From contig CAMAPH010000004.1 of the NCBI GenBank assembly GCA_945859975.1, positions 64,001-128,000 of the forward strand: a stretch of DNA of 64,000 nt. Reading direction: 5' to 3'. Source of the DNA: Chthonomonas calidirosea (GTDB lineage Bacteria; Armatimonadota; Fimbriimonadia; Fimbriimonadales; Fimbriimonadaceae). A model generated the notes under the pieces. The model worked only from the letters and a program-made list of their open reading frames with translations, was not told where the DNA came from and ran no database searches. A program made the position numbers and the translations under genes. Positions 1 to 64,000 of the stretch are shown piece after piece (the first letter of the stretch is position 1; the number at the start of each line of letters is the position of its first letter).

Positions 1-136
1 GCCGCTCAGGTCTTTCCCGTTGAAAATGGAGAACCAGTGGCCATCCAAAGTGGAATTGGCCACGGTTGGAGCCAGAAACAGGGCAGCGAGAAGAGCGACC
101 GGGGCACGCATCACACAACGCTACCCCGAACGATGG

Positions 137-2512
137 TCAGTCTTCGTCGCGAACGTCCATCCCGAACCGGCGAACCGCGCCCGGATACGGCACGTTGCCC
201 TTCACGCTCCGCCAAATCGCTTCGTTCAAAGCGATTTCCTGGCTCAGCGTCAACTGGTCGGGCTCGGAGAAGTCGATCGCTGCGAGCAGCGGAGTTTCTT
301 TCGCCGCCGGATTCTTAGCTTCGAGGTCCGTCTTCGGCCGCTTGGCCACATACGGCGTGAGATCTGGCTTGTTGTGGAAGCTGCGATACATCGGCGTCGC
401 CGCGGCATCGAACTGGCTCATCGGCTGCAGGCCCAGGATCAACTCGATGGTTCGGACGGTCGAAGTCGTCGTGTAGTGAGTTCGGTCCAGGCCCGAGTTC
501 CGGGTGTACGGAGAAATCACGAGGCTGACCGTTCGGTGCGCGTCCACGTGGTCGGGACCGTTTTGCGCGTCGTCTTCCAGAACGAAGATTGCGAACTTCG
601 ACCAGTAACTGCTCTTGGAGATCGTCTCAACGAGCTTGCCAAGACCGTAGTCGTTGCTTGCCACCGATGCCTGTGGGGTAAAGGCTCCGGCCCGGGTTCC
701 ACTCGTGTGGTCTTCGCTCAGGGCCATCACCATGAAGTCCGGCATGGTCTTCTTCGCTTCGAATTCCTTGAACTCGTTGATGAAGATGTCGACCGCTTTG
801 TAGTCGCGCTCGTTCTTTGATCGCGCCGAAGCCCAGGCGTCGCTGCGCCGATCGGTGGTGTGATAGTAGTAGGTTCGATATGTCTTCCCGGCCCGACGAA
901 CCTGGTCCCAGATGAAGCCCGATGGGGTCGTCGAGAGTTCCAAGCTCAACCGCGGTGTTCCCTTTCCGCTGTACTGCTGCGGCCAGGTGCGCTGCATGAA
1001 GTCCGGAACGTAAGCGCCCTTACTCCAATGGTGCCCGTCAACCGAGACTTCTCCGCTCGCATAAAAGTTGTCTTGTAGAACGAAGTCCATTGCCAGTTGG
1101 CGGTGGTTCGGGGCGACGTCTTCTCCGAACAAAGTCAGTTTCGGATCACCGTTACCGTACGGCTTCCCGTTCTTCTTCAGGTCGCCGAACATCTGGTCGT
1201 AGGTTCGGTTTTCCTTGATGATGTACAGAACGTGCTTGATCGGCGATGGGTCGCCGAGGCGACTTGGGATTGGGCTCGTGCCAGCTTTCGGCGCGGTCAG
1301 TGGCTTTTCCACGACGCCTTCTCGGTACGGCGACAGATCGCGGACCTGCTTCGACATCTTGTCCAGCTCCGCTCCCTTCGGCACATCGACCTTTGTGAGC
1401 AGGCCTTTGAGGAGAACAACGATGTACGGATATCCCTTTGGCGCGATTGGATCGATCTTCTCGGTGTCGCCGTTCGGTCCGGTTCCATACCCTTTACCAG
1501 CAGCAGCAAGGAGCGTCTTGCCATCGGCGAGCACGCCGAGCGCGGTCGGATAAGCGCCGGTCGGAACAAACCCTTCCACCCGGGTCGCCATTCGGTCGGC
1601 GATATTCAAGATTCCGACGCAGTTGTTGTCTGAGTTTGCTACGTAGAGTCGCTTTCCGTCGGCGGTCAGGGCCAGTGCATGCGGGGTGGAGCCGGCCGGC
1701 GCATTGGGCCAAGGTCGGGTGTTGATTCGCTCTTCCCGCGTGCCGGTGTAGAGGTCGAAGATGTCAACCGTGTCGTCGTTTCCGCATGAGACAAAAAGTC
1801 GATCGCCCTGCACGAGCAGGTCGTTCGGGTGCCGTCCGGTTGCGTAGCTCTTCGTGATCGTGAATTCCGTCGCGTCGATTCGGATGGCTCGCTCTGCGCC
1901 TTGAAGCGAAACGAGCATGTCGTAGCCCACGCGTCGAACCTGGTGCGGAGATGACCCAACCGGCAACGCCAGCTTAGCGACGGACGCGCCCGTTTCGAGG
2001 TCAATCTTGCGGAGCTCATCTCCGGCCGCAAGGGCGACGACAACATACTTTTCATCCGCCGTTAGCTGTAACCCAGCCAGCCAGCCGGTGTTGCCCTTGA
2101 TCTCGGTAACCGGCAAAGTCTTTTCGAGTTTGAGTTCTCCATCCAGCGCGACCGAAACGATGTGAATGTTATTCCCGGTCCCGCCGCTCACCACGAGCTT
2201 GCTCGAATCTGCCATCCAAGCCATGCCGATCCACGCGCGGCCGAGGCTTAACTTCTTGGCAACTTTGCCCGTAGCAGCATCGACTACGAAGAGCTGATGA
2301 CTCCCTTGCCCCGCCGAAACGAAAGCGATCCATTTTCCGTTCGGGCTTGACACCCCACCCGCCGCGAGGTCGCCAATGGTTTCGCTCGGACCTGCCGGGG
2401 AGATTCGCCAACCAGAAGGGAGATAGGTCGCTACTTTCGGCTGAAAAGCGGTGAACGCAACGGCCGAGGCAACAACGGCGATTCCGGCGATGAGAGTTAG
2501 CTTCTTGTTCAT
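137..2512 (-). CDS. Secreted bifunctional YncE-like beta-propeller / alkaline phosphatase-superfamily phosphoesterase
   Basis: N-terminal signal peptide; YVTN-type propeller repeats (TGRHPNDL, LYVANSDNN); C-terminal IKHVLYIIKENRTYDQMFGD and EDDAQNGPDHVDAHR phosphoesterase motifs. Start moved to ATG 2512 (MNKKL). Confidence 0.85.
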   Translation of the reverse strand: MNKKLTLIAGIAVVASAVAFTAFQPKVATYLPSGWRISPAGPSETIGDLAAGGVSSPNGKWIAFVSAGQGSHQLFVVDAATGKVAKKLSLGRAWIGMAWMADSSKLVVSGGTGNNIHIVSVALDGELKLEKTLPVTEIKGNTGWLAGLQLTADEKYVVVALAAGDELRKIDLETGASVAKLALPVGSSPHQVRRVGYDMLVSLQGAERAIRIDATEFTITKSYATGRHPNDLLVQGDRLFVSCGNDDTVDIFDLYTGTREERINTRPWPNAPAGSTPHALALTADGKRLYVANSDNNCVGILNIADRMATRVEGFVPTGAYPTALGVLADGKTLLAAAGKGYGTGPNGDTEKIDPIAPKGYPYIVVLLKGLLTKVDVPKGAELDKMSKQVRDLSPYREGVVEKPLTAPKAGTSPIPSRLGDPSPIKHVLYIIKENRTYDQMFGDLKKNGKPYGNGDPKLTLFGEDVAPNHRQLAMDFVLQDNFYASGEVSVDGHHWSKGAYVPDFMQRTWPQQYSGKGTPRLSLELSTTPSGFIWDQVRRAGKTYRTYYYHTTDRRSDAWASARSKNERDYKAVDIFINEFKEFEAKKTMPDFMVMALSEDHTSGTRAGAFTPQASVASNDYGLGKLVETISKSSYWSKFAIFVLEDDAQNGPDHVDAHRTVSLVISPYTRNSGLDRTHYTTTSTVRTIELILGLQPMSQFDAAATPMYRSFHNKPDLTPYVAKRPKTDLEAKNPAAKETPLLAAIDFSEPDQLTLSQEIALNEAIWRSVKGNVPYPGAVRRFGMDVRDED

Positions 2513-2523
2513 TTCTGGGATTC

Positions 2524-3387
2524 TCACTTGCCCGCTTCGACCTTCGGAAGCGTGCTGACGATATCACGAAGCATCTTCTGCTCCTTCACGACAACTTGAG
2601 CCATAAGCTCGTCTACCTTTGCCTGCTTGGCCTCATCCGCCAGAGGCTTCTTGATGGCCACATCTTCGATCTCGGCCTTGCTCAGCCCAGCTTCTTTGCC
2701 GACCTCGCCGATCACGTTTCCAAGCTGGGTGCTCTGCTTCTCTCGGTACGACTTGCTCCAGCTCTTAAAGGCCGCCTGGTCTTTCTCCCAAGCCTTCGCG
2801 ATCTCCGGCGCGGACTTTGTGTAGTGCTTGATGCCGTCGGTGTACACCTGATTGATCAGCGACACGCCAGAAGCGACGCTCAGCGTGGTAATCGGCTCGA
2901 GCCCAATGATTCGGTAGCTCGCGAGCCTTAGCGCGGCAAAGTAATCGCTCGCGTCCTTGCCTTTCTCGGTCGCAAGCTTCTCACCGTGATTGGAGAGCGC
3001 GCGCAGAACGCTCAAACTCGACTCGTTCTCATAAGCCGGGAGCTCAGGGATGTAGTGAATGACATCCTTCTTTTCGTTGCCGGCAAGAAGCGACTTCAAA
3101 GCAGCGGATGTGTCGCCTTCCTTTGCGGCGACGGCGGCGCGAAGATAGTCCGTAAATCCGTTCTCGGGTTTCGCTTCTTCGGCGGTTTTCAGATACTCAC
3201 GCGCTTTTGCGGGTTCGAAGCTGGCGGTTTCGGAAACGCCCTTGAATGCGGCCCCTACCGTTGCATCAACATATTTCTGGTCCGGCGATTCGTTGGACTT
3301 CAGAATGTCTCCCCCGCGGGAGGCCCAAAGAAATCCGGCGACGGCCAAGAGAACGAATGCGATGGCGGGTAAGAACTTTTTTATCAT
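2524..3387 (-). CDS. Hypothetical helical protein with N-terminal membrane anchor or signal peptide
   Basis: Long ORF with a hydrophobic N-terminus (MIKKFLPAIAFVLLAVAGFLW), co-oriented with and 11 nt from the phosphoesterase gene. Confidence 0.7.
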   Translation of the reverse strand: MIKKFLPAIAFVLLAVAGFLWASRGGDILKSNESPDQKYVDATVGAAFKGVSETASFEPAKAREYLKTAEEAKPENGFTDYLRAAVAAKEGDTSAALKSLLAGNEKKDVIHYIPELPAYENESSLSVLRALSNHGEKLATEKGKDASDYFAALRLASYRIIGLEPITTLSVASGVSLINQVYTDGIKHYTKSAPEIAKAWEKDQAAFKSWSKSYREKQSTQLGNVIGEVGKEAGLSKAEIEDVAIKKPLADEAKQAKVDELMAQVVVKEQKMLRDIVSTLPKVEAGK

Positions 3388-3420
3388 GGGTGGGCTGCGC
3401 AAAGAGTAGCGGTTTTGCCG

Positions 3421-3453
3421 AGAAAAGGGTCCATCCCTTCCGGAATGGACCCT
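3421..3453 (-). terminator. Rho-independent terminator-like hairpin after prepilin-like gene 1
   Basis: Minus strand reads AGGGTCCATTCCG-GAA-GGGATGGACCCT-TTTCT. Confidence 0.7.
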
Positions 3454-3469
3454 GAGTTACGCGTTGACC

Positions 3470-4372
3470 TTATCGGTCGCAGCCGGCTTCTTTGACAGGG
3501 AAGCCGCAGTAATCTCTGCTCTCGGTTTCCCAATAGGTGAAGATTCCAGCCTGCTGGTATTCCCAAACGAGCTGTCGGATGGACTTCGCGGTGCCGGTGC
3601 TGGTTCGGTAATCCAGTTCCTTCTGGTACTTCGCGTGACCGTCTGCGAACGACCAGTTTCGGCCGCCCGTGTGTCGCTGTCCTCGCTCCCATCGACCGGT
3701 TCCGTTTCCGAGGTTGCCATAACCTGGGACGGTGTACCAACCGGAGAAGTTGAGGCCGCTGACTCGGGTCGAACCAACGTCGGTCGAGTAGAACATGTTG
3801 GCTGGCGTACCGATCTGGCTGAGGTTTCGGCCTCGATCGCCGGTCCATGGGCCCTCGCTGACTCGTCGGTAGCCTGGCATCAGAAGGTAGTTACCAGCGT
3901 ACGACGCAGGAAGAACCTTAACGAACTCGAGTCCGTTGTTGACGTCGGCCATGCCAACGTAAGCGCCTGGGACGCCAGCCGCCAAGAACATCTTTTCGAA
4001 GCAGCCTTCACCTGGCTTTCCGAAAACGCCCTTGTCAGCGTCGGCTGGACAAGCGATCATCTGCCAGTTCTTGCTGTATGGGAAGATGCCGGTGAGGAAG
4101 CTCTGAACACCCGAGAATTCGTCGTTGAGACCAGCGGTTCCGCCTGGAGCCGAGCAGGGTCCGATCCAGCCGGTTTCAGGAAGCATGTCATCGTAATCCG
4201 AGCTATAAAGAATAACCGCGGTACCGATCTGCTTCTGGTTGCTCAAAGATGTGGTTTTCTTTGCCGCTGCCTTGGCCTGGGCGAAAACTGGGAATAGGAT
4301 GGCGGCGAGAATCGCAATAATCGCGATAACGACGAGAAGTTCAATTAACGTAAAAGCATGCTTCTTGTGCAC
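3470..4372 (-). CDS. Prepilin-type N-terminal cleavage/methylation domain protein (DUF1559 / H-X9-DG family)
   Basis: AFTLIELLVVIAIIAILAAILFPVFAQAK N-terminus; C-terminal HTGGRNWSFADG (H-X9-DG); GGAGGAG SD at 4379-4385. Confidence 0.9.
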   Translation of the reverse strand: MHKKHAFTLIELLVVIAIIAILAAILFPVFAQAKAAAKKTTSLSNQKQIGTAVILYSSDYDDMLPETGWIGPCSAPGGTAGLNDEFSGVQSFLTGIFPYSKNWQMIACPADADKGVFGKPGEGCFEKMFLAAGVPGAYVGMADVNNGLEFVKVLPASYAGNYLLMPGYRRVSEGPWTGDRGRNLSQIGTPANMFYSTDVGSTRVSGLNFSGWYTVPGYGNLGNGTGRWERGQRHTGGRNWSFADGHAKYQKELDYRTSTGTAKSIRQLVWEYQQAGIFTYWETESRDYCGFPVKEAGCDR

Positions 4373-4402
4373 AATAGTCTCCTCCGGCTACCCGGACTGC
4401 CT

Positions 4403-4448
4403 AGCATAGGCATCGACCTTGTTAAGCAAGGGTTAAGTTTTCGTTAAA
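4403..4448 (-). promoter_or_regulatory. Pho-box-like triple direct repeat plus -10 box
   Basis: Minus strand TTTAACGA-aaa-CTTAACCC-ttg-CTTAACAA (11-bp period), then 10 nt, then TATGCT. Confidence 0.7.
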
Positions 4449-4508
4449 TCGTTCATAACAAATGAACCTTAACAGCATGTTAACCGTCAAAGGCGGCTTA
4501 CTTAGCTT

Positions 4509-4865
4509 ATGCGACGACTCATTTGGGCGGTTCTTCTGCTATCGGCTTTTGCACTAGTTGGGTGTGGAGAGTCCTCGGCACCGGTAAGCAGCGAGCAGAC
4601 CCGAGAAATGACCAGCACCCCATGGGGGATGTTCAGCGGCACCGGAAGAAGCGAAGGCATGCAAGTTCAATTTGATGCTGGAAACGAGATGACCTTCACC
4701 GATTCGACCGGCGCAAAGTCCGGAACGTACACCATGGACGAGGCAGCAAAACAGATCACCGTTGACCTCAATGGGCAGAAGCAAGTGTGGGGTTACAAGC
4801 GAGATGGCCTGAATCTAGAGATCACCTTCCAGGATGGTCGCACCGGCACGTTCACGATGCAGTGA
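4509..4865 (+). CDS. Small hypothetical lipoprotein
   Basis: Lipobox LVGC after a hydrophobic signal; beta-strand-rich body. Confidence 0.75.
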   Translation: MRRLIWAVLLLSAFALVGCGESSAPVSSEQTREMTSTPWGMFSGTGRSEGMQVQFDAGNEMTFTDSTGAKSGTYTMDEAAKQITVDLNGQKQVWGYKRDGLNLEITFQDGRTGTFTMQ

Positions 4866-4880
4866 TCGAAGTCTTAACAA

Positions 4881-6581
4881 ATGCTTAACTATGACGTCGC
4901 AATCATCGGGGGCGGTCCTGCCGGGAGTACGCTCGGTACCTTAATCAAGAAGTACGCACCAGATGCTTCCGTAGTCATATTGGAACGCGAGCAGTTTCCC
5001 CGTGAGCATGTCGGGGAAAGCCAGCTACCCCTTATCGGAAGCATCCTCGATGAGATGGGAGTCTGGGAGAAAGTCGAAGCCGCCAACTTCCCCATCAAAA
5101 TAGGCGCCACCTACCGCTGGGGCAAAACGGACGACCTTTGGGATTTCGAGTTTCTCCCGGGCAAAGACTTCGTCGGCGGAGATCGTCCGGCAAAGTACGA
5201 AGGTGAACGCCGCAAGACCGCATTCCAGGTCGAACGGTCCATCTACGACAAAATCCTCCTCGACCACGCCCGAGAATGCGGCTGCGAAGTTCGAGAAAAC
5301 ACGTCCGTCACCCAAGTTCTCCATGAGGGCGGGGCGGTTACCGGACTCCAGACCACAGGCGGTGAAGTCAAAGCCAAATACTATGTCGACGGAAGCGGAA
5401 ATGCCGCGATCCTTCGCCGCGCACTTGGCGTTACGGTTGACGAACCAAGCCGACTGAAGAACGTCGCCTTCTGGTCCTATTGGGACGATGCCGAGTGGGC
5501 GGTGACCCTTGGCAAGGGTGGAACGCGGGTCAATGTCATGAGTCTCGGGTACGGCTGGCTCTGGTTCATCCCGATCTCCGCCACCCGAGTCAGCGTCGGC
5601 CTCGTTCTCCCTGCCGATGCGTACAAAGCCAAGAAGCTCCGCCCAGAAGATCTGTACCTTGAGGCGATCCAGAGCGAAGCGCTGATTTCGAAGCTCTTAA
5701 GAAACGCGACTCAACATGGACCCGTCCACGGAACAAAGGACTGGTCCTTCGTTGCCAACCAAATGGCCGGGCCGAACTGGTACTTGGTTGGGGAAGCTGC
5801 CGGATTTGCTGATCCCATCCTCGCCGCCGGTCTCACTCTCACCCACACCGGTGCACGCGAGCTTGCGTACATCCTTGTGGATCACCTGAAAGGAACAAAT
5901 GATCGCGATTGGCTGGCTTCGCACTACCAAGTCACCCAACAAAAGCGGATTCGCCAGCACATCCGCTTTGCAGACTACTGGTACACCGCCAACGCTCACT
6001 TCTCCGAACTCAAGGAGTTCGTCACCGAAATCGCAAAAGACGCGGGATTGGAGCTGACGCCGAACGAAGCCTTCCAGTGGCTCGGTACTGGCGGATTCAT
6101 CAACGATGACTGGCGCGTGGCGCGGGTAGCAACGTTCGCCCTTGGCGCGACCAAGCAGCTCACCCAGTTCTTCGGCGAAGGCGATTCCACTTGGGAAATT
6201 TCGAAGTTCAGCCGCTTCCGAGCTAATCTTGCGGGTGCCGAAGTCGAGACCGTCCCCGCGTTCCACATGGGCCAAATCTTGCTTAAGCAGTCTCTCCGCC
6301 GAGGTGAGGAAGTGCTGCCTCTGGTCGGCGTCTACCAAAAGTTGGCCGACTTTCTACAGCTCGAACGTACCGCGCAAGAGGTTCAAACCTTTCTATCGAT
6401 CACATGCCCGTCCCCGGTGGCGTATACCAACGGCATCGAAGTCTTCGAAGCGATGCTCGTTGCCGGCTGGGTCACCGGCCGCTGCGGGGCCGGCATACCA
6501 GGGTTCGAAATCCGCACTCCCGACCAGTCCGAGGTTCTACATCTGAACAATGATCAAGTAGAACCAATGATGAATTCTTAA
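4881..6581 (+). CDS. Flavin-dependent halogenase-family FAD oxidoreductase
   Basis: GGGPAG, FPREHVGES, FPIK (candidate catalytic Lys), WLWFIP (WxWxIP), GEAAGFADP. Confidence 0.8.
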   Translation: MLNYDVAIIGGGPAGSTLGTLIKKYAPDASVVILEREQFPREHVGESQLPLIGSILDEMGVWEKVEAANFPIKIGATYRWGKTDDLWDFEFLPGKDFVGGDRPAKYEGERRKTAFQVERSIYDKILLDHARECGCEVRENTSVTQVLHEGGAVTGLQTTGGEVKAKYYVDGSGNAAILRRALGVTVDEPSRLKNVAFWSYWDDAEWAVTLGKGGTRVNVMSLGYGWLWFIPISATRVSVGLVLPADAYKAKKLRPEDLYLEAIQSEALISKLLRNATQHGPVHGTKDWSFVANQMAGPNWYLVGEAAGFADPILAAGLTLTHTGARELAYILVDHLKGTNDRDWLASHYQVTQQKRIRQHIRFADYWYTANAHFSELKEFVTEIAKDAGLELTPNEAFQWLGTGGFINDDWRVARVATFALGATKQLTQFFGEGDSTWEISKFSRFRANLAGAEVETVPAFHMGQILLKQSLRRGEEVLPLVGVYQKLADFLQLERTAQEVQTFLSITCPSPVAYTNGIEVFEAMLVAGWVTGRCGAGIPGFEIRTPDQSEVLHLNNDQVEPMMNS

Positions 6582-6611
6582 CAGTCACTTAACGCAATGG
6601 CGGAATACTCT
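6577..6611 (+). promoter_or_regulatory. Pho-box-like double direct repeat plus -10 box
   Basis: CTTAACAG-tca-CTTAACGC, then 10 nt, then TACTCT; upstream of prepilin-like gene 2 and the phytase. Confidence 0.7.
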
Positions 6612-6641
6612 TGCCCATCTGCGATTCCGCAGGTGAGCAAT

Positions 6642-7625
6642 ATGAAAAAGGCATTCACCCTCATCGAACTTTTGGTTGTTATTGCAATCATCGCAATCCT
6701 GGCCGCCATTCTCTTCCCTGTTTTCGCTCAGGCAAAGCAGGCCGCTAAGAAGACTGCCGACCTCAGCAACACCAAGCAGATCGGTCTCGGACTTCAGCTT
6801 TACATCGCAGACACGGACGACATGTTCCCGCCAAGCAACCACCGCGAGAACAACTCGTCGGCGAACGAAGTTCACTGGAGCTGGATGATTCTTCCTTACA
6901 TCAAGAGCGAGCAGCTGTTCGTTTCTCCAGCCGACACGATTGGCGGATGGGCACCGGGTTGCTTCAACGAAGCAAACAACAACCGAGGTTTCGGCAAGCC
7001 AGGAATCCAGCTTAATGGCTGCGTTCAGCAGGGCTACCAGGCTGGCGTCTTCACCCTTCAGGTCGGACGAATCTCCTACGTTGCTAACCAGGCCATCATC
7101 GGTCGAAAGCGACAAGACAGCGACACGTCGAACGTTGTTAGCTCAACCGCGATCGACGGCGTGAGCTCCACCATCCTCGTTGCACCAGCCACCGAAAAGC
7201 AGTTCTGCATGCAGACCACGGCCGGCGGCGAATTCCGCAGCTACCGACCAGCTTTCGGTATCGGACGAAGCGGACAGCGAGACCTCAGCGGTTCTTCGCT
7301 TCCTTCCGCAGCTGACCTTCCGCTCGAAGCACTCACCGTTAGCGGCGCAAACACCGCCACCGGAAAGTGGGCTGGAAAGGGCACCGTCGGTCAGGTCTTC
7401 GATTGCGAACTCCGAACCACCAACGGCGGCGCAACCCACACCCTTCGATACACGAACGGTGGCCGATTCGACCAGGGCAACAACTACGTCTTCGCAGACT
7501 CGTCCGCGAAGTTCCGAAACACGTTGCAGACCTTCGATGTCCGCAACTACGCTTGGGGCAAGCAGGCCTACTCGCTCGGCGGCAGCGTTGTTGTCGACCC
7601 AGCGACCGGCTTCCCAGTCAACTGA
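6642..7625 (+). CDS. Prepilin-type N-terminal cleavage/methylation domain protein (DUF1559-like)
   Basis: MKKAFTLIELLVVIAIIAILAAILFPVFAQAK; C-terminal FDQGNNYVFADS, a variant of H-X9-DG; AGGTGAG upstream of ATG 6642. Confidence 0.9.
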   Translation: MKKAFTLIELLVVIAIIAILAAILFPVFAQAKQAAKKTADLSNTKQIGLGLQLYIADTDDMFPPSNHRENNSSANEVHWSWMILPYIKSEQLFVSPADTIGGWAPGCFNEANNNRGFGKPGIQLNGCVQQGYQAGVFTLQVGRISYVANQAIIGRKRQDSDTSNVVSSTAIDGVSSTILVAPATEKQFCMQTTAGGEFRSYRPAFGIGRSGQRDLSGSSLPSAADLPLEALTVSGANTATGKWAGKGTVGQVFDCELRTTNGGATHTLRYTNGGRFDQGNNYVFADSSAKFRNTLQTFDVRNYAWGKQAYSLGGSVVVDPATGFPVN

Positions 7626-7645
7626 GCTTAAGCTCACATTCACGC

Positions 7646-7675
7646 GATGGCTACCGGGTACACCCGGTAGCCATC
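7646..7675. repeat. Perfect intergenic inverted repeat (mRNA stabiliser or partial terminator)
   Basis: GATGGCTACCGGG-TACA-CCCGGTAGCCATC with no U-tract; palindrome TGAGCTTAAGCTCA nearby at 7623-7636. Confidence 0.7.
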
Positions 7676-7692
7676 ACTGCGTCTACACCGCC

Positions 7693-8685
7693 ATGATCCA
7701 CGCCATCCTTCTTGCCGCCATCCCCTTCATCCCGCCAACGCTGGCCACCCAGCCGGTGCCCGACGATGCCGATGACCCCGCGATTTGGGTCAACAAATCC
7801 AATCCTTCGCAATCCCGCGTGATTGGGACCAACAAGGTTAAGCGACCAACCGGCGGACTTTACGTTTTCGACCTCGACGGCAAGGTCGTCCAAAAAATCT
7901 CTGGGCTGGATCGACCGAACAACGTCGACATCTATCAAAACTGGAACGGGCTCGATATCGCCGTTTGCACGGAGCGACTGCAGGGACGACTTCGAATCTA
8001 TAAAATCGATCCTAAGGGCACCCTGTCCGACCTCACCGGCAACACCGACGTCGCGATGAAAGGCACGGCCGACTACGGCGAGCCCATGGGCATCGCCCTT
8101 TGGAAATCGAAAATCACCGGCAACGTCTACGCCCTCGTGTCCCCTAAGCTCGGTCTGGCGGAGTCGTATCTGGAGCAATACCAGCTTAAGATGAACCCGG
8201 CGACCGCGAAAGTTGACGCGATCTTCGTCGGACGTACCGGCCAGTTCCTCGGCGGAAAAGAGATCGAATCGATCGCAACCTCGGTCGATGGGATCAGCGC
8301 CTTCTACAGCGACGAAACCTATGGCAATCGCCAACTCGTTCTTCAAGACCGCCCAAACGGCTACATGGACGCCCGTCCCGCCTGGAACACGGACTTCAAA
8401 GGCGACCACGAAGGCATTGGCCTTTGGGAGAAAGGCGCAAAACGATTCGCGGTCTTTACCGATCAGTTGAAGGACCGGAGCGTTTACACCGTGACCTCGT
8501 TCACCGGAACGCGACTCGGCCAGTTCACCGCTGGCGCAGATGAAACCGACGGCATCGCGGTCAGCTCCGCAAACCTAGGGCCAAAGTTCCCAGATGGCCT
8601 AATGGTGGTGATGGACAGCAAGAATCGGCGTTTTCTTTATTTGGGCTGGCGCGAGATCGCGCGAACGCTCAAACTAAAGAACTGA
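7693..8685 (+). CDS. phy: Beta-propeller phytase (3-phytase)
   Basis: DDADDPAIWVN, GLYVFDLDG, PNNVD, DHEGIGLW, DETDGI motifs; hydrophobic N-terminus from ATG 7693. Confidence 0.85.
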   Translation: MIHAILLAAIPFIPPTLATQPVPDDADDPAIWVNKSNPSQSRVIGTNKVKRPTGGLYVFDLDGKVVQKISGLDRPNNVDIYQNWNGLDIAVCTERLQGRLRIYKIDPKGTLSDLTGNTDVAMKGTADYGEPMGIALWKSKITGNVYALVSPKLGLAESYLEQYQLKMNPATAKVDAIFVGRTGQFLGGKEIESIATSVDGISAFYSDETYGNRQLVLQDRPNGYMDARPAWNTDFKGDHEGIGLWEKGAKRFAVFTDQLKDRSVYTVTSFTGTRLGQFTAGADETDGIAVSSANLGPKFPDGLMVVMDSKNRRFLYLGWREIARTLKLKN

Positions 8686-9797
8686 TGCCAGAAACCGAGA
8701 AGCCAGAGCACGAACGACCGGCGAGCCCCTGGGCGTTCCAGGTCGCGGTCGTTGCTGGCATCCCCGTTCGGCTTCACATCACGTTCCTCCTGTTCCTCGT
8801 TTGGATCGGCTGGACCGGTCAAAGCCAATCCGGTTGGCAATGGCCGATCTACGTTCTCGCGGTGTTCTTCTGCGTCGTGCTTCACGAATTCGGCCACGCC
8901 CTGACCGCCAAAAAGTACGGCATCAAAACCACGAACATCACGCTTTATCCGATCGGCGGAGTGGCGATGCTAGAAAGTCGCCCGACCGCAAAGCAGGAGC
9001 TTTGGGTGACCATCATGGGGCCAGCGGTGAACGTCGTCATCGCCGGGTTGCTGTACCTCTACATGTGGATTTCGCCGCAGCAGTTTCAGCTGACCAGCGA
9101 CATTCGCGTCGGCGGAATTCTGCCTGCGCTCTTTTTCACAAACATCTCCCTTGCCTTGTTTAATCTCATCCCGGCGTTCCCGATGGATGGAGGAAGGATT
9201 CTGCGCGCCGCGCTTTCGCTTCGATTGGGCGAGTTGCGAGCGACCCGGATCGCGGCCGGAGTTGGCCAAGTTGTCGCCATCGGGCTTGGCGTTGCGGGCA
9301 TCATCACCAGCCAGGTGATCCTGATGTTAATCGCCTTCTTCGTTTTCCTGGTAGCAGGGCAAGAGCTCACCTCGACCGTCACCCGATCTCTCCTGGCGGG
9401 CCGAAAAGTTCGCGATGCGATGATGCGAAACTTCGCCACTCTCCCGCACGGAACCACCCTTCAAGAAGCCAGCGAATTGCTGATCGCGGGCAGCCAAACC
9501 GACTTTCCCGTGACCTCGGGCAGCGACGTGCTCGGAATTCTCGAACGAAGCGAACTATCCATTGGCCTCACCGAAGATGGCCCCCACGCTTACGTTGCCG
9601 GTCGGATGAACCGTAACGCCAACCGTTGCCGACCCGATGACGACCTAGAGTGGGCCGCCGAACAATTCGCCGCCGCCGGAAGACGTCCCGTGCTTGTCAT
9701 GGAAGGCGACGACCTTGTGGGCATGCTCACTCAGGAGAACCTGAGCGAGTTCATCATGCTCCAAGACGCTGCCTCGCGCCGGAAAAAGACTGGCTAA
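8685..9797 (+). CDS. Site-2 protease (M50) with tandem CBS domains
   Basis: HEFGH, NLIPAFPMDGGR, C-terminal CBS pair. Confidence 0.92.
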   Translation: MPETEKPEHERPASPWAFQVAVVAGIPVRLHITFLLFLVWIGWTGQSQSGWQWPIYVLAVFFCVVLHEFGHALTAKKYGIKTTNITLYPIGGVAMLESRPTAKQELWVTIMGPAVNVVIAGLLYLYMWISPQQFQLTSDIRVGGILPALFFTNISLALFNLIPAFPMDGGRILRAALSLRLGELRATRIAAGVGQVVAIGLGVAGIITSQVILMLIAFFVFLVAGQELTSTVTRSLLAGRKVRDAMMRNFATLPHGTTLQEASELLIAGSQTDFPVTSGSDVLGILERSELSIGLTEDGPHAYVAGRMNRNANRCRPDDDLEWAAEQFAAAGRRPVLVMEGDDLVGMLTQENLSEFIMLQDAASRRKKTG

Positions 9798-11071
9798 TCC
9801 AGTTCCCAGTAGGAGGCAGTGGTGCAGAGGAAGGCCGAAAATCTCGCAGTCTGCGCAAAAGCCAAAAACTCGGGGTAGCCCTTTGGGCAGCGGATCGGGC
9901 CGAGATGAACAACTTCAAAGCCCCAGGACCGCGCTGTCTCCACTTGAAATTGCCAGGTCTCATTCGTGCGATTAATCGCCTCCGCGTGGCTCTGGTGAAC
10001 GTTCGGACTCGCACAAAACGCCACCCCATCCCAAGCTTGCGACGGGCGATTCCGATTGAGTTCGGTGAAATTGCCAGAACTTCCGGCAATGAGAGACGCT
10101 TCGGGAAGGAGCTGTCTGAACTCCACAAGCTTATTTTCTAGCCTTTGATAGTCCGTGATGACTACCCCGGCTACGTCAGCACCCTTCGCCACAAGAACTT
10201 CTAGCCTAGAAGTTGGATCACCAAGAAGCCATACAAGCGGACAAGGATCGTGCGGCAGCAGCGCATCTAAGGCCGCGGTGAACTGATCAACCGAGTCATC
10301 TGCGCTACTCCAGAGCGTGATTGCCCCGTCCAAATCCGTGCTGTCGAATGCTTGCGAATCGACAGTCGTGCGCGAACGCGAATTGTATGTTCGCTGGTCT
10401 CTTGGATTCTTGACGAGTCGAATCGTCACCGCCTGGTGGACCGGCACCCCGGCCGGCAACAAATACGGCCTCGGAAGTCTCGCCGGTCGGCCGTAGGTCT
10501 TAAACGAATAGTCCGACCAATTCCGCTGGTCCTCCATCTCGAAAACTTCGTGCTCAAACTCGAATGAAACTAAATGTCCTGCGACCTCATGCTCAAGCTT
10601 TTGAATGTCAAAGAACGGTTCGTGAGGCGAGATAAGCGTGGGGAATCTTCCGTGCGTTTGTGTGCCGTCTGGATGTGTCACGACGACTCTCTCCGCATGG
10701 ACCTCGTCTGGGTTATGCAAGACGCAGAACCCGGTTCGGCAGGTCTCAAAGTCACGTTGCGGAGTCGCAACGAGCTCGTAGCGCACCTCAAATTCTTTCA
10801 CTATCACGTGAACTTCAAGCTTGACCGCAACCGTGCCGTTGTCCACGGCATCACCCGTCCAGAACAGCTCAGCGCTTTCGCCAACTTTCTCTTCCACGCG
10901 TAGCACGGCATTTCGAATCTCCAGCGTGCCCCATTGTGAATTCCGGACTGCCGGATACAGGTCTTCGACAAAGTGAATGTTCCCGAGGCTTACGGTGGAA
11001 ACCGCTCCGCGAGCCGGATCGAATTGAATGAAGAATTCACCGAAATCGATCTGATAACCAGGCTGACTCAT
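9794..11071 (-). CDS. Hypothetical protein, D-apionate lactonase-like family
   Basis: RTGFCVLH, FEMEDQRNWSDYSFKTY and GNFTELNRNRP motifs, as I recall them for the ApnL-like family. Confidence 0.55.
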   Translation of the reverse strand: MSQPGYQIDFGEFFIQFDPARGAVSTVSLGNIHFVEDLYPAVRNSQWGTLEIRNAVLRVEEKVGESAELFWTGDAVDNGTVAVKLEVHVIVKEFEVRYELVATPQRDFETCRTGFCVLHNPDEVHAERVVVTHPDGTQTHGRFPTLISPHEPFFDIQKLEHEVAGHLVSFEFEHEVFEMEDQRNWSDYSFKTYGRPARLPRPYLLPAGVPVHQAVTIRLVKNPRDQRTYNSRSRTTVDSQAFDSTDLDGAITLWSSADDSVDQFTAALDALLPHDPCPLVWLLGDPTSRLEVLVAKGADVAGVVITDYQRLENKLVEFRQLLPEASLIAGSSGNFTELNRNRPSQAWDGVAFCASPNVHQSHAEAINRTNETWQFQVETARSWGFEVVHLGPIRCPKGYPEFLAFAQTARFSAFLCTTASYWELD

Positions 11072-12675
11072 GCTTTCACCAAATTCCGCTTCCAATCCGC
11101 TTGCCTATGGAAAAAGATCTTGGGATTCTTGTCGATCAGATAGCCCAAGTGCCACTCCGAGCCAATGAGTACCGCTGGCTCACCGGTTCGAGTAAGTACG
11201 GCCTTCGCGTTCGACCCCCAATACACCGCGGCGATCTCCGCCTCGTCGCCCTCAAGCCAGCACATCAGGTCGTAGGAAAGCGGCTCCAGCATGGTCTTAA
11301 CGCCGTACTCGGCCTCTAGCCGGTACTGAATAACTTCAAACTGCAGCCGGCCAACCACACCGAGAATCGGGTTTCGCTGCGATGATTTCGGATCGAAGAA
11401 CACATCCGAAAGCCCCTCGTCGCAAAGCTGCTCGAACCCTTTTTCAAAGTGCTTAAACCGGTCGATGCTCCGGTTCACGAGCGTCGCAAACATTTCCGGC
11501 GCGAACGGCGTTACCTCATGAAAAGTCCGCGTCCCCTTGGCCGAAAGCGAGTCGCCAAGAATGAACGCTCCCGGATTTGTAAGACCCACGATATCGCCCG
11601 CATAGGCTTCCTCCACCGTCTCGCGGTCGTTAGCAAAAAGACGCTGGGGACGCGTCAGGCGGATCTGCTTGCCCATCCGCGCGTGGTTCACCTGCATGTC
11701 TTTCTCAAACCGCCCGCTGACCACCCGCATGAACGCTATGCGGTCACGGTGGTTCGGATCCATATTCGCCTGAATCTTGAAGATGAAACCGCTGAAAACT
11801 TCATCCTCAGGCTGAACTTCCACCTCGTCGGCGGTCCGGCTCTCCGGCGGTGGAGCCATACCAAGGAAGCGGTTAAGGAATAGCTCTACCCCGAAGTTCC
11901 AGATCGCCGAGCCAAAGAAGACCGGTGACAACTCACCCGCGAGAACCTTTTCCTGATCAAACTCTTCTCCAGCGATGCTGATGAGTTCGATCTCTTCCTT
12001 CAGGCGGGACAACTCCTGCGGCGTCAACGCCGCTCGTGCCTCGTCGGAGTCGAGCGGGAACACATCAACCGTCGCCTTCTGCGATCCGCCACCAACGCGG
12101 TTGAACAAATGCACCGTTTCCGACTCCCGGTCATAGATGCCTCGGAATTCGTCGCCCTGCCCGATGGGCCAGTTCATCGGCACGTTCTTGATGCCCAGAG
12201 TGTCCTCAACTTCCGTCAAAAGGTCCAGCGGACCAATGCCCGGGTGGTCCATTTTGTTGATGAACGTAAAAATCGGAATCCCCCGCTGGCGGCAAACGGC
12301 GAAGAGCTTTTTCGTCTGCGTTTCCACGCCTTTGGCGTTATCGATGAGCATCACCGCGCTATCGGCGGCGGTCAGCGTTCGGTAAGTATCCGCCGAGAAA
12401 TCATCGTGGCCGGGGGTGTCGAGCAGGTTCAGGACGTGATCGCGGTATTCGAACTGCAACACGGTCGAGGTGACCGAAATCCCTCGCTGCTTCTCAAGCT
12501 CCATCCAGTCCGAGGTCGCTTTGCGCTGATTCTTCTTCGCGGTGACGGTGCCAGCAAGCTGAATCGCACCTCCATAAAGCAGCAGCTTTTCGGTGAGGGT
12601 CGTCTTCCCCGCGTCGGGGTGGGAGATGATGGCAAAGGTTCGCCTTCGCGCAATTTCGGAAGCCAGTGCTGCCAC
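11068..12675 (-). CDS. prfC: Peptide chain release factor 3
   Basis: RRTFAIISHPDAGKTTLTEKLLL, SDWMELEKQRGISV, FKIQANMDPNHRDRIAF. Confidence 0.97.
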   Translation of the reverse strand: MAALASEIARRRTFAIISHPDAGKTTLTEKLLLYGGAIQLAGTVTAKKNQRKATSDWMELEKQRGISVTSTVLQFEYRDHVLNLLDTPGHDDFSADTYRTLTAADSAVMLIDNAKGVETQTKKLFAVCRQRGIPIFTFINKMDHPGIGPLDLLTEVEDTLGIKNVPMNWPIGQGDEFRGIYDRESETVHLFNRVGGGSQKATVDVFPLDSDEARAALTPQELSRLKEEIELISIAGEEFDQEKVLAGELSPVFFGSAIWNFGVELFLNRFLGMAPPPESRTADEVEVQPEDEVFSGFIFKIQANMDPNHRDRIAFMRVVSGRFEKDMQVNHARMGKQIRLTRPQRLFANDRETVEEAYAGDIVGLTNPGAFILGDSLSAKGTRTFHEVTPFAPEMFATLVNRSIDRFKHFEKGFEQLCDEGLSDVFFDPKSSQRNPILGVVGRLQFEVIQYRLEAEYGVKTMLEPLSYDLMCWLEGDEAEIAAVYWGSNAKAVLTRTGEPAVLIGSEWHLGYLIDKNPKIFFHRQADWKRNLVKA

Positions 12676-12708
12676 GTCGGGAGATTGTACTTTGCGCCGG
12701 GTGGCCGC

Positions 12709-13704
12709 TCAATCTCGCGACGCCGTAAAGAAGCCACCGTAGTCCGCCTTGCGATCTCTCCAAACCGAATGGAAATGCACTTTGTCTGGGAAGTTCGCCC
12801 CCGGCTGGCAGATGAACTCGATCCACACGCTCGGTCCGTCGATTCGCACGTAGTCACCCGGCTTGCTCTGGGCGGTCGTCCCAGAAATCGCAACTCGCGT
12901 CTCGCCGAGTTCGGCAAAGTACCGCTTCTGGTAGGCATTGGCAAACGGCGAATCGCCGGTGTAAGCGATGATCGCTTTCTTGACCCAAGCTTGCGATGCC
13001 GGCGAGAGCTCGGTCACCGGGACACCCTGTCGAGCAGGAAACTTTCCGTCTCGCCCAGGCCCCACTACGACGTCGCCAAACGAATCCTTCAGCGTCGCCT
13101 TCGTAACTTGGTCTGGCGTGAGCGATTTGGCCAGCCCCGTGATCGCCGCTCGAACATTCGCGATCGGTGTAACGGTCTTTCCGTTAGATTCGAAGGACTC
13201 GGGCTCTAGCCCGAGGAAGTACGGCGAACTCCAGCCGCTCTCACCCTTGATCGTAATGTTCGCGGCAATGTGATGCCCACCCAACTGGATCATCCACGGC
13301 TCGGTGCGAGATGGCTCTCCCAAAATGGCGACGATGTACTGATTCGAGCTGTACGAGCCTGGACGGATTTTCTCCAACACTCCATCCGCTGCCCGAATGG
13401 ATTGGAACCGATCGAAACCTTTCGAACCAAGGACGGTCCGCGCAAGCTTAAGCGCTGCAGCGAGTTGGGGTCCGTTCAAGTCGCTGAACTGTACACCGTT
13501 CCGAATCTGAACTCCACCGGGCAAGTTGCTCCACTTTGCCGCCGATTCCTTGGTCAGCGGCAGTTTGGCCTTACCCACCTGAGCTGGTGTGAGCGTGGCA
13601 AGAAAGTCTTGCGTTGCTGCATAGATTGGGTGTTCAGACCGCATCGTAGTTGGAGGCAGCGCCATGGCTTGGAGAAGAAGCAATCCGAGAAGTTGGTGCG
13701 CCAC
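12709..13704 (-). CDS. Secreted DUF3500-like protein
   Basis: Signal peptide; WSNLP, GGHHIAAN, YVRIDGPSVWIEF, HFHSVWRD. Confidence 0.75.
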   Translation of the reverse strand: MAHQLLGLLLLQAMALPPTTMRSEHPIYAATQDFLATLTPAQVGKAKLPLTKESAAKWSNLPGGVQIRNGVQFSDLNGPQLAAALKLARTVLGSKGFDRFQSIRAADGVLEKIRPGSYSSNQYIVAILGEPSRTEPWMIQLGGHHIAANITIKGESGWSSPYFLGLEPESFESNGKTVTPIANVRAAITGLAKSLTPDQVTKATLKDSFGDVVVGPGRDGKFPARQGVPVTELSPASQAWVKKAIIAYTGDSPFANAYQKRYFAELGETRVAISGTTAQSKPGDYVRIDGPSVWIEFICQPGANFPDKVHFHSVWRDRKADYGGFFTASRD

Positions 13705-13807
13705 GGGAAAAGTTTAGAGGATTTGCCAGGAGCGCGATAGAGCGACTTTCGTTCGCGGCCCTAGCGGAGTGCCAGTCTCACCGTATATTGTAAGTGTGGG
13801 CGGGCCA

Positions 13808-14065
13808 ATGAACGAGGTCGAACAGTACGGAACAATTGCCATCCGGGAAATGCAAGAAGCACTTTCCCGTAGCCGTTCGGTGCTGTATGCCTTGTTCGGT
13901 GAAGTCGCAGGTGAGCAGATTCGGACAAACCGCGACCTTCGACCCCTCGTTTCTCAAGTTGTCCAATCGAAGGGGCAAGACCAAATTGCCGTGAATGCCC
14001 TCAGAACCGCTGCCGAGCTTGCACTTCCTAATTTAGGGAAGACCGAACTGACATCGGCGTTGTGA
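13808..14065 (+). CDS. Small hypothetical protein
   Basis: ORF filling the gap upstream of rpmG; start uncertain (13769 or 13808). Confidence 0.5.
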   Translation: MNEVEQYGTIAIREMQEALSRSRSVLYALFGEVAGEQIRTNRDLRPLVSQVVQSKGQDQIAVNALRTAAELALPNLGKTELTSAL

Positions 14066-14156
14066 ACGTGATCTCTGTCCCCCGCCGGTGAAGGCAGGAA
14101 ACCGCCCGGAAAGATCTGTAAAAGATGAGGAATTGATACTTCTCGGGGCTAGAGCC

Positions 14157-14186
14157 TTGCATCCTGGCGGACACTTCAGGGATAAT
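14157..14186 (+). promoter_or_regulatory. Putative sigma70 promoter of rpmG-rpmF
   Basis: TTGCAT-N18-GATAAT. Confidence 0.45.
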
Positions 14187-14232
14187 CTTAGGTCCGATAG
14201 GCGGAAGTACGCCTGACGGTCCCAGGAGAATC

Positions 14233-14400
14233 ATGGCAAAGAAATCTGAAGCGCGCGAAATCATTCGCGTGGTGTGCACCGAAGACGGTAAGAACTACTA
14301 CACCACCACGAAGAACAAGCGCAACACCACCGAGCGACTTGAGCTCAACAAGTACAACCCCCGACTCCGCAAGGTGACCTTGCACCGGGAGAAGAAGTAA
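14233..14400 (+). CDS. rpmG: 50S ribosomal protein L33 (absent from the ORF track)
   Basis: Manual translation [62 protein letters not shown]. Confidence 0.95.
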
Positions 14401-14401
14401 G

Positions 14402-14590
14402 ATGCCAAACCCAAAACGACGTTTTAGCCACCAGCGAACGGCACTGCGCCGAACTCACTACACCACCGACCTGCCAGAGATTCAGCTGAACAAGCAGGCT
14501 AGCAGTGAGCCATTCTTCCTTCGCTTCCATGCCAATTCCGACGGCGTCTACAAGGGCCGTCAGCTTCCCGGCTTCAAGCAGAAGGGCTAA
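14402..14590 (+). CDS. rpmF: 50S ribosomal protein L32
   Basis: MPNPKRRFSHQRTALRRTH...GVYKGRQ. Confidence 0.9.
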   Translation: MPNPKRRFSHQRTALRRTHYTTDLPEIQLNKQASSEPFFLRFHANSDGVYKGRQLPGFKQKG

Positions 14591-14611
14591 TCACCCGCCA
14601 AAACCTGGGGC

Positions 14612-14654
14612 AAAGACCCATCCAATCCGACCGGTTGGATGGGTCTTTCTGTTT
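14612..14654 (+). terminator. Rho-independent terminator after rpmG-rpmF
   Basis: AAAGACCCATCCAA...TTGGATGGGTCTTT followed by CTGTTT. Confidence 0.8.
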
Positions 14655-14680
14655 GTCCGAGACGTCTAGATAAGTGCCGC

Positions 14681-16342
14681 ATGATCGTAGAGCTAACCGT
14701 CGAGAATTTGGCCATCATCGAACGCGCCGAGCTCCAAATGGGACCGGGCTTCACCGCGCTGTCCGGCGAGACCGGCGCGGGCAAATCGCTGCTTATTGAC
14801 GCCATCGAGCTCGCCATGGGTGAACGAGCCGACACCGAACTCGTGCGCACCGGCGCTCCCAAGGCCAGCGTCCAAGTCGTCTTCGATCTCTCTAGCCAAC
14901 CTGCCCTGCGCGAAAAATGTGCCGACTTTGGGGTCGATCTCACCGAAAATCTACTCTTCGTGCAAAGAGAGGTCATGGCCGAAGGCCGGTCCGTTGCCCG
15001 ACTGAACGGCAAGACTTGTCCGGTAGGAACTTTGCGTGCGCTTGGGCCGCTCTTGGTCGATCTCCACGGCCAACACGATCACCAGGCCCTTCTCGACCCC
15101 GTGCGGCATTTGGCGTATCTCGACGCCTGGATTGGCCCAGAGCTCACTCCACTGCTTTCGGCGGTCGCAGACCGACTTGTTGCGTACCGCGCGGCCCATC
15201 AAGCTCTCCGTGCCTTTCGGTCGAACATTAGAGACCGCGAGCACAAGCTCGACCTGCTGCGATTCCAAGTCAAAGAAATCGAAACCGTGTCTCCCGTCGC
15301 GGGCGAATATGAAGAACTCGAATCCGCTCTCCAGCGACTGAAGTACTCCGAAAAGCTCGCCGAAGGGGTCTTCACCGCCCTGTCTGCCGTCGCCGATGCG
15401 GAAGTCAATGCCCAAGACCAACTTGGCCATGGTGCCCGGAGCCTGCAATCCCTCCTCAAATTCGACGAAGCCCTCCAAGCCCCCCTCGACCGCCTGACGG
15501 CAGCAATGGCCGAACTCGATGAAGCCATCTCCTACCTCCGCGACTACGCTGAGTCGCTCGATGCCGACCCCGGTCGGCTAGATGAAGTCACCGAGCGCAT
15601 GGATGCCCTCAAGCGACTGCGGCGAAAGTACGGCGAAAACGAAGCCGCCATCCTCGAATTCCTCATCAAAGCCCAAAACGAGCTTGCCCTTCTGGAAGAC
15701 GCCGAGGCAAGCGAGGATTCGCTCTTGGATGCAGAGAAGAAGGCAGCATCCGAACTCAGAGCGGCTTGCGCAAAAGTCACTTCCCTACGGCTCGCCAAAG
15801 GCATCGACTTCGCCGAAATCGTCGCCGATCAGCTTCGCGACCTTGGCATGGAGCGGGCAAAGTTCGACGTTCAGCGAACCGACAAAGAACCCGACGAATC
15901 CGGGGCCGACGAACTCATCTTTCTTTTCTCCGCCAACGCCGGCGAAGACCCGAAGCCGCTCAACAAAATCGCCAGCGGCGGAGAAATGAGCCGCGTCATG
16001 CTCGCTATCAAAACCGCTCTCGCCGGGCGCGCCGGAGTTCCGACGCTGATCTTCGACGAAGTCGACGCCGGTCTCGGCGGACGCACCGCCGCCATCGTCG
16101 CCCGCAAACTGGCCGAACTTGCGACTCACTACCAAGTGCTCGTCATCTCCCACTCTCCCCAAATCGCGAGCCGAGCGACAACTCACTTCCGAATTTCAAA
16201 AGCCGAGTCCAACGGCCGCGTCACGACCCGAATTGTCGGGCTTCAGCCAAAGGAACGCGAAGAAGAAATCGCCCGCATGCTCGCGGGCGAACACGTCACC
16301 GAATCCGCCCTCGCAAACGCAAGAGAGCTACTCGGTCTTTAG
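14681..16342 (+). CDS. recN: DNA repair protein RecN
   Basis: GETGAGKS, LHGQHDHQ, ASGGEMSR, IFDEVD. Confidence 0.96.
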   Translation: MIVELTVENLAIIERAELQMGPGFTALSGETGAGKSLLIDAIELAMGERADTELVRTGAPKASVQVVFDLSSQPALREKCADFGVDLTENLLFVQREVMAEGRSVARLNGKTCPVGTLRALGPLLVDLHGQHDHQALLDPVRHLAYLDAWIGPELTPLLSAVADRLVAYRAAHQALRAFRSNIRDREHKLDLLRFQVKEIETVSPVAGEYEELESALQRLKYSEKLAEGVFTALSAVADAEVNAQDQLGHGARSLQSLLKFDEALQAPLDRLTAAMAELDEAISYLRDYAESLDADPGRLDEVTERMDALKRLRRKYGENEAAILEFLIKAQNELALLEDAEASEDSLLDAEKKAASELRAACAKVTSLRLAKGIDFAEIVADQLRDLGMERAKFDVQRTDKEPDESGADELIFLFSANAGEDPKPLNKIASGGEMSRVMLAIKTALAGRAGVPTLIFDEVDAGLGGRTAAIVARKLAELATHYQVLVISHSPQIASRATTHFRISKAESNGRVTTRIVGLQPKEREEEIARMLAGEHVTESALANARELLGL

Positions 16343-17713
16343 AGCCGCAACAAGCCGTTCTCTTGCCCCCGATTCATCCCCGACCGCCAGGTCGCCATTA
16401 AGAACCAGTTCCGTTAGCCAAGCCTTCCATTTCCCGATTTCCGATCCCGCGGTTAGCCCCGTGATCTCCATAATCTGCCCGCCCGTCAGCGGAGACTGCA
16501 ACTGGTCCGGCGGCGTGGCCTGCGAAACCGCCGCCAATTGCGCTCGCACCGGACCGAGATCAAGCTGGCGCACATCTGCTTTCAGACCGTTCGCATCTGC
16601 CTCGACCAGCCGAAGCAAATCGTCGACTGCCTCACCATACTCTCGCCACAGCCGCCGCGCTGCGCTGGCTGAGAAAGTTGGTGCACTGCCAATCCGCATA
16701 TGCCCTCGGACAAGGTGACTAATCGCAACCGCGTCACGCTCCGAGAACTTCAGCCGCCGTAAAATCTCCAGCGACATCTGCGCCCCGATGACCTCGTGGT
16801 TGAAGAACCGGATCCGCCCGTCCTCCTCCACCGTCCTCGTGACCGGCTTCGCGACGTCGTGCAGAAGCGCACCCCACCGGACCGTCAGCGAGTCGCCTGC
16901 CGCTGCCGAATTATCAAGCACCTTGAGCGTGTGCCCCCAAACATCGGCATCGTGGTAATGCCCCTGCGTCACCCCGATCATTGTCCGGAACTCCGGCAAC
17001 ATCCGATCCAGCAAGCCGAGCGTCATCAAATCCTGAAAAGCGGAAGATGCTGATCGCAGCATCAGAATCTTGTTGAGCTCGTCGCGAATCCTCTCCGCAC
17101 TGATGATCTCCAGCCGATCGCTTTCCTCGGCAATCGCTTCGTAAAGCCCCGGCGCAGGTGAGAAGCCGAGTTTCCACCGAAAACGAACTGCTCGCAGCAT
17201 CCGCAGCGGGTCCTCCGCAAACGTAGTGCGCGGATCTTTGGGCGTCCGCAGGAGCCGATCCTGCATATCCGGCAGTCCCGTTCCCAGCGTGTCAAGCACT
17301 TCGCCCGTGAACAAGTCCGCCCGAAGCGAGTTCACCGTGAAATCTCGTCGCAACGCATCCTGCATGTAGTCCGCTGGCTCCACCGTCGGCTTTCGCGACT
17401 CGCCACGGTAGCTCTCGGCGCGCGCGGTGATGAACTCAACCGCTACTCCGTCAATGGAAAGCATCGCCGTGCCGAATTGCTCATAGGTCACCGGATAGTG
17501 GTCCGCCAATCCTGCCTCGTACAAAAGCTGCACGAGGGCAGCTGCATCGCTCTGAGTAACGAGGTCGAAGTCGTCACTCACCGTGTTGCCCAGCAGGGCA
17601 TCGCGCACCGCACCGCCCACCAGAAACAGGTCCGTTTCCCACGCACTTCCGCGGAGCGCAGTCGCGACTTTTCCCAGCACGGGATGGATGAGGGGCAGGT
17701 TAAGTAGCGGCAC
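16328..17713 (-). CDS. CCA tRNA nucleotidyltransferase with HD domain
   Basis: VGGAVRD..DFD, RRDFTVN, EDPLRMLRAVRF, LLHDVAKP. Confidence 0.92.
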   Translation of the reverse strand: MPLLNLPLIHPVLGKVATALRGSAWETDLFLVGGAVRDALLGNTVSDDFDLVTQSDAAALVQLLYEAGLADHYPVTYEQFGTAMLSIDGVAVEFITARAESYRGESRKPTVEPADYMQDALRRDFTVNSLRADLFTGEVLDTLGTGLPDMQDRLLRTPKDPRTTFAEDPLRMLRAVRFRWKLGFSPAPGLYEAIAEESDRLEIISAERIRDELNKILMLRSASSAFQDLMTLGLLDRMLPEFRTMIGVTQGHYHDADVWGHTLKVLDNSAAAGDSLTVRWGALLHDVAKPVTRTVEEDGRIRFFNHEVIGAQMSLEILRRLKFSERDAVAISHLVRGHMRIGSAPTFSASAARRLWREYGEAVDDLLRLVEADANGLKADVRQLDLGPVRAQLAAVSQATPPDQLQSPLTGGQIMEITGLTAGSEIGKWKAWLTELVLNGDLAVGDESGARERLVAALKTE

Positions 17714-17756
17714 GATTATCTCCGTTAGACCTTATTCGGTAAAACAGGCTCATTCT

Positions 17757-20135
17757 ATGACGTTCATTCTCACCGTATCTCTCCTAGCATTTCAAGCTAA
17801 GTCGTCATTGCCCGCCCCAACCGTTCCGCCGCTGAACGAAAATCCCGTCCTCGCTCAGCTGGAATCGAAGGCCGGACTCCGTTTTGATGATATGTTTCCG
17901 CGCCGCGGGATCAACGGCAAAACCGCGCGTGGCCTCAAGTGGTCGCCAGACGATCGCTACCTCGCCTACCTCTGGAACCCGATCGACGATCGAGGAAGCG
18001 ACCTCTGGCTCTATGACACCAAGTCGGGCGAAAGCAAGCGACTCACAAGCCCTCAGCTTATGTCCGCCTTCGACCGCGATGCCCTAAAGGCGGTCGAGCG
18101 CTACCGAAAGGAAGACGAAGAGTGGCAAAAGGTCGAACTCATGAACGACCTGGAGTATCGAGAGTGGCGGCTGAAGCGCAAAGAAGAGGACGCCAAACGA
18201 CGAGAACCTCAGCCGAACTACAACGGCATCAGCGAGGTCAATTGGTCGCCAAAAAGCGACGAAATCTTGATGACCTTCAAAGGCGACGTCTACCGCTGGA
18301 AACTCGGCGAAGCCAAGCCAGAGCGACTCACCAAGACCAAAGACAACGAATCTCAGCCAAAGTACACGCCAGCTGCGGATGGCTTCACCTACTCGCGCGG
18401 CGGGAGCGTCTATCGCGTCAAGTTCAACAGCCCGATTGTCGAACAGCTGAACCCAGATTTGCCGAACAACCTCCCCGTTTTTGGCTACAACATCTCGCCC
18501 GACGGCAAGAAGCTGCTAATCAACGGCGGACGCGACACCGGTCAGGACCGACAGATTCAGTACATCTCCTACCGAGACCGATTCGCAAAGGCGGTAACCA
18601 CCGGTCGCGGCGTTTCGGACGATGAGTTCAAGAACGAGCAGTACTTGTTCGTGTACGACATCTCCGCAAACGACGACCCAACCAAGCCAGAACAAAAGCC
18701 TTGGGAAGTTTGGAAGTGGGCCGGAGGAAAGGAGTGGCAAGAACTCTCGCTAAACGAGCGAGCTTGGAGTGCCGACTCGAAGAAGGTCGTCTTCGCGACT
18801 TGGAAGCGAATCCAGAAGGACTTCGCCGTTGTTGTCGCCGACCTTGAGAAGAAAGAACTCAAGACGATCTACAAGGCGAAGCCAGATGGTGAGCACGGAA
18901 CTCCCGGCATGGCCGATCCTTTCTTCACCCCCGACGGCACGAAGGTCATCACGATGCTCGACGCCTCTGGTTACCGACACGCTTGGATGCTCGACCCGGC
19001 CACCGAAGGTGCTACGCAGATCACCAAGGGCGATTACGAGGCCTACCCACAGCGAGTCTCTCCCGATGGAAAGACCCTCTTTGTCACGGCGAACAAAGAG
19101 CACCAGGCGCGCAATGACCTCTATGCGGTGAACATGGCCGACTTCGAAATGAAGCGCCTTACCAAGCAAGACGGCTTCTACACCGAGCCCGCCATCAGCG
19201 ATTCCACCAAGCAAATCGCCGCGCAGTTCCGAAACTGGAGCAACCTCACCGAAACATTCGTGATGGATGGCGGCGAAAAGCGCGTTACCACCTCGCACCG
19301 ATCCAGCATTTTTGAGCGCAACAACAAGGTCAAGCCTTCGCTGTTCACCTTCAAGAACCGACACGGGCAGACGATCCACGGGTTCATGTTCAAACCGGCG
19401 GACATGAAGCCGAACGAAAAGCGACCGTTGATGATTTACGTCTACGGCGGTCCGCTCGGAACCGGAAAATCGGTCGAGGATGGTTCGCTCAACACCACGG
19501 CTTACTGGTTCAACCAGTACCTTACGCGAGTAATGGGCTACGTCACCGTAACGATCGACACTCGCGGCCAGAGCGGCTACGGCAACGTGTTTGGTAAGGC
19601 CAACTTCGAGCAGCCTGGTATTCCGCAAACCGAAGACCTCAGCGACTGCGCTAAGTTCTTGATCCAGAATCACGGCGTCGATCCGAAGAAGGTCGCGCTT
19701 AACGGTTGGAGCTTCGGCGGCTTCCAAACCCAGATGTGCATGTACTCCGCCCCCGACGTGTTCACCCTCGGCATCGCCGGTGCGGGACCAACGGAGTGGC
19801 AGAACTACAACACTTGGTACACCACCGGCGTCATCGGCGCGGTGCCCAACTCCAAGCCAGATGACCTGGACAAGTACTCGCTCACCTACCTTGCAAAGAA
19901 CCTGCGCTCGCCGCTCCTCCTTCTGCACGGCATGGAAGATGACAACGTTCTGTTCCAGGACACCGTGAACGTCTATCGTAAGCTTCTGCAGTACGGTCGC
20001 GGACCGCTCGTAGAACTCGCCCTTGACCCGACGGGAGCCCACGGAATGGGTGGAGACATGGACAGCCGCGACCGCCACGCCATCTACCTCGCCTTCATTC
20101 AGAAGTGGTGGGGTCCTTTCATCGCCGGCAAGTAA
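17757..20135 (+). CDS. S9 family (dipeptidyl peptidase IV-like) secreted peptidase
   Basis: Propeller domain; VYGGP, GWSFGG, HGMEDDNV, GAHG. Confidence 0.9.
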   Translation: MTFILTVSLLAFQAKSSLPAPTVPPLNENPVLAQLESKAGLRFDDMFPRRGINGKTARGLKWSPDDRYLAYLWNPIDDRGSDLWLYDTKSGESKRLTSPQLMSAFDRDALKAVERYRKEDEEWQKVELMNDLEYREWRLKRKEEDAKRREPQPNYNGISEVNWSPKSDEILMTFKGDVYRWKLGEAKPERLTKTKDNESQPKYTPAADGFTYSRGGSVYRVKFNSPIVEQLNPDLPNNLPVFGYNISPDGKKLLINGGRDTGQDRQIQYISYRDRFAKAVTTGRGVSDDEFKNEQYLFVYDISANDDPTKPEQKPWEVWKWAGGKEWQELSLNERAWSADSKKVVFATWKRIQKDFAVVVADLEKKELKTIYKAKPDGEHGTPGMADPFFTPDGTKVITMLDASGYRHAWMLDPATEGATQITKGDYEAYPQRVSPDGKTLFVTANKEHQARNDLYAVNMADFEMKRLTKQDGFYTEPAISDSTKQIAAQFRNWSNLTETFVMDGGEKRVTTSHRSSIFERNNKVKPSLFTFKNRHGQTIHGFMFKPADMKPNEKRPLMIYVYGGPLGTGKSVEDGSLNTTAYWFNQYLTRVMGYVTVTIDTRGQSGYGNVFGKANFEQPGIPQTEDLSDCAKFLIQNHGVDPKKVALNGWSFGGFQTQMCMYSAPDVFTLGIAGAGPTEWQNYNTWYTTGVIGAVPNSKPDDLDKYSLTYLAKNLRSPLLLLHGMEDDNVLFQDTVNVYRKLLQYGRGPLVELALDPTGAHGMGGDMDSRDRHAIYLAFIQKWWGPFIAGK

Positions 20136-20143
20136 CGTCGAAA

Positions 20144-20171
20144 GCCGCCCCTAGTACAATCTAGGGGCGGC
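20144..20171. repeat. Inverted repeat with TACAAT loop between the S9 gene and tRNA-Leu
   Basis: GCCGCCCCTAG-TACAAT-CTAGGGGCGGC. Confidence 0.75.
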
Positions 20172-20183
20172 CTCTGAGCCGGA

Positions 20184-20269
20184 GCCCGGGTGGTGAAATG
20201 GTAGACACAGGGGACTTAAAATCCCTTGCTTGCAAGAGCGTGCGAGTTCGAGTCTCGCCCCGGGCACCA
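20184..20269 (+). tRNA. tRNA-Leu (TAA)
   Basis: GCCCGGG/CCCGGGC acceptor stem, CT-TAA-AA anticodon loop, long variable arm, GTTCGAG, encoded CCA. Confidence 0.96.
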
Positions 20270-20297
20270 AGCCGCCGTCTGGAACGTCAAAAGAATC

Positions 20298-20618
20298 ATG
20301 GTCACGCTGGAACCAAGCGTCAAGGATGAGATCGTCTCCCGCCTAAAGGCGGTGCCGGGCGTGAGGAAAATCGTCCTGTTTGGTAGCCACGCACGAGGAC
20401 AGGCTGGACCAGACAGCGATATCGACCTGTGGATTGAAATCGACTCGGAACTCACCTTCTTCAAACGCCACGGCTTGCTCCGAGAACGCCTGTATGGGAT
20501 TCTGAGTCCGTTCGACTTGTACCCAGTGACCCCAGCTGAGGCCGAGAGACAGGCAGCGGACTTACATTCGATTACGAGCGAAGTCAAGCGGTCGGGAGTC
20601 GTTTGGTATGAAGCCTAG
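20298..20618 (+). CDS. Minimal nucleotidyltransferase (MNT antitoxin), copy 1
   Basis: LFGSHARGQAGPDSDIDL (GSx10DxD). Confidence 0.9.
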   Translation: MVTLEPSVKDEIVSRLKAVPGVRKIVLFGSHARGQAGPDSDIDLWIEIDSELTFFKRHGLLRERLYGILSPFDLYPVTPAEAERQAADLHSITSEVKRSGVVWYEA

Positions 20619-20751
20619 TACGGTCGAGTGGCTTGACTTTGCCAAGGCTGACTTGCTTGGAGCACGGGTTCACGCGGAACCTACTAATCTTAAAAATCTC
20701 GTCCTATTTCACTGCCACCAAGCGTGGCGAAGAAGCGTCAGAAAGCCATGA
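20608..20751 (+). pseudogene. Truncated HEPN gene (47 codons)
   Basis: Manual translation MKPSTVEWLDFAKADLLGARV...VLFHCHQA then WRRSVRKP*; aligns with the N-terminus of the intact HEPN at 21058. Confidence 0.75.
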
Positions 20752-21077
20752 TCACGCTGGAACAGAGCATAAAGGAGGAAATTGTCGCACGCATCCAAGC
20801 CGTCCCTGGAGTGCGAAAGATCGTCCTGTTCGGGAGCCATGCGACTGGAGAAGCGAACGAAAACAGCGACGTGGACCTATGGATTGAGACGGATAGTCCG
20901 GCTTCATATCATCAACGACAAGTGCAAATGTTGGTCGCTCTTCGCGGAATGAGGGTGCCAATCGACGTCATTGCCCTCACGCCGGAAGAAGTCAAGAGCC
21001 GTTGGGGTGTGCTCGGAACAATTGGTTTCGAAGTTGCAAAGGAAGGGGTGCTCCTCTATGAAGCAGATCACGCTTGA
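20748..21077 (+). CDS. Minimal nucleotidyltransferase (MNT antitoxin), copy 2
   Basis: LFGSHATGEANENSDVDL; clearly paralogous to copy 1. Confidence 0.9.
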   Translation: MITLEQSIKEEIVARIQAVPGVRKIVLFGSHATGEANENSDVDLWIETDSPASYHQRQVQMLVALRGMRVPIDVIALTPEEVKSRWGVLGTIGFEVAKEGVLLYEADHA

Positions 21078-21447
21078 GTGGCTGGACCGAGCAGCCGAAG
21101 ACTTCGACTTAGCTGAAGAACTTTTCCAGGCTGAAAGTAGGTTCAAAAACAACATCGCGTTTCTCGCCCAGCAAGCGTCCGAGAAGTATTTAAAGAGTCT
21201 TCTTATTGAGAACGAGATTGAGTTCCGGAAAACTCACTCTCTTCCGCTGTTGATTGAACTCCTTTTGCCCGCCTTCCCAACCGCTGAAACTGTTCGCCAG
21301 GAAGCTGAACTTCTAACTCCATACGCAGTCGCAAGCCGATACCCCGGTCTGCAAGTTAATGATGTGGATATCCGGCCAGCGATCGAAGCTGCGCGCACGA
21401 TTCGACAATTCGTAACTGGGCACCTACCTGCGACGGAAGGCGCCTAG
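21058..21447 (+). CDS. HEPN domain protein
   Basis: EWLDRAAEDF, FLAQQASEKYLK, KTHSL, ASRYP; overlaps the MNT stop. Confidence 0.9.
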   Translation: MKQITLEWLDRAAEDFDLAEELFQAESRFKNNIAFLAQQASEKYLKSLLIENEIEFRKTHSLPLLIELLLPAFPTAETVRQEAELLTPYAVASRYPGLQVNDVDIRPAIEAARTIRQFVTGHLPATEGA

Positions 21448-21463
21448 GCTTCGCGTTCCCACC

Positions 21464-22474
21464 TCATTGGCCCCCAAGTACGTACTTCGCCCGCAGGTAC
21501 GAGACCTGATCAATCAACTCCCGGTTCTTTGTGGAATCAAGTCGGTCCCACCGCTTGCCGTACCAGCCGTCGCTTCCCACTGGGATCGAGGCAAGGGACT
21601 TCACCGGATCGAATGCAAGCACTTTTCGATGCGGTAGCAAGTTCTCAAACAGCAGGTGCGCAAAGCGAGCTTCGTCACGGATAACCTGCGACGCCGGGTC
21701 GACCCATCGACGATGGCAAGCCTTAGCGAGTTCATTGGTCTCGGGCAGGCGCAGTTCCCTTGCTGTTCGGAGCATCAAGGCGGAGTTGTAACTCCACTTC
21801 ATTTTCTCGATTTTCCCGTTCAGGTCGATGCTATCCCAGTAGAGGCCATCCGACGGGTCCCGCATATTCTTGAGAGTCCAGTCGTAGATTTCTTGCGCCT
21901 TCGCTCGGAGTTTCTTTCCGTCCCGGTGTTTCCCCACCGCCAAGCAAGCTGCCGCGACCGGGGCGTTGGAGCAGGAGTTCTTTGATGCCTTATCCGACTC
22001 TCGCCAATAAATCCCGCCACCGAGTTTTGCGTCTTCCCCGCTCAGCGCATATTCCAAAGCGCGCTCCGCCCGATCCAGAAACCGCTTCTCTTTGGTCAGT
22101 TCAAAAATCTCGACGAGAGCCATCGCCATCCAGGCGTTATCGTCGTAGTAGCGGTCAACCGGCTTCGGACCTGGTAGCACGTCATATCCCGGGACCGGTC
22201 CTTTCGGGTTCCAATACACCTCAACTGCGTCTGCGTATCGGATCAATCCGGACCGCAACGCAGGGTCCACCCGGGCCGCCGCGACCCAGGCACTCAGAAC
22301 GACTCCAACCGTCCAATTGAACGCGACGCCGCTCGCCTTTCCATCGGGCGAAATCGCTTCGGCCAGAAGGGATGAATTCGGCACCGAATAAGCCCGGACC
22401 GCCCGCTCGAAACCGAGGTTAGTGTCTTTTAAACACGCGACAGGCGACAAAACAACCAAAAGCGCGGCGATCAT
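21464..22474 (-). CDS. Glycoside hydrolase family 76-like protein
   Basis: YYDDNAW, GGGIYW, KNSCSN, WSYN. Confidence 0.85.
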   Translation of the reverse strand: MIAALLVVLSPVACLKDTNLGFERAVRAYSVPNSSLLAEAISPDGKASGVAFNWTVGVVLSAWVAAARVDPALRSGLIRYADAVEVYWNPKGPVPGYDVLPGPKPVDRYYDDNAWMAMALVEIFELTKEKRFLDRAERALEYALSGEDAKLGGGIYWRESDKASKNSCSNAPVAAACLAVGKHRDGKKLRAKAQEIYDWTLKNMRDPSDGLYWDSIDLNGKIEKMKWSYNSALMLRTARELRLPETNELAKACHRRWVDPASQVIRDEARFAHLLFENLLPHRKVLAFDPVKSLASIPVGSDGWYGKRWDRLDSTKNRELIDQVSYLRAKYVLGGQ

Positions 22475-22610
22475 CTCAACATCTCCGGGTCTATCATAGC
22501 GTCAGAGTGATCAGAGACAAATCGCACACAATGTCCTGGGACTTTGCAAAATTTCATCTCAAGATTGAACGAATCGCCACTGTGAAACACTTATTAAAGT
22601 ACGTGCTCCC

Positions 22611-23777
22611 ATGACGCCAATCCGAAGTGTGCTCCTCACCACCGCGTGCCTGACGTTACTCGTGCCCTCGCTTGGACGAGCCTGTATCAACGACACCGAC
22701 ACCGTCGAGTTCGAACTCAAGAACATGAACTTGCTGGACGAGATCAATAAGGCAAAGGGCCACCGCGAAAAAGGGAGGCTCATTGGCGAACTCGTCATCC
22801 GCGCCGCCGCCGGCCGTTTCGAGCGGTTCCCGAAGAAATATTACGAAATGCGGATTAAGCGGCTGAACGCAGAGCGTGATCTCGATCCGTACGATGCCGA
22901 TGATTTAGCCGTAGCATACGATCGAATCGGCGACAGCAAATCAGCGATCCGAGTCATCCGCGCTTCCCTTTCCCAGCGTCAGGGCAAGAAAGAAGAGATG
23001 TACCGGTTCCACGCCAACTACGGAACCTTCCTTGCTCACGATTGGCTTAAGAGTGGAGCGAAGAAGTCCGACGTGAGCCAATTGGATGAGGCGGCTAAGC
23101 AGATTGAACTCGGGCTAAAGATCCAGCCTGACGCGCACTTTGGCCGGGAACGTGTACAGCTCCAACTACTGCGTTACCTATCCGCCCGAACTCGCGGCAA
23201 GGAAGACCGCCCCCTGTTTGACTTTCTGGCCAACTCTCTAAAGAGGGACGAGATTGCAATCGGGTTGTGCGGGCTCGTAATGATGGGTGCAGCCTACGAA
23301 TCCCCCGACGTATTTGCAACGATTGCACAGTGCCGACCATTCGTTTCCAATTCCGGAACGACGGTTGCCTGGTACCGAGCGGCAGAACTTCTGAAAACCC
23401 GTGAACCATTCTCAGAAATCGTTGACCCAGAAATCGACAGGCTCGTAGCAGACAAAGAGCTTCTCGCAGAAAAAACCGAGGGCTCGAAGTTATATGTTCG
23501 AATCCGACAAAACGGCGAGGCAGTTCACCAGCAGCGCTTGCGGTACATGTTCGATCGCCTTGACAAGGGGAACCATCCGGACTCCGATGAGTACTTCTGG
23601 ACGGATTGGAAAGAACCGGCGTATCCGGTCATTCATCAGACAAGCTACAACGAGCGCATGATGTTTCAACAAACCTTGGTGGCATTAGGAACAGCTGGCC
23701 TCATGCTCCTTGCCATCGGCTTTTACGTCCGTGAGCGCATCATCGCCAAGCGGAAAGCAAAGTTGCCGACCAAATGA
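22611..23777 (+). CDS. Hypothetical exported helical protein with C-terminal TM anchor
   Basis: Signal peptide, TPR-like helices, C-terminal hydrophobic segment followed by a basic tail. Confidence 0.7.
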   Translation: MTPIRSVLLTTACLTLLVPSLGRACINDTDTVEFELKNMNLLDEINKAKGHREKGRLIGELVIRAAAGRFERFPKKYYEMRIKRLNAERDLDPYDADDLAVAYDRIGDSKSAIRVIRASLSQRQGKKEEMYRFHANYGTFLAHDWLKSGAKKSDVSQLDEAAKQIELGLKIQPDAHFGRERVQLQLLRYLSARTRGKEDRPLFDFLANSLKRDEIAIGLCGLVMMGAAYESPDVFATIAQCRPFVSNSGTTVAWYRAAELLKTREPFSEIVDPEIDRLVADKELLAEKTEGSKLYVRIRQNGEAVHQQRLRYMFDRLDKGNHPDSDEYFWTDWKEPAYPVIHQTSYNERMMFQQTLVALGTAGLMLLAIGFYVRERIIAKRKAKLPTK

Positions 23778-23794
23778 TTCCAAAATAGACCCCA

Positions 23795-24334
23795 GTGCAA
23801 TCCACCGCCGTCGACCTGCTGATCACCGGATTCGGACCGTTCCTCAACATTGAGGACAACCCGTCGAGCTATCTCGCCGAAAACTCCGGGCTCCCGTTCC
23901 GAATCCTGCCGGTCACGTTCGCGGGGGTGGAATCGTTCTTGGCCGAGTGCCAAGGAACGCCTCCGCGACGGTTGCTCATGCTCGGCGTTGCGGCCGGAAG
24001 AGCCAAGTTCACGCCGGAACTCTTCGGGTGGAATCTCATCGGCGACACCGCCGACGCCGCCGGCGTGACCCAGCCCGGACTCATTGAGCCCGATGGTCCG
24101 TTCTTCCGAGAGTCCACCCTCTGGAGCAAAACTCAACTCATCCAACTTGTCCTTGGCGGAACCACCGGCCTCAGCGGCAGCCCCGGACATTACCTCTGCA
24201 ACTATGCCCTGTACCGGGCGCTTGGCACGTTGCCTGGCACCAAAGTTGGCTTTCTCCACGTCCCCGGAGACCAACATATGACGCGAGAAGAGATGCAGCA
24301 GAGGTTTCAAACGGTGCTGAAAGAACTAAACTAG
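23795..24334 (+). CDS. pcp: Pyroglutamyl-peptidase I (C15)
   Basis: LITGFGPF..NPS, PGHYLCN, GFLHVP. Confidence 0.85.
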   Translation: MQSTAVDLLITGFGPFLNIEDNPSSYLAENSGLPFRILPVTFAGVESFLAECQGTPPRRLLMLGVAAGRAKFTPELFGWNLIGDTADAAGVTQPGLIEPDGPFFRESTLWSKTQLIQLVLGGTTGLSGSPGHYLCNYALYRALGTLPGTKVGFLHVPGDQHMTREEMQQRFQTVLKELN

Positions 24335-24338
24335 GGCG

Positions 24339-25262
24339 GTGCCCCGCGTTTCGGTTTTGCTCACTTGCTACAACCACTTCCGCTATTTGCCGGAGGCGCT
24401 GGAAGGCATCCGTAATCAGACCTACCGCGACTTCGAAATCATCGCGATTGATGACGGAAGCACGGACGGCACGCGTGAATGGCTCTCACGCCAAACCGAC
24501 CTGAAAACCATCTTTAACGAGGACAACCTCGGCACCTACGGGTCGCTCAACGTTGCCCTCGCCGCCGCCGAAGGCGAGCTCGTCGCGATCCTCAATGACG
24601 ACGACGTGTGGCTCCCAGAAAAGCTGGAGAAACAGGTCGCGCTGCTCGACGCTCACCCCGAAGTCGGGCTGGTCCACACCGGCGGCTACTTCATTGATGG
24701 CGACAGCAACCGGACCGAAGGCAACCCGCTTGGCTTCCGCTTCCCCCGCTTCGAAACTGGCGACATCCTCCTTGGTTTGGTCTTCGAAAACAAAATCATC
24801 GCCAGTGCCGCCCTCGCCCGGACCGAAATTCTTCGCGAACTCGGCGGATTCAATGAGCGCTACTTCGGCAGCGGCGACTGGGAGATGTGGTTCCGCGTTG
24901 CCGAGGTAGCCGACGTCGGCTTCGTCGACGCCCCGCTCACCCTCTACCGGGTCCACGGAGCGAATGCGAGCCACAAGCTCGAACGAATATGGCGAGACGA
25001 CGAAATGCTCCGAGAGTGGATCCACGAACGCCTCGACGCGAACCTGAAGGCGGGACGATTGCATCCCCGCGACGTCGGTGAGTTCGGGGCGATGTCGTTC
25101 AACTTTGCCGCGCTCGGCACGGTGCAAATGCTCAACGGAAAGCCCGAGGACGCCCGTCGTAGCTATAAAAAGTCCCTGCGACTGAACCCGCTTCGTTGGC
25201 AAACCTACGCTCGGTATCTCCTAACCTTCGCCGGCCCGGCCAAGTTTCGAAAGTTTCTCTGA
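24339..25262 (+). CDS. Glycosyltransferase family 2
   Basis: IDDGSTD, LNDDDVW, GDWEMWFR. Confidence 0.92.
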   Translation: MPRVSVLLTCYNHFRYLPEALEGIRNQTYRDFEIIAIDDGSTDGTREWLSRQTDLKTIFNEDNLGTYGSLNVALAAAEGELVAILNDDDVWLPEKLEKQVALLDAHPEVGLVHTGGYFIDGDSNRTEGNPLGFRFPRFETGDILLGLVFENKIIASAALARTEILRELGGFNERYFGSGDWEMWFRVAEVADVGFVDAPLTLYRVHGANASHKLERIWRDDEMLREWIHERLDANLKAGRLHPRDVGEFGAMSFNFAALGTVQMLNGKPEDARRSYKKSLRLNPLRWQTYARYLLTFAGPAKFRKFL

Positions 25263-25386
25263 AATGCACAGATTCTTGAGAAAAACCCAGCAGTTCCTGC
25301 ATGATCCTTAACAATCGCCAGGGTTATGATCACGGGGGAACCGAACGACGCGCCAACTCGTAACTGCAGGTTCGAACAAGCGGAGC

Positions 25387-26532
25387 ATGTCCAAACGCAT
25401 TTATCTCGATTTCGCGGCGACTTCACCCTTACGGCCTGAAGTTAGGAAGGCCATGCTGCCGTGGCTTGAGTCGGGCAACCCAAGCAGCCTCCACATCGAT
25501 GGCCGCCGTGCGAAAGGCGCGATTGATCAAGCACGAGAACGGGTCAGCACCGCGCTTGGATGCGAGTTTGGGGAGTGCCTTTTCACCTCCGGTGCAACCG
25601 AGTCTGCCAATGCCGCCATCATCGGCGCTGCGGTCGCTAACGAGGATCCAACCCGACGGCGCGTGCTCATCTCCGCGGCCGAGCACCACTGCGTGCTCCA
25701 CACGCAGTCGATGCTGGAACGCCTGGGCTACCAAGTCACGCTGCTCCCCGTTGGCCGAGACACGAGACCTGACTTCGATAGAGTCGGAGCCGAACTGACC
25801 ACTGATGTCCTTCTGATCGCCGTCATGCACGCGAACAACGAGACCGGCGCGATCACGGACGTTGCGGCCATTGCTGATAAAGCTCACGAAGCCGGAGTCC
25901 TTGTGTTCTCCGACGCCGTTCAGACCTTCACCAAGATTCCCAACCTCGTCAAGAAGCTGAGGGCCGACCTCATCGCCGTTTCCGCCCATAAAATCGGCGG
26001 ACCTCAGGGTGTCGGCGCCTTGTACGTCAAAGCGGGAACCAAGCTGAAGCCGCTCGTCGGTGGCGGTGGCCAAGAACGGGAGCTCCGGGGCGGCACGGAG
26101 AACGTGGCCGGGATCATAGGCTTCGCCGGCGCAGTGACTTTGCCAATGTCCGACGCAATGACGAAGAGCGCCCGCGATGCTCTCCTAAAGCGCCTAATCT
26201 CCGGAGGTGCGGTGCCGACGCTTTCGCCGGAAACCCCGACCCTGAACACACACTGTCACGTACGGTTCCCAGGCGTCGAGTCAGAGTCGATGCTTATTCG
26301 CCTCGATCGCGCCGGGGTAAGCGCCAGCGCCGGAGCTGCCTGCAGCAGCGGAAGCCTTGAAGCATCACATGTTTTACTCGCCGCCGGATTCTCCGAGGCC
26401 GAAGCCAAAGAGGGGCTTCGCTTCACTTTGGGCCCCGGCATTGGGCCGAACGACGCCATTCTCGCTGCCGATCGAATCATCCAAGCCGCCCAGGCTATTC
26501 TGGGCATCGAGAAATCCCGAGTCGCCAGATAG
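25387..26532 (+). CDS. Cysteine desulfurase (IscS/NifS family)
   Basis: YLDFAATS, SAHKIGGP, SAGAACSSG. Confidence 0.93.
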   Translation: MSKRIYLDFAATSPLRPEVRKAMLPWLESGNPSSLHIDGRRAKGAIDQARERVSTALGCEFGECLFTSGATESANAAIIGAAVANEDPTRRRVLISAAEHHCVLHTQSMLERLGYQVTLLPVGRDTRPDFDRVGAELTTDVLLIAVMHANNETGAITDVAAIADKAHEAGVLVFSDAVQTFTKIPNLVKKLRADLIAVSAHKIGGPQGVGALYVKAGTKLKPLVGGGGQERELRGGTENVAGIIGFAGAVTLPMSDAMTKSARDALLKRLISGGAVPTLSPETPTLNTHCHVRFPGVESESMLIRLDRAGVSASAGAACSSGSLEASHVLLAAGFSEAEAKEGLRFTLGPGIGPNDAILAADRIIQAAQAILGIEKSRVAR

Positions 26533-26551
26533 CCTCTGGTACCTTGAAATT

Positions 26552-27940
26552 GTGAGTCTGCCCATCGAAGATCTAACGCCGCGACAAATCGTGGCCGAAC
26601 TGGACAAGTACGTCATCGGACAACAAGCCGCCAAGCGAGCGGTCGCCGTTGCTCTTCGAAACCGATACCGCCGACAGCAACTCCCAGAGGAGCGCCGCGA
26701 TGATGTGATGCCGAAAAACATTCTCATGATCGGCCCCACAGGCGTCGGCAAAACCGAACTCGCCCGCCGACTCGCGCAACTTGCCCGCGCCCCGTTCGTT
26801 AAGGTCGAAGCCACAAAGTTCACCGAGGTCGGCTACGTAGGCCGAGATGTGGATTCGATGGTTCGAGACCTGGTTTCCCACGCGGTCCGAATTGTAGAAA
26901 AGGAGAAGTTCGAGGCCGTTCGCGAAGAATCCGAGCGCCGAGCCATGGACCGACTCGTGGACATGGTCTACGATGGCCCGACTCCGTGGCAAACCAACTT
27001 CAACTACTTCTCTGACGACGCTGCCGAAACCGAAGCCAAGCCCGCGATCAGCGAAGAGGACTACCAAGCCGCTCAAGCATCGCTTCGCGCACAAATCCTT
27101 GCCGGTGAACTTGATAACCAACTCGTTGAGATCGACGTTGAAGAAGCCAACAACCCGTTTGTCCAGGTCTTCTCTGCGCAAGGCATCGAAGAAATGGGAA
27201 TCGACACCAGCGCACCCGGCGGACCGTTCGGGTCCCGCCGATCGACTCGCCGCGTGACCGTGCAAGAAGCCCATCCGATGCTGGTGGAAGAAGAGTCGAA
27301 GAAAATGGTTGATCGAAGCTCGATCAACCGGGAGGCGATCGTTCGCGCCGAGCAGACCGGCATCATCTTCATCGACGAAATCGACAAGGTCGCAATCAAG
27401 AGCTCTGGCGCAGGGCCCGACGTCTCACGAGAAGGCGTCCAGCGAGACTTGCTCCCGATCATCGAAGGTTCGACCGTGCAGTCGAAGTTCGGACCCATCA
27501 AAACCGACCATATCCTTTTCATCGCTGCCGGCGCCTTCCACATCGCCAAGCCAAGCGACCTGATCCCCGAGCTACAGGGTCGACTCCCGATCCGCGTCGA
27601 GCTCGAGAGCCTCACCCGGGGCGACCTTCGCCGTATTCTGCAAGAGCCTAAGAACGCTCTGGTAGGACAGTACTTCGACCTGCTCAAGGTAGACGGCGTT
27701 GAAATCGAGTTCACATCCGACGCGCTCGACGAAATCGCCGAGCTCGCCGAAGCGGTTAACGAGAAGATCGAAGACATCGGGGCGCGACGACTTCACACGA
27801 TGATGGAGCGACTTCTGGAAGAAGCCTTGTACGAAGCTCCGGAAACCGAACAGAAGCACATTCGGTTCAACCGAGAGTCGGTTCGAGCCAAGCTCGATCC
27901 ATTCGTCCGCAACCTCGAAACTTCTCGAAACGTGCTGTAG
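26552..27940 (+). CDS. hslU: ATP-dependent protease ATPase subunit HslU
   Basis: GPTGVGKT, KFTEVGYVGRD, FIDEIDK, ELQGRLPIRVEL; GTG start at 26552. Confidence 0.96.
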   Translation: MSLPIEDLTPRQIVAELDKYVIGQQAAKRAVAVALRNRYRRQQLPEERRDDVMPKNILMIGPTGVGKTELARRLAQLARAPFVKVEATKFTEVGYVGRDVDSMVRDLVSHAVRIVEKEKFEAVREESERRAMDRLVDMVYDGPTPWQTNFNYFSDDAAETEAKPAISEEDYQAAQASLRAQILAGELDNQLVEIDVEEANNPFVQVFSAQGIEEMGIDTSAPGGPFGSRRSTRRVTVQEAHPMLVEEESKKMVDRSSINREAIVRAEQTGIIFIDEIDKVAIKSSGAGPDVSREGVQRDLLPIIEGSTVQSKFGPIKTDHILFIAAGAFHIAKPSDLIPELQGRLPIRVELESLTRGDLRRILQEPKNALVGQYFDLLKVDGVEIEFTSDALDEIAELAEAVNEKIEDIGARRLHTMMERLLEEALYEAPETEQKHIRFNRESVRAKLDPFVRNLETSRNVL

Positions 27941-28036
27941 CAGAAAAAAGTTGGGAAGCTCAGAATACTTCTCCCTATAATCGAGTTGAGTGCGCCGACG
28001 AACGTCCTATCCTCGGCGCACAAGGTTTTGACTGAG

Positions 28037-29446
28037 ATGAGAATATACGGCACGCTTCCGGTTCTGGCCCTCATCTCGTCTTTTGCGTCCGCACAGACAA
28101 GCTTTTTGCCGGAAGAGCGAGACCGCATCACGCAATTTTGGAAGGAACCGTCACGGCTGGCGACGGTCGTGCCGGAGTCCGCCAACAAGCAAGGACTTTT
28201 TGTTGTGCGTCAAAGTCCAGAAGGTTCTTTTTGGCTCTGGAACTTTAACAAACTGCGCGGACTCGGCAAGGTTCCCCCAACCCAAACGGCACCCGTCGTT
28301 CCGGTCACATCGCCCGGTATCCAACCTGGTTCCGCAAAAGCTTGGGAAACGTGGCTTCAAGCAAAGCAGAAGTTCGATGAGTATCAAAGCGCTTTAGCCG
28401 CTAACGAGGAGAACCGCCTCGGCGGTTTTCCCACGGTGCCGCAAGTCGAGAGTCCCGACCCCGGTCCTGCTCCCTCAGATCTTGTCGCATTCGCGGGTGA
28501 ACCACCCCGATTCTTCGAGCCCGCACGACCGAACGAGTTTCGGATCGTGTTCCATGATGCGGAGTACCGCTACGTGGATAACGTGACCGTGCCGAAGCAG
28601 TACGCCTACTACCGATTCCGACAAGGCGTCCGCGCGGCTGGAAAACCCGTTAAGGCGATGCCAGACGACGAACTGAACTCACTGTTTGAAAAGGCCGGAA
28701 TCAGCCCCAAAATGTGCAAAACCATGCGGGCGGTTTCCCTACTCGAAGGGGGATTTGAGAGCGTAAACACCTATGACACTGGCTACTTGAGTGTCGGCGT
28801 CATCCAGTTTGCTGCCCTTTCCGAAGGCGGCGGCAGCCTCGGCGCGGTTCTAGCGAAGATGGAATTGGAGTCTCCTACGGCATTCCAAGAACACTTCCGC
28901 AACTTCGGAATCGATGTTTCGGATTCCGGCAAAATCCAGGTGTTTGATACCGACCAGCAGCAAGAGCTCGAGGGCCTAGATGCTGTACTCCGAATCATCG
29001 AAGACAAGCGACTCACCGCCGTTTTCCAGCGCGCCGGAGAGCGGAGCGAAGAGTTCCGCATCAGCCAACTCAAAGTTGCCTACGAACGGTACTACCCAGC
29101 AAACGATGTTCTGCTTCTGAACACCACGAAAGGACCGATTCAGGGAACGGTAGCGGAGGTTTTCCGCACCGATGCCGGAATCGCCACGCTGATGGATCGG
29201 AAGGTGAACACCGGCGGACTTGGGAACCTCACCGCTCTTCTCACTCAACTCGCCGAAAAGGTTGGGGCCACAAAACTTGCTGATCTCGCGACTTATGAGT
29301 ACGAGCTCACCGAGGCCATGCAGTACCGGCACAACTTCCTGAACGACGCTTCCCTAGAAAAGCCTGCCGAACCGAAAGTTCGCACTTTGCCATCGCGAGG
29401 AAACAACGGGCGGTTTGGTCGGACTGGCGTTCGGAAGGGACGTTGA
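28037..29446 (+). CDS. Exported hypothetical protein with possible lysozyme-like domain
   Basis: Signal peptide; SLLEGGFESVNTYDTGYLSVGVIQF resembles muramidase E...G..Q motifs. Start uncertain (27986 or 28037). Confidence 0.6.
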   Translation: MRIYGTLPVLALISSFASAQTSFLPEERDRITQFWKEPSRLATVVPESANKQGLFVVRQSPEGSFWLWNFNKLRGLGKVPPTQTAPVVPVTSPGIQPGSAKAWETWLQAKQKFDEYQSALAANEENRLGGFPTVPQVESPDPGPAPSDLVAFAGEPPRFFEPARPNEFRIVFHDAEYRYVDNVTVPKQYAYYRFRQGVRAAGKPVKAMPDDELNSLFEKAGISPKMCKTMRAVSLLEGGFESVNTYDTGYLSVGVIQFAALSEGGGSLGAVLAKMELESPTAFQEHFRNFGIDVSDSGKIQVFDTDQQQELEGLDAVLRIIEDKRLTAVFQRAGERSEEFRISQLKVAYERYYPANDVLLLNTTKGPIQGTVAEVFRTDAGIATLMDRKVNTGGLGNLTALLTQLAEKVGATKLADLATYEYELTEAMQYRHNFLNDASLEKPAEPKVRTLPSRGNNGRFGRTGVRKGR

Positions 29447-29518
29447 ACCCATTAGCTTTCTTGTTCTATAGCCCCGGGTGTATAATCCGGGCACCGAAAC
29501 CTCGGGCAAATTCCGGCC

Positions 29519-30310
29519 ATGCAACGCTTTATTAACTGGATTAAGAGTCTTTTCAACCGCACCATGGATCGGCTAGAAGATCCCGAGATGATGCTGGATC
29601 AAGCACGTCGCGACATGCAGCAGGCTCTCGTTGCTAACCGCGAAAAGGCCGTGCAGGCCATTACCCAGAAGAACCGTTTGCAGGGAATGCTGGAAGAGGC
29701 AAACAAGAAAAGCGCTCAACTAGAAAAGCAAGCCGCGATGGCATTGCAGCAAGGAAAGCGCGATCTCGCAACGAACTTCATGCGCGAGAAGATGACAAAC
29801 GACGCTACGATTGCAACGCTTCAGGCTTCGTACGATAGCGCCGTGCAGACCGTTGAGCAAGTTAAGGTCGCCATCAAGCGACAAGACGAAGAAGTTCGCG
29901 CCAAGACCGCCGAAGCCCTCGCCATGAAGGCGCAGTGGAAGCAGGCTCAGATTCAGAATTCAATCTCCAAAGCCCTCGACGGCTTGACCTTCGAAAACCA
30001 ATTTGAAGGATTTGGCGCCGCAAGTGAGCGAATCAAGGAAGCTCAGTCGGAGGCCGCTGCTCGACAAGAGATGTTCAGCACATCCATCCAAGGCAAGATG
30101 ATGATGATGGAAGACACCTCCCGCGACATGGAAGCGGAGAGCGAACTCGAAAAGCTGGAACAGCGACTGGGTCTCAAGCCGGCAACGCAAGAAGCGAGCA
30201 CCGCGACCGTTTCGGTTGGACTCAACGGAGTTGCCGCTAGCGAAGCCGTCATTCAGTCTGAAGCCGAGAAGCAACTCGAAGAACTCGAGAAGCGACTCAA
30301 GTCAGACTAG
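29519..30310 (+). CDS. pspA: PspA/IM30 family protein
   Basis: DRLEDPEMMLDQ, long coiled coil; TATAAT at 29481-29486. Confidence 0.9.
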   Translation: MQRFINWIKSLFNRTMDRLEDPEMMLDQARRDMQQALVANREKAVQAITQKNRLQGMLEEANKKSAQLEKQAAMALQQGKRDLATNFMREKMTNDATIATLQASYDSAVQTVEQVKVAIKRQDEEVRAKTAEALAMKAQWKQAQIQNSISKALDGLTFENQFEGFGAASERIKEAQSEAAARQEMFSTSIQGKMMMMEDTSRDMEAESELEKLEQRLGLKPATQEASTATVSVGLNGVAASEAVIQSEAEKQLEELEKRLKSD

Positions 30311-30312
30311 GA

Positions 30313-31452
30313 TCACTTTACGGTAGAGCCGATCCCGGACCTTGATGGCTTCGGGGTCGGCTTTTTTGTGATCAAAGCTCGGTACACCAGTTCTGTACTG
30401 GCCTCCATTGCCTCGGCGCTAAACAGCTTGCGCGCCCGAACCCGCGCCTTGCTGCTCATTTCAATTCGACGCGAGGAATCCTGCAACAACTCCATGCACC
30501 CCTGTGCCAGTGCCCGGACATCGTAGGCAGGCCGTAGAATTCCGACATCTGGCGTGACAACTTCTGGAATGCCACCAACGCGGGTTGCCACCGTCGGGAG
30601 GCCCAGAGCCATCGCTTCCACAAGCGCGATCCCCATTGCTTCCTGGTGGCTGGGGAATAAGAAGAGATCCATCGCCGCCAAGTACGGCCGAATGTCCGAC
30701 TGGTAGCCGACAAACCGAACGTGGTTAACGAGGCCGAGATCCTCGGTCACGGATCGTGCGGCATCGAGCCCATCTCCATCGCCTACCAGCAGATAGCAGA
30801 GATTCGGAAAGTGCTCGGTAAGGATTCCCACAGCCCGAATTCCGTCCTCAATCCCCTTCATCGCGGTGATGCGCGAAACCGTTCCGATGACCGGTCCAAC
30901 GTTATCCAGGCCCAGCGCCATCCGAGAGGCATCTCCGTTTGCGTGAAAGTCGGCCAGGTTCAGCCCGTTGTAAACCACGGTGACGTCGCTGGCCAAAATG
31001 CCCTGAGCCATCATGTGGCTCTTCACTTGTTCGCTCACCGCGATCATGTGGTCTGAGAAAGTGAACGAGAGCTTCCCGCTCATTCCATGCACGGTGCTCA
31101 CCGACGGCACTTTCGCAATCCGTGCCGCCAGTCCTCCGTTGACGCTGCTCGTGCTGAGGTGGGTATGAATGACGTCGTACTTTTCTCGCTTGATGTGCCG
31201 AGCCATTTGGATGGCGGCAACAAGATCGAGCTTTAGCCGAACCCGAAACTCTCGGTTTGCAAAGCCACGTGCACGCACCTGAGATCCGAACCGCTTGCCC
31301 GCGAAGGTCGCGAACTCGACCGTGTGTCCCGCCGCGCGTTGGGCCTCGCCAAGGGTAAGCAAAGAAAGCGCCGCGCCGTACACCGCTTCGCGAGCGGAGC
31401 AAATTTGTAAAATTCTGAGGCCAGAATTCGGCTGAATCGGACTAGGCGGCAT
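30313..31452 (-). CDS. Glycosyltransferase family 4
   Basis: PSHQEAMGIALVEAMALGLP, VGGIPE. Confidence 0.92.
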   Translation of the reverse strand: MPPSPIQPNSGLRILQICSAREAVYGAALSLLTLGEAQRAAGHTVEFATFAGKRFGSQVRARGFANREFRVRLKLDLVAAIQMARHIKREKYDVIHTHLSTSSVNGGLAARIAKVPSVSTVHGMSGKLSFTFSDHMIAVSEQVKSHMMAQGILASDVTVVYNGLNLADFHANGDASRMALGLDNVGPVIGTVSRITAMKGIEDGIRAVGILTEHFPNLCYLLVGDGDGLDAARSVTEDLGLVNHVRFVGYQSDIRPYLAAMDLFLFPSHQEAMGIALVEAMALGLPTVATRVGGIPEVVTPDVGILRPAYDVRALAQGCMELLQDSSRRIEMSSKARVRARKLFSAEAMEASTELVYRALITKKPTPKPSRSGIGSTVK

Positions 31453-32143
31453 TTCGATATGCTCTAAGCAACTTCAGTAGGAACAGGGGTCCCCAGGTGT
31501 CTGCGCGAACATTGATCCTGCGCAAATCAAACTGATCCGACTCAGCCCGATTACTTCCCTTTCTGGTTCCGCATGCTGCTTCAAAGCCAGCCGTCTGAAC
31601 CACCCTTTTCACCGTCGCGTTGCTTTGCCCGTAAGGGTAGCAGAAAGTTTTGACGCAACGTCCAAAAAGCTCCTGAAGTTGGTCTTTTGCCCCGTTAACC
31701 TCGTCCGAAAGTTGATTTTCCGCAATATCCGCTAGGTGTGCGTGGGTTGCAGAATGGCAACCAATTCGGTTTCCAGCCGCCAACCACGCTTGCACCTCAT
31801 CAACCGACATCAGCGGTTCCAGCCCGTCGTCCCAATCATTCGTCGCCCCCAAGCGCTCCGAAACGAGATACACAATCCCGAAAAATCCGGTCGCCTGCAT
31901 CGCTGGACTCGCATATGTGAGGTTGTTTCGGTACCCGTCATCGAACGTAATCGCGATGGGTCGGTTTACGGAGAAGACCCCGTCATACGGCGCGAGATCA
32001 ACCGAGGTGAATTTGAGCGCCCGGAGCCACTGCATGTGCCGTCCGAAAGCGGCGTGTGAAACGTAATGACCCGCTACGTGGGAACCAGCCACCACCGGGC
32101 CGACCTTGTGATACATCAGGATAGGTAGGCGAGTGGCCGGCAT
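31442..32143 (-). CDS. Polysaccharide deacetylase (CE4)
   Basis: ILMYH, TFDDGY, HSATH, YPYG. Confidence 0.92.
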   Translation of the reverse strand: MPATRLPILMYHKVGPVVAGSHVAGHYVSHAAFGRHMQWLRALKFTSVDLAPYDGVFSVNRPIAITFDDGYRNNLTYASPAMQATGFFGIVYLVSERLGATNDWDDGLEPLMSVDEVQAWLAAGNRIGCHSATHAHLADIAENQLSDEVNGAKDQLQELFGRCVKTFCYPYGQSNATVKRVVQTAGFEAACGTRKGSNRAESDQFDLRRINVRADTWGPLFLLKLLRAYRNAA

Positions 32144-32152
32144 GGTTGCGGA

Positions 32153-32359
32153 TTAAGGAGCCGTTGGCCCGCCACGCTTGGCGGCAATATCTTTCCGCAT
32201 CTGCTCGCGTCGCTGGCGATCTTCGGCGTTGATTCGCTTCGAGAGCACGCTGCCGAAGGCAATAAATGACCAGATGAGAAGCGCTCCAACCCCTACCGCC
32301 ATGTAACCGTACGGCGTGTTCAACGCAATGAACCCTGCATTCGACGCTTCGCTTCTCAT
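32153..32359 (-). CDS. Small single-TM hypothetical protein
   Basis: One hydrophobic helix then a charged tail; lies directly upstream of the deacetylase. Confidence 0.5.
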   Translation of the reverse strand: MRSEASNAGFIALNTPYGYMAVGVGALLIWSFIAFGSVLSKRINAEDRQRREQMRKDIAAKRGGPTAP

Positions 32360-32416
32360 TTCTGTAGCTAACCTCAAACCCGGTTGCGGTTGATGAGTCA
32401 CTGCTAGAATCACCAC

Positions 32417-32755
32417 GTGGTTACTTCTCTGGACCGGCTAATCGTAATGACGTCTCGAATGACCGACGCCATCCACTTTTACCAATCCGTTCTGGGTGGC
32501 GAGCTCGTTGCACAGAGTGAGCACTGGAGCCTAGTCCGCTTCCCTGGCTTCGAAATTGGCCTACATTCCGCAACCATCATCCAGCCAGGTGGCCCGGTCA
32601 TCGGAATGCGAGTTCCGAACCTCATGGATGCAGTTACGACCCTCGCCGAATTCGGCATTTCGCCGGGAGAAATTCACGAAATTCCGTCAGGCCGAGTGGT
32701 TTCAATCTCGGATCCCGACGGAAATCAAATTCAGCTCGTCGAACGCGACGCTTAG
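32417..32755 (+). CDS. VOC/glyoxalase family protein
   Basis: AIHFYQSVLG, DPDGNQIQL. Confidence 0.88.
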   Translation: MVTSLDRLIVMTSRMTDAIHFYQSVLGGELVAQSEHWSLVRFPGFEIGLHSATIIQPGGPVIGMRVPNLMDAVTTLAEFGISPGEIHEIPSGRVVSISDPDGNQIQLVERDA

Positions 32756-33924
32756 TCGACCTTTGGCGGTCGCGGATCGCTGTACTCGTCGACACCAAGT
32801 GCCGCTGGACGCTCAGGCTGCGTTGTCGGGGTTACGTACCGACTTTCCTCGCTGGCGGTTCGGACGCCGAGCATGACTTCCAGCGCGTGCAGAGCGAGTT
32901 CTCCGCTGGCTCGATGCTTGGCTCCGGTGCGAATGCCGATGGCCATGTCCATCACGCCGAGACCGCGGCTGTTTTCGTTGAACGTATGCACGTTCTCTAG
33001 GGTGCGCCAGTCCTCGTCATCGTGCCGCTTCAGCTTGACTTCGCCGCCAAAGTTGTTCGGGTCTGGAACGAGCAAGGTGCCCTCCGTTCCGTAAATCGTG
33101 ATCGGGTGGGCCCAGTCGTTGCGGTGGTGCCATATGTCAAAGCTCGTGCAGAGATCGCCGATTGCACCGCTCTCGAAGTCGAGCACTCCGACGTAGTGAG
33201 TGGGGGTTTCGACGGGAATCTCGTAGCCGGTTTCCGCAAATGCCGCCCGGTCAGGCCGCGCGTAATACCGCTCGTTCTTCAGCGACACTTTGCGGGCTGT
33301 CTGGCTAGCTCTCGCCGAACCACTGACTCGCTTCACGGGTCCAAGCAGGTTCGTCAGCGCCGTCACGTAGTACGGACCCATGTCGAGCATTGGGCCGCCG
33401 CCGTTCTGATAGAAGAAATCCGGATTTGGGTGCCAATCTTCTGGGCCATGGGCCAAGAAGGCGGCCTGGGCTCCGATTGGCGTACCAATCAGGCCGTCGT
33501 CAATCGCTCGACGCGCGGTCTGCTGCCCACCGCCAAGAAAAGTATCCGGAGCGCAACCGACGCGCAGCCCCTTCTCTGCTGCCGAAGCGACCAGCGCTTG
33601 CGCATCAGAAAGGCTCACCGCGAGTGGCTTTTCGTTATAAACGTGCTTGCCGTTCTCCAGCGCTTGCAGAGCGACGGGACCGTGGGCAGCGGGAATCGTC
33701 AGGTTCAGGACCAACTCAACATCAGAATCTCGAAGCAGCTCTTCTACCGAGAGAGCCTTCGGAATTGATTTCTCCGCCGCGACTCCGCGTGCCCGATCCT
33801 GATCAATATCGGCGCAGGCGATAAGGTCAACCCCGGCGAATGCCTGAAGGCATTCAATGTAAATTCCGCTGATATTTCCGACACCAATAATCCCAACTCG
33901 AACTGCTTCCATGCTCTGCCTCAC
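32752..33924 (-). CDS. Gfo/Idh/MocA oxidoreductase
   Basis: GVGNIS, HVYNEKP, GGPMLDMGPY; start may be 33912. Confidence 0.92.
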   Translation of the reverse strand: MRQSMEAVRVGIIGVGNISGIYIECLQAFAGVDLIACADIDQDRARGVAAEKSIPKALSVEELLRDSDVELVLNLTIPAAHGPVALQALENGKHVYNEKPLAVSLSDAQALVASAAEKGLRVGCAPDTFLGGGQQTARRAIDDGLIGTPIGAQAAFLAHGPEDWHPNPDFFYQNGGGPMLDMGPYYVTALTNLLGPVKRVSGSARASQTARKVSLKNERYYARPDRAAFAETGYEIPVETPTHYVGVLDFESGAIGDLCTSFDIWHHRNDWAHPITIYGTEGTLLVPDPNNFGGEVKLKRHDDEDWRTLENVHTFNENSRGLGVMDMAIGIRTGAKHRASGELALHALEVMLGVRTASEESRYVTPTTQPERPAALGVDEYSDPRPPKVD

Positions 33925-33960
33925 CTCTGTCCCGATAGGTGATCTTACCAGTACCGGGAT

Positions 33961-34938
33961 TTAGAGGTCGCGATCTGAAGAGTGTCCCGGGAACAGCTTT
34001 GCGTCTGGATCAAGGCGAGTCTTCGCGAAACAAACGGCGGTTGCGGCTTCCCCAACCCCGGTCGCAATCAGCTTCAGTTTTTCGGCAAAAGAGCAAACGT
34101 CGCCGATCGCAAACACTCCCGGAAGGTTCGTTTCGAACTTGTGATCCACGACCACTTGGTTCTTCTGGATATCCAGCCCCCAGTCCTTAATGGGCCCGAG
34201 CGACGACTTGAATCCGATATTTACAACAATCGCGTCGCAAGGAAACTCCTGAATTTCCTTGGTCTGGGTGTTCTCCAGCGTGATCCCTTCGAGCTTATCC
34301 GTGCCGTGCAGCGCCTTCACCGCGCGCCAGAGGTGCATCTCCACCCGGCTGTTCTGAACTTGGTGCACGCTATCTTCGTGAGCCTTGAAGACGTCACGTC
34401 GGTGGATCAAACTAATTGGCCCCGCCGTGTCCAGCAGGTTGAGTGCCCAGTCAAAGGCCGAGTCGCCGCCGCCGACAATCGCGACGCGTTTCCCTTCCAG
34501 GCTCTTCTTATCGCGCACACCGTACATCAGTCCGCGTCCGATGTAATGCTCCTCATTCTCCACCCCAAGTTTTGTTGGGGAGAAAGCACCGGCACCGGCA
34601 GAAATGATCACGGTGCGCGTTGGATAAACCCCTGCCTCGGTTCGGATGGCGTAGCCCTCATCGGTCTTCTCGAGCTGATTCGCCGTCTCTTCCAGCACGA
34701 TTTCCGGATTGAACTGCGTCCCCTGCTCGATCAGGTTCTTGGCCAAATCCTTCGCCAGCACCTTCGGGAATCCCGGCATGTCGTAAACGTATTTCTCGGG
34801 ATACAGTGCGGTGAGCTGGCCGCCCAGTTCGGAAAGTGAATCCACAATCCGCACGCTCATGCCTCGCAGTCCCGCATAGAACGCCGCAAAAAGGCCGCAA
34901 GGCCCGCCCCCAATTATCGTCACGTCAACCGTATTCAT
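33961..34938 (-). CDS. Thioredoxin-reductase-like ferredoxin--NADP reductase (YumC type)
   Basis: GGQLTALYPEKYVYD, GGGDSAFDW, KLIATG; no CxxC. Confidence 0.88.
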   Translation of the reverse strand: MNTVDVTIIGGGPCGLFAAFYAGLRGMSVRIVDSLSELGGQLTALYPEKYVYDMPGFPKVLAKDLAKNLIEQGTQFNPEIVLEETANQLEKTDEGYAIRTEAGVYPTRTVIISAGAGAFSPTKLGVENEEHYIGRGLMYGVRDKKSLEGKRVAIVGGGDSAFDWALNLLDTAGPISLIHRRDVFKAHEDSVHQVQNSRVEMHLWRAVKALHGTDKLEGITLENTQTKEIQEFPCDAIVVNIGFKSSLGPIKDWGLDIQKNQVVVDHKFETNLPGVFAIGDVCSFAEKLKLIATGVGEAATAVCFAKTRLDPDAKLFPGHSSDRDL

Positions 34939-35038
34939 TCGGAACCAACCATTAAACCAGACGATCTCTCAATTTCCAAATCGTTCTCACCTGATCTACG
35001 TGGGTCCACCGCAATCTGCGATCCATCCATAATCAGGC

Positions 35039-35488
35039 ATGATCTCCCAAGCCGTTTCTGAACCCATTCTCGCCGCCGTCCGAGCCTCCGAACTTTATGG
35101 AAGAGCCCTCCGCGACTTCGCGATGACCCAGCTCTCAGAACAGCCGAACTACAACTGGAGCGGCATGTACCGGCTCGAAGGCGACACGCTCGTGCTCGAT
35201 GCCTACGTTGGAGCAGAAACGGACCACACCCACATCCCGGTCGGACGCGGAGTGTGCGGCACCGCCGTCGCCGAGAATGCGAATCAAGTCATCGAAGACG
35301 TCCGCGAACTGAGCAACTACCTTTCTTGCTCCGTCCAGACGCGAAGCGAGATCGTCGTTTTGATCCACGCCGAAGATGGAACGATTCTCGGCCAAATCGA
35401 CATCGATGGGCACACGGTCGGCGCGTTCGATCAAAGTGACGAAGCTTTCCTATCTGCCATCGGCGAGCTTCTCGCTCGTCGTTGGTGA
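35039..35488 (+). CDS. msrC: GAF-domain free methionine-R-sulfoxide reductase-like protein
   Basis: YNWSGMY, GRGVCG, YLSCS..RSEIV, IDID. Confidence 0.75.
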   Translation: MISQAVSEPILAAVRASELYGRALRDFAMTQLSEQPNYNWSGMYRLEGDTLVLDAYVGAETDHTHIPVGRGVCGTAVAENANQVIEDVRELSNYLSCSVQTRSEIVVLIHAEDGTILGQIDIDGHTVGAFDQSDEAFLSAIGELLARRW

Positions 35489-35537
35489 TGTGCTTCCGAT
35501 TCGGCGCGGTGCTGCGCCAATTGGTACCATCTAGCGC

Positions 35538-36413
35538 ATGGGTCATATCGTCGTAGAAGCCGCCGAAGCGCTGTTGGATAAAGAGATTCCCGTCCTAGAC
35601 CACGGCTTCGTGCGCCTCGTCGATTACCTCGGTGGAGACGCCCGCATCGTGCAGTCCGCCCGCGTCAGCTACGGGGCCGGCACCAAGACGTTCCGCCAAG
35701 ATCGCGGCCTGATTCATTATCTGCTCAAGAACGCTCACACAAGCCCCTTCGAGCAGGTTCAGCTGACCTTCCACACCAAGATGCCGATCTTTGTGGCCCG
35801 CCAATGGGTGCGACACCGAACTGCGCGGCTCAACGAAATCAGCGGCCGATACTCGGTGATGAAGGACGAGTTCTATCTCCCTCTGCCAGAGCACGTTTCC
35901 TATCAGAGCGAATCCAACAAGCAAGGCCGCGCCGGTGCCTTGCCGCCAGACGAAGCGGAAGCCGTCATCCAGACCCTGAAGGCCGAACAAGTCGCTGCCT
36001 ACGCCAGCTACGAAAAGATGATCGAGCAAGGTGTCGCTCGCGAGCTCGCCCGCACCAACCTGCCCATCTCGCTCTACACCGAGTGGTACTGGCAAATCGA
36101 CCTTCACAACCTCTTCCACTTCCTGCGCCTGAGACTAGATGGCCACGCGCAGTACGAAATTCGTGTCTACGCCGAAGCGATGGCCCAGTGCGCAAAAGCA
36201 GTCGCGCCGATCGCTTTTGAAGCCTTTGAGGAACACCTAGTCGGCTCCGTCGACTTCAGCCGCTCCGAGTGCGCTGCGCTCGCCGCTCGACTCCGCGGCG
36301 AGCCGATTCAGCTCGAAGGAAAAGCCCTCGAACGGTTCGAAGCCAAGCTTGCGCACATGCTCGCTGCCAACGCCCCGGACGATGCACCCGAAGAACCCCA
36401 GCTACCCGCTTGA
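35538..36413 (+). CDS. thyX: FAD-dependent thymidylate synthase
   Basis: HTSPFE, RQWVRHR, NEISGRYS, HAQYEIR. Confidence 0.96.
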   Translation: MGHIVVEAAEALLDKEIPVLDHGFVRLVDYLGGDARIVQSARVSYGAGTKTFRQDRGLIHYLLKNAHTSPFEQVQLTFHTKMPIFVARQWVRHRTARLNEISGRYSVMKDEFYLPLPEHVSYQSESNKQGRAGALPPDEAEAVIQTLKAEQVAAYASYEKMIEQGVARELARTNLPISLYTEWYWQIDLHNLFHFLRLRLDGHAQYEIRVYAEAMAQCAKAVAPIAFEAFEEHLVGSVDFSRSECAALAARLRGEPIQLEGKALERFEAKLAHMLAANAPDDAPEEPQLPA

Positions 36414-36832
36414 ACGTTTTCGAGATCGCATCCGAAGCTGAACTTGCCCAGCTTGCCGAGAAGCTGCTCCCCCAGTGGAGCGTGGGAGACATCGTCGCGT
36501 TGGAAGGTCCCTTGGGTGCCGGAAAGACCACTTTCGTCCGCGCCTGCCTGCGAGCTTGCGGCTACGAAGGGGCAGTGAGATCGCCAACCTTCAACCTCAT
36601 TCAATCTTTCCCGACCGATCCGCCGATCCTGCATTCCGACCTGTATCGAGTCAAGAGTGCGGCGGGGTTGGGTTTTGAAGACGAGTTTGCCGACCAGCTG
36701 ACGTTCATCGAATGGCCGGACCGAATGGCGGATTTGATCCCAGCCGAAGAATGCTGGTGGGTTCAAATTGAGTTTGGCCAAACCGCCGAAGCCCGAATCG
36801 TTACCGTCACGCCCCCCATTTCGGGTCGCTGA
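36410..36832 (+). CDS. tsaE: tRNA threonylcarbamoyladenosine biosynthesis ATPase TsaE
   Basis: GPLGAGKT, SPTF, HSDLYR, IEWP; TTG start overlaps the thyX stop. Confidence 0.92.
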   Translation: MNVFEIASEAELAQLAEKLLPQWSVGDIVALEGPLGAGKTTFVRACLRACGYEGAVRSPTFNLIQSFPTDPPILHSDLYRVKSAAGLGFEDEFADQLTFIEWPDRMADLIPAEECWWVQIEFGQTAEARIVTVTPPISGR

Positions 36833-36852
36833 TTCTGGTGTAGCATTACCAA

Positions 36853-37830
36853 ATGGCGCTTCGGGTTGGGTTCGTTTCTTCGGCGCACCAGCACGCCCAT
36901 GCCTATGTCCACGGACTTCGCACCGTGCCGGGCTGCACTTTTGCTGGAATCTGGGACCGCAAGCCAGAGCGCCGAAGCTCCTTCGCCGTGCAGCACGGCA
37001 TCCCCGAGTTTGAGTCGCTAAGTGACCTCCTCGGCCAATGCGACGCCGTCGTGATTGCCAGCGAGAACAAGCGGCACGCCGAAGATATCGAAGCCGCTGC
37101 CGCGGCTAACCTGCACTTCATCTGCGAAAAACCGATCGCAACAACCCCAGAGGAAGCGGCCAGGATTCGCGCCGCCGTTGCCAATCACACCGGCGTCAAA
37201 ATGACCGCCTTTCCCTGCCGCTATAGCCCGGCGTACCAAAGCCTGCGGTCGAAAGTGGCCAACGGCGACATCGGCACGCTTCGCGCTGTTTGCTCCACCA
37301 ATCGAGGAACCTGCCCGTTCGATTGGTTCGTTGATGTTGCCGAATCCGGCGGCGGCGCCATGATCGACCACGTCGTCCACGTCACTGACCTTTTGCGAGA
37401 CCTGCTTCAAGAGGAAGTGGGACGCGTCCAAGCCCAAACCGGCAATGGCGTCTACGCCCAATCCTGGGAAGACACCGCGATGGTGACGCTTGAATTCCCG
37501 TCCGGCGCGTTCGCAACCATCGATTCTTCTTGGTCTCGCCCCGCAGGATTTCGAACCTGGGGCGACGTCATGTTGAACGTGGTTGGAGAAGCCGGCGTCA
37601 TCGAACTGGACATGTTCAGCCAAGAAGTCCACCGTTACGGCGTCGGACAAAAGAGCCATACCGTTGCCAACTACGGCTCGGATCTCGATGCCCTCATGAT
37701 CGCCGAATTCCTGAGTGCAATCAATGAAGGTCGCCAAGGACGAACGACTCTTGAGGACGGGCTCAAAGCCAGCGAAGTGGCGATGTCCGCCTACCAAAGC
37801 GTCCAATCCCGCGAGGTCGCGTCGCTCTAA
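36853..37830 (+). CDS. Gfo/Idh/MocA oxidoreductase
   Basis: CEKPIA, GGGAMIDHVVH. Confidence 0.9.
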   Translation: MALRVGFVSSAHQHAHAYVHGLRTVPGCTFAGIWDRKPERRSSFAVQHGIPEFESLSDLLGQCDAVVIASENKRHAEDIEAAAAANLHFICEKPIATTPEEAARIRAAVANHTGVKMTAFPCRYSPAYQSLRSKVANGDIGTLRAVCSTNRGTCPFDWFVDVAESGGGAMIDHVVHVTDLLRDLLQEEVGRVQAQTGNGVYAQSWEDTAMVTLEFPSGAFATIDSSWSRPAGFRTWGDVMLNVVGEAGVIELDMFSQEVHRYGVGQKSHTVANYGSDLDALMIAEFLSAINEGRQGRTTLEDGLKASEVAMSAYQSVQSREVASL

Positions 37831-37831
37831 A

Positions 37832-39679
37832 GTGAGCCTTCACGAACCATCCGAAACCGCCGGAAGGATCCGGCAACTCGATCCTCACACCGTCAACCAA
37901 ATCGCCGCCGGCGAAGTTGTCGAACGGCCAGCCTCGGTGGTCAAAGAGCTCGTGGAAAACGCGTTGGACGCGATGAGCACGCGGATCGAAGTCGAGCTCA
38001 CCGACGCGGGCAGAACGCGGATCGTGGTCCGCGACAACGGCATCGGGATGTCCCGCGAAGAGGCACACCTTTCGCTCTCTCGCCATGCCACCTCGAAAAT
38101 TCGCGATGCCGAAGACTTGCTCCATGTCGGCACGTTAGGCTTTCGCGGAGAGGCGCTACCGAGCATTGCGTCGGTTTCCCGTTTCACCCTCCTCACCGGG
38201 AACGTTGATGGCTTGCGGACGCGGTTGGAAATTGAGGGTGGAGAACTTCGCCCCGCCGAGGCCGAAGCAGGTTCCCGAGGCACGGAGATCGTCATCGAAG
38301 ACCTCTTCTTCAATGTCCCGGCGCGGCGCAAATTTCTGAAATCGGACACCACCGAACTTGGCCAATCGCTTGACCATCTCTCTCGCTATGCATTTGCCTA
38401 CCCGCACGTCGCGTTCAAGGTCACCCATAACGGCCAAGTCGCGATGGAAACTCCCGGTCGAGATGACCGGCTAGAAGCAATCGGTGCGGTCTGGAGCCGC
38501 GACGTTGCCCGCGCCCTCGTTCCGCTAGAAGCCCGCGCGGGGGATTTGCGCATTCACGGCTACATCAGCCCGCCGCACGTCACCCGGCCGACTCGCGCCT
38601 ATCAGTTTCTGTTCGTCAACGGTCGCCCGGTCCGGTCCCGAAATCTCACCGTGGCCGTAGACGTTGCGCTTCGTGACATAACGCCAGAGCGCCGATATCC
38701 GTACCTCGTCCTGATGCTCGAAATCGATCCATCGAAGATCGACATCAACGTCTCCCCGACCAAGAGTGACGTCCGGTTTCAGCAAGAGAATCAGGCCTTT
38801 GATGGGATCCGGCTGGCGATCAAGAACGCCCTATTGACGCACGGCATGATGCCCTCGGCTGCCCAAATTGCAACGGTGAACGAAGCCCTGCGCGCCGCCT
38901 CCGGCCCTGCGCTGTTCGAGGCAGGACGATCCGCAAGTCGCGTTCCCGAGCCCAGTAGTAGCCTTCCCCCAAGCTGGGCAAACCTGCCGCCGGTCAACGC
39001 CGAAGGCTTCGCCGCACCAAAGCCCACGGTCGCACCTTCGACATCCGAAGAGCCGACGACCGATGCCCCGGCGCTGGAGAATCTGCCTTTTGTCTCCCTT
39101 CTCGATGGACTCCGAATCCTGGGCCAAGCGATGAACACCTTCATCATCGCGGAAACCCGGCACGGGCTTGTGGTGATCGATCAGCACGTTGCCCACGAGC
39201 GAATCCTGTACGAGTACCTTTGCGGCGTCCGCGGATCGGTCGGAATCGAGAAGCAAGTGCTGCTCGTCCCGCAAACGCTCGAACTGGATCGCCGCGCCGC
39301 CACCCTCCTCGGCGAGCGACTCAACGAAATCACCGAGGTCGGTTTTGAACTCGAGCCGTTTGGCGGAGAAAGCTTCGTCGTTCGTGCGGTTCCGGCTGCC
39401 ATCCGTGGCCGTGATCCCATCCGCATGCTTCGCGACATGGTCGACGAATTGGTCGAGTCCTCCGTCCATCGCAGACTGATGCCAACCCGAGAACAAATCT
39501 GGATCACATGCTCCTGCAAAATGGCGGTCAAGGCGGGCGACCCGCTCAGCATGGCCGAGATGGAAAAGCTCGTTACCGATTTGGCACTAACGGAGAACCC
39601 GTATCTTTGCCCCCACGGGCGCCCCATTACGGTCACCCTTTCGACGGAAAACTTGCTCAAGCTTTTCAAACGCACCTGA
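37832..39679 (+). CDS. mutL: DNA mismatch repair endonuclease MutL
   Basis: IAAGEVVERP, GFRGEAL, DQHVAHERILYE, CPHGRP. Confidence 0.97.
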   Translation: MSLHEPSETAGRIRQLDPHTVNQIAAGEVVERPASVVKELVENALDAMSTRIEVELTDAGRTRIVVRDNGIGMSREEAHLSLSRHATSKIRDAEDLLHVGTLGFRGEALPSIASVSRFTLLTGNVDGLRTRLEIEGGELRPAEAEAGSRGTEIVIEDLFFNVPARRKFLKSDTTELGQSLDHLSRYAFAYPHVAFKVTHNGQVAMETPGRDDRLEAIGAVWSRDVARALVPLEARAGDLRIHGYISPPHVTRPTRAYQFLFVNGRPVRSRNLTVAVDVALRDITPERRYPYLVLMLEIDPSKIDINVSPTKSDVRFQQENQAFDGIRLAIKNALLTHGMMPSAAQIATVNEALRAASGPALFEAGRSASRVPEPSSSLPPSWANLPPVNAEGFAAPKPTVAPSTSEEPTTDAPALENLPFVSLLDGLRILGQAMNTFIIAETRHGLVVIDQHVAHERILYEYLCGVRGSVGIEKQVLLVPQTLELDRRAATLLGERLNEITEVGFELEPFGGESFVVRAVPAAIRGRDPIRMLRDMVDELVESSVHRRLMPTREQIWITCSCKMAVKAGDPLSMAEMEKLVTDLALTENPYLCPHGRPITVTLSTENLLKLFKRT

Positions 39680-39720
39680 AACCCGGGATTTTCCGAAAAA
39701 TTGCCCAAGGAAGGACGGTT

Positions 39721-39739
39721 CTTTACAGTGCCTTAACCC
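39721..39739 (+). promoter_or_regulatory. Pho-box-like double repeat upstream of the response regulator
   Basis: CTTTACAG-tgc-CTTAACCC, 11-bp period. Confidence 0.5.
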
Positions 39740-39852
39740 AAATCGGGCACAACTGAGTGATACTTGGCCGGGGAGACTTTTTTCCGGCAAGACATGAGGA
39801 ACCGCTTTTGGCTTTGGCTCAAGACTTGCAACCGGAGAATTTAGAGGGCAGC

Positions 39853-40527
39853 ATGATGAAGCTGTTGATCGTGGATGACGAACCCGTCATTCTGGAAACG
39901 GTCGAGGCGAAAATGCGCAAGGAAGGTTTCACGACCTTCGTTGCGGATTCCGCTGAAGAAGGAATGCGCCTCTTCCGCCGAATCAAGCCCGACCTCGTGA
40001 TCCTCGACATCATGCTGCCGCAGCGCTCTGGCTTCGACTTCTGCCGAGCGATTCGAAAGGACAGCAACACCCCAATCATTTTTGTCTCGGCCCGCGCTGA
40101 TGAAGCGGATCGTGTGAAGGGTCTCGAGCTCGGCGCCGACGACTACGTCGTCAAACCGTTCAACCTCGGTGAGCTTGCCGCGCGAGTCAAAGCGATTCTG
40201 CGACGCTCGACCGGAGAACCCGTTCGCGAGGTCATCGAGTCTGGCAACTTACGCGTCGATCCCCGAAGCCATGAGGCTTGGATTGATGACCGACCTTTGA
40301 ACCTTTCGCCAAAGGAGTTCGCACTGATGTACTTCCTCGGCCGAAACGTGGGCCAAGTCTTCTCCCGCGAAACCTTGCTGGACCGAGTGTGGGGCCGAGA
40401 GGCATTCATTTCTGGCCGGACCGTGGATGTTCACATGCGGTGGCTGCGAATCCGAATTGAGCCAGATCCAACCAACCCAACGCGGCTTCTCACCATCCGG
40501 GGCGTAGGCTATAAGTTCACGGGCTAG
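39853..40527 (+). CDS. OmpR/PhoB-family response regulator (PhoB/SphR-like)
   Basis: IVDDE, LDIMLP, GADDYVVKPF, recognition helix RTVDVHMRWLR, IRGVGY. Confidence 0.93.
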   Translation: MMKLLIVDDEPVILETVEAKMRKEGFTTFVADSAEEGMRLFRRIKPDLVILDIMLPQRSGFDFCRAIRKDSNTPIIFVSARADEADRVKGLELGADDYVVKPFNLGELAARVKAILRRSTGEPVREVIESGNLRVDPRSHEAWIDDRPLNLSPKEFALMYFLGRNVGQVFSRETLLDRVWGREAFISGRTVDVHMRWLRIRIEPDPTNPTRLLTIRGVGYKFTG

Positions 40528-40550
40528 AGAAAATCAGCGATCATGAGCGC

Positions 40551-41471
40551 ATGAGTCAAATGCGCGAAGCGGTTTTACTCGTCAACGGTAAATCCCGCCG
40601 AGGACGAGACCTGTATGACGCCGCGCACCTGCGACTCGTGGATGCCGGGTTCCATTTTCATAAAGCCGGAGCATTCCGGCAAATGGATCAGCTTCTCGGA
40701 CTTGTCGATGATGCGATTCGCTCCGAGATTCCTCTCATCGTTGTCGGCGGCGGAGATGGCACGCTGTCGTCCGTCGCGCAAAAGCTGATTGGCACGAAGA
40801 CCACTCTCGGAGTTTTGCCTCTTGGAACTGGAAACGCCTTTGCCCGCGATCTCGGAATTTCTCCCGACCTCAACCTTGCCCTCCCCGTCATCATGTCGGG
40901 CGAAACCAGGATGGTTGACCTTGGCGAAGCGAACGGCTCGGTGTTTGTCAATATCGCTTCGGTTGGCCTAACAACAGAAATTGCCAAGTCTCTGGACCCG
41001 ACTTTGAAGCGCACCCTCGGCAAGGCAGCCTATATTGCCGCCGTTTGGAGGGCACTAGCCCGCGTGAAGCCCTTTTGGGTCATCTTGTCCACCGAGAATG
41101 GCCTGGCCAAATTCGAGACCCTTCAAGTGGTCATCGGTTGCGGACGCTTCCATGCCGGGCCGTTTCAGCTCTCGGAAGCCGCAAGTATCGATTCCGGCAA
41201 GTTATCGCTCTATGCGCTCCAGACCGCCCGAAAATCTGCACTGCTGAAACTCGCGCTTAACTTGACCTTTGGCCACCACGGGCGCCTGGAGGAGGTTCAC
41301 ACCGAGGAAACGGCAGGGGGAACGCTCAGGACCGATCCAAAGCGAAAAGTGACCGTGGACGGCGAAATCTCGCAACGGACCCCGCTCGAGTTCAAGATTC
41401 TTCCCGCAGCACTGCGGGTTCTGGTCCCGCATTCTGCCGATATCTCGCCAATGAGCGAACAATCGGTGTGA
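40551..41471 (+). CDS. YegS/Rv2252/BmrU family lipid kinase
   Basis: GGGDGT, PLGTGNAFA, VDGE. Confidence 0.9.
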   Translation: MSQMREAVLLVNGKSRRGRDLYDAAHLRLVDAGFHFHKAGAFRQMDQLLGLVDDAIRSEIPLIVVGGGDGTLSSVAQKLIGTKTTLGVLPLGTGNAFARDLGISPDLNLALPVIMSGETRMVDLGEANGSVFVNIASVGLTTEIAKSLDPTLKRTLGKAAYIAAVWRALARVKPFWVILSTENGLAKFETLQVVIGCGRFHAGPFQLSEAASIDSGKLSLYALQTARKSALLKLALNLTFGHHGRLEEVHTEETAGGTLRTDPKRKVTVDGEISQRTPLEFKILPAALRVLVPHSADISPMSEQSV

Positions 41472-41539
41472 TTCAATAGACCTTGTGCCTACGATTAGGT
41501 AAACACTTCTCGCATACTTCACTCAAACTTGGCGGCAAC

Positions 41540-42133
41540 TTGAGCATCGCAGCAGATTGGTATTACATTGGACACTACGGACAACTCGGTCCGTTAACGC
41601 TCGACCAGATGGAAGAACTGGTTGCGGGCGGCGTTATCGACCGTGATACGTACGTTTGGAAGCAGGGACTTCCCGACTGGATGCCCGCGGGAAAGACTCC
41701 AGAAATCAGCACGATGTTCATGGATGTGAAGACGAACGTCGCCCCGCCTCCCCCACCGTCACCTGGCGCAAGAACGGCTGGCCCAACCGATCCTTACGGC
41801 GCTGTCGCCGGAATGGGACAACAAACCAGACCCGCCGCGCCGAACTTCGGGATTAGCGATCCATTCGGTGCGCCGGCCGATCTGACGATGTCAATGACCT
41901 CGATGTCGCCATACGGTAGCCAGCGCAGCGACCGTAGCCGTATCCTCGCTGGAATTCTGCAGTTGATCATCCCCGGCGTCGGACGGATCTACCTCGGCTT
42001 TAGCGCCATCGGCGTACTGCAGCTGGTCCTCTCTCTGTGCGGCGTTGGCTTCATTTGGTCCTTCATCGACGGAATTTTGATCCTGGTTGGCAACGTTCGG
42101 ATGGATGGTTACGGTCGGCAACTCGGCGACTAG
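41540..42133 (+). CDS. GYF_2 (DUF4339) plus TM2 domain membrane protein
   Basis: WYY..GQLGP, YVWKQGLPDW, Pro-rich linker, GVGRIYLG. Confidence 0.8.
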   Translation: MSIAADWYYIGHYGQLGPLTLDQMEELVAGGVIDRDTYVWKQGLPDWMPAGKTPEISTMFMDVKTNVAPPPPPSPGARTAGPTDPYGAVAGMGQQTRPAAPNFGISDPFGAPADLTMSMTSMSPYGSQRSDRSRILAGILQLIIPGVGRIYLGFSAIGVLQLVLSLCGVGFIWSFIDGILILVGNVRMDGYGRQLGD

Positions 42134-42198
42134 TTACGCTTGGTCCTAATCCATTGTTCCGTTTTGGGTTTCCTGTCGTCTGAATAATTGCGAATTTC

Positions 42199-42762
42199 AT
42201 GAACCCACGAACTTTTCGGTGTCTAGCCCTTGTCGCGCTCCAAATCGGGGTCGCGTCCGCGTTTGCGCAAGGGTACGCCCCCCAGCCGGGTGAAACGGTT
42301 GTGCGCTTCGATGTTGAGAACCGCGGAAGTATCTTTGTCCGCTTCTTCACCAACGAGGCACCTAAGGCAACCGCCCAGGTTCTTCGCCTTTCGCGCCAAG
42401 GTTTCTACAACGGCTTGCAGTTTTTCCGAGTCGAGCGAACTCCTCGCCCTTACCTAGCCTTCTTTGGCGATCCGCAGACGAAGTCGCTCAGTCTCGATTC
42501 GCCACAAGTTGGGACCGGTGGTTCTGGAACCAAAGTTCCTCTCGAAACCACCCCGTACGAGCACGAGGAAGGCTCCGTTGGCCTCGCACGCCCATCCGAT
42601 AACCCGAACGGAGGCGATAGCCAAATCTACTTCTCCCTGGGTCGCTCGAAGTTTCTGGATGGCAAATACACGATCTTCGGCAAGGTCGTTTCGGGCATCG
42701 AGGTCCTTCGAAAGCTAGAGAAAGGCGATCGGGTCACTTCGGTGCGAATCGTGAGCGAATAA
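42199..42762 (+). CDS. Cyclophilin-type peptidyl-prolyl isomerase
   Basis: GFYNGLQFFRV, GDSQIY, LDGKYTIFGKV. Confidence 0.9.
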   Translation: MNPRTFRCLALVALQIGVASAFAQGYAPQPGETVVRFDVENRGSIFVRFFTNEAPKATAQVLRLSRQGFYNGLQFFRVERTPRPYLAFFGDPQTKSLSLDSPQVGTGGSGTKVPLETTPYEHEEGSVGLARPSDNPNGGDSQIYFSLGRSKFLDGKYTIFGKVVSGIEVLRKLEKGDRVTSVRIVSE

Positions 42763-42815
42763 ATTTGAAGTCCGCTCGGCAAACGAGCCGCCTTGCGTGT
42801 TAAACTCGCAGACCC

Positions 42816-43766
42816 GTGCAGCTTGCCCGCGCGCTCTCAACCCGTTTCTTACTGGGATTATTGAGCCTGCTATTCATCTCCTTCGTCACGTTTCTGGCCG
42901 ATGAAATTCAGCCCGGAGACGCGGCAACCGTATTGGCCGGAGAAAAAGCGAGCGCAGAGACGATCGAGCGATTGCGGGAAAATCTTGGCCTCAACCGACC
43001 GTGGCCGATTCGGTACGTTGAGTTCGTCAGCAAAGCGGTTCGCGGTGACTTTGGAACCAGCTATTACGGGGTGAAAGAGCCCGTTGGTCAGCTCGTCGGC
43101 CGGAACGTCACGATGACGATCACCATCGCCAGTTGCGCGATTCTGCTCGCCTCAGCCATCGGCATTTTCCTAGGCACGCTGGCCGCCGTTTGGCAGAACA
43201 AACCTCCAGACCAAGGCATTTTGTTTGTCAGCACGTTTGGCGTCACGTTGCCAAACTTCGTTCTTGCGCCAATCCTTGCGTATTTCTTCGCGTTGCAATG
43301 GGATGTGTTGCCGCTCACCTGGAGCGTGGACCGCGTCGCGCCGGATTACTACTATCTGATCCTTCCGGTCATCGTTCTTGCCATGCGCCCAACTGCGTTG
43401 CTGACTCGACTCACTCGCGCCAGCATGGTCGAAACACTACGACAGGAGTTCATCCGGACTGCGATCGCAAAGGGTGTTCCGCCCTTTCGCATGTATGTGA
43501 AGCACGCGCTTCGGAATGCCATCCTGCCCGTAATCACCGCAATCGGTACGTCATTTGGCTTCCTACTCACCGGATCGTTCGTTGTCGAAACCTACTTCCT
43601 TCTGCCTGGCCTTGGCAGCACGACAATCGATGCCATCCGAAAAGGCGACATTCCCGTGGTGCAAGCCTGCGTCATGCTGACCGGCGCCATCTTCATCGTT
43701 TTGAATCTCTTCGTTGACCTCATCTTGCCCATCCTCGATCCACGAATTCGGGAGAGTCAAGTTTGA
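42816..43766 (+). CDS. Oligopeptide ABC transporter permease (OppB/DppB type)
   Basis: PGDAA, GDFGTS, EFIRTAIAKG, KHALRNA. Confidence 0.92.
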   Translation: MQLARALSTRFLLGLLSLLFISFVTFLADEIQPGDAATVLAGEKASAETIERLRENLGLNRPWPIRYVEFVSKAVRGDFGTSYYGVKEPVGQLVGRNVTMTITIASCAILLASAIGIFLGTLAAVWQNKPPDQGILFVSTFGVTLPNFVLAPILAYFFALQWDVLPLTWSVDRVAPDYYYLILPVIVLAMRPTALLTRLTRASMVETLRQEFIRTAIAKGVPPFRMYVKHALRNAILPVITAIGTSFGFLLTGSFVVETYFLLPGLGSTTIDAIRKGDIPVVQACVMLTGAIFIVLNLFVDLILPILDPRIRESQV

Positions 43767-44653
43767 TGAAGCTCAAGAGCAAAAACCCGCGGAAGAAGCG
43801 ACTTGGCCTCATCTTCGGCGCGGCTTACTTGGTGCTGTTGTTGCTCTTTGCGATCTTCGGCCCGATGATCCGAAACGCGCAACTCAGCGATGTTGCCAAG
43901 GGTGTTGACCCCGACATCCGGGTTTATAACGCGGTCCTTGATCCGGTGAGTTCAAGCCCATTCGCTCCGGCCGGAGGGGCCGCCATTCTTGGCACCGATG
44001 AGCTTCGGCGAGACATCGTGGCTCGACTCGCGGAGGGTGCCCGAGTGTCGCTCACCGTCGGGCTCTCGGTTCAGCTGATTGCTCTTCTCGTCGGAATCAC
44101 CGTCGGGGTGCTCGGCGTGCTCGCGCCGAAGTGGATTCGGAATCCGCTGATGCGGTTCACCGATGGCATGTTCGCTTTCCCAGACATCTTGCTCGCGATC
44201 CTTATCGTTAGCGTGGCCGGGCTTGGCATGGGACCCGTGATTTTCGCCCTCTCCGTGACCGCCTGGCCCAGCATTGCGCGTCTTGTCGCGTCGCAGGTGG
44301 CAACCCTGAAAGACCGCGAGTACGTAGTCGCCGCGAAGGCAGCAGGCGCCAGCAATTTTTATCTCGTCACGCGGCACATCTTGCCGCAAATCACGGGGAT
44401 TCTCTTGGCGTATTCGATGATCGACCTCGCCGGCACCATCCTCGCCGAAAGCACCCTCAGCTTCTTGGGAATCGGTGTTCAAGAGCCGCAGCCCAGCTGG
44501 GGCGGCATGATCAATGGCGCGCGCCTCAACATGAACAGCTACCCAGTTCTACTGATCTGGCCCTGCGCGATGTTGAGCATGACGATCTTTGCGCTCAACT
44601 TCGTGGGCGACGGTCTCCGGGCCCTTGCGGACCCGAGAGATCGATCAGCCTAA
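43766..44653 (+). CDS. Oligopeptide ABC transporter permease (OppC/DppC type)
   Basis: LGTDELRRD, EYVVAAKAAG, LSFLGIG, GDGLR. Confidence 0.92.
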   Translation: MKLKSKNPRKKRLGLIFGAAYLVLLLLFAIFGPMIRNAQLSDVAKGVDPDIRVYNAVLDPVSSSPFAPAGGAAILGTDELRRDIVARLAEGARVSLTVGLSVQLIALLVGITVGVLGVLAPKWIRNPLMRFTDGMFAFPDILLAILIVSVAGLGMGPVIFALSVTAWPSIARLVASQVATLKDREYVVAAKAAGASNFYLVTRHILPQITGILLAYSMIDLAGTILAESTLSFLGIGVQEPQPSWGGMINGARLNMNSYPVLLIWPCAMLSMTIFALNFVGDGLRALADPRDRSA

Positions 44654-44657
44654 TCGG

Positions 44658-45911
44658 TCAGTTCCGCGCTTGCTTTAGAACCGTCTCAATCGCCTTCTGA
44701 AGCTGGTTGTCGCTCTTTGGGTTACCGAACTCGGGGTCCTTGTCCAGATCGAGTTCCACGGCGACGCTAGGCTTCAATCCGCCATCAATGTAGATGCCAT
44801 CCTGATCGACCTTGCGGCCGATGTCATCTCCGCTTGGCAAGTAGTACTTCGCGATCGTGACCTTCGCGCTGCTCTTGTCCACGAGAGGGAACACGTTCTG
44901 GACGCTGGATTTCCCGTAAGAGTGGGTGCCAACCAACGTTGCCTTGTTGTAGTCCCGCAACACGCCGGCGAAGATTTCGGCCGCGCTTGCCGAGTTCTCG
45001 TCCATCAAGACAACCACCGGATAGCCGAATGGCCGAACCTCATTGGATGCAGATCGAACGGTTTCATTGAATCCGTTTCGTCCCACCATCTTCACGACGA
45101 CCTTGTCCGCCACAAATCGGCTCAACATGTCGGCCGCGACGTCCAATAGTCCGCCCGGATTGCTGCGCATGTCGATAACAAGGCCCTTTGGCGACTTGCG
45201 ATCTACCTTATCAAGCTCTCGGTCAAACTGCATCGTCGTCGGCTCGGCAAACTGCGAAACCGCAATGTAGCCGACCTTCGAATCTTCAAAGAACTTGCTC
45301 TCGACCGTCGGCGCGACGATTCGGGCTCGCTTAATCTTCATCGTCACGGGCTGCTGTTTGCCCTTCTTCGCAACGGTGAGGGTGACGAAGGTGCCTTCTT
45401 TGCCCTTGATCAGCAGGACAACGGCGTCGGTCGGCATCCCGCCAACTTTCTTGCCGTCAACCGCAATGATCACATCGTTAATGCGCAGGCCCGCCGCGTA
45501 CGCCGGACCATCTTCGAAAACTGCCGCCGCTCGGACGCCCATCGCGTCATCGGACAATCGAGCACCAACGCCGAAGAAGTTGCCCGTTGTTTCTTCGCTG
45601 AAAAGCTGAGCTGCCCGAGGCGGAAAGTACAACGTGTGAGGATCGCCGAGGGAGCTCAGTAGTCCTTGCATTCCCGCAAACCGGAGATCGTCAGGCTTCA
45701 CTTGTCGTGAATACTTGAACCGAATCTGGTTATAAGCCTGCTGGAAAACCTGTTCTGGGCTTGCCGCTTTCGCGTTCTTGACACCGAGGAGCGAGTTAAC
45801 CGCTCGAGAATCCACGCCCGAGCCTGATTGAAGATCGCGCCATGCGAACCCCAACGATCCCGCACTCAGCGCGGCAACGGCGAATGCAACGTACTTGATT
45901 CCGGTTTTCAT
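44658..45911 (-). CDS. S41 carboxy-terminal processing protease (CtpA-like)
   Basis: LGDPHT, PDZ domain, DMRSNPGG, SASAAEI, YGKSSVQ. Confidence 0.93.
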   Translation of the reverse strand: MKTGIKYVAFAVAALSAGSLGFAWRDLQSGSGVDSRAVNSLLGVKNAKAASPEQVFQQAYNQIRFKYSRQVKPDDLRFAGMQGLLSSLGDPHTLYFPPRAAQLFSEETTGNFFGVGARLSDDAMGVRAAAVFEDGPAYAAGLRINDVIIAVDGKKVGGMPTDAVVLLIKGKEGTFVTLTVAKKGKQQPVTMKIKRARIVAPTVESKFFEDSKVGYIAVSQFAEPTTMQFDRELDKVDRKSPKGLVIDMRSNPGGLLDVAADMLSRFVADKVVVKMVGRNGFNETVRSASNEVRPFGYPVVVLMDENSASAAEIFAGVLRDYNKATLVGTHSYGKSSVQNVFPLVDKSSAKVTIAKYYLPSGDDIGRKVDQDGIYIDGGLKPSVAVELDLDKDPEFGNPKSDNQLQKAIETVLKQARN

Positions 45912-47239
45912 CTCACTTCCTCCGTCTTATCCGCCATGACAACTTTCGTGCTGGTCACGTTGACTTGGTATTCGCCGATCGGCAAAACGTAGCCCGAGCC
46001 ATCTGGAAGCGGGACGATGTCGACCAGCGTCCGATCTCCTCCGGTGAGGCTCCCAACAAGGGTCGCCTTACCCTTCGATTGAAGCGCCAGCGCGAACATT
46101 TCCGCTACTCCACGGGTGCTCGAATCCACGAGCAATTCGTACTTCGGTGCGGCAGGGTTTCCTTTCGCTACCACCAAGTTCGTTGGCTCGCTGCCGCGGG
46201 CGGTAACGAATTGTCCATAGGTTCCTTTCGGTGCGACTTTTTCAAGGACGGCTTTCAGCGATTCAAAATCACCGTGGGTGTTGTTTCGAAGATCGATACG
46301 AACCTTAGTTTTGCCTTGAAGTTCCTTCGCGATCCAAGCATCCGCGCCTTTCTGGAAGGCCAACCTCAGATCACCATTAGGAAGAACCGTCATCGGGCTC
46401 ATCGCGGTTACTGACTTCGTGAGATCGGTGGTGCGCTTCTCGGTCCCACGCTCCCAGACCACCTTCACCTTTCCGCTCGTTCCCGTAACCAGCCGCTCCA
46501 TCGCGCGCATCGGCAACAGTGCTCGTTCGGTGCGCTCGCGCACTTCTTTCCGGACGAGATTCAGCTGGCTGTAGGTGATTTTCTTGGCTTTGAAGTCATC
46601 TTGGGCCTTCTGGAATTTGATCAGCAGGTCGGTGTTCACAACCCAATGGCTGTCGATTTCGTAGGCGACGTCGCCAATCTTGACCCCAGCTTTGGCTGCC
46701 GGACTACCGGGGATGACGTTCGAGACCATGAGTCGAGGCACTCGGACGCGGGAGACGAGCGCCTCCTCTGCCGTGCCTTCTGGAAGAGCGCCTTCAGAAT
46801 CGGATGCCTTCGCGGCTTGCTTGTTTGCTGCGCCACGCATCACCATCACCACCTCGACGCCGATGCCTTCGTACTTTCCGGCTCGGGCGTTCTGGAAGCT
46901 GGCGAACTGCTTCTTGTCGAGGAACATCGCCTTCGGGTCGTTAAGGCTGCCGATCATGCTTCGAATCGCGCCTGAGGCAAGTTTCTGATCGTCCGGAATG
47001 GGTTCGACGTACTCGCGCTTCAGGAGGCGCATGAGTTGGTAGAAATAGTCCCCAGCGGTGTAGCTTGCGCCGTTCGCATCGGTGGATGCGACCAAGCCAA
47101 CGCCCGAGAAATTCGGCATTTCGGCTTCAGCCCGTCGGCCCAGATCCACCCAATCTCGCAAGGCGGCCCCACCAACTGCGGTAAACGCAATAAGCGCCGT
47201 CCCTCCAAGCACAACGACCGTTCGATTCATTCCTTTCAT
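45908..47239 (-). CDS. S41/PDZ protease-like protein, catalytic residues substituted
   Basis: SLNDP, EGIG, PGSPAAKAG, DLRNN present; STRGVAE and TGGDR replace SASAAE and YGKS. Confidence 0.75.
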   Translation of the reverse strand: MKGMNRTVVVLGGTALIAFTAVGGAALRDWVDLGRRAEAEMPNFSGVGLVASTDANGASYTAGDYFYQLMRLLKREYVEPIPDDQKLASGAIRSMIGSLNDPKAMFLDKKQFASFQNARAGKYEGIGVEVVMVMRGAANKQAAKASDSEGALPEGTAEEALVSRVRVPRLMVSNVIPGSPAAKAGVKIGDVAYEIDSHWVVNTDLLIKFQKAQDDFKAKKITYSQLNLVRKEVRERTERALLPMRAMERLVTGTSGKVKVVWERGTEKRTTDLTKSVTAMSPMTVLPNGDLRLAFQKGADAWIAKELQGKTKVRIDLRNNTHGDFESLKAVLEKVAPKGTYGQFVTARGSEPTNLVVAKGNPAAPKYELLVDSSTRGVAEMFALALQSKGKATLVGSLTGGDRTLVDIVPLPDGSGYVLPIGEYQVNVTSTKVVMADKTEEVR

Positions 47240-47280
47240 GATATGCGACTTTCCGTGTCCGTAAGCCTATTACGCGTACT

Positions 47281-49611
47281 TCAGTCAGTAAGGTCCTTTG
47301 CGGCGGCGCGAATCCCGGCAAAGGGACTAGCTTTGAGCATTTTGACCGTGTCTGCAGGCAACGTGACTTTGCCAGCTTTACTGGCGCTGATTAACTGGAA
47401 TTGGACGGCTGGATAGGCGTCGGTAAAGAGATTCTGAATTTCGTCTGCCGAAACCGGCCCAAGCTGCGCAAGTCCACGCAGGCCGTTTGCACGGACGCGC
47501 GAATCTGAATCCACGACTGCCAAACGAAGCGCATCCCGGTGAGCCTCGGTCGGGGTGTTCGCAAGCGCAACCGAAATTGATAGCCGAACTCCGATGCTGT
47601 CGTCTTTGATTCCCCGGTAGCCGTCTTTTCGAAACTCCGGCACGTTCGACTGAATCAGTTTGAGACAGCTCTTCAATCGGACGGCATCCCACGGTTCATT
47701 CACCGCAGACCAGAGCAGCTTCCTCATCTGATACTCGTCATTCGGATCCGAAGCGTCGGTTACGATCGACTTCAGCATCGGATCGACCTGGGTGATGTAC
47801 GCCATTCGAATGATGCCTGCTTCTCGACCCTTCAGCTTCGCAAGAGCCTTCAAACCCCCACGTCGCACAGCCGCTCTTCGATCTCCCAACAGAACGGAAA
47901 TATAGCCAGCTTCTTTTGGATCCACGCCCTGAGCAACCACGAGCGCAGCCTCGACTCTGGCCGCGTCGGTGATTCCAAACTGCATGATGCGGCGCATTTC
48001 GGTCGGCGTTGTGGCGTCCGGTTCGGAAGCAAGACGTCGGACCGCAAGTTGAGCCACCCGACCCTCGATGCTCGATGCCGCCGAGGTCAAAGCAACGCGC
48101 AGAGTCGGACTGAGCGGCCGAGGCAGCGCCTGAATCGCGTTCATCGCCACTTCCTCTTCCGTATCCTTTAGCGCGGCAATGAAAATATCATCCGGTGTCT
48201 CCGCGCCAAATTTCGTTGCGGCAGAAATTCTCTGATCAAGTTCGGAGAGAGCTGGCTCGGGCAGGTTGGAAGTGGGAGTCGCCACGAGCTTGAAATCGGT
48301 CAATCGAACCTCGATCGGACGATTCTGAATCTTCCCTCTCAAGAACGCTCCCGGAGCCGGCCGAACAGCGATGCTGCTGATCAGGTCTAGCCCGAGGTCC
48401 TTGAGTGAAACTTGGACGGTTTGCCAGGTTCCATTTCGTTCGAACGGGACGGCTTGACCAAGCTTATCGGTCGCTAGCCGGTCGCTTCCCAAAGTGACCG
48501 CCGTCGTACCATTGAACCAAAGCGCCACCGGCTCGGGGGTGTCTTGCTTCATCGAGAAGGTCAATGTCGGGGTTTGCTTCGGATCAATTCCACCGCCCGG
48601 CACGACGAGGGATGCTCCGCCGGTGCGTCCGACGCTCCGCTCGGTAATCGAAAGTACTTGCCCCTTTTCGGGATCTGTGACCAAACTTACCGCGGTATCG
48701 GCCGACCGAACGCCAAGCTCAACTCCGGCAGAACTCGGTACATCAAACGCGGCCGGAACGCCAGAAAACACCGCTAACTGCTGCTCGATCGTGGGCTCAT
48801 CAAACGAAAGAACCTTGGCCCATTCGGCTCCGGCTGGCCACTTGTTTGCGCCTTTTTGCACGCTCCAGAACAGCAACGTCTCACGGACTGCCTGGTCCAA
48901 CTTGATCCCGAAAGAATGGGGACCGTAGTAGCCCAACGCAAAAGAAGGCGAATTCCAGATTCCGCCGAGCGGCGCAAACTGGCGCTCAAGGTTTGGCGCA
49001 AGAGCAGAGATCACAAAACCAACATGATAAGGACCACGGTATTGCTTGTCTTCCGCATCGAAACTGCCACCGTTAGTCGCAACCTCAAGCTCGTTCCGCC
49101 AAGCCTCGGTTGGCAAACTTGCCATGCCAGGTTGGAGGTCAACTCGCTCAATCTCTCCGCGGATTTCAACGTCGGGCTGAAAGTCGACATTCCCGTCCGT
49201 GGAAGCGGCAACCTGATTTTTCAGCCGTACAATTGCGGCCAGCGCTTCATTGACCTGGGCGTCTTCCATGTCCGCCCGACGCAGGCGCAAGGTTCCATCC
49301 GCGCTCGGCTGGAGCCCATCGACCCTCGGATAGATGATGAATTTGGCTCGAAGGACCGTCGCTCCGGCCTTAGGCAGCTTTCCGACCAACTGATCCGGTC
49401 GGTCAAGGATGAAGATTCGTTGCGGTTCCCCTTTCAGGTCGCCCCAGCCGCTCCAGGCATCAATGGCCCCGTCATAGTCGAGGTTTGTGGTGGACGCATA
49501 CGACACTTCGACGGTGCGTCCACCGATCTTTACGCTCACCGGAGCGGCTTGTTGAGGGTCCAGCACCCCCGGCATCAGGACCGAGGTCGCGAGGATTCCT
49601 ATCAGATTCAT
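47281..49611 (-). CDS. Large exported protein with C-terminal HEAT-like repeats
   Basis: Hydrophobic N-terminus; repeated D...VR..A..AL helical units in the C-terminal third. Confidence 0.7.
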   Translation of the reverse strand: MNLIGILATSVLMPGVLDPQQAAPVSVKIGGRTVEVSYASTTNLDYDGAIDAWSGWGDLKGEPQRIFILDRPDQLVGKLPKAGATVLRAKFIIYPRVDGLQPSADGTLRLRRADMEDAQVNEALAAIVRLKNQVAASTDGNVDFQPDVEIRGEIERVDLQPGMASLPTEAWRNELEVATNGGSFDAEDKQYRGPYHVGFVISALAPNLERQFAPLGGIWNSPSFALGYYGPHSFGIKLDQAVRETLLFWSVQKGANKWPAGAEWAKVLSFDEPTIEQQLAVFSGVPAAFDVPSSAGVELGVRSADTAVSLVTDPEKGQVLSITERSVGRTGGASLVVPGGGIDPKQTPTLTFSMKQDTPEPVALWFNGTTAVTLGSDRLATDKLGQAVPFERNGTWQTVQVSLKDLGLDLISSIAVRPAPGAFLRGKIQNRPIEVRLTDFKLVATPTSNLPEPALSELDQRISAATKFGAETPDDIFIAALKDTEEEVAMNAIQALPRPLSPTLRVALTSAASSIEGRVAQLAVRRLASEPDATTPTEMRRIMQFGITDAARVEAALVVAQGVDPKEAGYISVLLGDRRAAVRRGGLKALAKLKGREAGIIRMAYITQVDPMLKSIVTDASDPNDEYQMRKLLWSAVNEPWDAVRLKSCLKLIQSNVPEFRKDGYRGIKDDSIGVRLSISVALANTPTEAHRDALRLAVVDSDSRVRANGLRGLAQLGPVSADEIQNLFTDAYPAVQFQLISASKAGKVTLPADTVKMLKASPFAGIRAAAKDLTD

Positions 49612-49612
49612 T

Positions 49613-50464
49613 TCATTCCCAGCTTTGGAAGATTCTCAAGTCGTCTGGACTTGTTGCGTGACCGTCGCCTCTCGTCCACTGCAGGCCTTCCTGCGTTCTG
49701 ACGAGCGACAAGTCGGTCGGTATCTTCCCGATCAAATCTAACACCACGCGCTTGATTTTCTCCGAGTTTGACTGGAACACTTCAAGCACGCTGTGTGCGG
49801 TCACCGCATCGGCATCAGCATGAACGCCGCTGTCGTAGTCGGTAATCAACGCAATGTTTACTACGCCCATTCCCAGTTCGTGGCATAGGTACGCCTCCGG
49901 ATATTGGGTCATGTTGATGACTTCCCAACCCTGATCGTGGAACCACTTGCTTTCGGACTTCGTGCTAAAGCGCGGTCCTTGAATTACGACGACCGTTCCC
50001 TTTTCATGGCAAACGATCCCGTTTTCCCGAATCGCTTCCGCCGCCAGCTTCCGCAGCAGCGGGTGGTACATGTCGGCTGGAGACACGTGGGTGACGATCG
50101 GACCGTCGTAGAACGTGTCGCTTCGACCGTTCGTTCGGTCGACAAACTGATCGCACAACACGAAGTGACCCGGCTCCACGTGGCGCTGGAGCGAACCCGC
50201 AGCACAAGGGCTAATGATCGCCGCGCAGCCAATCGAGCGCATGGCCCAAACGTTGGCGCGGTAGTTGATCTTGTGCGGAGGAAGCGTGTGGTTTCGACCG
50301 TGGCGCGGAAGGAAGGCAACTTTACGACCGTTGACCGTGGCAAGGAAAACGGAGTCGCTCGGCGCGCCATAGGGCGTGTCGATCTTGACTTCGCGAACGT
50401 CCTCAAGCAGCTTGTAGAAACCTGAACCGCCAAAGACGCCGATCTCGGCTAATTCGCGCGCCAT
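49613..50464 (-). CDS. mtnP: S-methyl-5'-thioadenosine phosphorylase
   Basis: GGSGFY, PRHG..H..PPH.INYRAN, GPRFST, INMT..PE, TDYD. Confidence 0.92.
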   Translation of the reverse strand: MARELAEIGVFGGSGFYKLLEDVREVKIDTPYGAPSDSVFLATVNGRKVAFLPRHGRNHTLPPHKINYRANVWAMRSIGCAAIISPCAAGSLQRHVEPGHFVLCDQFVDRTNGRSDTFYDGPIVTHVSPADMYHPLLRKLAAEAIRENGIVCHEKGTVVVIQGPRFSTKSESKWFHDQGWEVINMTQYPEAYLCHELGMGVVNIALITDYDSGVHADADAVTAHSVLEVFQSNSEKIKRVVLDLIGKIPTDLSLVRTQEGLQWTRGDGHATSPDDLRIFQSWE

Positions 50465-51366
50465 TACTTGCTCACCACGCGCTTGTGCAGCTCGTCGATC
50501 AGCTTGTCCACGCGGTAACCGCGTCGCGTGAGAACGTCTTCGTCGATCGGCACGATTCGCTTTTTCTGTACGGCCGATACGTTGGCGAACCGCTTGTCGT
50601 TGAGAATGATATTGACCCTCTTAAGGGCATTGGCGCGGCTCTCGTCGTCCTTGTTCTCAACCCGCGGGAACGCCACAACGATCATGTCCGGGTTATTAGA
50701 AATGAAAGCTTCGGGGCTCAACGCGACAAACTTGTCGGAGGCTGGGCCAACCGGTTCTCCACCGGCGCTCTTCACGATGTCGGCAAGAAATCCTTGGGTC
50801 CCAGCGATGTAGTGCTCTGCGCCATCGCCGGCAAGAACCACCGCAACTTTCGGCTTCGGCTCGATCGCATCACCGAGAGCAGAATTCCGTGCAGCAAGGA
50901 CCTTGTCCGCGTAAGTGTTGGCACTGGTTTCCGACTCGGTTTCTGCACCGAGAAGGTAAAGCTGCTCTACAAAGGCTTCGACCGTCTTAGCGTCAATGAC
51001 GAAAGTCTTGAAGCCCATTCCCTTGATCTTCTCGACGTCCTGTTCGTTGTACAAGTCAGCGTCGTAGACGACCAAATCTGGCTTGATCTGCGCGATCTTT
51101 TCGTAGTCCGGCTTTACCGAGGCAACGATCGGAATGCTTTTAGCGATAACGGGGAAATCGTCGGCCGCAGTTCGACCTTTGAGAACGCCGGAGTAGTTAA
51201 ACGAGCCAACGAGCTCTGTTGTGCTCGGGCTGAGGCTAACCACCGCCTTAAGCGGAGTCGCTCGCATCTTGCCACCTTGGGTGACCGGTGGAGCATCACA
51301 CCCAAATACGAGAAGTAACGATAGGGCCGCGAGGGCCGCGGACAAACGACCGCGCATAGTCCTCAT
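50464..51366 (-). CDS. ABC substrate-binding lipoprotein, helical backbone (BtuF / Fe-siderophore type)
   Basis: Lipobox VFGC; VVSLSPSTTELV, PDYEKIAQIKPDLV, NPDMIV. Confidence 0.85.
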   Translation of the reverse strand: MRTMRGRLSAALAALSLLLVFGCDAPPVTQGGKMRATPLKAVVSLSPSTTELVGSFNYSGVLKGRTAADDFPVIAKSIPIVASVKPDYEKIAQIKPDLVVYDADLYNEQDVEKIKGMGFKTFVIDAKTVEAFVEQLYLLGAETESETSANTYADKVLAARNSALGDAIEPKPKVAVVLAGDGAEHYIAGTQGFLADIVKSAGGEPVGPASDKFVALSPEAFISNNPDMIVVAFPRVENKDDESRANALKRVNIILNDKRFANVSAVQKKRIVPIDEDVLTRRGYRVDKLIDELHKRVVSK

Positions 51367-51423
51367 TGTGGCGCAACCGTCTGGGCCCACGCACGACGTG
51401 AGCCCACAGAATTCAGGTTTTGA

Positions 51424-52272
51424 TCAATACGTGACGTTAAGGCCCCAGAAGATTCGGCTCTTTCGAATAATTCCGAGACTCATCACGACATCACCGCGGC
51501 GCGGATCGTCTTCCGTCGAAAGCAGATACTTCGGATCCGACTTCTTGAGCGGTCCGAGGCTGTAGGCAACTGCATAGTTGGTGTTGAACGTGTCGTTCTC
51601 GACCACCAGCTTCACACGCGGCCCAATGCTCAGGCTAGCGTTGCCGAAGAGTCCCGCAAACCGACGATCACCCTTTCCAAGGCTGACATGAATGCCTTGC
51701 TTGATCTCGTAAGTAGCGACCACGTAGTACGACCGGCTGCTATCGTTGTCGCTCGGCTGACCCTGTCCGGCAGAACCACCGGTTGAGAAAGCGTCTTGAA
51801 CTCCAACGCTCACGCCGAGGCCCTTAACTCCCAGGCCTTGAGGTCCGAACGAAGGTGCGTACTGCAGGTTCAGCACGCTGTCACCAACGCCGCTGTGGAG
51901 CATTCCGCTGATCGTAACCGCACCGTACGGTGACGGAATTCCGATCATCGCCTGACCCGTACCATTTGCGTCGGAGGCATCTCGGGAGCCGTTCGGGAAT
52001 CGAAGGGTTCGGTCGCGGCTCATATTCGCAAAACCAAACGCGAAGTGATAGTCGGAAAGCGAGTAGCCGACGGGCGTCGAAATCCCCATCGCTCCCCACA
52101 TACTGGGTTTCCCGAGCGAGTTGACGCCAAAGAGTCCACCCGGCAAGCCCGACATGTTTCGGAACTGAGGGTACTGTCGCGCTCCAGAGAGTGGCTGCGC
52201 GAGAGCAGAACCTCCTACAACAAGAAAACCAAGGACGACGGCCGTCCGGACCAAAGGATTCGCTCGACGCAT
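51424..52272 (-). CDS. Exported hypothetical protein, possible outer-membrane beta-barrel
   Basis: Signal peptide, alternating strand pattern, C-terminal WGLNVTY. Confidence 0.55.
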   Translation of the reverse strand: MRRANPLVRTAVVLGFLVVGGSALAQPLSGARQYPQFRNMSGLPGGLFGVNSLGKPSMWGAMGISTPVGYSLSDYHFAFGFANMSRDRTLRFPNGSRDASDANGTGQAMIGIPSPYGAVTISGMLHSGVGDSVLNLQYAPSFGPQGLGVKGLGVSVGVQDAFSTGGSAGQGQPSDNDSSRSYYVVATYEIKQGIHVSLGKGDRRFAGLFGNASLSIGPRVKLVVENDTFNTNYAVAYSLGPLKKSDPKYLLSTEDDPRRGDVVMSLGIIRKSRIFWGLNVTY

Positions 52273-52340
52273 GGGTCCCAGTATAGAACGATGCCGACGA
52301 CGCGGTGTGCTTTATCGGTCTGGTACATTTAAGAACACGC

Positions 52341-52416
52341 AGGGGTGTAGCTCAGTTGGTAGAGTCCTGGTCTCCAAAACCAGTTGTCGCGGGTTCGAGT
52401 CCTGTCGCCCCTGCCA
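52341..52416 (+). tRNA. tRNA-Trp (CCA)
   Basis: AGGGGTG/CGCCCCT acceptor stem, CT-CCA-AA anticodon loop, GGTTCGAG, encoded CCA. Confidence 0.96.
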
Positions 52417-52456
52417 AATCTTTCAAGCGCTAATTACGTGAGTCAAACTTTCCGAC

Positions 52457-53203
52457 TCACTTGATCAAGCTGCACAGGCGAATTGCCGCAACCTTAAGAT
52501 TCTCGGTCGGCCGTTCTCCCATGAGGAAAACCGTGTAGTTCGGTTTGTACCAGCCGATGCAGTTCGCCTTACCGACGTGCCCAACCATGTACTTGCCGTC
52601 TTCGCCAGACGGGGTCATTCCGGTCAATGGCACTTGTCCTTCAACCGCGATCAAGACAATCTGGCCCTCGCCGTCTTTAATCCAGTGTCGTTCGACCATC
52701 TTGCCGCCCGACAACCCTTTCTCCATGGCCAGTAGCTCGAGCCGGTCTGGTCGAGTTGCTTCACCCGCGAAGTCAAAGACCCCTTCAACCCATCGTTGAA
52801 CTTCGGCCGGGGTTGAGGTTTGCTGGCGATTGGGAACGAATCCCGCCATCATTTCCGTGATGGCCGTGCCGTTCGGGTTTGAATTGCCATTCAGTCGCTG
52901 CCAGCCGCCGCCGACCACGATCATCAGAATGAGCGACGCACAAAGCGCCCAGGCATAGCGAGAAACAAAACTTTCGGTTCGGCGAGCACTTTCGATCTCA
53001 ACGATGCGCCCTTTGCACTTCTTCCAGGCATCTTCGCATTCCATGCCGTAATTGAGGTTCACCATGGCCGACTTCTGGGCCTGAACCAGGGCAACTTGTT
53101 TACGAAGTTCGGCATCCTGACTCATCAGGGCTTCAAATGCCGTCTTCTCTTCCGGGCTAAGTTCCCGGTCTACGTAGGCGTGTAGCGTTTCCACGTCTCT
53201 CAT
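52457..53203 (-). CDS. Transmembrane anti-sigma factor
   Basis: LHAYVDRELS, one TM helix, overlaps the ECF sigma stop. Confidence 0.8.
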   Translation of the reverse strand: MRDVETLHAYVDRELSPEEKTAFEALMSQDAELRKQVALVQAQKSAMVNLNYGMECEDAWKKCKGRIVEIESARRTESFVSRYAWALCASLILMIVVGGGWQRLNGNSNPNGTAITEMMAGFVPNRQQTSTPAEVQRWVEGVFDFAGEATRPDRLELLAMEKGLSGGKMVERHWIKDGEGQIVLIAVEGQVPLTGMTPSGEDGKYMVGHVGKANCIGWYKPNYTVFLMGERPTENLKVAAIRLCSLIK

Positions 53204-53766
53204 TCGATCTCCATTCCTTCTTTAACGATGCCTTCACGAATGGCATATTCTGCCAGGGCGGTTCGGAGCAGAGCGCGACCTCGTGCCAGTCGAGATCGGA
53301 CGGTGCCGATAGGCACATCCGTCGCGTCGGCAATCTCTTGATAGCTCAGCCCTTCAATGTCGCTCAAAATTACAGTAATCCTAAAATCTGCTGGGACCTT
53401 TGAAAGCGCTTCTTCGACTTCCGCCCCAAGTGCTTCGTCAAAAAGCGCCCGATCTGGAAGGACCGTTTCCGCTGCCGTAGGTTCAACTGCTCCATCTTCA
53501 TCAAGCGAACCCATATGAGGGCCCCGCTGTTGCCGACGGTATTTGTTGATGTACAGATTCGTTACTATTCGCAACAGCCAAGCCTTGAAGTTCGTTCCAT
53601 CAAATCGATCGAACGCCTCGTAGGCTCGCACAATGGCTTCCTGGCAAAGGTCTTCCGCTTCCTCACGAGATCTGGTGAGGCGAAGTGCGGTACCGAAGAC
53701 AGACGGAAAGACACTTTCAGCGTAGCGTTCGAATGCGTCCCGTTTATCCCGTCTGCCGAAGAGCAT
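53200..53766 (-). CDS. ECF sigma-70 family sigma factor
   Basis: AEDLCQE, FKAWLLRI, LSYQEIA, GTVRSRLARGR. Confidence 0.93.
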   Translation of the reverse strand: MLFGRRDKRDAFERYAESVFPSVFGTALRLTRSREEAEDLCQEAIVRAYEAFDRFDGTNFKAWLLRIVTNLYINKYRRQQRGPHMGSLDEDGAVEPTAAETVLPDRALFDEALGAEVEEALSKVPADFRITVILSDIEGLSYQEIADATDVPIGTVRSRLARGRALLRTALAEYAIREGIVKEGMEIE

Positions 53767-53808
53767 TAATCGGCGGGAGAATACCCCTGCCCTACAGGCC
53801 ACTTGGGA

Positions 53809-54516
53809 CTACAGGAGCCGATACAAAAATGCCGCACTTGCGGCCCGAGGCATTTCCGGTAGCGGTTTGCCGCGGGGTTGCTCGGCCAGCCGCCCGACTT
53901 CGATTTGGAACTGCTGGTCTTCCGCTAAGAATTTTTCGACGTAGGCACGGGCCGCTTTCCGGCCGCACTCGGCAAGCAACAGCTCAATGGCCGTTCCGTG
54001 ACCAATCAGCGGCAATCCTGCGCCCATCAAGTTCGCTTCTAGTTGTTCAGGATCCTCAAACTTGGCAAACCAGGGGATTGCCGTAGCTTGAATGTGGGAG
54101 AGGAGTTCCGCATACTCGTACGTCCGCCCCTTGCACCACCACACAAAATATGAAGGCGGAAGTTCGAGTGCACCGATATCCGATGAAGCAACCAGGATAG
54201 GCGCGGCACTGGCCGGCGTCCAATACTTCTCTCGTACGGCGCGAATGTTACGGTGGCAAAGATGGATGCGTAGGCGCACGGGAATTGCCGCAGCCTCAGT
54301 CTCGTTCACGTCAAGCAGAATTTCGCAAATCCAGTCGTCTCGTCGCCGTTCGAACTGCGGAAGACCGCCGTTGTGAAAGAGCCTAAAGCCCGATTGCCAG
54401 AGCCCACCGGCAATGAAATGGCTTGCGCCCTGACGAATCTTGGGAATGGGCGCCAAAGGCGAGCCGGGCTCGAACTCGCGTTGCCACTCGTCTGCGTGCC
54501 GGTAGGTTTTCCGCAT
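53809..54516 (-). CDS. Hypothetical protein
   Basis: 235-aa ORF packed between the cyclase and the ECF sigma on the same strand. Confidence 0.65.
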   Translation of the reverse strand: MRKTYRHADEWQREFEPGSPLAPIPKIRQGASHFIAGGLWQSGFRLFHNGGLPQFERRRDDWICEILLDVNETEAAAIPVRLRIHLCHRNIRAVREKYWTPASAAPILVASSDIGALELPPSYFVWWCKGRTYEYAELLSHIQATAIPWFAKFEDPEQLEANLMGAGLPLIGHGTAIELLLAECGRKAARAYVEKFLAEDQQFQIEVGRLAEQPRGKPLPEMPRAASAAFLYRLL

Positions 54517-54522
54517 GGAAAA

Positions 54523-55788
54523 TCAAACCGCCGGCAGCGGCGGAGTTTGCTCAGCCGAACCCGTCGTAACCATTGCCTTCGGCCGCCAGATTGCCGCCCG
54601 GGTGTCTGCCGCCTCGATCATCTCTTCCCCAACTGCGGTTGCTCCACCCGGCAGGTACATTACGCTGGCTTCGGTTACCGCCACGCCGCCCGGAGGGCAG
54701 TACTTCTGAATCGTGGCCGCGACATCGATCACGTGCGAGAAGTTGAGCGACTTGATGTCTCCGCCCTGCGGCGTAACCACCGTTCCGGTATGAACGCCGC
54801 ACCGCAAAGTGATCGGCGACCCCAATCGGTTTCGGAACGTGTTGAGCTCAAACAATCCGGACTGAATCGTCTTAGCCGCGGCAAAGGCCTGATGCGGATG
54901 ATCAAACGCACAAGTGACGCCATCACCCGCCGTGCTGTGAACACGACCGCCGTAGCGCACCGTGATGCGCTCCACGTACCCGTGGTACTCGGTGAAGGTG
55001 TATTCCACCGCTAGAAGGTCCGCTTTCAGCTTCATCTTCGTCGAACCCACGATATCGACGCTGAGGAACGTAACGCTCTGCTCACCGCTCCGAAGTCGGT
55101 CCTGCAGCTCAACGAGCTGAGAAAGCAGTTCTTGACGCTCCTTGATCGGGTCCCGCAATCCCAGACTGTCACGGTTGTTCTCAACCGCCTTCTTGAGCAG
55201 GGCGCCGGCAATGCCGCCGCCAACCATGATTGGCAAAATCGCCGGAGCGTAAATCTTCATCGCCGACTGCATCAGCAACGAAAACACCGCGTACATTCCG
55301 AAGAACGCACCACCAAGAATGGCTCCGTTCACACCGGCCCACTTAACATCTTTCGAAAGTGCGACCTGATACAAGCCGAGCGAAAGCGCGATCAGTCCGA
55401 CCATGCTGAGCACGCCGTACTGGCTGACCGAACTCCCGAGTCGGTACTCCAAGGCAAACAGGAAGGCGCACACCGTCGCCATGGTGCCAACGCCGACCAT
55501 GCGGCGTGTTTCTGGGTCCAGCGTGAGGAACTGTGCACGCAGGTTGGTGAGCCGACTCCGGTTCTCCTTTTCTGCACGGACCTTGACCGCAAGTCGAACG
55601 TACTCGGTTGGCGCACCGGTGGCCTCGGCGACCGCCTGAATGGCGTCGTCGTCAAGCACTCCTCCGTTCGACATCCGCAAGCGCTCTGCGAGCGCCAGCA
55701 TCTGGTCAACCGTGTCTTCGGTGAGGTCAAATTGCCCCCCCGAACCATCCGCTAGCCTCGTTTGCAGCGGGTTTAAATCTGAACTCAT
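54523..55788 (-). CDS. Membrane-bound class III adenylate/guanylate cyclase-domain protein
   Basis: About 4 TM helices, coiled coil, SVDIVGST, AGDG, RCGVHTG. Confidence 0.85.
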   Translation of the reverse strand: MSSDLNPLQTRLADGSGGQFDLTEDTVDQMLALAERLRMSNGGVLDDDAIQAVAEATGAPTEYVRLAVKVRAEKENRSRLTNLRAQFLTLDPETRRMVGVGTMATVCAFLFALEYRLGSSVSQYGVLSMVGLIALSLGLYQVALSKDVKWAGVNGAILGGAFFGMYAVFSLLMQSAMKIYAPAILPIMVGGGIAGALLKKAVENNRDSLGLRDPIKERQELLSQLVELQDRLRSGEQSVTFLSVDIVGSTKMKLKADLLAVEYTFTEYHGYVERITVRYGGRVHSTAGDGVTCAFDHPHQAFAAAKTIQSGLFELNTFRNRLGSPITLRCGVHTGTVVTPQGGDIKSLNFSHVIDVAATIQKYCPPGGVAVTEASVMYLPGGATAVGEEMIEAADTRAAIWRPKAMVTTGSAEQTPPLPAV

Positions 55789-55921
55789 CCTTCTCTCCCA
55801 GAAACTGTACTATTCCTTTGGTCAAAAAGGATTCATTCGAACCGCAAAATTCTCAGAATTGGTTCTAATGGCGCTGATGCCTCTGTATACGACCGTACGT
55901 CATATTAGGTGCTGGAAACTT

Positions 55922-57148
55922 ATGGCAAATCAAAAAACTGATCATGTAGCGACTTGGGGGGCAGCGGCGCTGATCCTCACCGTCAGTCAGATTGCGGTCG
56001 GGATCGCACTCGGCACTCGTTACATTGCTACGACCGGTGGTGCCCATAAGAGCGTCCAGAACCTTCACTTCGATCCGACGTTCGGAATTTTGCAGGGATT
56101 CCACTACTGGGCCAGCGCGGTCCTTATCGTCGTCAGCGGCCTTGCTGTAGCCGCCGGCCTTTGGAGTGGAAGCTACATCCACAAGAGTCAAACGCAGTTC
56201 GTCAGCAACGTCTTCCTGTTTGTTTTCGCCATCGCTTTCCAGCTAACCGGCAACATTTTGCCTTGGGATCGTCATGCGGTCCAAACCGCCGCAATCGAAG
56301 GAAGCATTGCTGGCCGAGTGCCGGGCGTCGGCAGACCCCTCATGGAAGCAATGCTCGGCGGGAAAGGCGTCTCGCAAGAGACGTTGACGCTTTGGTACGA
56401 CCTTCACCGATTCGTCTTGCCGGGCCTTTTTGTGGTCCTAGCGATCGTGCTCATCAGCTCTTACATCAAAGAGCGGGAAGGAGAGCCGAACTGGGCTGCC
56501 GCAGCCGGCGGGCTTGCGGTCGCATTCCTAACCTCGTTTGTCCTGCGCAGCCCGCTGGGCAGTGCCGCCACGGCCGCCGATGCCGGGAAATTTGATGCCC
56601 TCGCTAGTTGGTACACCCTTCCGGCTCACGCTATGCTCGTTTGGACCGATGGCCTCATGCGGAGTGGCGGTTGGCTCGGTGCCGTTCTCTTACCATCCGC
56701 CGTCCTCGCCGCCATTCTCGGAATAGGTGTGCTTAAGGTTTCTCAGCAGGTAGCCCAGTGGTTCCTGGTCGGCACGACCCTGCTGTTTTCCGCCATCACG
56801 TTGCTCCACGGCGGGAAGCCCGCGCCCCTCGTCGGAAAGCGCGACCCGGCTTCCCTAGCCACGATTGCCAAGCAAACCGATACCAAGGACCCGCAATTGG
56901 CCGCGATGGGGCGCCGAGTATTCAACTCGAACTCTTGCGTGGCCTGCCACGGACAGGATGGCAAAGTTGGCACGACGGGTCCAAGCCTCGCGGATTCGTA
57001 CAAAAAGCGGACCGACGTGTTCTATTACGTCACGTACATCAAGAACCCGAAAGAGATTAAGCCAGGTTCGACGATGCCAGGTTTCCCGGGTCTAAAACCA
57101 GAAGAACTCCGCGCATTGGCGGAGTTCCTTCGGTTCCCAAATGAGTAG
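55922..57148 (+). CDS. Cytochrome b/b6-like protein fused to a C-terminal c-type cytochrome
   Basis: GFHYWAS, TGNILPWD, VPGVG, WYDLH; CVACH ... STMP. Confidence 0.85.
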   Translation: MANQKTDHVATWGAAALILTVSQIAVGIALGTRYIATTGGAHKSVQNLHFDPTFGILQGFHYWASAVLIVVSGLAVAAGLWSGSYIHKSQTQFVSNVFLFVFAIAFQLTGNILPWDRHAVQTAAIEGSIAGRVPGVGRPLMEAMLGGKGVSQETLTLWYDLHRFVLPGLFVVLAIVLISSYIKEREGEPNWAAAAGGLAVAFLTSFVLRSPLGSAATAADAGKFDALASWYTLPAHAMLVWTDGLMRSGGWLGAVLLPSAVLAAILGIGVLKVSQQVAQWFLVGTTLLFSAITLLHGGKPAPLVGKRDPASLATIAKQTDTKDPQLAAMGRRVFNSNSCVACHGQDGKVGTTGPSLADSYKKRTDVFYYVTYIKNPKEIKPGSTMPGFPGLKPEELRALAEFLRFPNE

Positions 57149-57156
57149 CGTGCAGA

Positions 57157-57942
57157 CTAGCCGCAACCGGTAAGGTCTGGCTCTGGCTCGCTGGTCTTCG
57201 GAACGAAGACCGTTCCAAACGAGTTGTTGCCAAGCGAGAACGTTGGCGACGAAGCGTAGCACCCTGGATCGCCAGTTCGGAAACCGTTGCCTTCAAAGCT
57301 GAAGACACGTCGGTAGTTCGTCGGCAGCGTGTCGCTGTTGATCGTGAACGTTGCAGCATTGAGCGGCAAGGACGCTCGGAAGTTGCCTTGGAACGGCTGT
57401 CGGACGGTTCCGATGAGGACTCCGCTAGCATCGTAGAATTCGATCGCGGCGCCGCGAATCGGCTGGCCAGTCGAAGAGTCCACAACCTGTCCCTGAACCG
57501 AAGCCTGTGCCGGCTTGATTTGGTAAGCGGCAAAGTAGTCCACTCCGTTGTAGCGAGTTCCGATGAATTCCGTGGTTGTCGTGACGACGTTGCCCGCTTC
57601 GTAAAGACCGGAATCAGTTCCAATCTGTCCAAAGGCGCTCGTTTCGTCGCTGTTTCTCCACTCGGTGACCGGTAGAACCGTTCGCACGCCCGTGGTCGAG
57701 TACGTTGCGAGTTGGTACTTAATGATCTGACCGACCTGAACGTTCAGGGGGTCAACAACCACGAAGGCGGCTGGATCGCTTGGAGCAACCCCACCAGGAG
57801 CCAACACGGCCTCGACGAACGTAAGTGGGCCAGCTGTTGGCAATCCGCCGCCACCACCTGCTGCCCCACCACCGTTATTTCCTCCGCATCCTGCTAAGAA
57901 CAGTGCGGCCAAAGTAGTTACCGCGAAACTTGCGCGCTTCAT
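57157..57942 (-). CDS. Lipoprotein with Ig-like / carboxypeptidase-regulatory-like domains
   Basis: LAGC lipobox, Gly-rich linker, VQGQVVDS.TGQPI.GA.I. Confidence 0.7.
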   Translation of the reverse strand: MKRASFAVTTLAALFLAGCGGNNGGGAAGGGGGLPTAGPLTFVEAVLAPGGVAPSDPAAFVVVDPLNVQVGQIIKYQLATYSTTGVRTVLPVTEWRNSDETSAFGQIGTDSGLYEAGNVVTTTTEFIGTRYNGVDYFAAYQIKPAQASVQGQVVDSSTGQPIRGAAIEFYDASGVLIGTVRQPFQGNFRASLPLNAATFTINSDTLPTNYRRVFSFEGNGFRTGDPGCYASSPTFSLGNNSFGTVFVPKTSEPEPDLTGCG

Positions 57943-57982
57943 CGATTCATATTATGCCAATCTCAGCGAATATTGGGAAGGT

Positions 57983-58777
57983 TTACAATCCGCAATCTGG
58001 TGGCGGAGGCGGAGGAGTTGTTCCGCCAACCTTACGATAGACGACCGGATTGGATGGCAACAAGGTCAAACTTGAACTTGAAACCGCCGGAAGTGTCGCT
58101 TTTGAGTCTGGACAAATGACGCTGTATTCGCTCGCACCGTAGCCAAACTGATTGTAATATCTTGTGGCCAATCCGGTCATATCCACTAAAAAACCAGTAG
58201 CGTTAAACGGCGCGACGACTCGGAAGGTGCCGTTCGAGCCCGTAACCGCGGTTCCGACCTGAGCCCCTGCAGCGTTGTAGATGCGCACGAAGGCTCCGGG
58301 AACCCCTTGAGAGTCCGTATTCCGAACGCGACCCGCAACCAAACCACCGCTTGCCGCCTTAATCGTGAAGTTCGCGGTGTATTCGTTTCCGTTTGCCCGC
58401 ACGACGTAAGTTGTGCTCGTGGCTGCCTTGGCCTCAAAAGCCCCGGAGCTGCTCGTCACGGCGATCGAGCCGGGCGCAGTGGTTGACCAGTTGCTGGAAG
58501 GCACAGCGGCGATCTGTCCGGTGTAATCGCGGCCCCAGAGGTACATCTGAAGCGTGTCCCCGACCCGAATGTTCGAGGGATCGACTACGTAGTTGTCGGG
58601 CGTTCGGAACTCAACCGCGACTTCAGTGAAGGTTCCGCCAGAGCCGCCGCCACTGGCCGAGGTGCTGCCGCCTCCACCGCCGCCACCACCACACGCTATC
58701 ACCGTGATCAAAAGGGCAGAGCAAACACCAACACTCCACGCCGAACCCGCTTTACGCATACCATTCCAACGATTCAT
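57983..58777 (-). CDS. Lipoprotein with Ig-like / carboxypeptidase-regulatory-like domains (paralogue)
   Basis: VIAC plus poly-Gly, VVDPSNIRVG, VAGRVRN...GVPGA.V. Confidence 0.7.
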   Translation of the reverse strand: MNRWNGMRKAGSAWSVGVCSALLITVIACGGGGGGGGSTSASGGGSGGTFTEVAVEFRTPDNYVVDPSNIRVGDTLQMYLWGRDYTGQIAAVPSSNWSTTAPGSIAVTSSSGAFEAKAATSTTYVVRANGNEYTANFTIKAASGGLVAGRVRNTDSQGVPGAFVRIYNAAGAQVGTAVTGSNGTFRVVAPFNATGFLVDMTGLATRYYNQFGYGASEYSVICPDSKATLPAVSSSSLTLLPSNPVVYRKVGGTTPPPPPPDCGL

Positions 58778-58832
58778 TTTCTTACCTGTTCCACTTAAAC
58801 TTCGAATTCGAAAGAATTCTCAAGGTTGGCGA

Positions 58833-59246
58833 TTATTCAACGCGCCGTACAGCTTCCGACGCAAATCCCATCGGCAACAGTTCAATCAGCCGATGCTCCG
58901 TCGTCTTACCCGTCGAACCGCAAAGCAAGATACGACAGTTCGACGGATCCTCGACAAACTCAACCAGGGTTTGCAGGCACATGCCACACGGCGTGCCCCC
59001 ATCGTTTGTGAAGACCGCAAGCTCGGTCCATCTTTGCTTACCGGCCGAAACCATCGCGGCGATCGCGCTCCGCTCGGCACAGATCGTCAAACCGAACGAA
59101 AGGTTCTCGACGTTGGCACCAATGAATATCTCGCCGTCCGCTGCCCGCAACGCCGCGCCAACCAAGTACCCGCTGTACGGCGCATAGGCGTGGCTTCGAA
59201 CTTCCTTTGCTTTGGCAATCAGGATCTCGTCACTCGAAATGGACAA
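58833..59246 (-). CDS. cdd: Cytidine deaminase
   Basis: AYAPYS, GANVEN, CAER, PCGMC. Confidence 0.94.
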   Translation of the reverse strand: MSISSDEILIAKAKEVRSHAYAPYSGYLVGAALRAADGEIFIGANVENLSFGLTICAERSAIAAMVSAGKQRWTELAVFTNDGGTPCGMCLQTLVEFVEDPSNCRILLCGSTGKTTEHRLIELLPMGFASEAVRRVE

Positions 59247-61569
59247 TCGTCACTCCTTGCCCGCCTTCGCTCGGTTCGCCATCGCGATAGGACACTACCT
59301 CGGGATGCTTTTTAAGAGCTTCCTGGGTGACCTTTCGCAGGATGCCCTCGCCCTTTCCATGGACGATTCGCAAGTTCGAGGTCCCGGCTAACAAAGCGTC
59401 ATCGATAAATCTCTCGAGCCGGGGTAAAGCTTCCTCGGCCCGCAAATGCCTCAGGTCAAGCTCAAGCGTTGAGTTGATCGCCTTCTGCAACCGCATCTCC
59501 ATCGTTCGGCGCGAGCCCACGGGGTTGGCGGATGTCTTTTGGAGCCGCTCGATGGGGACTGAGAGCTTCATCATGCCGACCTGCACCATGACCTGCCCGC
59601 CTCTTGGGGCCTCAAGTACGACTCCCTTCTGGCCAAACCCGGTCACGCTCACCGAATCCCCTTTCTGAATCTGATCTGGGATGCTCGTGCGAGATGATGT
59701 TGCACCGGCACGAAACTCCTTGGCGAAATCCTTGCCCACTTCATCAAGCTCTTTGAGCCCGCGTCGCACGCTCTCGCTCGTTTTCGTGTCGCCAGGCTTG
59801 GCTTTCAGCTCGTCGAAAAGCCGATTGGCTTCCAGCCGAATCTCACGCAAGGCGATCTCGATGACTTCGTTCGCGTTGGCGTGGGCTTTCTTTCGAATGT
59901 CTTCGGCTTCTCGCAGCTTTTGGTCGGCTACTTTCTCGGCCACCCGCAGTTCATTGAGCTTGCGATCAGCCTCACCCTGAGCAATTCGCGCGAGCTTTTG
60001 GGCTTGGGAAAGTTGTTCCAGCATCTTTGCCAAGTCTTGAGCCTGGGTGCCTAGCTCTTCTCGCGCCTGCTCTACGATGGTCGGATCGATTCCATATCGC
60101 TCGGCGATCTTGAGCGCATGGCTCGCTCCGGGAGCGCCAACGAGCAGGCGGTACGTTGGGCGCAGGGTCTTCTCGTCGAACTCCATGGCGGCGTTCTGAA
60201 AGCCTTCGGTGTTGAACGCAAACGCCTTCAGCTCGCCGTAGTGCGTGCTCGCAAGGATGGCGGCACCTTTCTCATGCAAGGCTCGAAGAATCGCCGCGGC
60301 AAGCGCAGCCCCTTCGGCCGGGTCGGTCCCTGCTCCAATTTCATCGAGAAGCACCAGGCCGCCCGGCTTCAATTCTCGGACCGCTTTGCCGACGTTCTTG
60401 ATGTGCCCGGAGAAGGTCGAAAGGGACTGCTCAAGACTTTGTTCGTCGCCAATGTCCGCCCAAATTTGGCAGAACGGCGACAACCGAACCTCAAGCGCGG
60501 GCGGCATGAGTCCGGTCTGGGCCATCGCAACGAACAGCCCAACGCACTTGATGGCCACTGTCTTACCGCCCGTGTTTGGACCCGTAATGAGCACACTCTT
60601 CCCGGGCTGAAGCGTGATGTCCAACGGGACCGCCTTGGCCGGATCGAGCAACGGATGCTTGCCATGCAAAATCTGGATTCGCGCCGGGCCCTCGGACATC
60701 ATCGGCAAGACTCCTCTTACCGAGAATCCATACCGCGCGCTGGCAAAAGCCAGGTCAATCTGCGCCGCGGCTTCGACGGCACCAGAGGTCGCCAGCGCTT
60801 CCTTTCCGACCCATTCGCTAAGCGCAGTCAGGATTCGAAACTCTTCTGCTCGGGCGAGCGCTTCCGCCTCACGCAAGGTGTTTCCAAGCTGTACAACCTC
60901 ATCGGGCTCAAGGAAGATCGTCTGACCGCTGGCACTGGTGTCATGCACGATGCCACGAATTTTTCCGCGATTCTCGGCCTTGAGGGGCACAACGTAGCGA
61001 CCATCGCGGGTCGTGTAAATCGGGTCGCTCAAGAGGTCGCGGAATCGGCCGGAGGTGTACTTCTGAATCGTCTCGACAATCCGCGTCGCGGTTCCGGCCC
61101 GCCGACGTCGCAATGTTGCCAGTTCTGGGGAAGCATGGTCCCGCAACGTGCCACCTGGCTCAAGTACGTCCAGCAGTCGCGCTTCCAGCGACGGCGCGGC
61201 ATGCAGCGCAAACGCGTACGGATGGAGCGCCGGCATATCTTCTTGGCGATTCGAGAGGAACTCCTTCATCGCTCGCAAAGCGCCGAGGCACTCGCCGATA
61301 CGGAACAACTCTTCCCCGCCCAGCACGCCGCCCTTTTCTGCCCGCTTCAACGGACCGCGTAAATCTCTTACCGCCGAAAGCCCAGGCGGCGAGTGGCGCT
61401 CCAGCGCAGTTACTGCGTCGGTGGTCTTTTGTTGCCGCTCAAAAACGGTGGGCGAATCAAAACTCGGCTTCAGCTCGATCGCTAGAGCTGCGCCAATTTC
61501 AGTTTCGCAATGCCGAGCGAGCTCCGCCAGAATTGCGCCGTATTCAAGAACCTTTAGGGCGTGAATCAT
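59230..61569 (-). CDS. mutS2: Endonuclease MutS2
   Basis: HDTSASGQT, GPNTGGKT, QSLSTFSGH, C-terminal Smr domain (HGKGEG); ATG at 61569. Confidence 0.95.
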   Translation of the reverse strand: MIHALKVLEYGAILAELARHCETEIGAALAIELKPSFDSPTVFERQQKTTDAVTALERHSPPGLSAVRDLRGPLKRAEKGGVLGGEELFRIGECLGALRAMKEFLSNRQEDMPALHPYAFALHAAPSLEARLLDVLEPGGTLRDHASPELATLRRRRAGTATRIVETIQKYTSGRFRDLLSDPIYTTRDGRYVVPLKAENRGKIRGIVHDTSASGQTIFLEPDEVVQLGNTLREAEALARAEEFRILTALSEWVGKEALATSGAVEAAAQIDLAFASARYGFSVRGVLPMMSEGPARIQILHGKHPLLDPAKAVPLDITLQPGKSVLITGPNTGGKTVAIKCVGLFVAMAQTGLMPPALEVRLSPFCQIWADIGDEQSLEQSLSTFSGHIKNVGKAVRELKPGGLVLLDEIGAGTDPAEGAALAAAILRALHEKGAAILASTHYGELKAFAFNTEGFQNAAMEFDEKTLRPTYRLLVGAPGASHALKIAERYGIDPTIVEQAREELGTQAQDLAKMLEQLSQAQKLARIAQGEADRKLNELRVAEKVADQKLREAEDIRKKAHANANEVIEIALREIRLEANRLFDELKAKPGDTKTSESVRRGLKELDEVGKDFAKEFRAGATSSRTSIPDQIQKGDSVSVTGFGQKGVVLEAPRGGQVMVQVGMMKLSVPIERLQKTSANPVGSRRTMEMRLQKAINSTLELDLRHLRAEEALPRLERFIDDALLAGTSNLRIVHGKGEGILRKVTQEALKKHPEVVSYRDGEPSEGGQGVTIVHFE

Positions 61570-61657
61570 CGACCAAGACCATTGTGTCGTCAAAGAAGGC
61601 AATCGAACACCGAATGTGCCGTACTCCCTACCGGCGAAAACTTGCCAAACTACAAAC

Positions 61658-62290
61658 GTGCTGGTTGCCTCGCTGTCTTTGATGTTCGCAAATGTCGTGA
61701 CCCTAAGCCCGACGGATGACATTTGGGCTTATCCTCACGCCACGGATCCGCAGCGCGATGCCTACCTGCGCGTTTGGGGAGTTGGCGGAGTTCCCGTAGC
61801 GGAATCAGCCTCCGACGCCGAATCATTTTCGTACAGCCTGCTTCAGTTCAACACCGGAAAGGTACCGACGGGAAAGAAACTCACTGCCGCCAAGCTGATC
61901 GTCACCCACATCGCGAACCCGTCGTTCACGGTCGAGGGCGCTGCCAAGACTCCGCTCGAAGTTCGATCAGTCGATGGCGAGTTCAAGGAGAAGGGTTGGA
62001 CTTACGAATCGCTTTTCAAGCTCAAGCTCGACGGAAAGGAATCGTCACTCTTCGGGGCCGCGGCGCCAAAGTTCACCGCACCGGATGCCGAGTTTAAGAT
62101 CGAGATTGATCTCATGACCGGCAAAGGAAACTTTGCCGATTATCTTTCGAAGCGAGTCGGCGGCCCGCTTTCGCTGGTCCTCACCACGAAGTTGAGCATG
62201 GACGAAAACCGCCAGACCTACAAGATCTTCTCGAAAGACGCCGAGCGGGAAGCCGCCCGGCCAGTCCTTGAACTCACGTTCGAGGAATGA
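61658..62290 (+). CDS. Exported hypothetical protein (DNRLRE-like beta-sandwich)
   Basis: TLSPTDD, SYSLLQF, AAKLIV, FSKD...RPVLEL. Confidence 0.55.
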   Translation: MLVASLSLMFANVVTLSPTDDIWAYPHATDPQRDAYLRVWGVGGVPVAESASDAESFSYSLLQFNTGKVPTGKKLTAAKLIVTHIANPSFTVEGAAKTPLEVRSVDGEFKEKGWTYESLFKLKLDGKESSLFGAAAPKFTAPDAEFKIEIDLMTGKGNFADYLSKRVGGPLSLVLTTKLSMDENRQTYKIFSKDAEREAARPVLELTFEE

Positions 62291-64000
62291 GACCCGGTCC
62301 GCGCAATAAGCGCAGTCCGTTCAAAATCACCAGCACCGTACTTCCCTCATGCCCAATGACCGCAACGGGCAGGGGTAGCCGGATGATGAACGAGCTGACG
62401 GTGAGGGCGATGATCACTCCACCCGCAAAGATGAGGTTGGTTGTGATCGTCTTACGCGTCTTTCGCCCAAGTTCGATGAGTTCTGGCAATGCATCGAGCC
62501 GATCTCGCATCAGAACCACATCCGCCGAATTGAGCGCCACGTCCGATCCGAGTCCACCCATCGCAACGCCGACGTAGGCCGCCGAAAGCGCCGGCCCATC
62601 GTTCACGCCATCGCCAACCATCATCACCCGGTGCTCTTTCCCAAGCTCGGCGATCCGTCCTGATTTTTGGCCTGGCATCAAGCCGCCTTGAATCTCGTCC
62701 AGCTTCAGCAGGGTTGCCAATCGCGAAACTGCCGCCGGCGAATCTCCGCTAAGCATGGCCAGATGCTCTACACCCATCGACCGCAGTTGCTCCAAAACCG
62801 CCGGGGTCTCGGGTCGCATCTCGTCTTCAAAAGCAAGCACGGCAAACCCCAAAGGCGAATCCATGACGACGATGCCGAGCCCTTGCCCCTGCCATTCCGT
62901 GACGTGGCTTTGAACATAGGTTGGCACTTGGACGTTGGCTTCTTCCCAAAGGCGAATTTGCCCCAGCCGAATCGGACCGTTTGCCGTGGTTCCCTCGATT
63001 CCGAGGCCGGGAATAACCCGGTGGTCTGACACGACCGGTTCTGGCTCCGGCCACTGAACGGCCGCCCGGCGGATGGCCTCGGCCATCGGGTGCGCCGCGT
63101 ACTTCTCAAGCGCCGCAGCAAGCGCCACCACTTCGCGTACCTGAGGGCTTGGGTCTCCCACACCCGAGTAACATTGGTCTTCTGCCGCGCTATCGACTTC
63201 ATCGCGACTGCAAACACAAACGCATCGTAACTTTGGCCGACCGCTCGTGATGGTGCCGGTCTTGTCGAATGCGACCGCATTAACTTCACCCGCGCGCTCA
63301 ATGAACTCTCCGCCCCGAATTAGCAAGCCGTTCCGCGCTGCCCATGCCAAAGCGCTCAGCGTCGTCGCCGGGGTCGAAATCACCAAAGCACATGGGCTAA
63401 GGGCGACCAGCAGCACCACAGAAGCGTAGGTCGCCGCCATCAAAGGCTGGTTCATCCCGAGAAGTCGAACGGCGAGCGAAATGCCAAACGCCGCGAGCAC
63501 GAACCAGGTGTACCGCTGCCCGAACCACTGGCTAACACGCTCACCCGAAGCTTTATTCGTCTGCGCTTCTTGCACAAGCGCAACAATTCGGTCGAGAGTG
63601 CTGTCGCCGACCACAGTTCGAACCGAAATCAGCAAGGGGCCGTCTAGGTTCTGGGTTCCACCGATTACATTTGTGCCTTTCTCGACCGAAACCGGGACCG
63701 ATTCGCCTGTAATCGATGCCTGGTTGACGGAGCTTAAGCCTTCAACAACCGTTCCATCAACCGGAATCGACGTAAAGCTCGGCACTCGGACGACGTCCCC
63801 AACCGCAAGCGTTTCGACCGGCACCGTCTTGTCGGCGCCATCTCGAACCAGAATCGCCTCGCTCGGCCGTAGCTTGACGAGGGAAGAAATTGCATCCTTG
63901 GTGCGGTTCATTGCGCGCTCCTCCATCACGCTAGAAAGATTGAACAGGAAGAGCAAAATCGCCGCGTCGCCGGGCTGATTCACCACTGCCGCGCCGACGG
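62274..64000 (-). CDS. Heavy-metal P1B-type ATPase (P1B-4-like; 5' end outside the window)
   Basis: TGES, SPC in the metal-binding helix, DKTGT, GDGVND, HEGST. Confidence 0.93.
   Translation of the reverse strand, partial: VGAAVVNQPGDAAILLFLFNLSSVMEERAMNRTKDAISSLVKLRPSEAILVRDGADKTVPVETLAVGDVVRVPSFTSIPVDGTVVEGLSSVNQASITGESVPVSVEKGTNVIGGTQNLDGPLLISVRTVVGDSTLDRIVALVQEAQTNKASGERVSQWFGQRYTWFVLAAFGISLAVRLLGMNQPLMAATYASVVLLVALSPCALVISTPATTLSALAWAARNGLLIRGGEFIERAGEVNAVAFDKTGTITSGRPKLRCVCVCSRDEVDSAAEDQCYSGVGDPSPQVREVVALAAALEKYAAHPMAEAIRRAAVQWPEPEPVVSDHRVIPGLGIEGTTANGPIRLGQIRLWEEANVQVPTYVQSHVTEWQGQGLGIVVMDSPLGFAVLAFEDEMRPETPAVLEQLRSMGVEHLAMLSGDSPAAVSRLATLLKLDEIQGGLMPGQKSGRIAELGKEHRVMMVGDGVNDGPALSAAYVGVAMGGLGSDVALNSADVVLMRDRLDALPELIELGRKTRKTITTNLIFAGGVIIALTVSSFIIRLPLPVAVIGHEGSTVLVILNGLRLLRGPGLIPRT

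Follow-up and report, generated by a model that had tools for sequence, protein, structure and literature searches.

The window analysed here, a stretch of 64,000 nucleotides, carries near its start two modules in which a prepilin-like gene accompanies a gene for a secreted phosphohydrolase, which raises the question of what pilin-like proteins may contribute to phosphorus scavenging. The first-pass annotation had proposed that one layout (repeats, -10, SD, prepilin-like gene, hairpin, secreted enzyme) occurs twice, and gene calls and profile matches confirm this arrangement, with real boxes and hairpins (Table 1). The genes it named were found, but it had missed two genes between the modules, encoding a lipoprotein and a halogenase-like protein, each with a box.

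Table 1. Features of the two-module locus and of the candidate regulator gene.
Feature	Position	Strand	Basis
Secreted YncE-like beta-propeller and PF04185 phosphoesterase (PE), 791 aa	137-2512	minus	profile matches
Hypothetical protein with N-terminal hydrophobic anchor, 287 aa	2524-3387	minus	synteny
Hairpin with short U-run (UUUU), 3' of pilA, terminator-like or mRNA-stabilising	3426-3453	minus	z -3.7
pilA, 300-aa prepilin-like protein (H-X9-DG) of a Pho-boxed clade, with a phosphoesterase gene often nearby	3470-4372	minus	TIGR04294
pilA promoter: three half-sites, 11-bp period (4421-4448), -10 TATGCT (4403-4408)	4403-4448	minus	
Pho-type box CTTAAC-N5-GTTAAC, 5' of lipoprotein gene, divergent from pilA	4468-4484	plus	
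Lipoprotein, 118 aa	4509-4865	plus	
Exact box overlapping halogenase ATG	4873-4889	plus	
Flavin-dependent halogenase-like protein, 566 aa, PF04820	4881-6581	plus	
pilB promoter: exact box 6577-6593 (CTTAACAGTCACTTAAC), -10 TACTCT 6606-6611	6577-6611	plus	
pilB, 327-aa prepilin-like protein (DUF1559; PF07963 and PF07596) with the phytase-coupled head of type B	6642-7625	plus	
Strong hairpin without U-run, pilB/phytase spacer	7646-7675	plus	z -5.7
PF02333 beta-propeller phytase of 330 aa, with a short signal at the N-terminus	7693-8685	plus	
OmpR-family gene (39853-40527), best PhoB candidate genome-wide, and its box region	39731-40527	plus	

In both promoters the -10 element lies 12 nt beyond the half-sites; GGAGG precedes the GTG start of pilA, and a weaker AGGTGAG the ATG of pilB. 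Stems are also present in most other pilin-to-enzyme spacers that were folded, in folding without a shuffle control. The box 5' of the lipoprotein gene is retained in relatives G014 and G036, and the box at the halogenase start has an altered second half-site in G036. The 287-aa hypothetical protein has no Pfam or NCBIfam match, only unnamed clusters at >=0.9; among 20 other fetched loci there are 4 in which its gene lies directly 3' of the pilA ortholog. The lipoprotein reaches no Pfam or NCBIfam family at threshold, PE has eight paralogous matches in the genome, and the genes of the locus include no inner-membrane transporter gene.

PilA and PilB both score over the cut-off for a class III signal peptide (PF07963, TIGR02532), Phe1 and Glu5 included. 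PilB matches PF07596 at 29.5 bits (cut-off 23.3) and misses TIGR04294, and PilA matches TIGR04294 at 20.5 (cut-off 19) and misses PF07596 at E<=0.001. With the DUF1559/H-X9-DG family they share the class III signal, the conserved N-terminal helix, the C-terminal motif and the abundance of about 50 paralogs per genome. This family, with 68 copies in Planctopirus (PMC10632474), is among the largest function-unknown paralog families of Planctomycetota and relatives, and the accessible text of four papers on it gives no ligand (PMC10632474, PMC2754498, PMC4807772, PMC5352709). Two of these papers, as far as accessible, limit the family to Planctomycetes or PVC, whereas the members described here belong to Armatimonadota and have a partner enzyme that can be named.

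The Pho box of Escherichia coli consists of direct repeats with an 11-bp period, placed about 10-12 nt before the -10 element. The boxes here resemble it in their 11-bp-period direct repeats before the -10 and in the genes that carry them, which include pstS, phosphatases and the phytase; the half-site here is CTTAAC. Single CTTAAC hexamers are mildly enriched in the window (24 versus 14.4 expected). The exact pair CTTAAC-N5-CTTAAC has four copies in the 3.1-Mb genome, three of them in this locus, and every other spacer length between 0 and 19 nt yields at most one pair genome-wide. With up to two mismatches, the box lies upstream of 15 of 50 DUF1559 genes versus 30 of 2808 other genes; control spacers of 3, 4, 6, 7 and 8 nt give 0-3 of 50, and shuffled upstream regions a mean of 0.33. 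The box is likewise found upstream of pstS, alkaline phosphatase, three metallophosphoesterases (purple acid phosphatases are among the boxed genes), a PhnZ-like oxygenase, a second PE and the best phoB candidate. Because of this gene set and the enrichment at DUF1559 genes, CTTAAC-N5-CTTAAC is very probably a Pho box. Among relatives, it is found at 12 of 18 close pstS orthologs versus 1 of 11 distant binding proteins, and in the fetched loci it is retained at 15/24 B, 9/15 X and 15/22 pilA genes, compared with 1/11 other DUF1559 genes. The proposed Pho-box-like control thus holds at the motif level, with one box common to pstS, phosphatases, pilA and pilB. Against TIGR02154 the PhoB candidate, which has its box about 115 nt upstream, scores 226 bits where 296 are required, and it has no kinase gene as a neighbour. 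DUF1559 genes make up 15 of the 45 boxed genes, a share that TonB-dependent receptors (TBDTs) hold in Caulobacter, according to the accessible part of PMC11208175.

The phytase matches PF02333 at 89 bits (cut-off 21) and solved 3-phytases at E 2e-22, and its DADDP, E-x-E and D-x-T-D-G columns are invariant in 25 relatives. By these measures the product is a member of the beta-propeller phytase family, predicted to hydrolyse phytate. Two kinds of DUF1559 head accompany this enzyme, type B, which is that of pilB, and the unrelated and more widespread type X. Among 195 genomes of the order, B or X is present in 85 of 94 phytase genomes versus 4 of 101 without phytase, and in 70 of 79 after the 15 seed genomes are dropped. 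The 94 comprise 23 with B only, 56 with X only, 6 with both and 9 with neither. The odds ratio for phytase is 229 for B or X and 11 for pilA, and P values for such co-occurrence overstate because related genomes are not independent. A DUF1559 gene lies directly upstream of phytase at 14 of 25 loci, every one of type B or X. Head and phytase lie within 2 kb in only 39 of the 94 genomes, and in the single-contig genomes G120, G173, G051 and G176 they are 0.8-1.2 Mb apart; the strong co-occurrence thus persists with unlinked genes. X is present in 21 of the 25 phytase genomes from outside the order, in 16 of them directly upstream of the enzyme gene. Moreover, among five X genomes without a phytase call, the gene directly downstream is a divergent phytase in two, a PF13449 phytase-like gene in one and a purple acid phosphatase in one. 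These observations bear out the expected synteny and co-occurrence of a specific DUF1559 subclade with phytase, and we are highly confident that the pilB-type head is coupled to phytase function. Some phytase genes occur without B or X (the nine genomes above and 4 of 25 outside the order, none beside the gene), and the pilin is therefore unnecessary for keeping the enzyme. No phytase was found in B genomes G020, G030 and G108 or in X genomes G151 and G285.

In the close relative G014, X occupies the slot held by B here, beside a phytase 96.5% identical to that of the window. The C-terminal family motif is the sole part common to B and X, and no homology is detectable between the heads. The PilB model (pLDDT 95.9) predicts a type IV pilin core that carries an insertion of ~200 residues, the head. 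Structural comparison of the model returned pilins in 19 of 21 rows, the best with a low Z of 4.3 (rmsd 3.8, 120 aligned); the matches include ComP, the DNA receptor of Neisseria (Z 3.3, rmsd 4.2, 101 aligned). The model has no Foldseek match at E<=0.001 and matches no enzyme fold. As far as the accessible literature describes them, ligand-binding minor type IV pilins (ComP; PilB and PilC of Streptococcus sanguinis) likewise combine a pilin core with a specificity part. They are few per genome and bind DNA or host glycans, whereas here the head apparently forms an insertion in the pilin fold, and the paralogs number dozens and are divided among nutrient regulons. A cationic pocket, anticipated as a family trait, does not emerge: X has one conserved Lys/Arg position, and the 12 of B equal the 12 of pilA. 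X instead conserves acidic, His and Trp residues, with a Glu/His/Asp cluster (N-E-H, E, D-x-E-x-x-D-E) missing from B, and the conserved-residue comparison reveals no phosphate-binding signature common to both.

A close functional parallel is found in Flavobacterium, where the accessible descriptions report PusCD phosphate utilisation systems (PMC8115612; bioRxiv 10.64898/2026.09.03.749221) and a phosphate-induced TBDT adjoining a PF02333 phytase (the Fjoh_1368/Fjoh_1367 pair; PMC8115612). As here, a low-phosphate-type capture gene adjoins a secreted phosphohydrolase, PF02333 phytase included, and the unrelated binding proteins PusD1 and PusD2 have converged on a single class of ligand, much as seems to be the case for B and X. 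In Flavobacterium, capture is the task of a TonB-dependent barrel plus a SusD-like lipoprotein; in the present locus a protein of predicted pilin fold stands in that position. Induction, mutants and a ligand-bound structure are demonstrated there, whereas the role of the present locus is a prediction from sequence. Searching this genome (95.8% complete) for TonB-dependent receptors gave no PF00593 match; at least one TBDT occurs in 71 of 195 relatives, and none lies beside phytase in the 27 genomes having both (compared by eye). The suggested analogy with a TonB-receptor/SusD-like role fits these findings: the locus may work like a PusCD/TBDT locus without being a member, with no barrel and a pilin-like gene in the capture position.

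On balance, the best explanation of the whole, in our view slightly more probable than not, is that PilA and PilB capture substrates as parts of a type IV filament, PilB for phytate. Under phosphate starvation, a PhoB-type activator would bind the boxes and thereby induce pilA, pilB and the genes for the secreted phosphohydrolases, along with about one third of the DUF1559 genes in the genome, an induction predicted from the observed motif. PilA and PilB would be proteins of type IV pilin fold, which is predicted for PilB, and their large inserted heads would be ligand-specific. The ligand of the PilB head would be phytate, probably complexed with metal or in the form of a lower inositol phosphate, and we judge a phytate-related ligand for it to be fairly probable. 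PilB would be a minor subunit of one type IV filament machine, holding the ligand at the envelope or pulling it through a secretin to the phytase, and Pst would import the phosphate released. The genome encodes three secretins, four PilB/GspE-like and four shorter PilT-like ATPases, and a full T2SS cluster; filament-driven delivery across the outer membrane is advanced only tentatively. PilB would take the place of the TonB-dependent receptor or PusD of other diderms, head X would do the same job in most relatives, and PilA would have a like role for another organophosphate. It is conceivable, if short of probable, that DUF1559 proteins in general are exchangeable ligand-binding filament subunits, the filament replacing TonB receptors as the route by which scarce nutrients are imported across the outer membrane. 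B and X would then be independently evolved phytate receptors, exchanged among strains as cassettes that reach from the conserved N-terminal helix to the start of the phytase gene.

All regulon and co-occurrence results would also fit a surface adhesin without import, the head tethering the cell to insoluble Ca- or Fe-phytate, or to particles rich in phosphate, where phosphate freed by the secreted phytase would be taken up by Pst. The conserved acidic and His residues of X suit metal-bridged binding, the locus has no transporter gene, and minor pilins binding glycans are known (PMC9934059, accessible part). However, other DUF1559 paralogs of the genome sit 3' of TPP and cobalamin riboswitches (the cobalamin match under the family cut-off), and such soluble ligands fit capture for uptake better; we consider the adhesin unlikely. 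A little less likely still is an inner-membrane-anchored periplasmic protein with a pilin fold, outside any filament, that concentrates or senses phytate products. This agrees with the Pfam name SBP_bac_10 and, in the accessible text of the respective papers, with the term solute-binding proteins for the family (PMC2754498), with Tuwongella family proteins in detergent-extracted fractions (PMC8567305) and with a Legionella pilin that helps iron acquisition without need of piliation (PMC13170364). It sits poorly with the class III signal, whose Glu5 is invariant in 70 B sequences, with a leader ending in Ala-Phe like those of the genome's seven short tandem pilins, and with the lack of a linked transporter or kinase gene.

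An enzyme-specific adaptor, loading phytase or phosphoesterase onto the T2SS or a type IV filament for export or display, would suit the secreted partner enzymes, the full T2SS cluster and the presence of a DUF1559 gene within two genes of 5 of 15 phosphohydrolase genes (versus 161 of 2808 in the background). We nevertheless regard it as improbable: two heads without detectable homology serve the same phytase and are swapped beside a nearly identical enzyme, and X also precedes the unrelated PF13449 and purple acid phosphatase enzymes, which have a substrate in common and are unlikely to share a protein surface. The Glu/His/Asp cluster of X might mark the head itself as a metal-dependent phosphohydrolase or accessory enzyme on the filament, but B is without the cluster and the PilB model matches no enzyme fold, so that such a role is highly improbable. 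To an equally small degree we credit co-regulation and linkage only, with neighbours by descent in a Pho-regulated region and no shared substrate. With fifty paralogs per genome, adjacency by chance is frequent (5.7% of genes), and phosphorus genes covary; yet the co-occurrence holds for unlinked genes and the slot is filled by just two head types. In addition, a Pho-boxed B paralog has no link to phytase (36 genomes with phytase, 28 without), and in genera mixed for phytase the phytase-less members mostly lack B and X (2 of 23 in genus g1).

Capture by PilB would give the family a specific phosphorus ligand candidate, B being a DUF1559 head found almost only with phytase. The locus offers a cheap, defined candidate ligand in phytate and its products, the two unrelated heads are predicted to bind the same ligand, with the natural swap as a control, and the promoter signal predicts the inducing condition. 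If the heads feed a filament and a secretin, small nutrients would have a path across the outer membrane that needs no TonB receptors, which are few in these lineages, and an unrecognised player would be added to phytate turnover.

The pairing of pilA with the phosphoesterase is weaker than that of pilB with phytase. PilA had been proposed as a capture protein for phosphoesters, and pilA does lie within 3 kb of a phosphoesterase gene in 14 of 34 genomes, but in one family 11 genomes have pilA while this phosphoesterase family is not among the matches listed. 'For phosphoesters' therefore names no ligand. pilA is enriched in phytase genomes too (30/34). With pilA as the control, phosphorus-scavenging genes are seen to covary generally.

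The halogenase-like protein is a member of a family expanded in the order. In several relatives the pilA ortholog likewise has a divergently oriented gene for a small lipoprotein beside it, and 15 of the 50 DUF1559 genes in this genome adjoin such a gene.

The two modules proposed in the first-pass annotation, each combining a prepilin-like DUF1559/H-X9-DG gene (pilA or pilB) with a secreted phosphohydrolase, are both present as described, whereas its gene content was incomplete, omitting a 118-aa lipoprotein gene and a halogenase-like gene between the modules. Gene calling in this analysis yielded 2858 genes for the host genome (3.1 Mb, 95.8% complete; the window lies on contig C4), 50 of which are DUF1559-type, and the closest relatives of pilB carry the source names Fimbriimonadaceae and Armatimonadota. 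The exact motif CTTAAC-N5-CTTAAC (hereafter the box) occurs four times genome-wide, three of them at this locus, while any other spacer occurs at most once. A TANNNT hexamer is located 12 nt past the box end for both pilA and pilB; no -10 element was found behind the box at the halogenase start codon. The hairpins claimed 3' of both prepilin-like genes are indeed strong, each beating 200/200 shuffles. The 287-aa hypothetical gene shows 75% identity in the relative G014, where most of its neighbours show 96-100%, and may be another gene of the locus that evolves fast or has been exchanged locally. Its Atlas search returned unnamed clusters at ≥0.9 and TPR candidates below 0.9. In addition, a gene encoding an M50 peptidase-CBS protein overlaps the stop codon of the phytase gene; it is also found 3' of the phytase in 5/25 relatives' loci.

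Locations of the features discussed (W, window; C-numbers, other contigs of the same genome; L-numbers, loci of relatives)
Feature	Location	Strand	Remark
YncE-propeller/PF04185 phosphoesterase (PE)	W 137-2512	-	
287-aa hypothetical	W 2524-3387	-	
pilA	W 3470-4372	-	
Lipoprotein	W 4509-4865	+	
Halogenase-like genes	W 4881-6581; C32:28363-30108; L136-L165		window copy on + strand
pilB	W 6642-7625	+	head type B
Phytase (PF02333)	W 7693-8685	+	
M50 peptidase-CBS gene	W 8685-9797		
Best PhoB candidate of the genome	W 39853-40527		own box; score below family cut-off; no adjacent kinase gene
Pho-boxed paralog of head B	C2:124857-125867		in 64 further genomes; several basic residues conserved in B are missing
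WecB/TagA-family glycosyltransferase	C63:3841-4590		box with 1 mismatch
Seven tandem pilin genes	C6:52911-56844		
Enzyme-pilin pairs	C64:8442-12489; C24:24238-27550; C32:26410-28315		
Pilus cluster with following DUF1559-like gene	C13:33176-39869; L031		

The coupling of a prepilin-like head to the phytase is conserved and exchangeable. The pairing holds in relatives, both by adjacency and genome-wide. A DUF1559 gene lies directly 5' of the phytase in 14/25 relatives' phytase loci, and the heads of these genes fall into two types only, B (that of the window's pilB) and X, which have nothing in common except the family C-terminal motif. Among 195 genomes of the order, PF02333 was found in 94, X in 65 and B in 32, B being counted at >250 bits, a cut-off placed at a score gap after inspection of the list. 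B or X is present in 85/94 phytase genomes versus 4/101 others, and in 70/79 phytase genomes once the 15 profile-seeding genomes are removed; these counts treat kin as independent. The two heads are complementary among the 94 phytase genomes (X alone in 56, B alone in 23, both in 6 and neither in 9, two weak X matches being scored as absent). A head lies ≤2 kb from the phytase in only 39/94 phytase genomes (after removal of two weak second phytase fragments, and with two fragments of one X gene counted as one), and in several single-contig genomes the two are ~1 Mb apart, so the pattern is not explained by linkage.

Exchange of heads is visible at the locus itself. In G014, the lipoprotein, halogenase, pilA and phytase are 96-100% like those of the window, yet X occupies the position of B; DNA homology stops near window position 6821 and restarts near 7744, a swap that may have run in either direction. 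In another relative, G171, B, phytase and X are consecutive. Outside the order, X was searched in ~245 genomes (281 less the host genome, 33 members of its family and 2 members of its order), giving phytase in 25, X in 26 and both in 21, with X directly 5' in 16 on visual inspection. Of the five genomes there with X alone, four carry a divergent phytase, a PF13449 phytase-like gene or a purple acid phosphatase immediately downstream. Conversely, four of the phytase genomes outside the order showed no X on full rescoring. The large head searches scored 10-15 candidates per genome, a cap that might have concealed heads in big genomes; full rescoring of large phytase-less genomes, with positive controls detected, found X in 0/9 and B in 0/4. 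X was further reached at only 5 loci by DNA patterns and in 26 clusters at E≤1e-30 by representative search (no taxa given).

Several observations qualify this pairing. Both heads are absent from 9 phytase genomes of the order, and in 7/9 of these the phytase is divergent (≤31.5% identical, or no match). A Pho-boxed paralog of B shows no phytase association (36 genomes with and 28 without phytase) and may offer a built-in negative control whose phosphorus ligand is a different one. The pilA gene, with orthologs in 34/195 genomes of the order, is also enriched in phytase genomes (30/34; odds ratio 11 versus 229 for B or X), and hence part of the B/X-phytase signal reflects general covariation of phosphorus genes.

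The pairing of pilA with the phosphoesterase stands less firmly than was proposed: linkage is found in 14/34 pilA genomes, but it is not consistent, as pilA persists without PE in 18/20 fetched loci. A close PE ortholog occurs in at least 14 genomes, a lower bound because 197 weaker PE matches lie outside the listing, and pilA is ≤3 kb away in 12 of these 14, in two different gene orders; two further genomes pair pilA with another PE subfamily. Family f4 retains pilA in 11 genomes without PE among the matches listed. Since most of the PE-less fetched loci are still boxed, pilA appears to be a conserved Pho-regulated head. Its head contains 25 conserved aromatic positions and two Cys, which might conceivably form an aromatic cage for a choline-type ligand; the predicted structure reaches a pLDDT of 40 only. 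Across the host genome, a DUF1559 gene lies within two genes of 5/15 phosphohydrolase genes versus 161/2808 in the background. Three more enzyme-pilin pairs were seen: in two the enzyme is a phosphoesterase and in one a glycerophosphodiester phosphodiesterase, and in every case a boxed DUF1559 gene follows directly.

In all likelihood the box is a Pho box, and judged by motif pilA and pilB are members of the regulon. The proposed Pho-box-like control is supported by a motif shared with pstS and phosphatase genes and by a spacer-specific excess at DUF1559 genes. At ≤2 mismatches, the box lies 5' of 45 genes, including pstS, an alkaline phosphatase, three metallophosphoesterases, a PhnZ-like HD oxygenase and a second phosphoesterase; for several others no link to phosphorus is apparent, and some of the 45 matches probably arose by chance. 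Boxes precede 15/50 DUF1559 genes versus 30/2808 other genes, an excess tied to the 5-nt spacer. They also precede 12/18 close pstS orthologs versus 1/11 distant binding proteins (excluding one locus of an unpublished genome), and are kept in fetched loci at 15/24 B, 9/15 X, 15/22 pilA and 1/11 other DUF1559 genes. Two further paralogs in the genome sit behind riboswitches, one of TPP type and the other a cobalamin match below threshold; with Pho boxes on some paralogs and riboswitches before these two, the family looks split among nutrient regulons. Two freshwater metatranscriptome assemblies contained only 0.07 of sampled words; pilA, pilB, phytase and PE are each covered in part by metatranscriptome contigs from a relative, though contigs can neither demonstrate transcription nor rank the genes. 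The boxed WecB/TagA gene hints at envelope remodelling under phosphate starvation.

PilB is predicted to adopt a pilin-like fold (pLDDT 95.9, from 70 sequences). Structural comparison matched the model to type IV pilins with low Z-scores (best 4.3, rmsd 3.8, 120 aligned), and Foldseek gave no match at E≤0.001. These matches run from the N-terminal helix to the C-terminal sheet, a span suggesting that a head of ~200 residues is inserted within the pilin core. A complex prediction of the PilB head with phytase scored 0.01 and was counted neither for nor against interaction. A cationic pocket shared by the heads is not supported: conserved Lys/Arg positions number 12 in B (including an R-K-R run), 12 in pilA and just 1 in X, and the pocket was rejected as a family marker. 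X instead has conserved acidic residues at seven positions, His at three and aromatic residues at many, and one may speculate that it binds through metal bridges. The genome encodes three secretins, four PilB/GspE-like ATPases, four shorter PilT-like ones and a complete T2SS cluster. A tandem array of seven almost identical pilin genes (130 aa each), next to genes for a PilB ATPase and a secretin, is a candidate for the filament backbone. A conserved DUF1559-like gene follows a pilB-pilT-pilC-prepilin peptidase-like cluster, and in the relative G071 a head-B gene sits inside such a cluster.

We lean towards a reading in which a filament subunit captures the ligand, which for PilB would be phytate or one of its products. 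Low phosphate would induce the pilin genes, PilA and PilB would be processed and incorporated into a filament, and the head would bind its ligand for delivery by the filament. That this constitutes a new nutrient import route is a more tentative proposal. Of the main rivals, adhesion without import seems unlikely, and an unassembled periplasmic binder slightly more so. A reading of the heads as enzyme-specific adaptors is weakened, because unrelated heads, B and X, serve one enzyme, the phytase, and one head, X, serves unrelated enzymes.

In Flavobacterium, a phosphate-induced TonB-dependent receptor adjoins the PF02333 phytase, and phosphatases have PusCD pairs beside them (PMC8115612); the Caulobacter PhoB regulon includes such receptors and a phytase (PMC11208175). 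Here, by contrast, the phytase neighbour is a pilin-like gene, and no TonB-dependent receptor was found in the 95.8% complete genome. Such receptors are absent from 124/195 relatives, number 1-3 in most others, and adjoin the phytase in 0/27 relatives having both. The locus is thus outside the receptor/PusCD class, though it appears to work like a member of it. DUF1559 is labelled a solute-binding family in the accessible portions of four papers, the ligand not being given there (PMC2754498, PMC4807772, PMC10632474, PMC8567305). No paper was found tying DUF1559 or H-X9-DG to phytase, Pho boxes or phosphorus uptake, although subscription papers may bear on this.

In the order, the family of flavin-dependent halogenase-like genes is expanded, occurring in 44/121 genomes with up to 11 or more copies. 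A DUF1559 gene starts ≤1.5 kb from a halogenase-like gene in 14/30 loci, or 10/26 when the window's own locus type is set aside.
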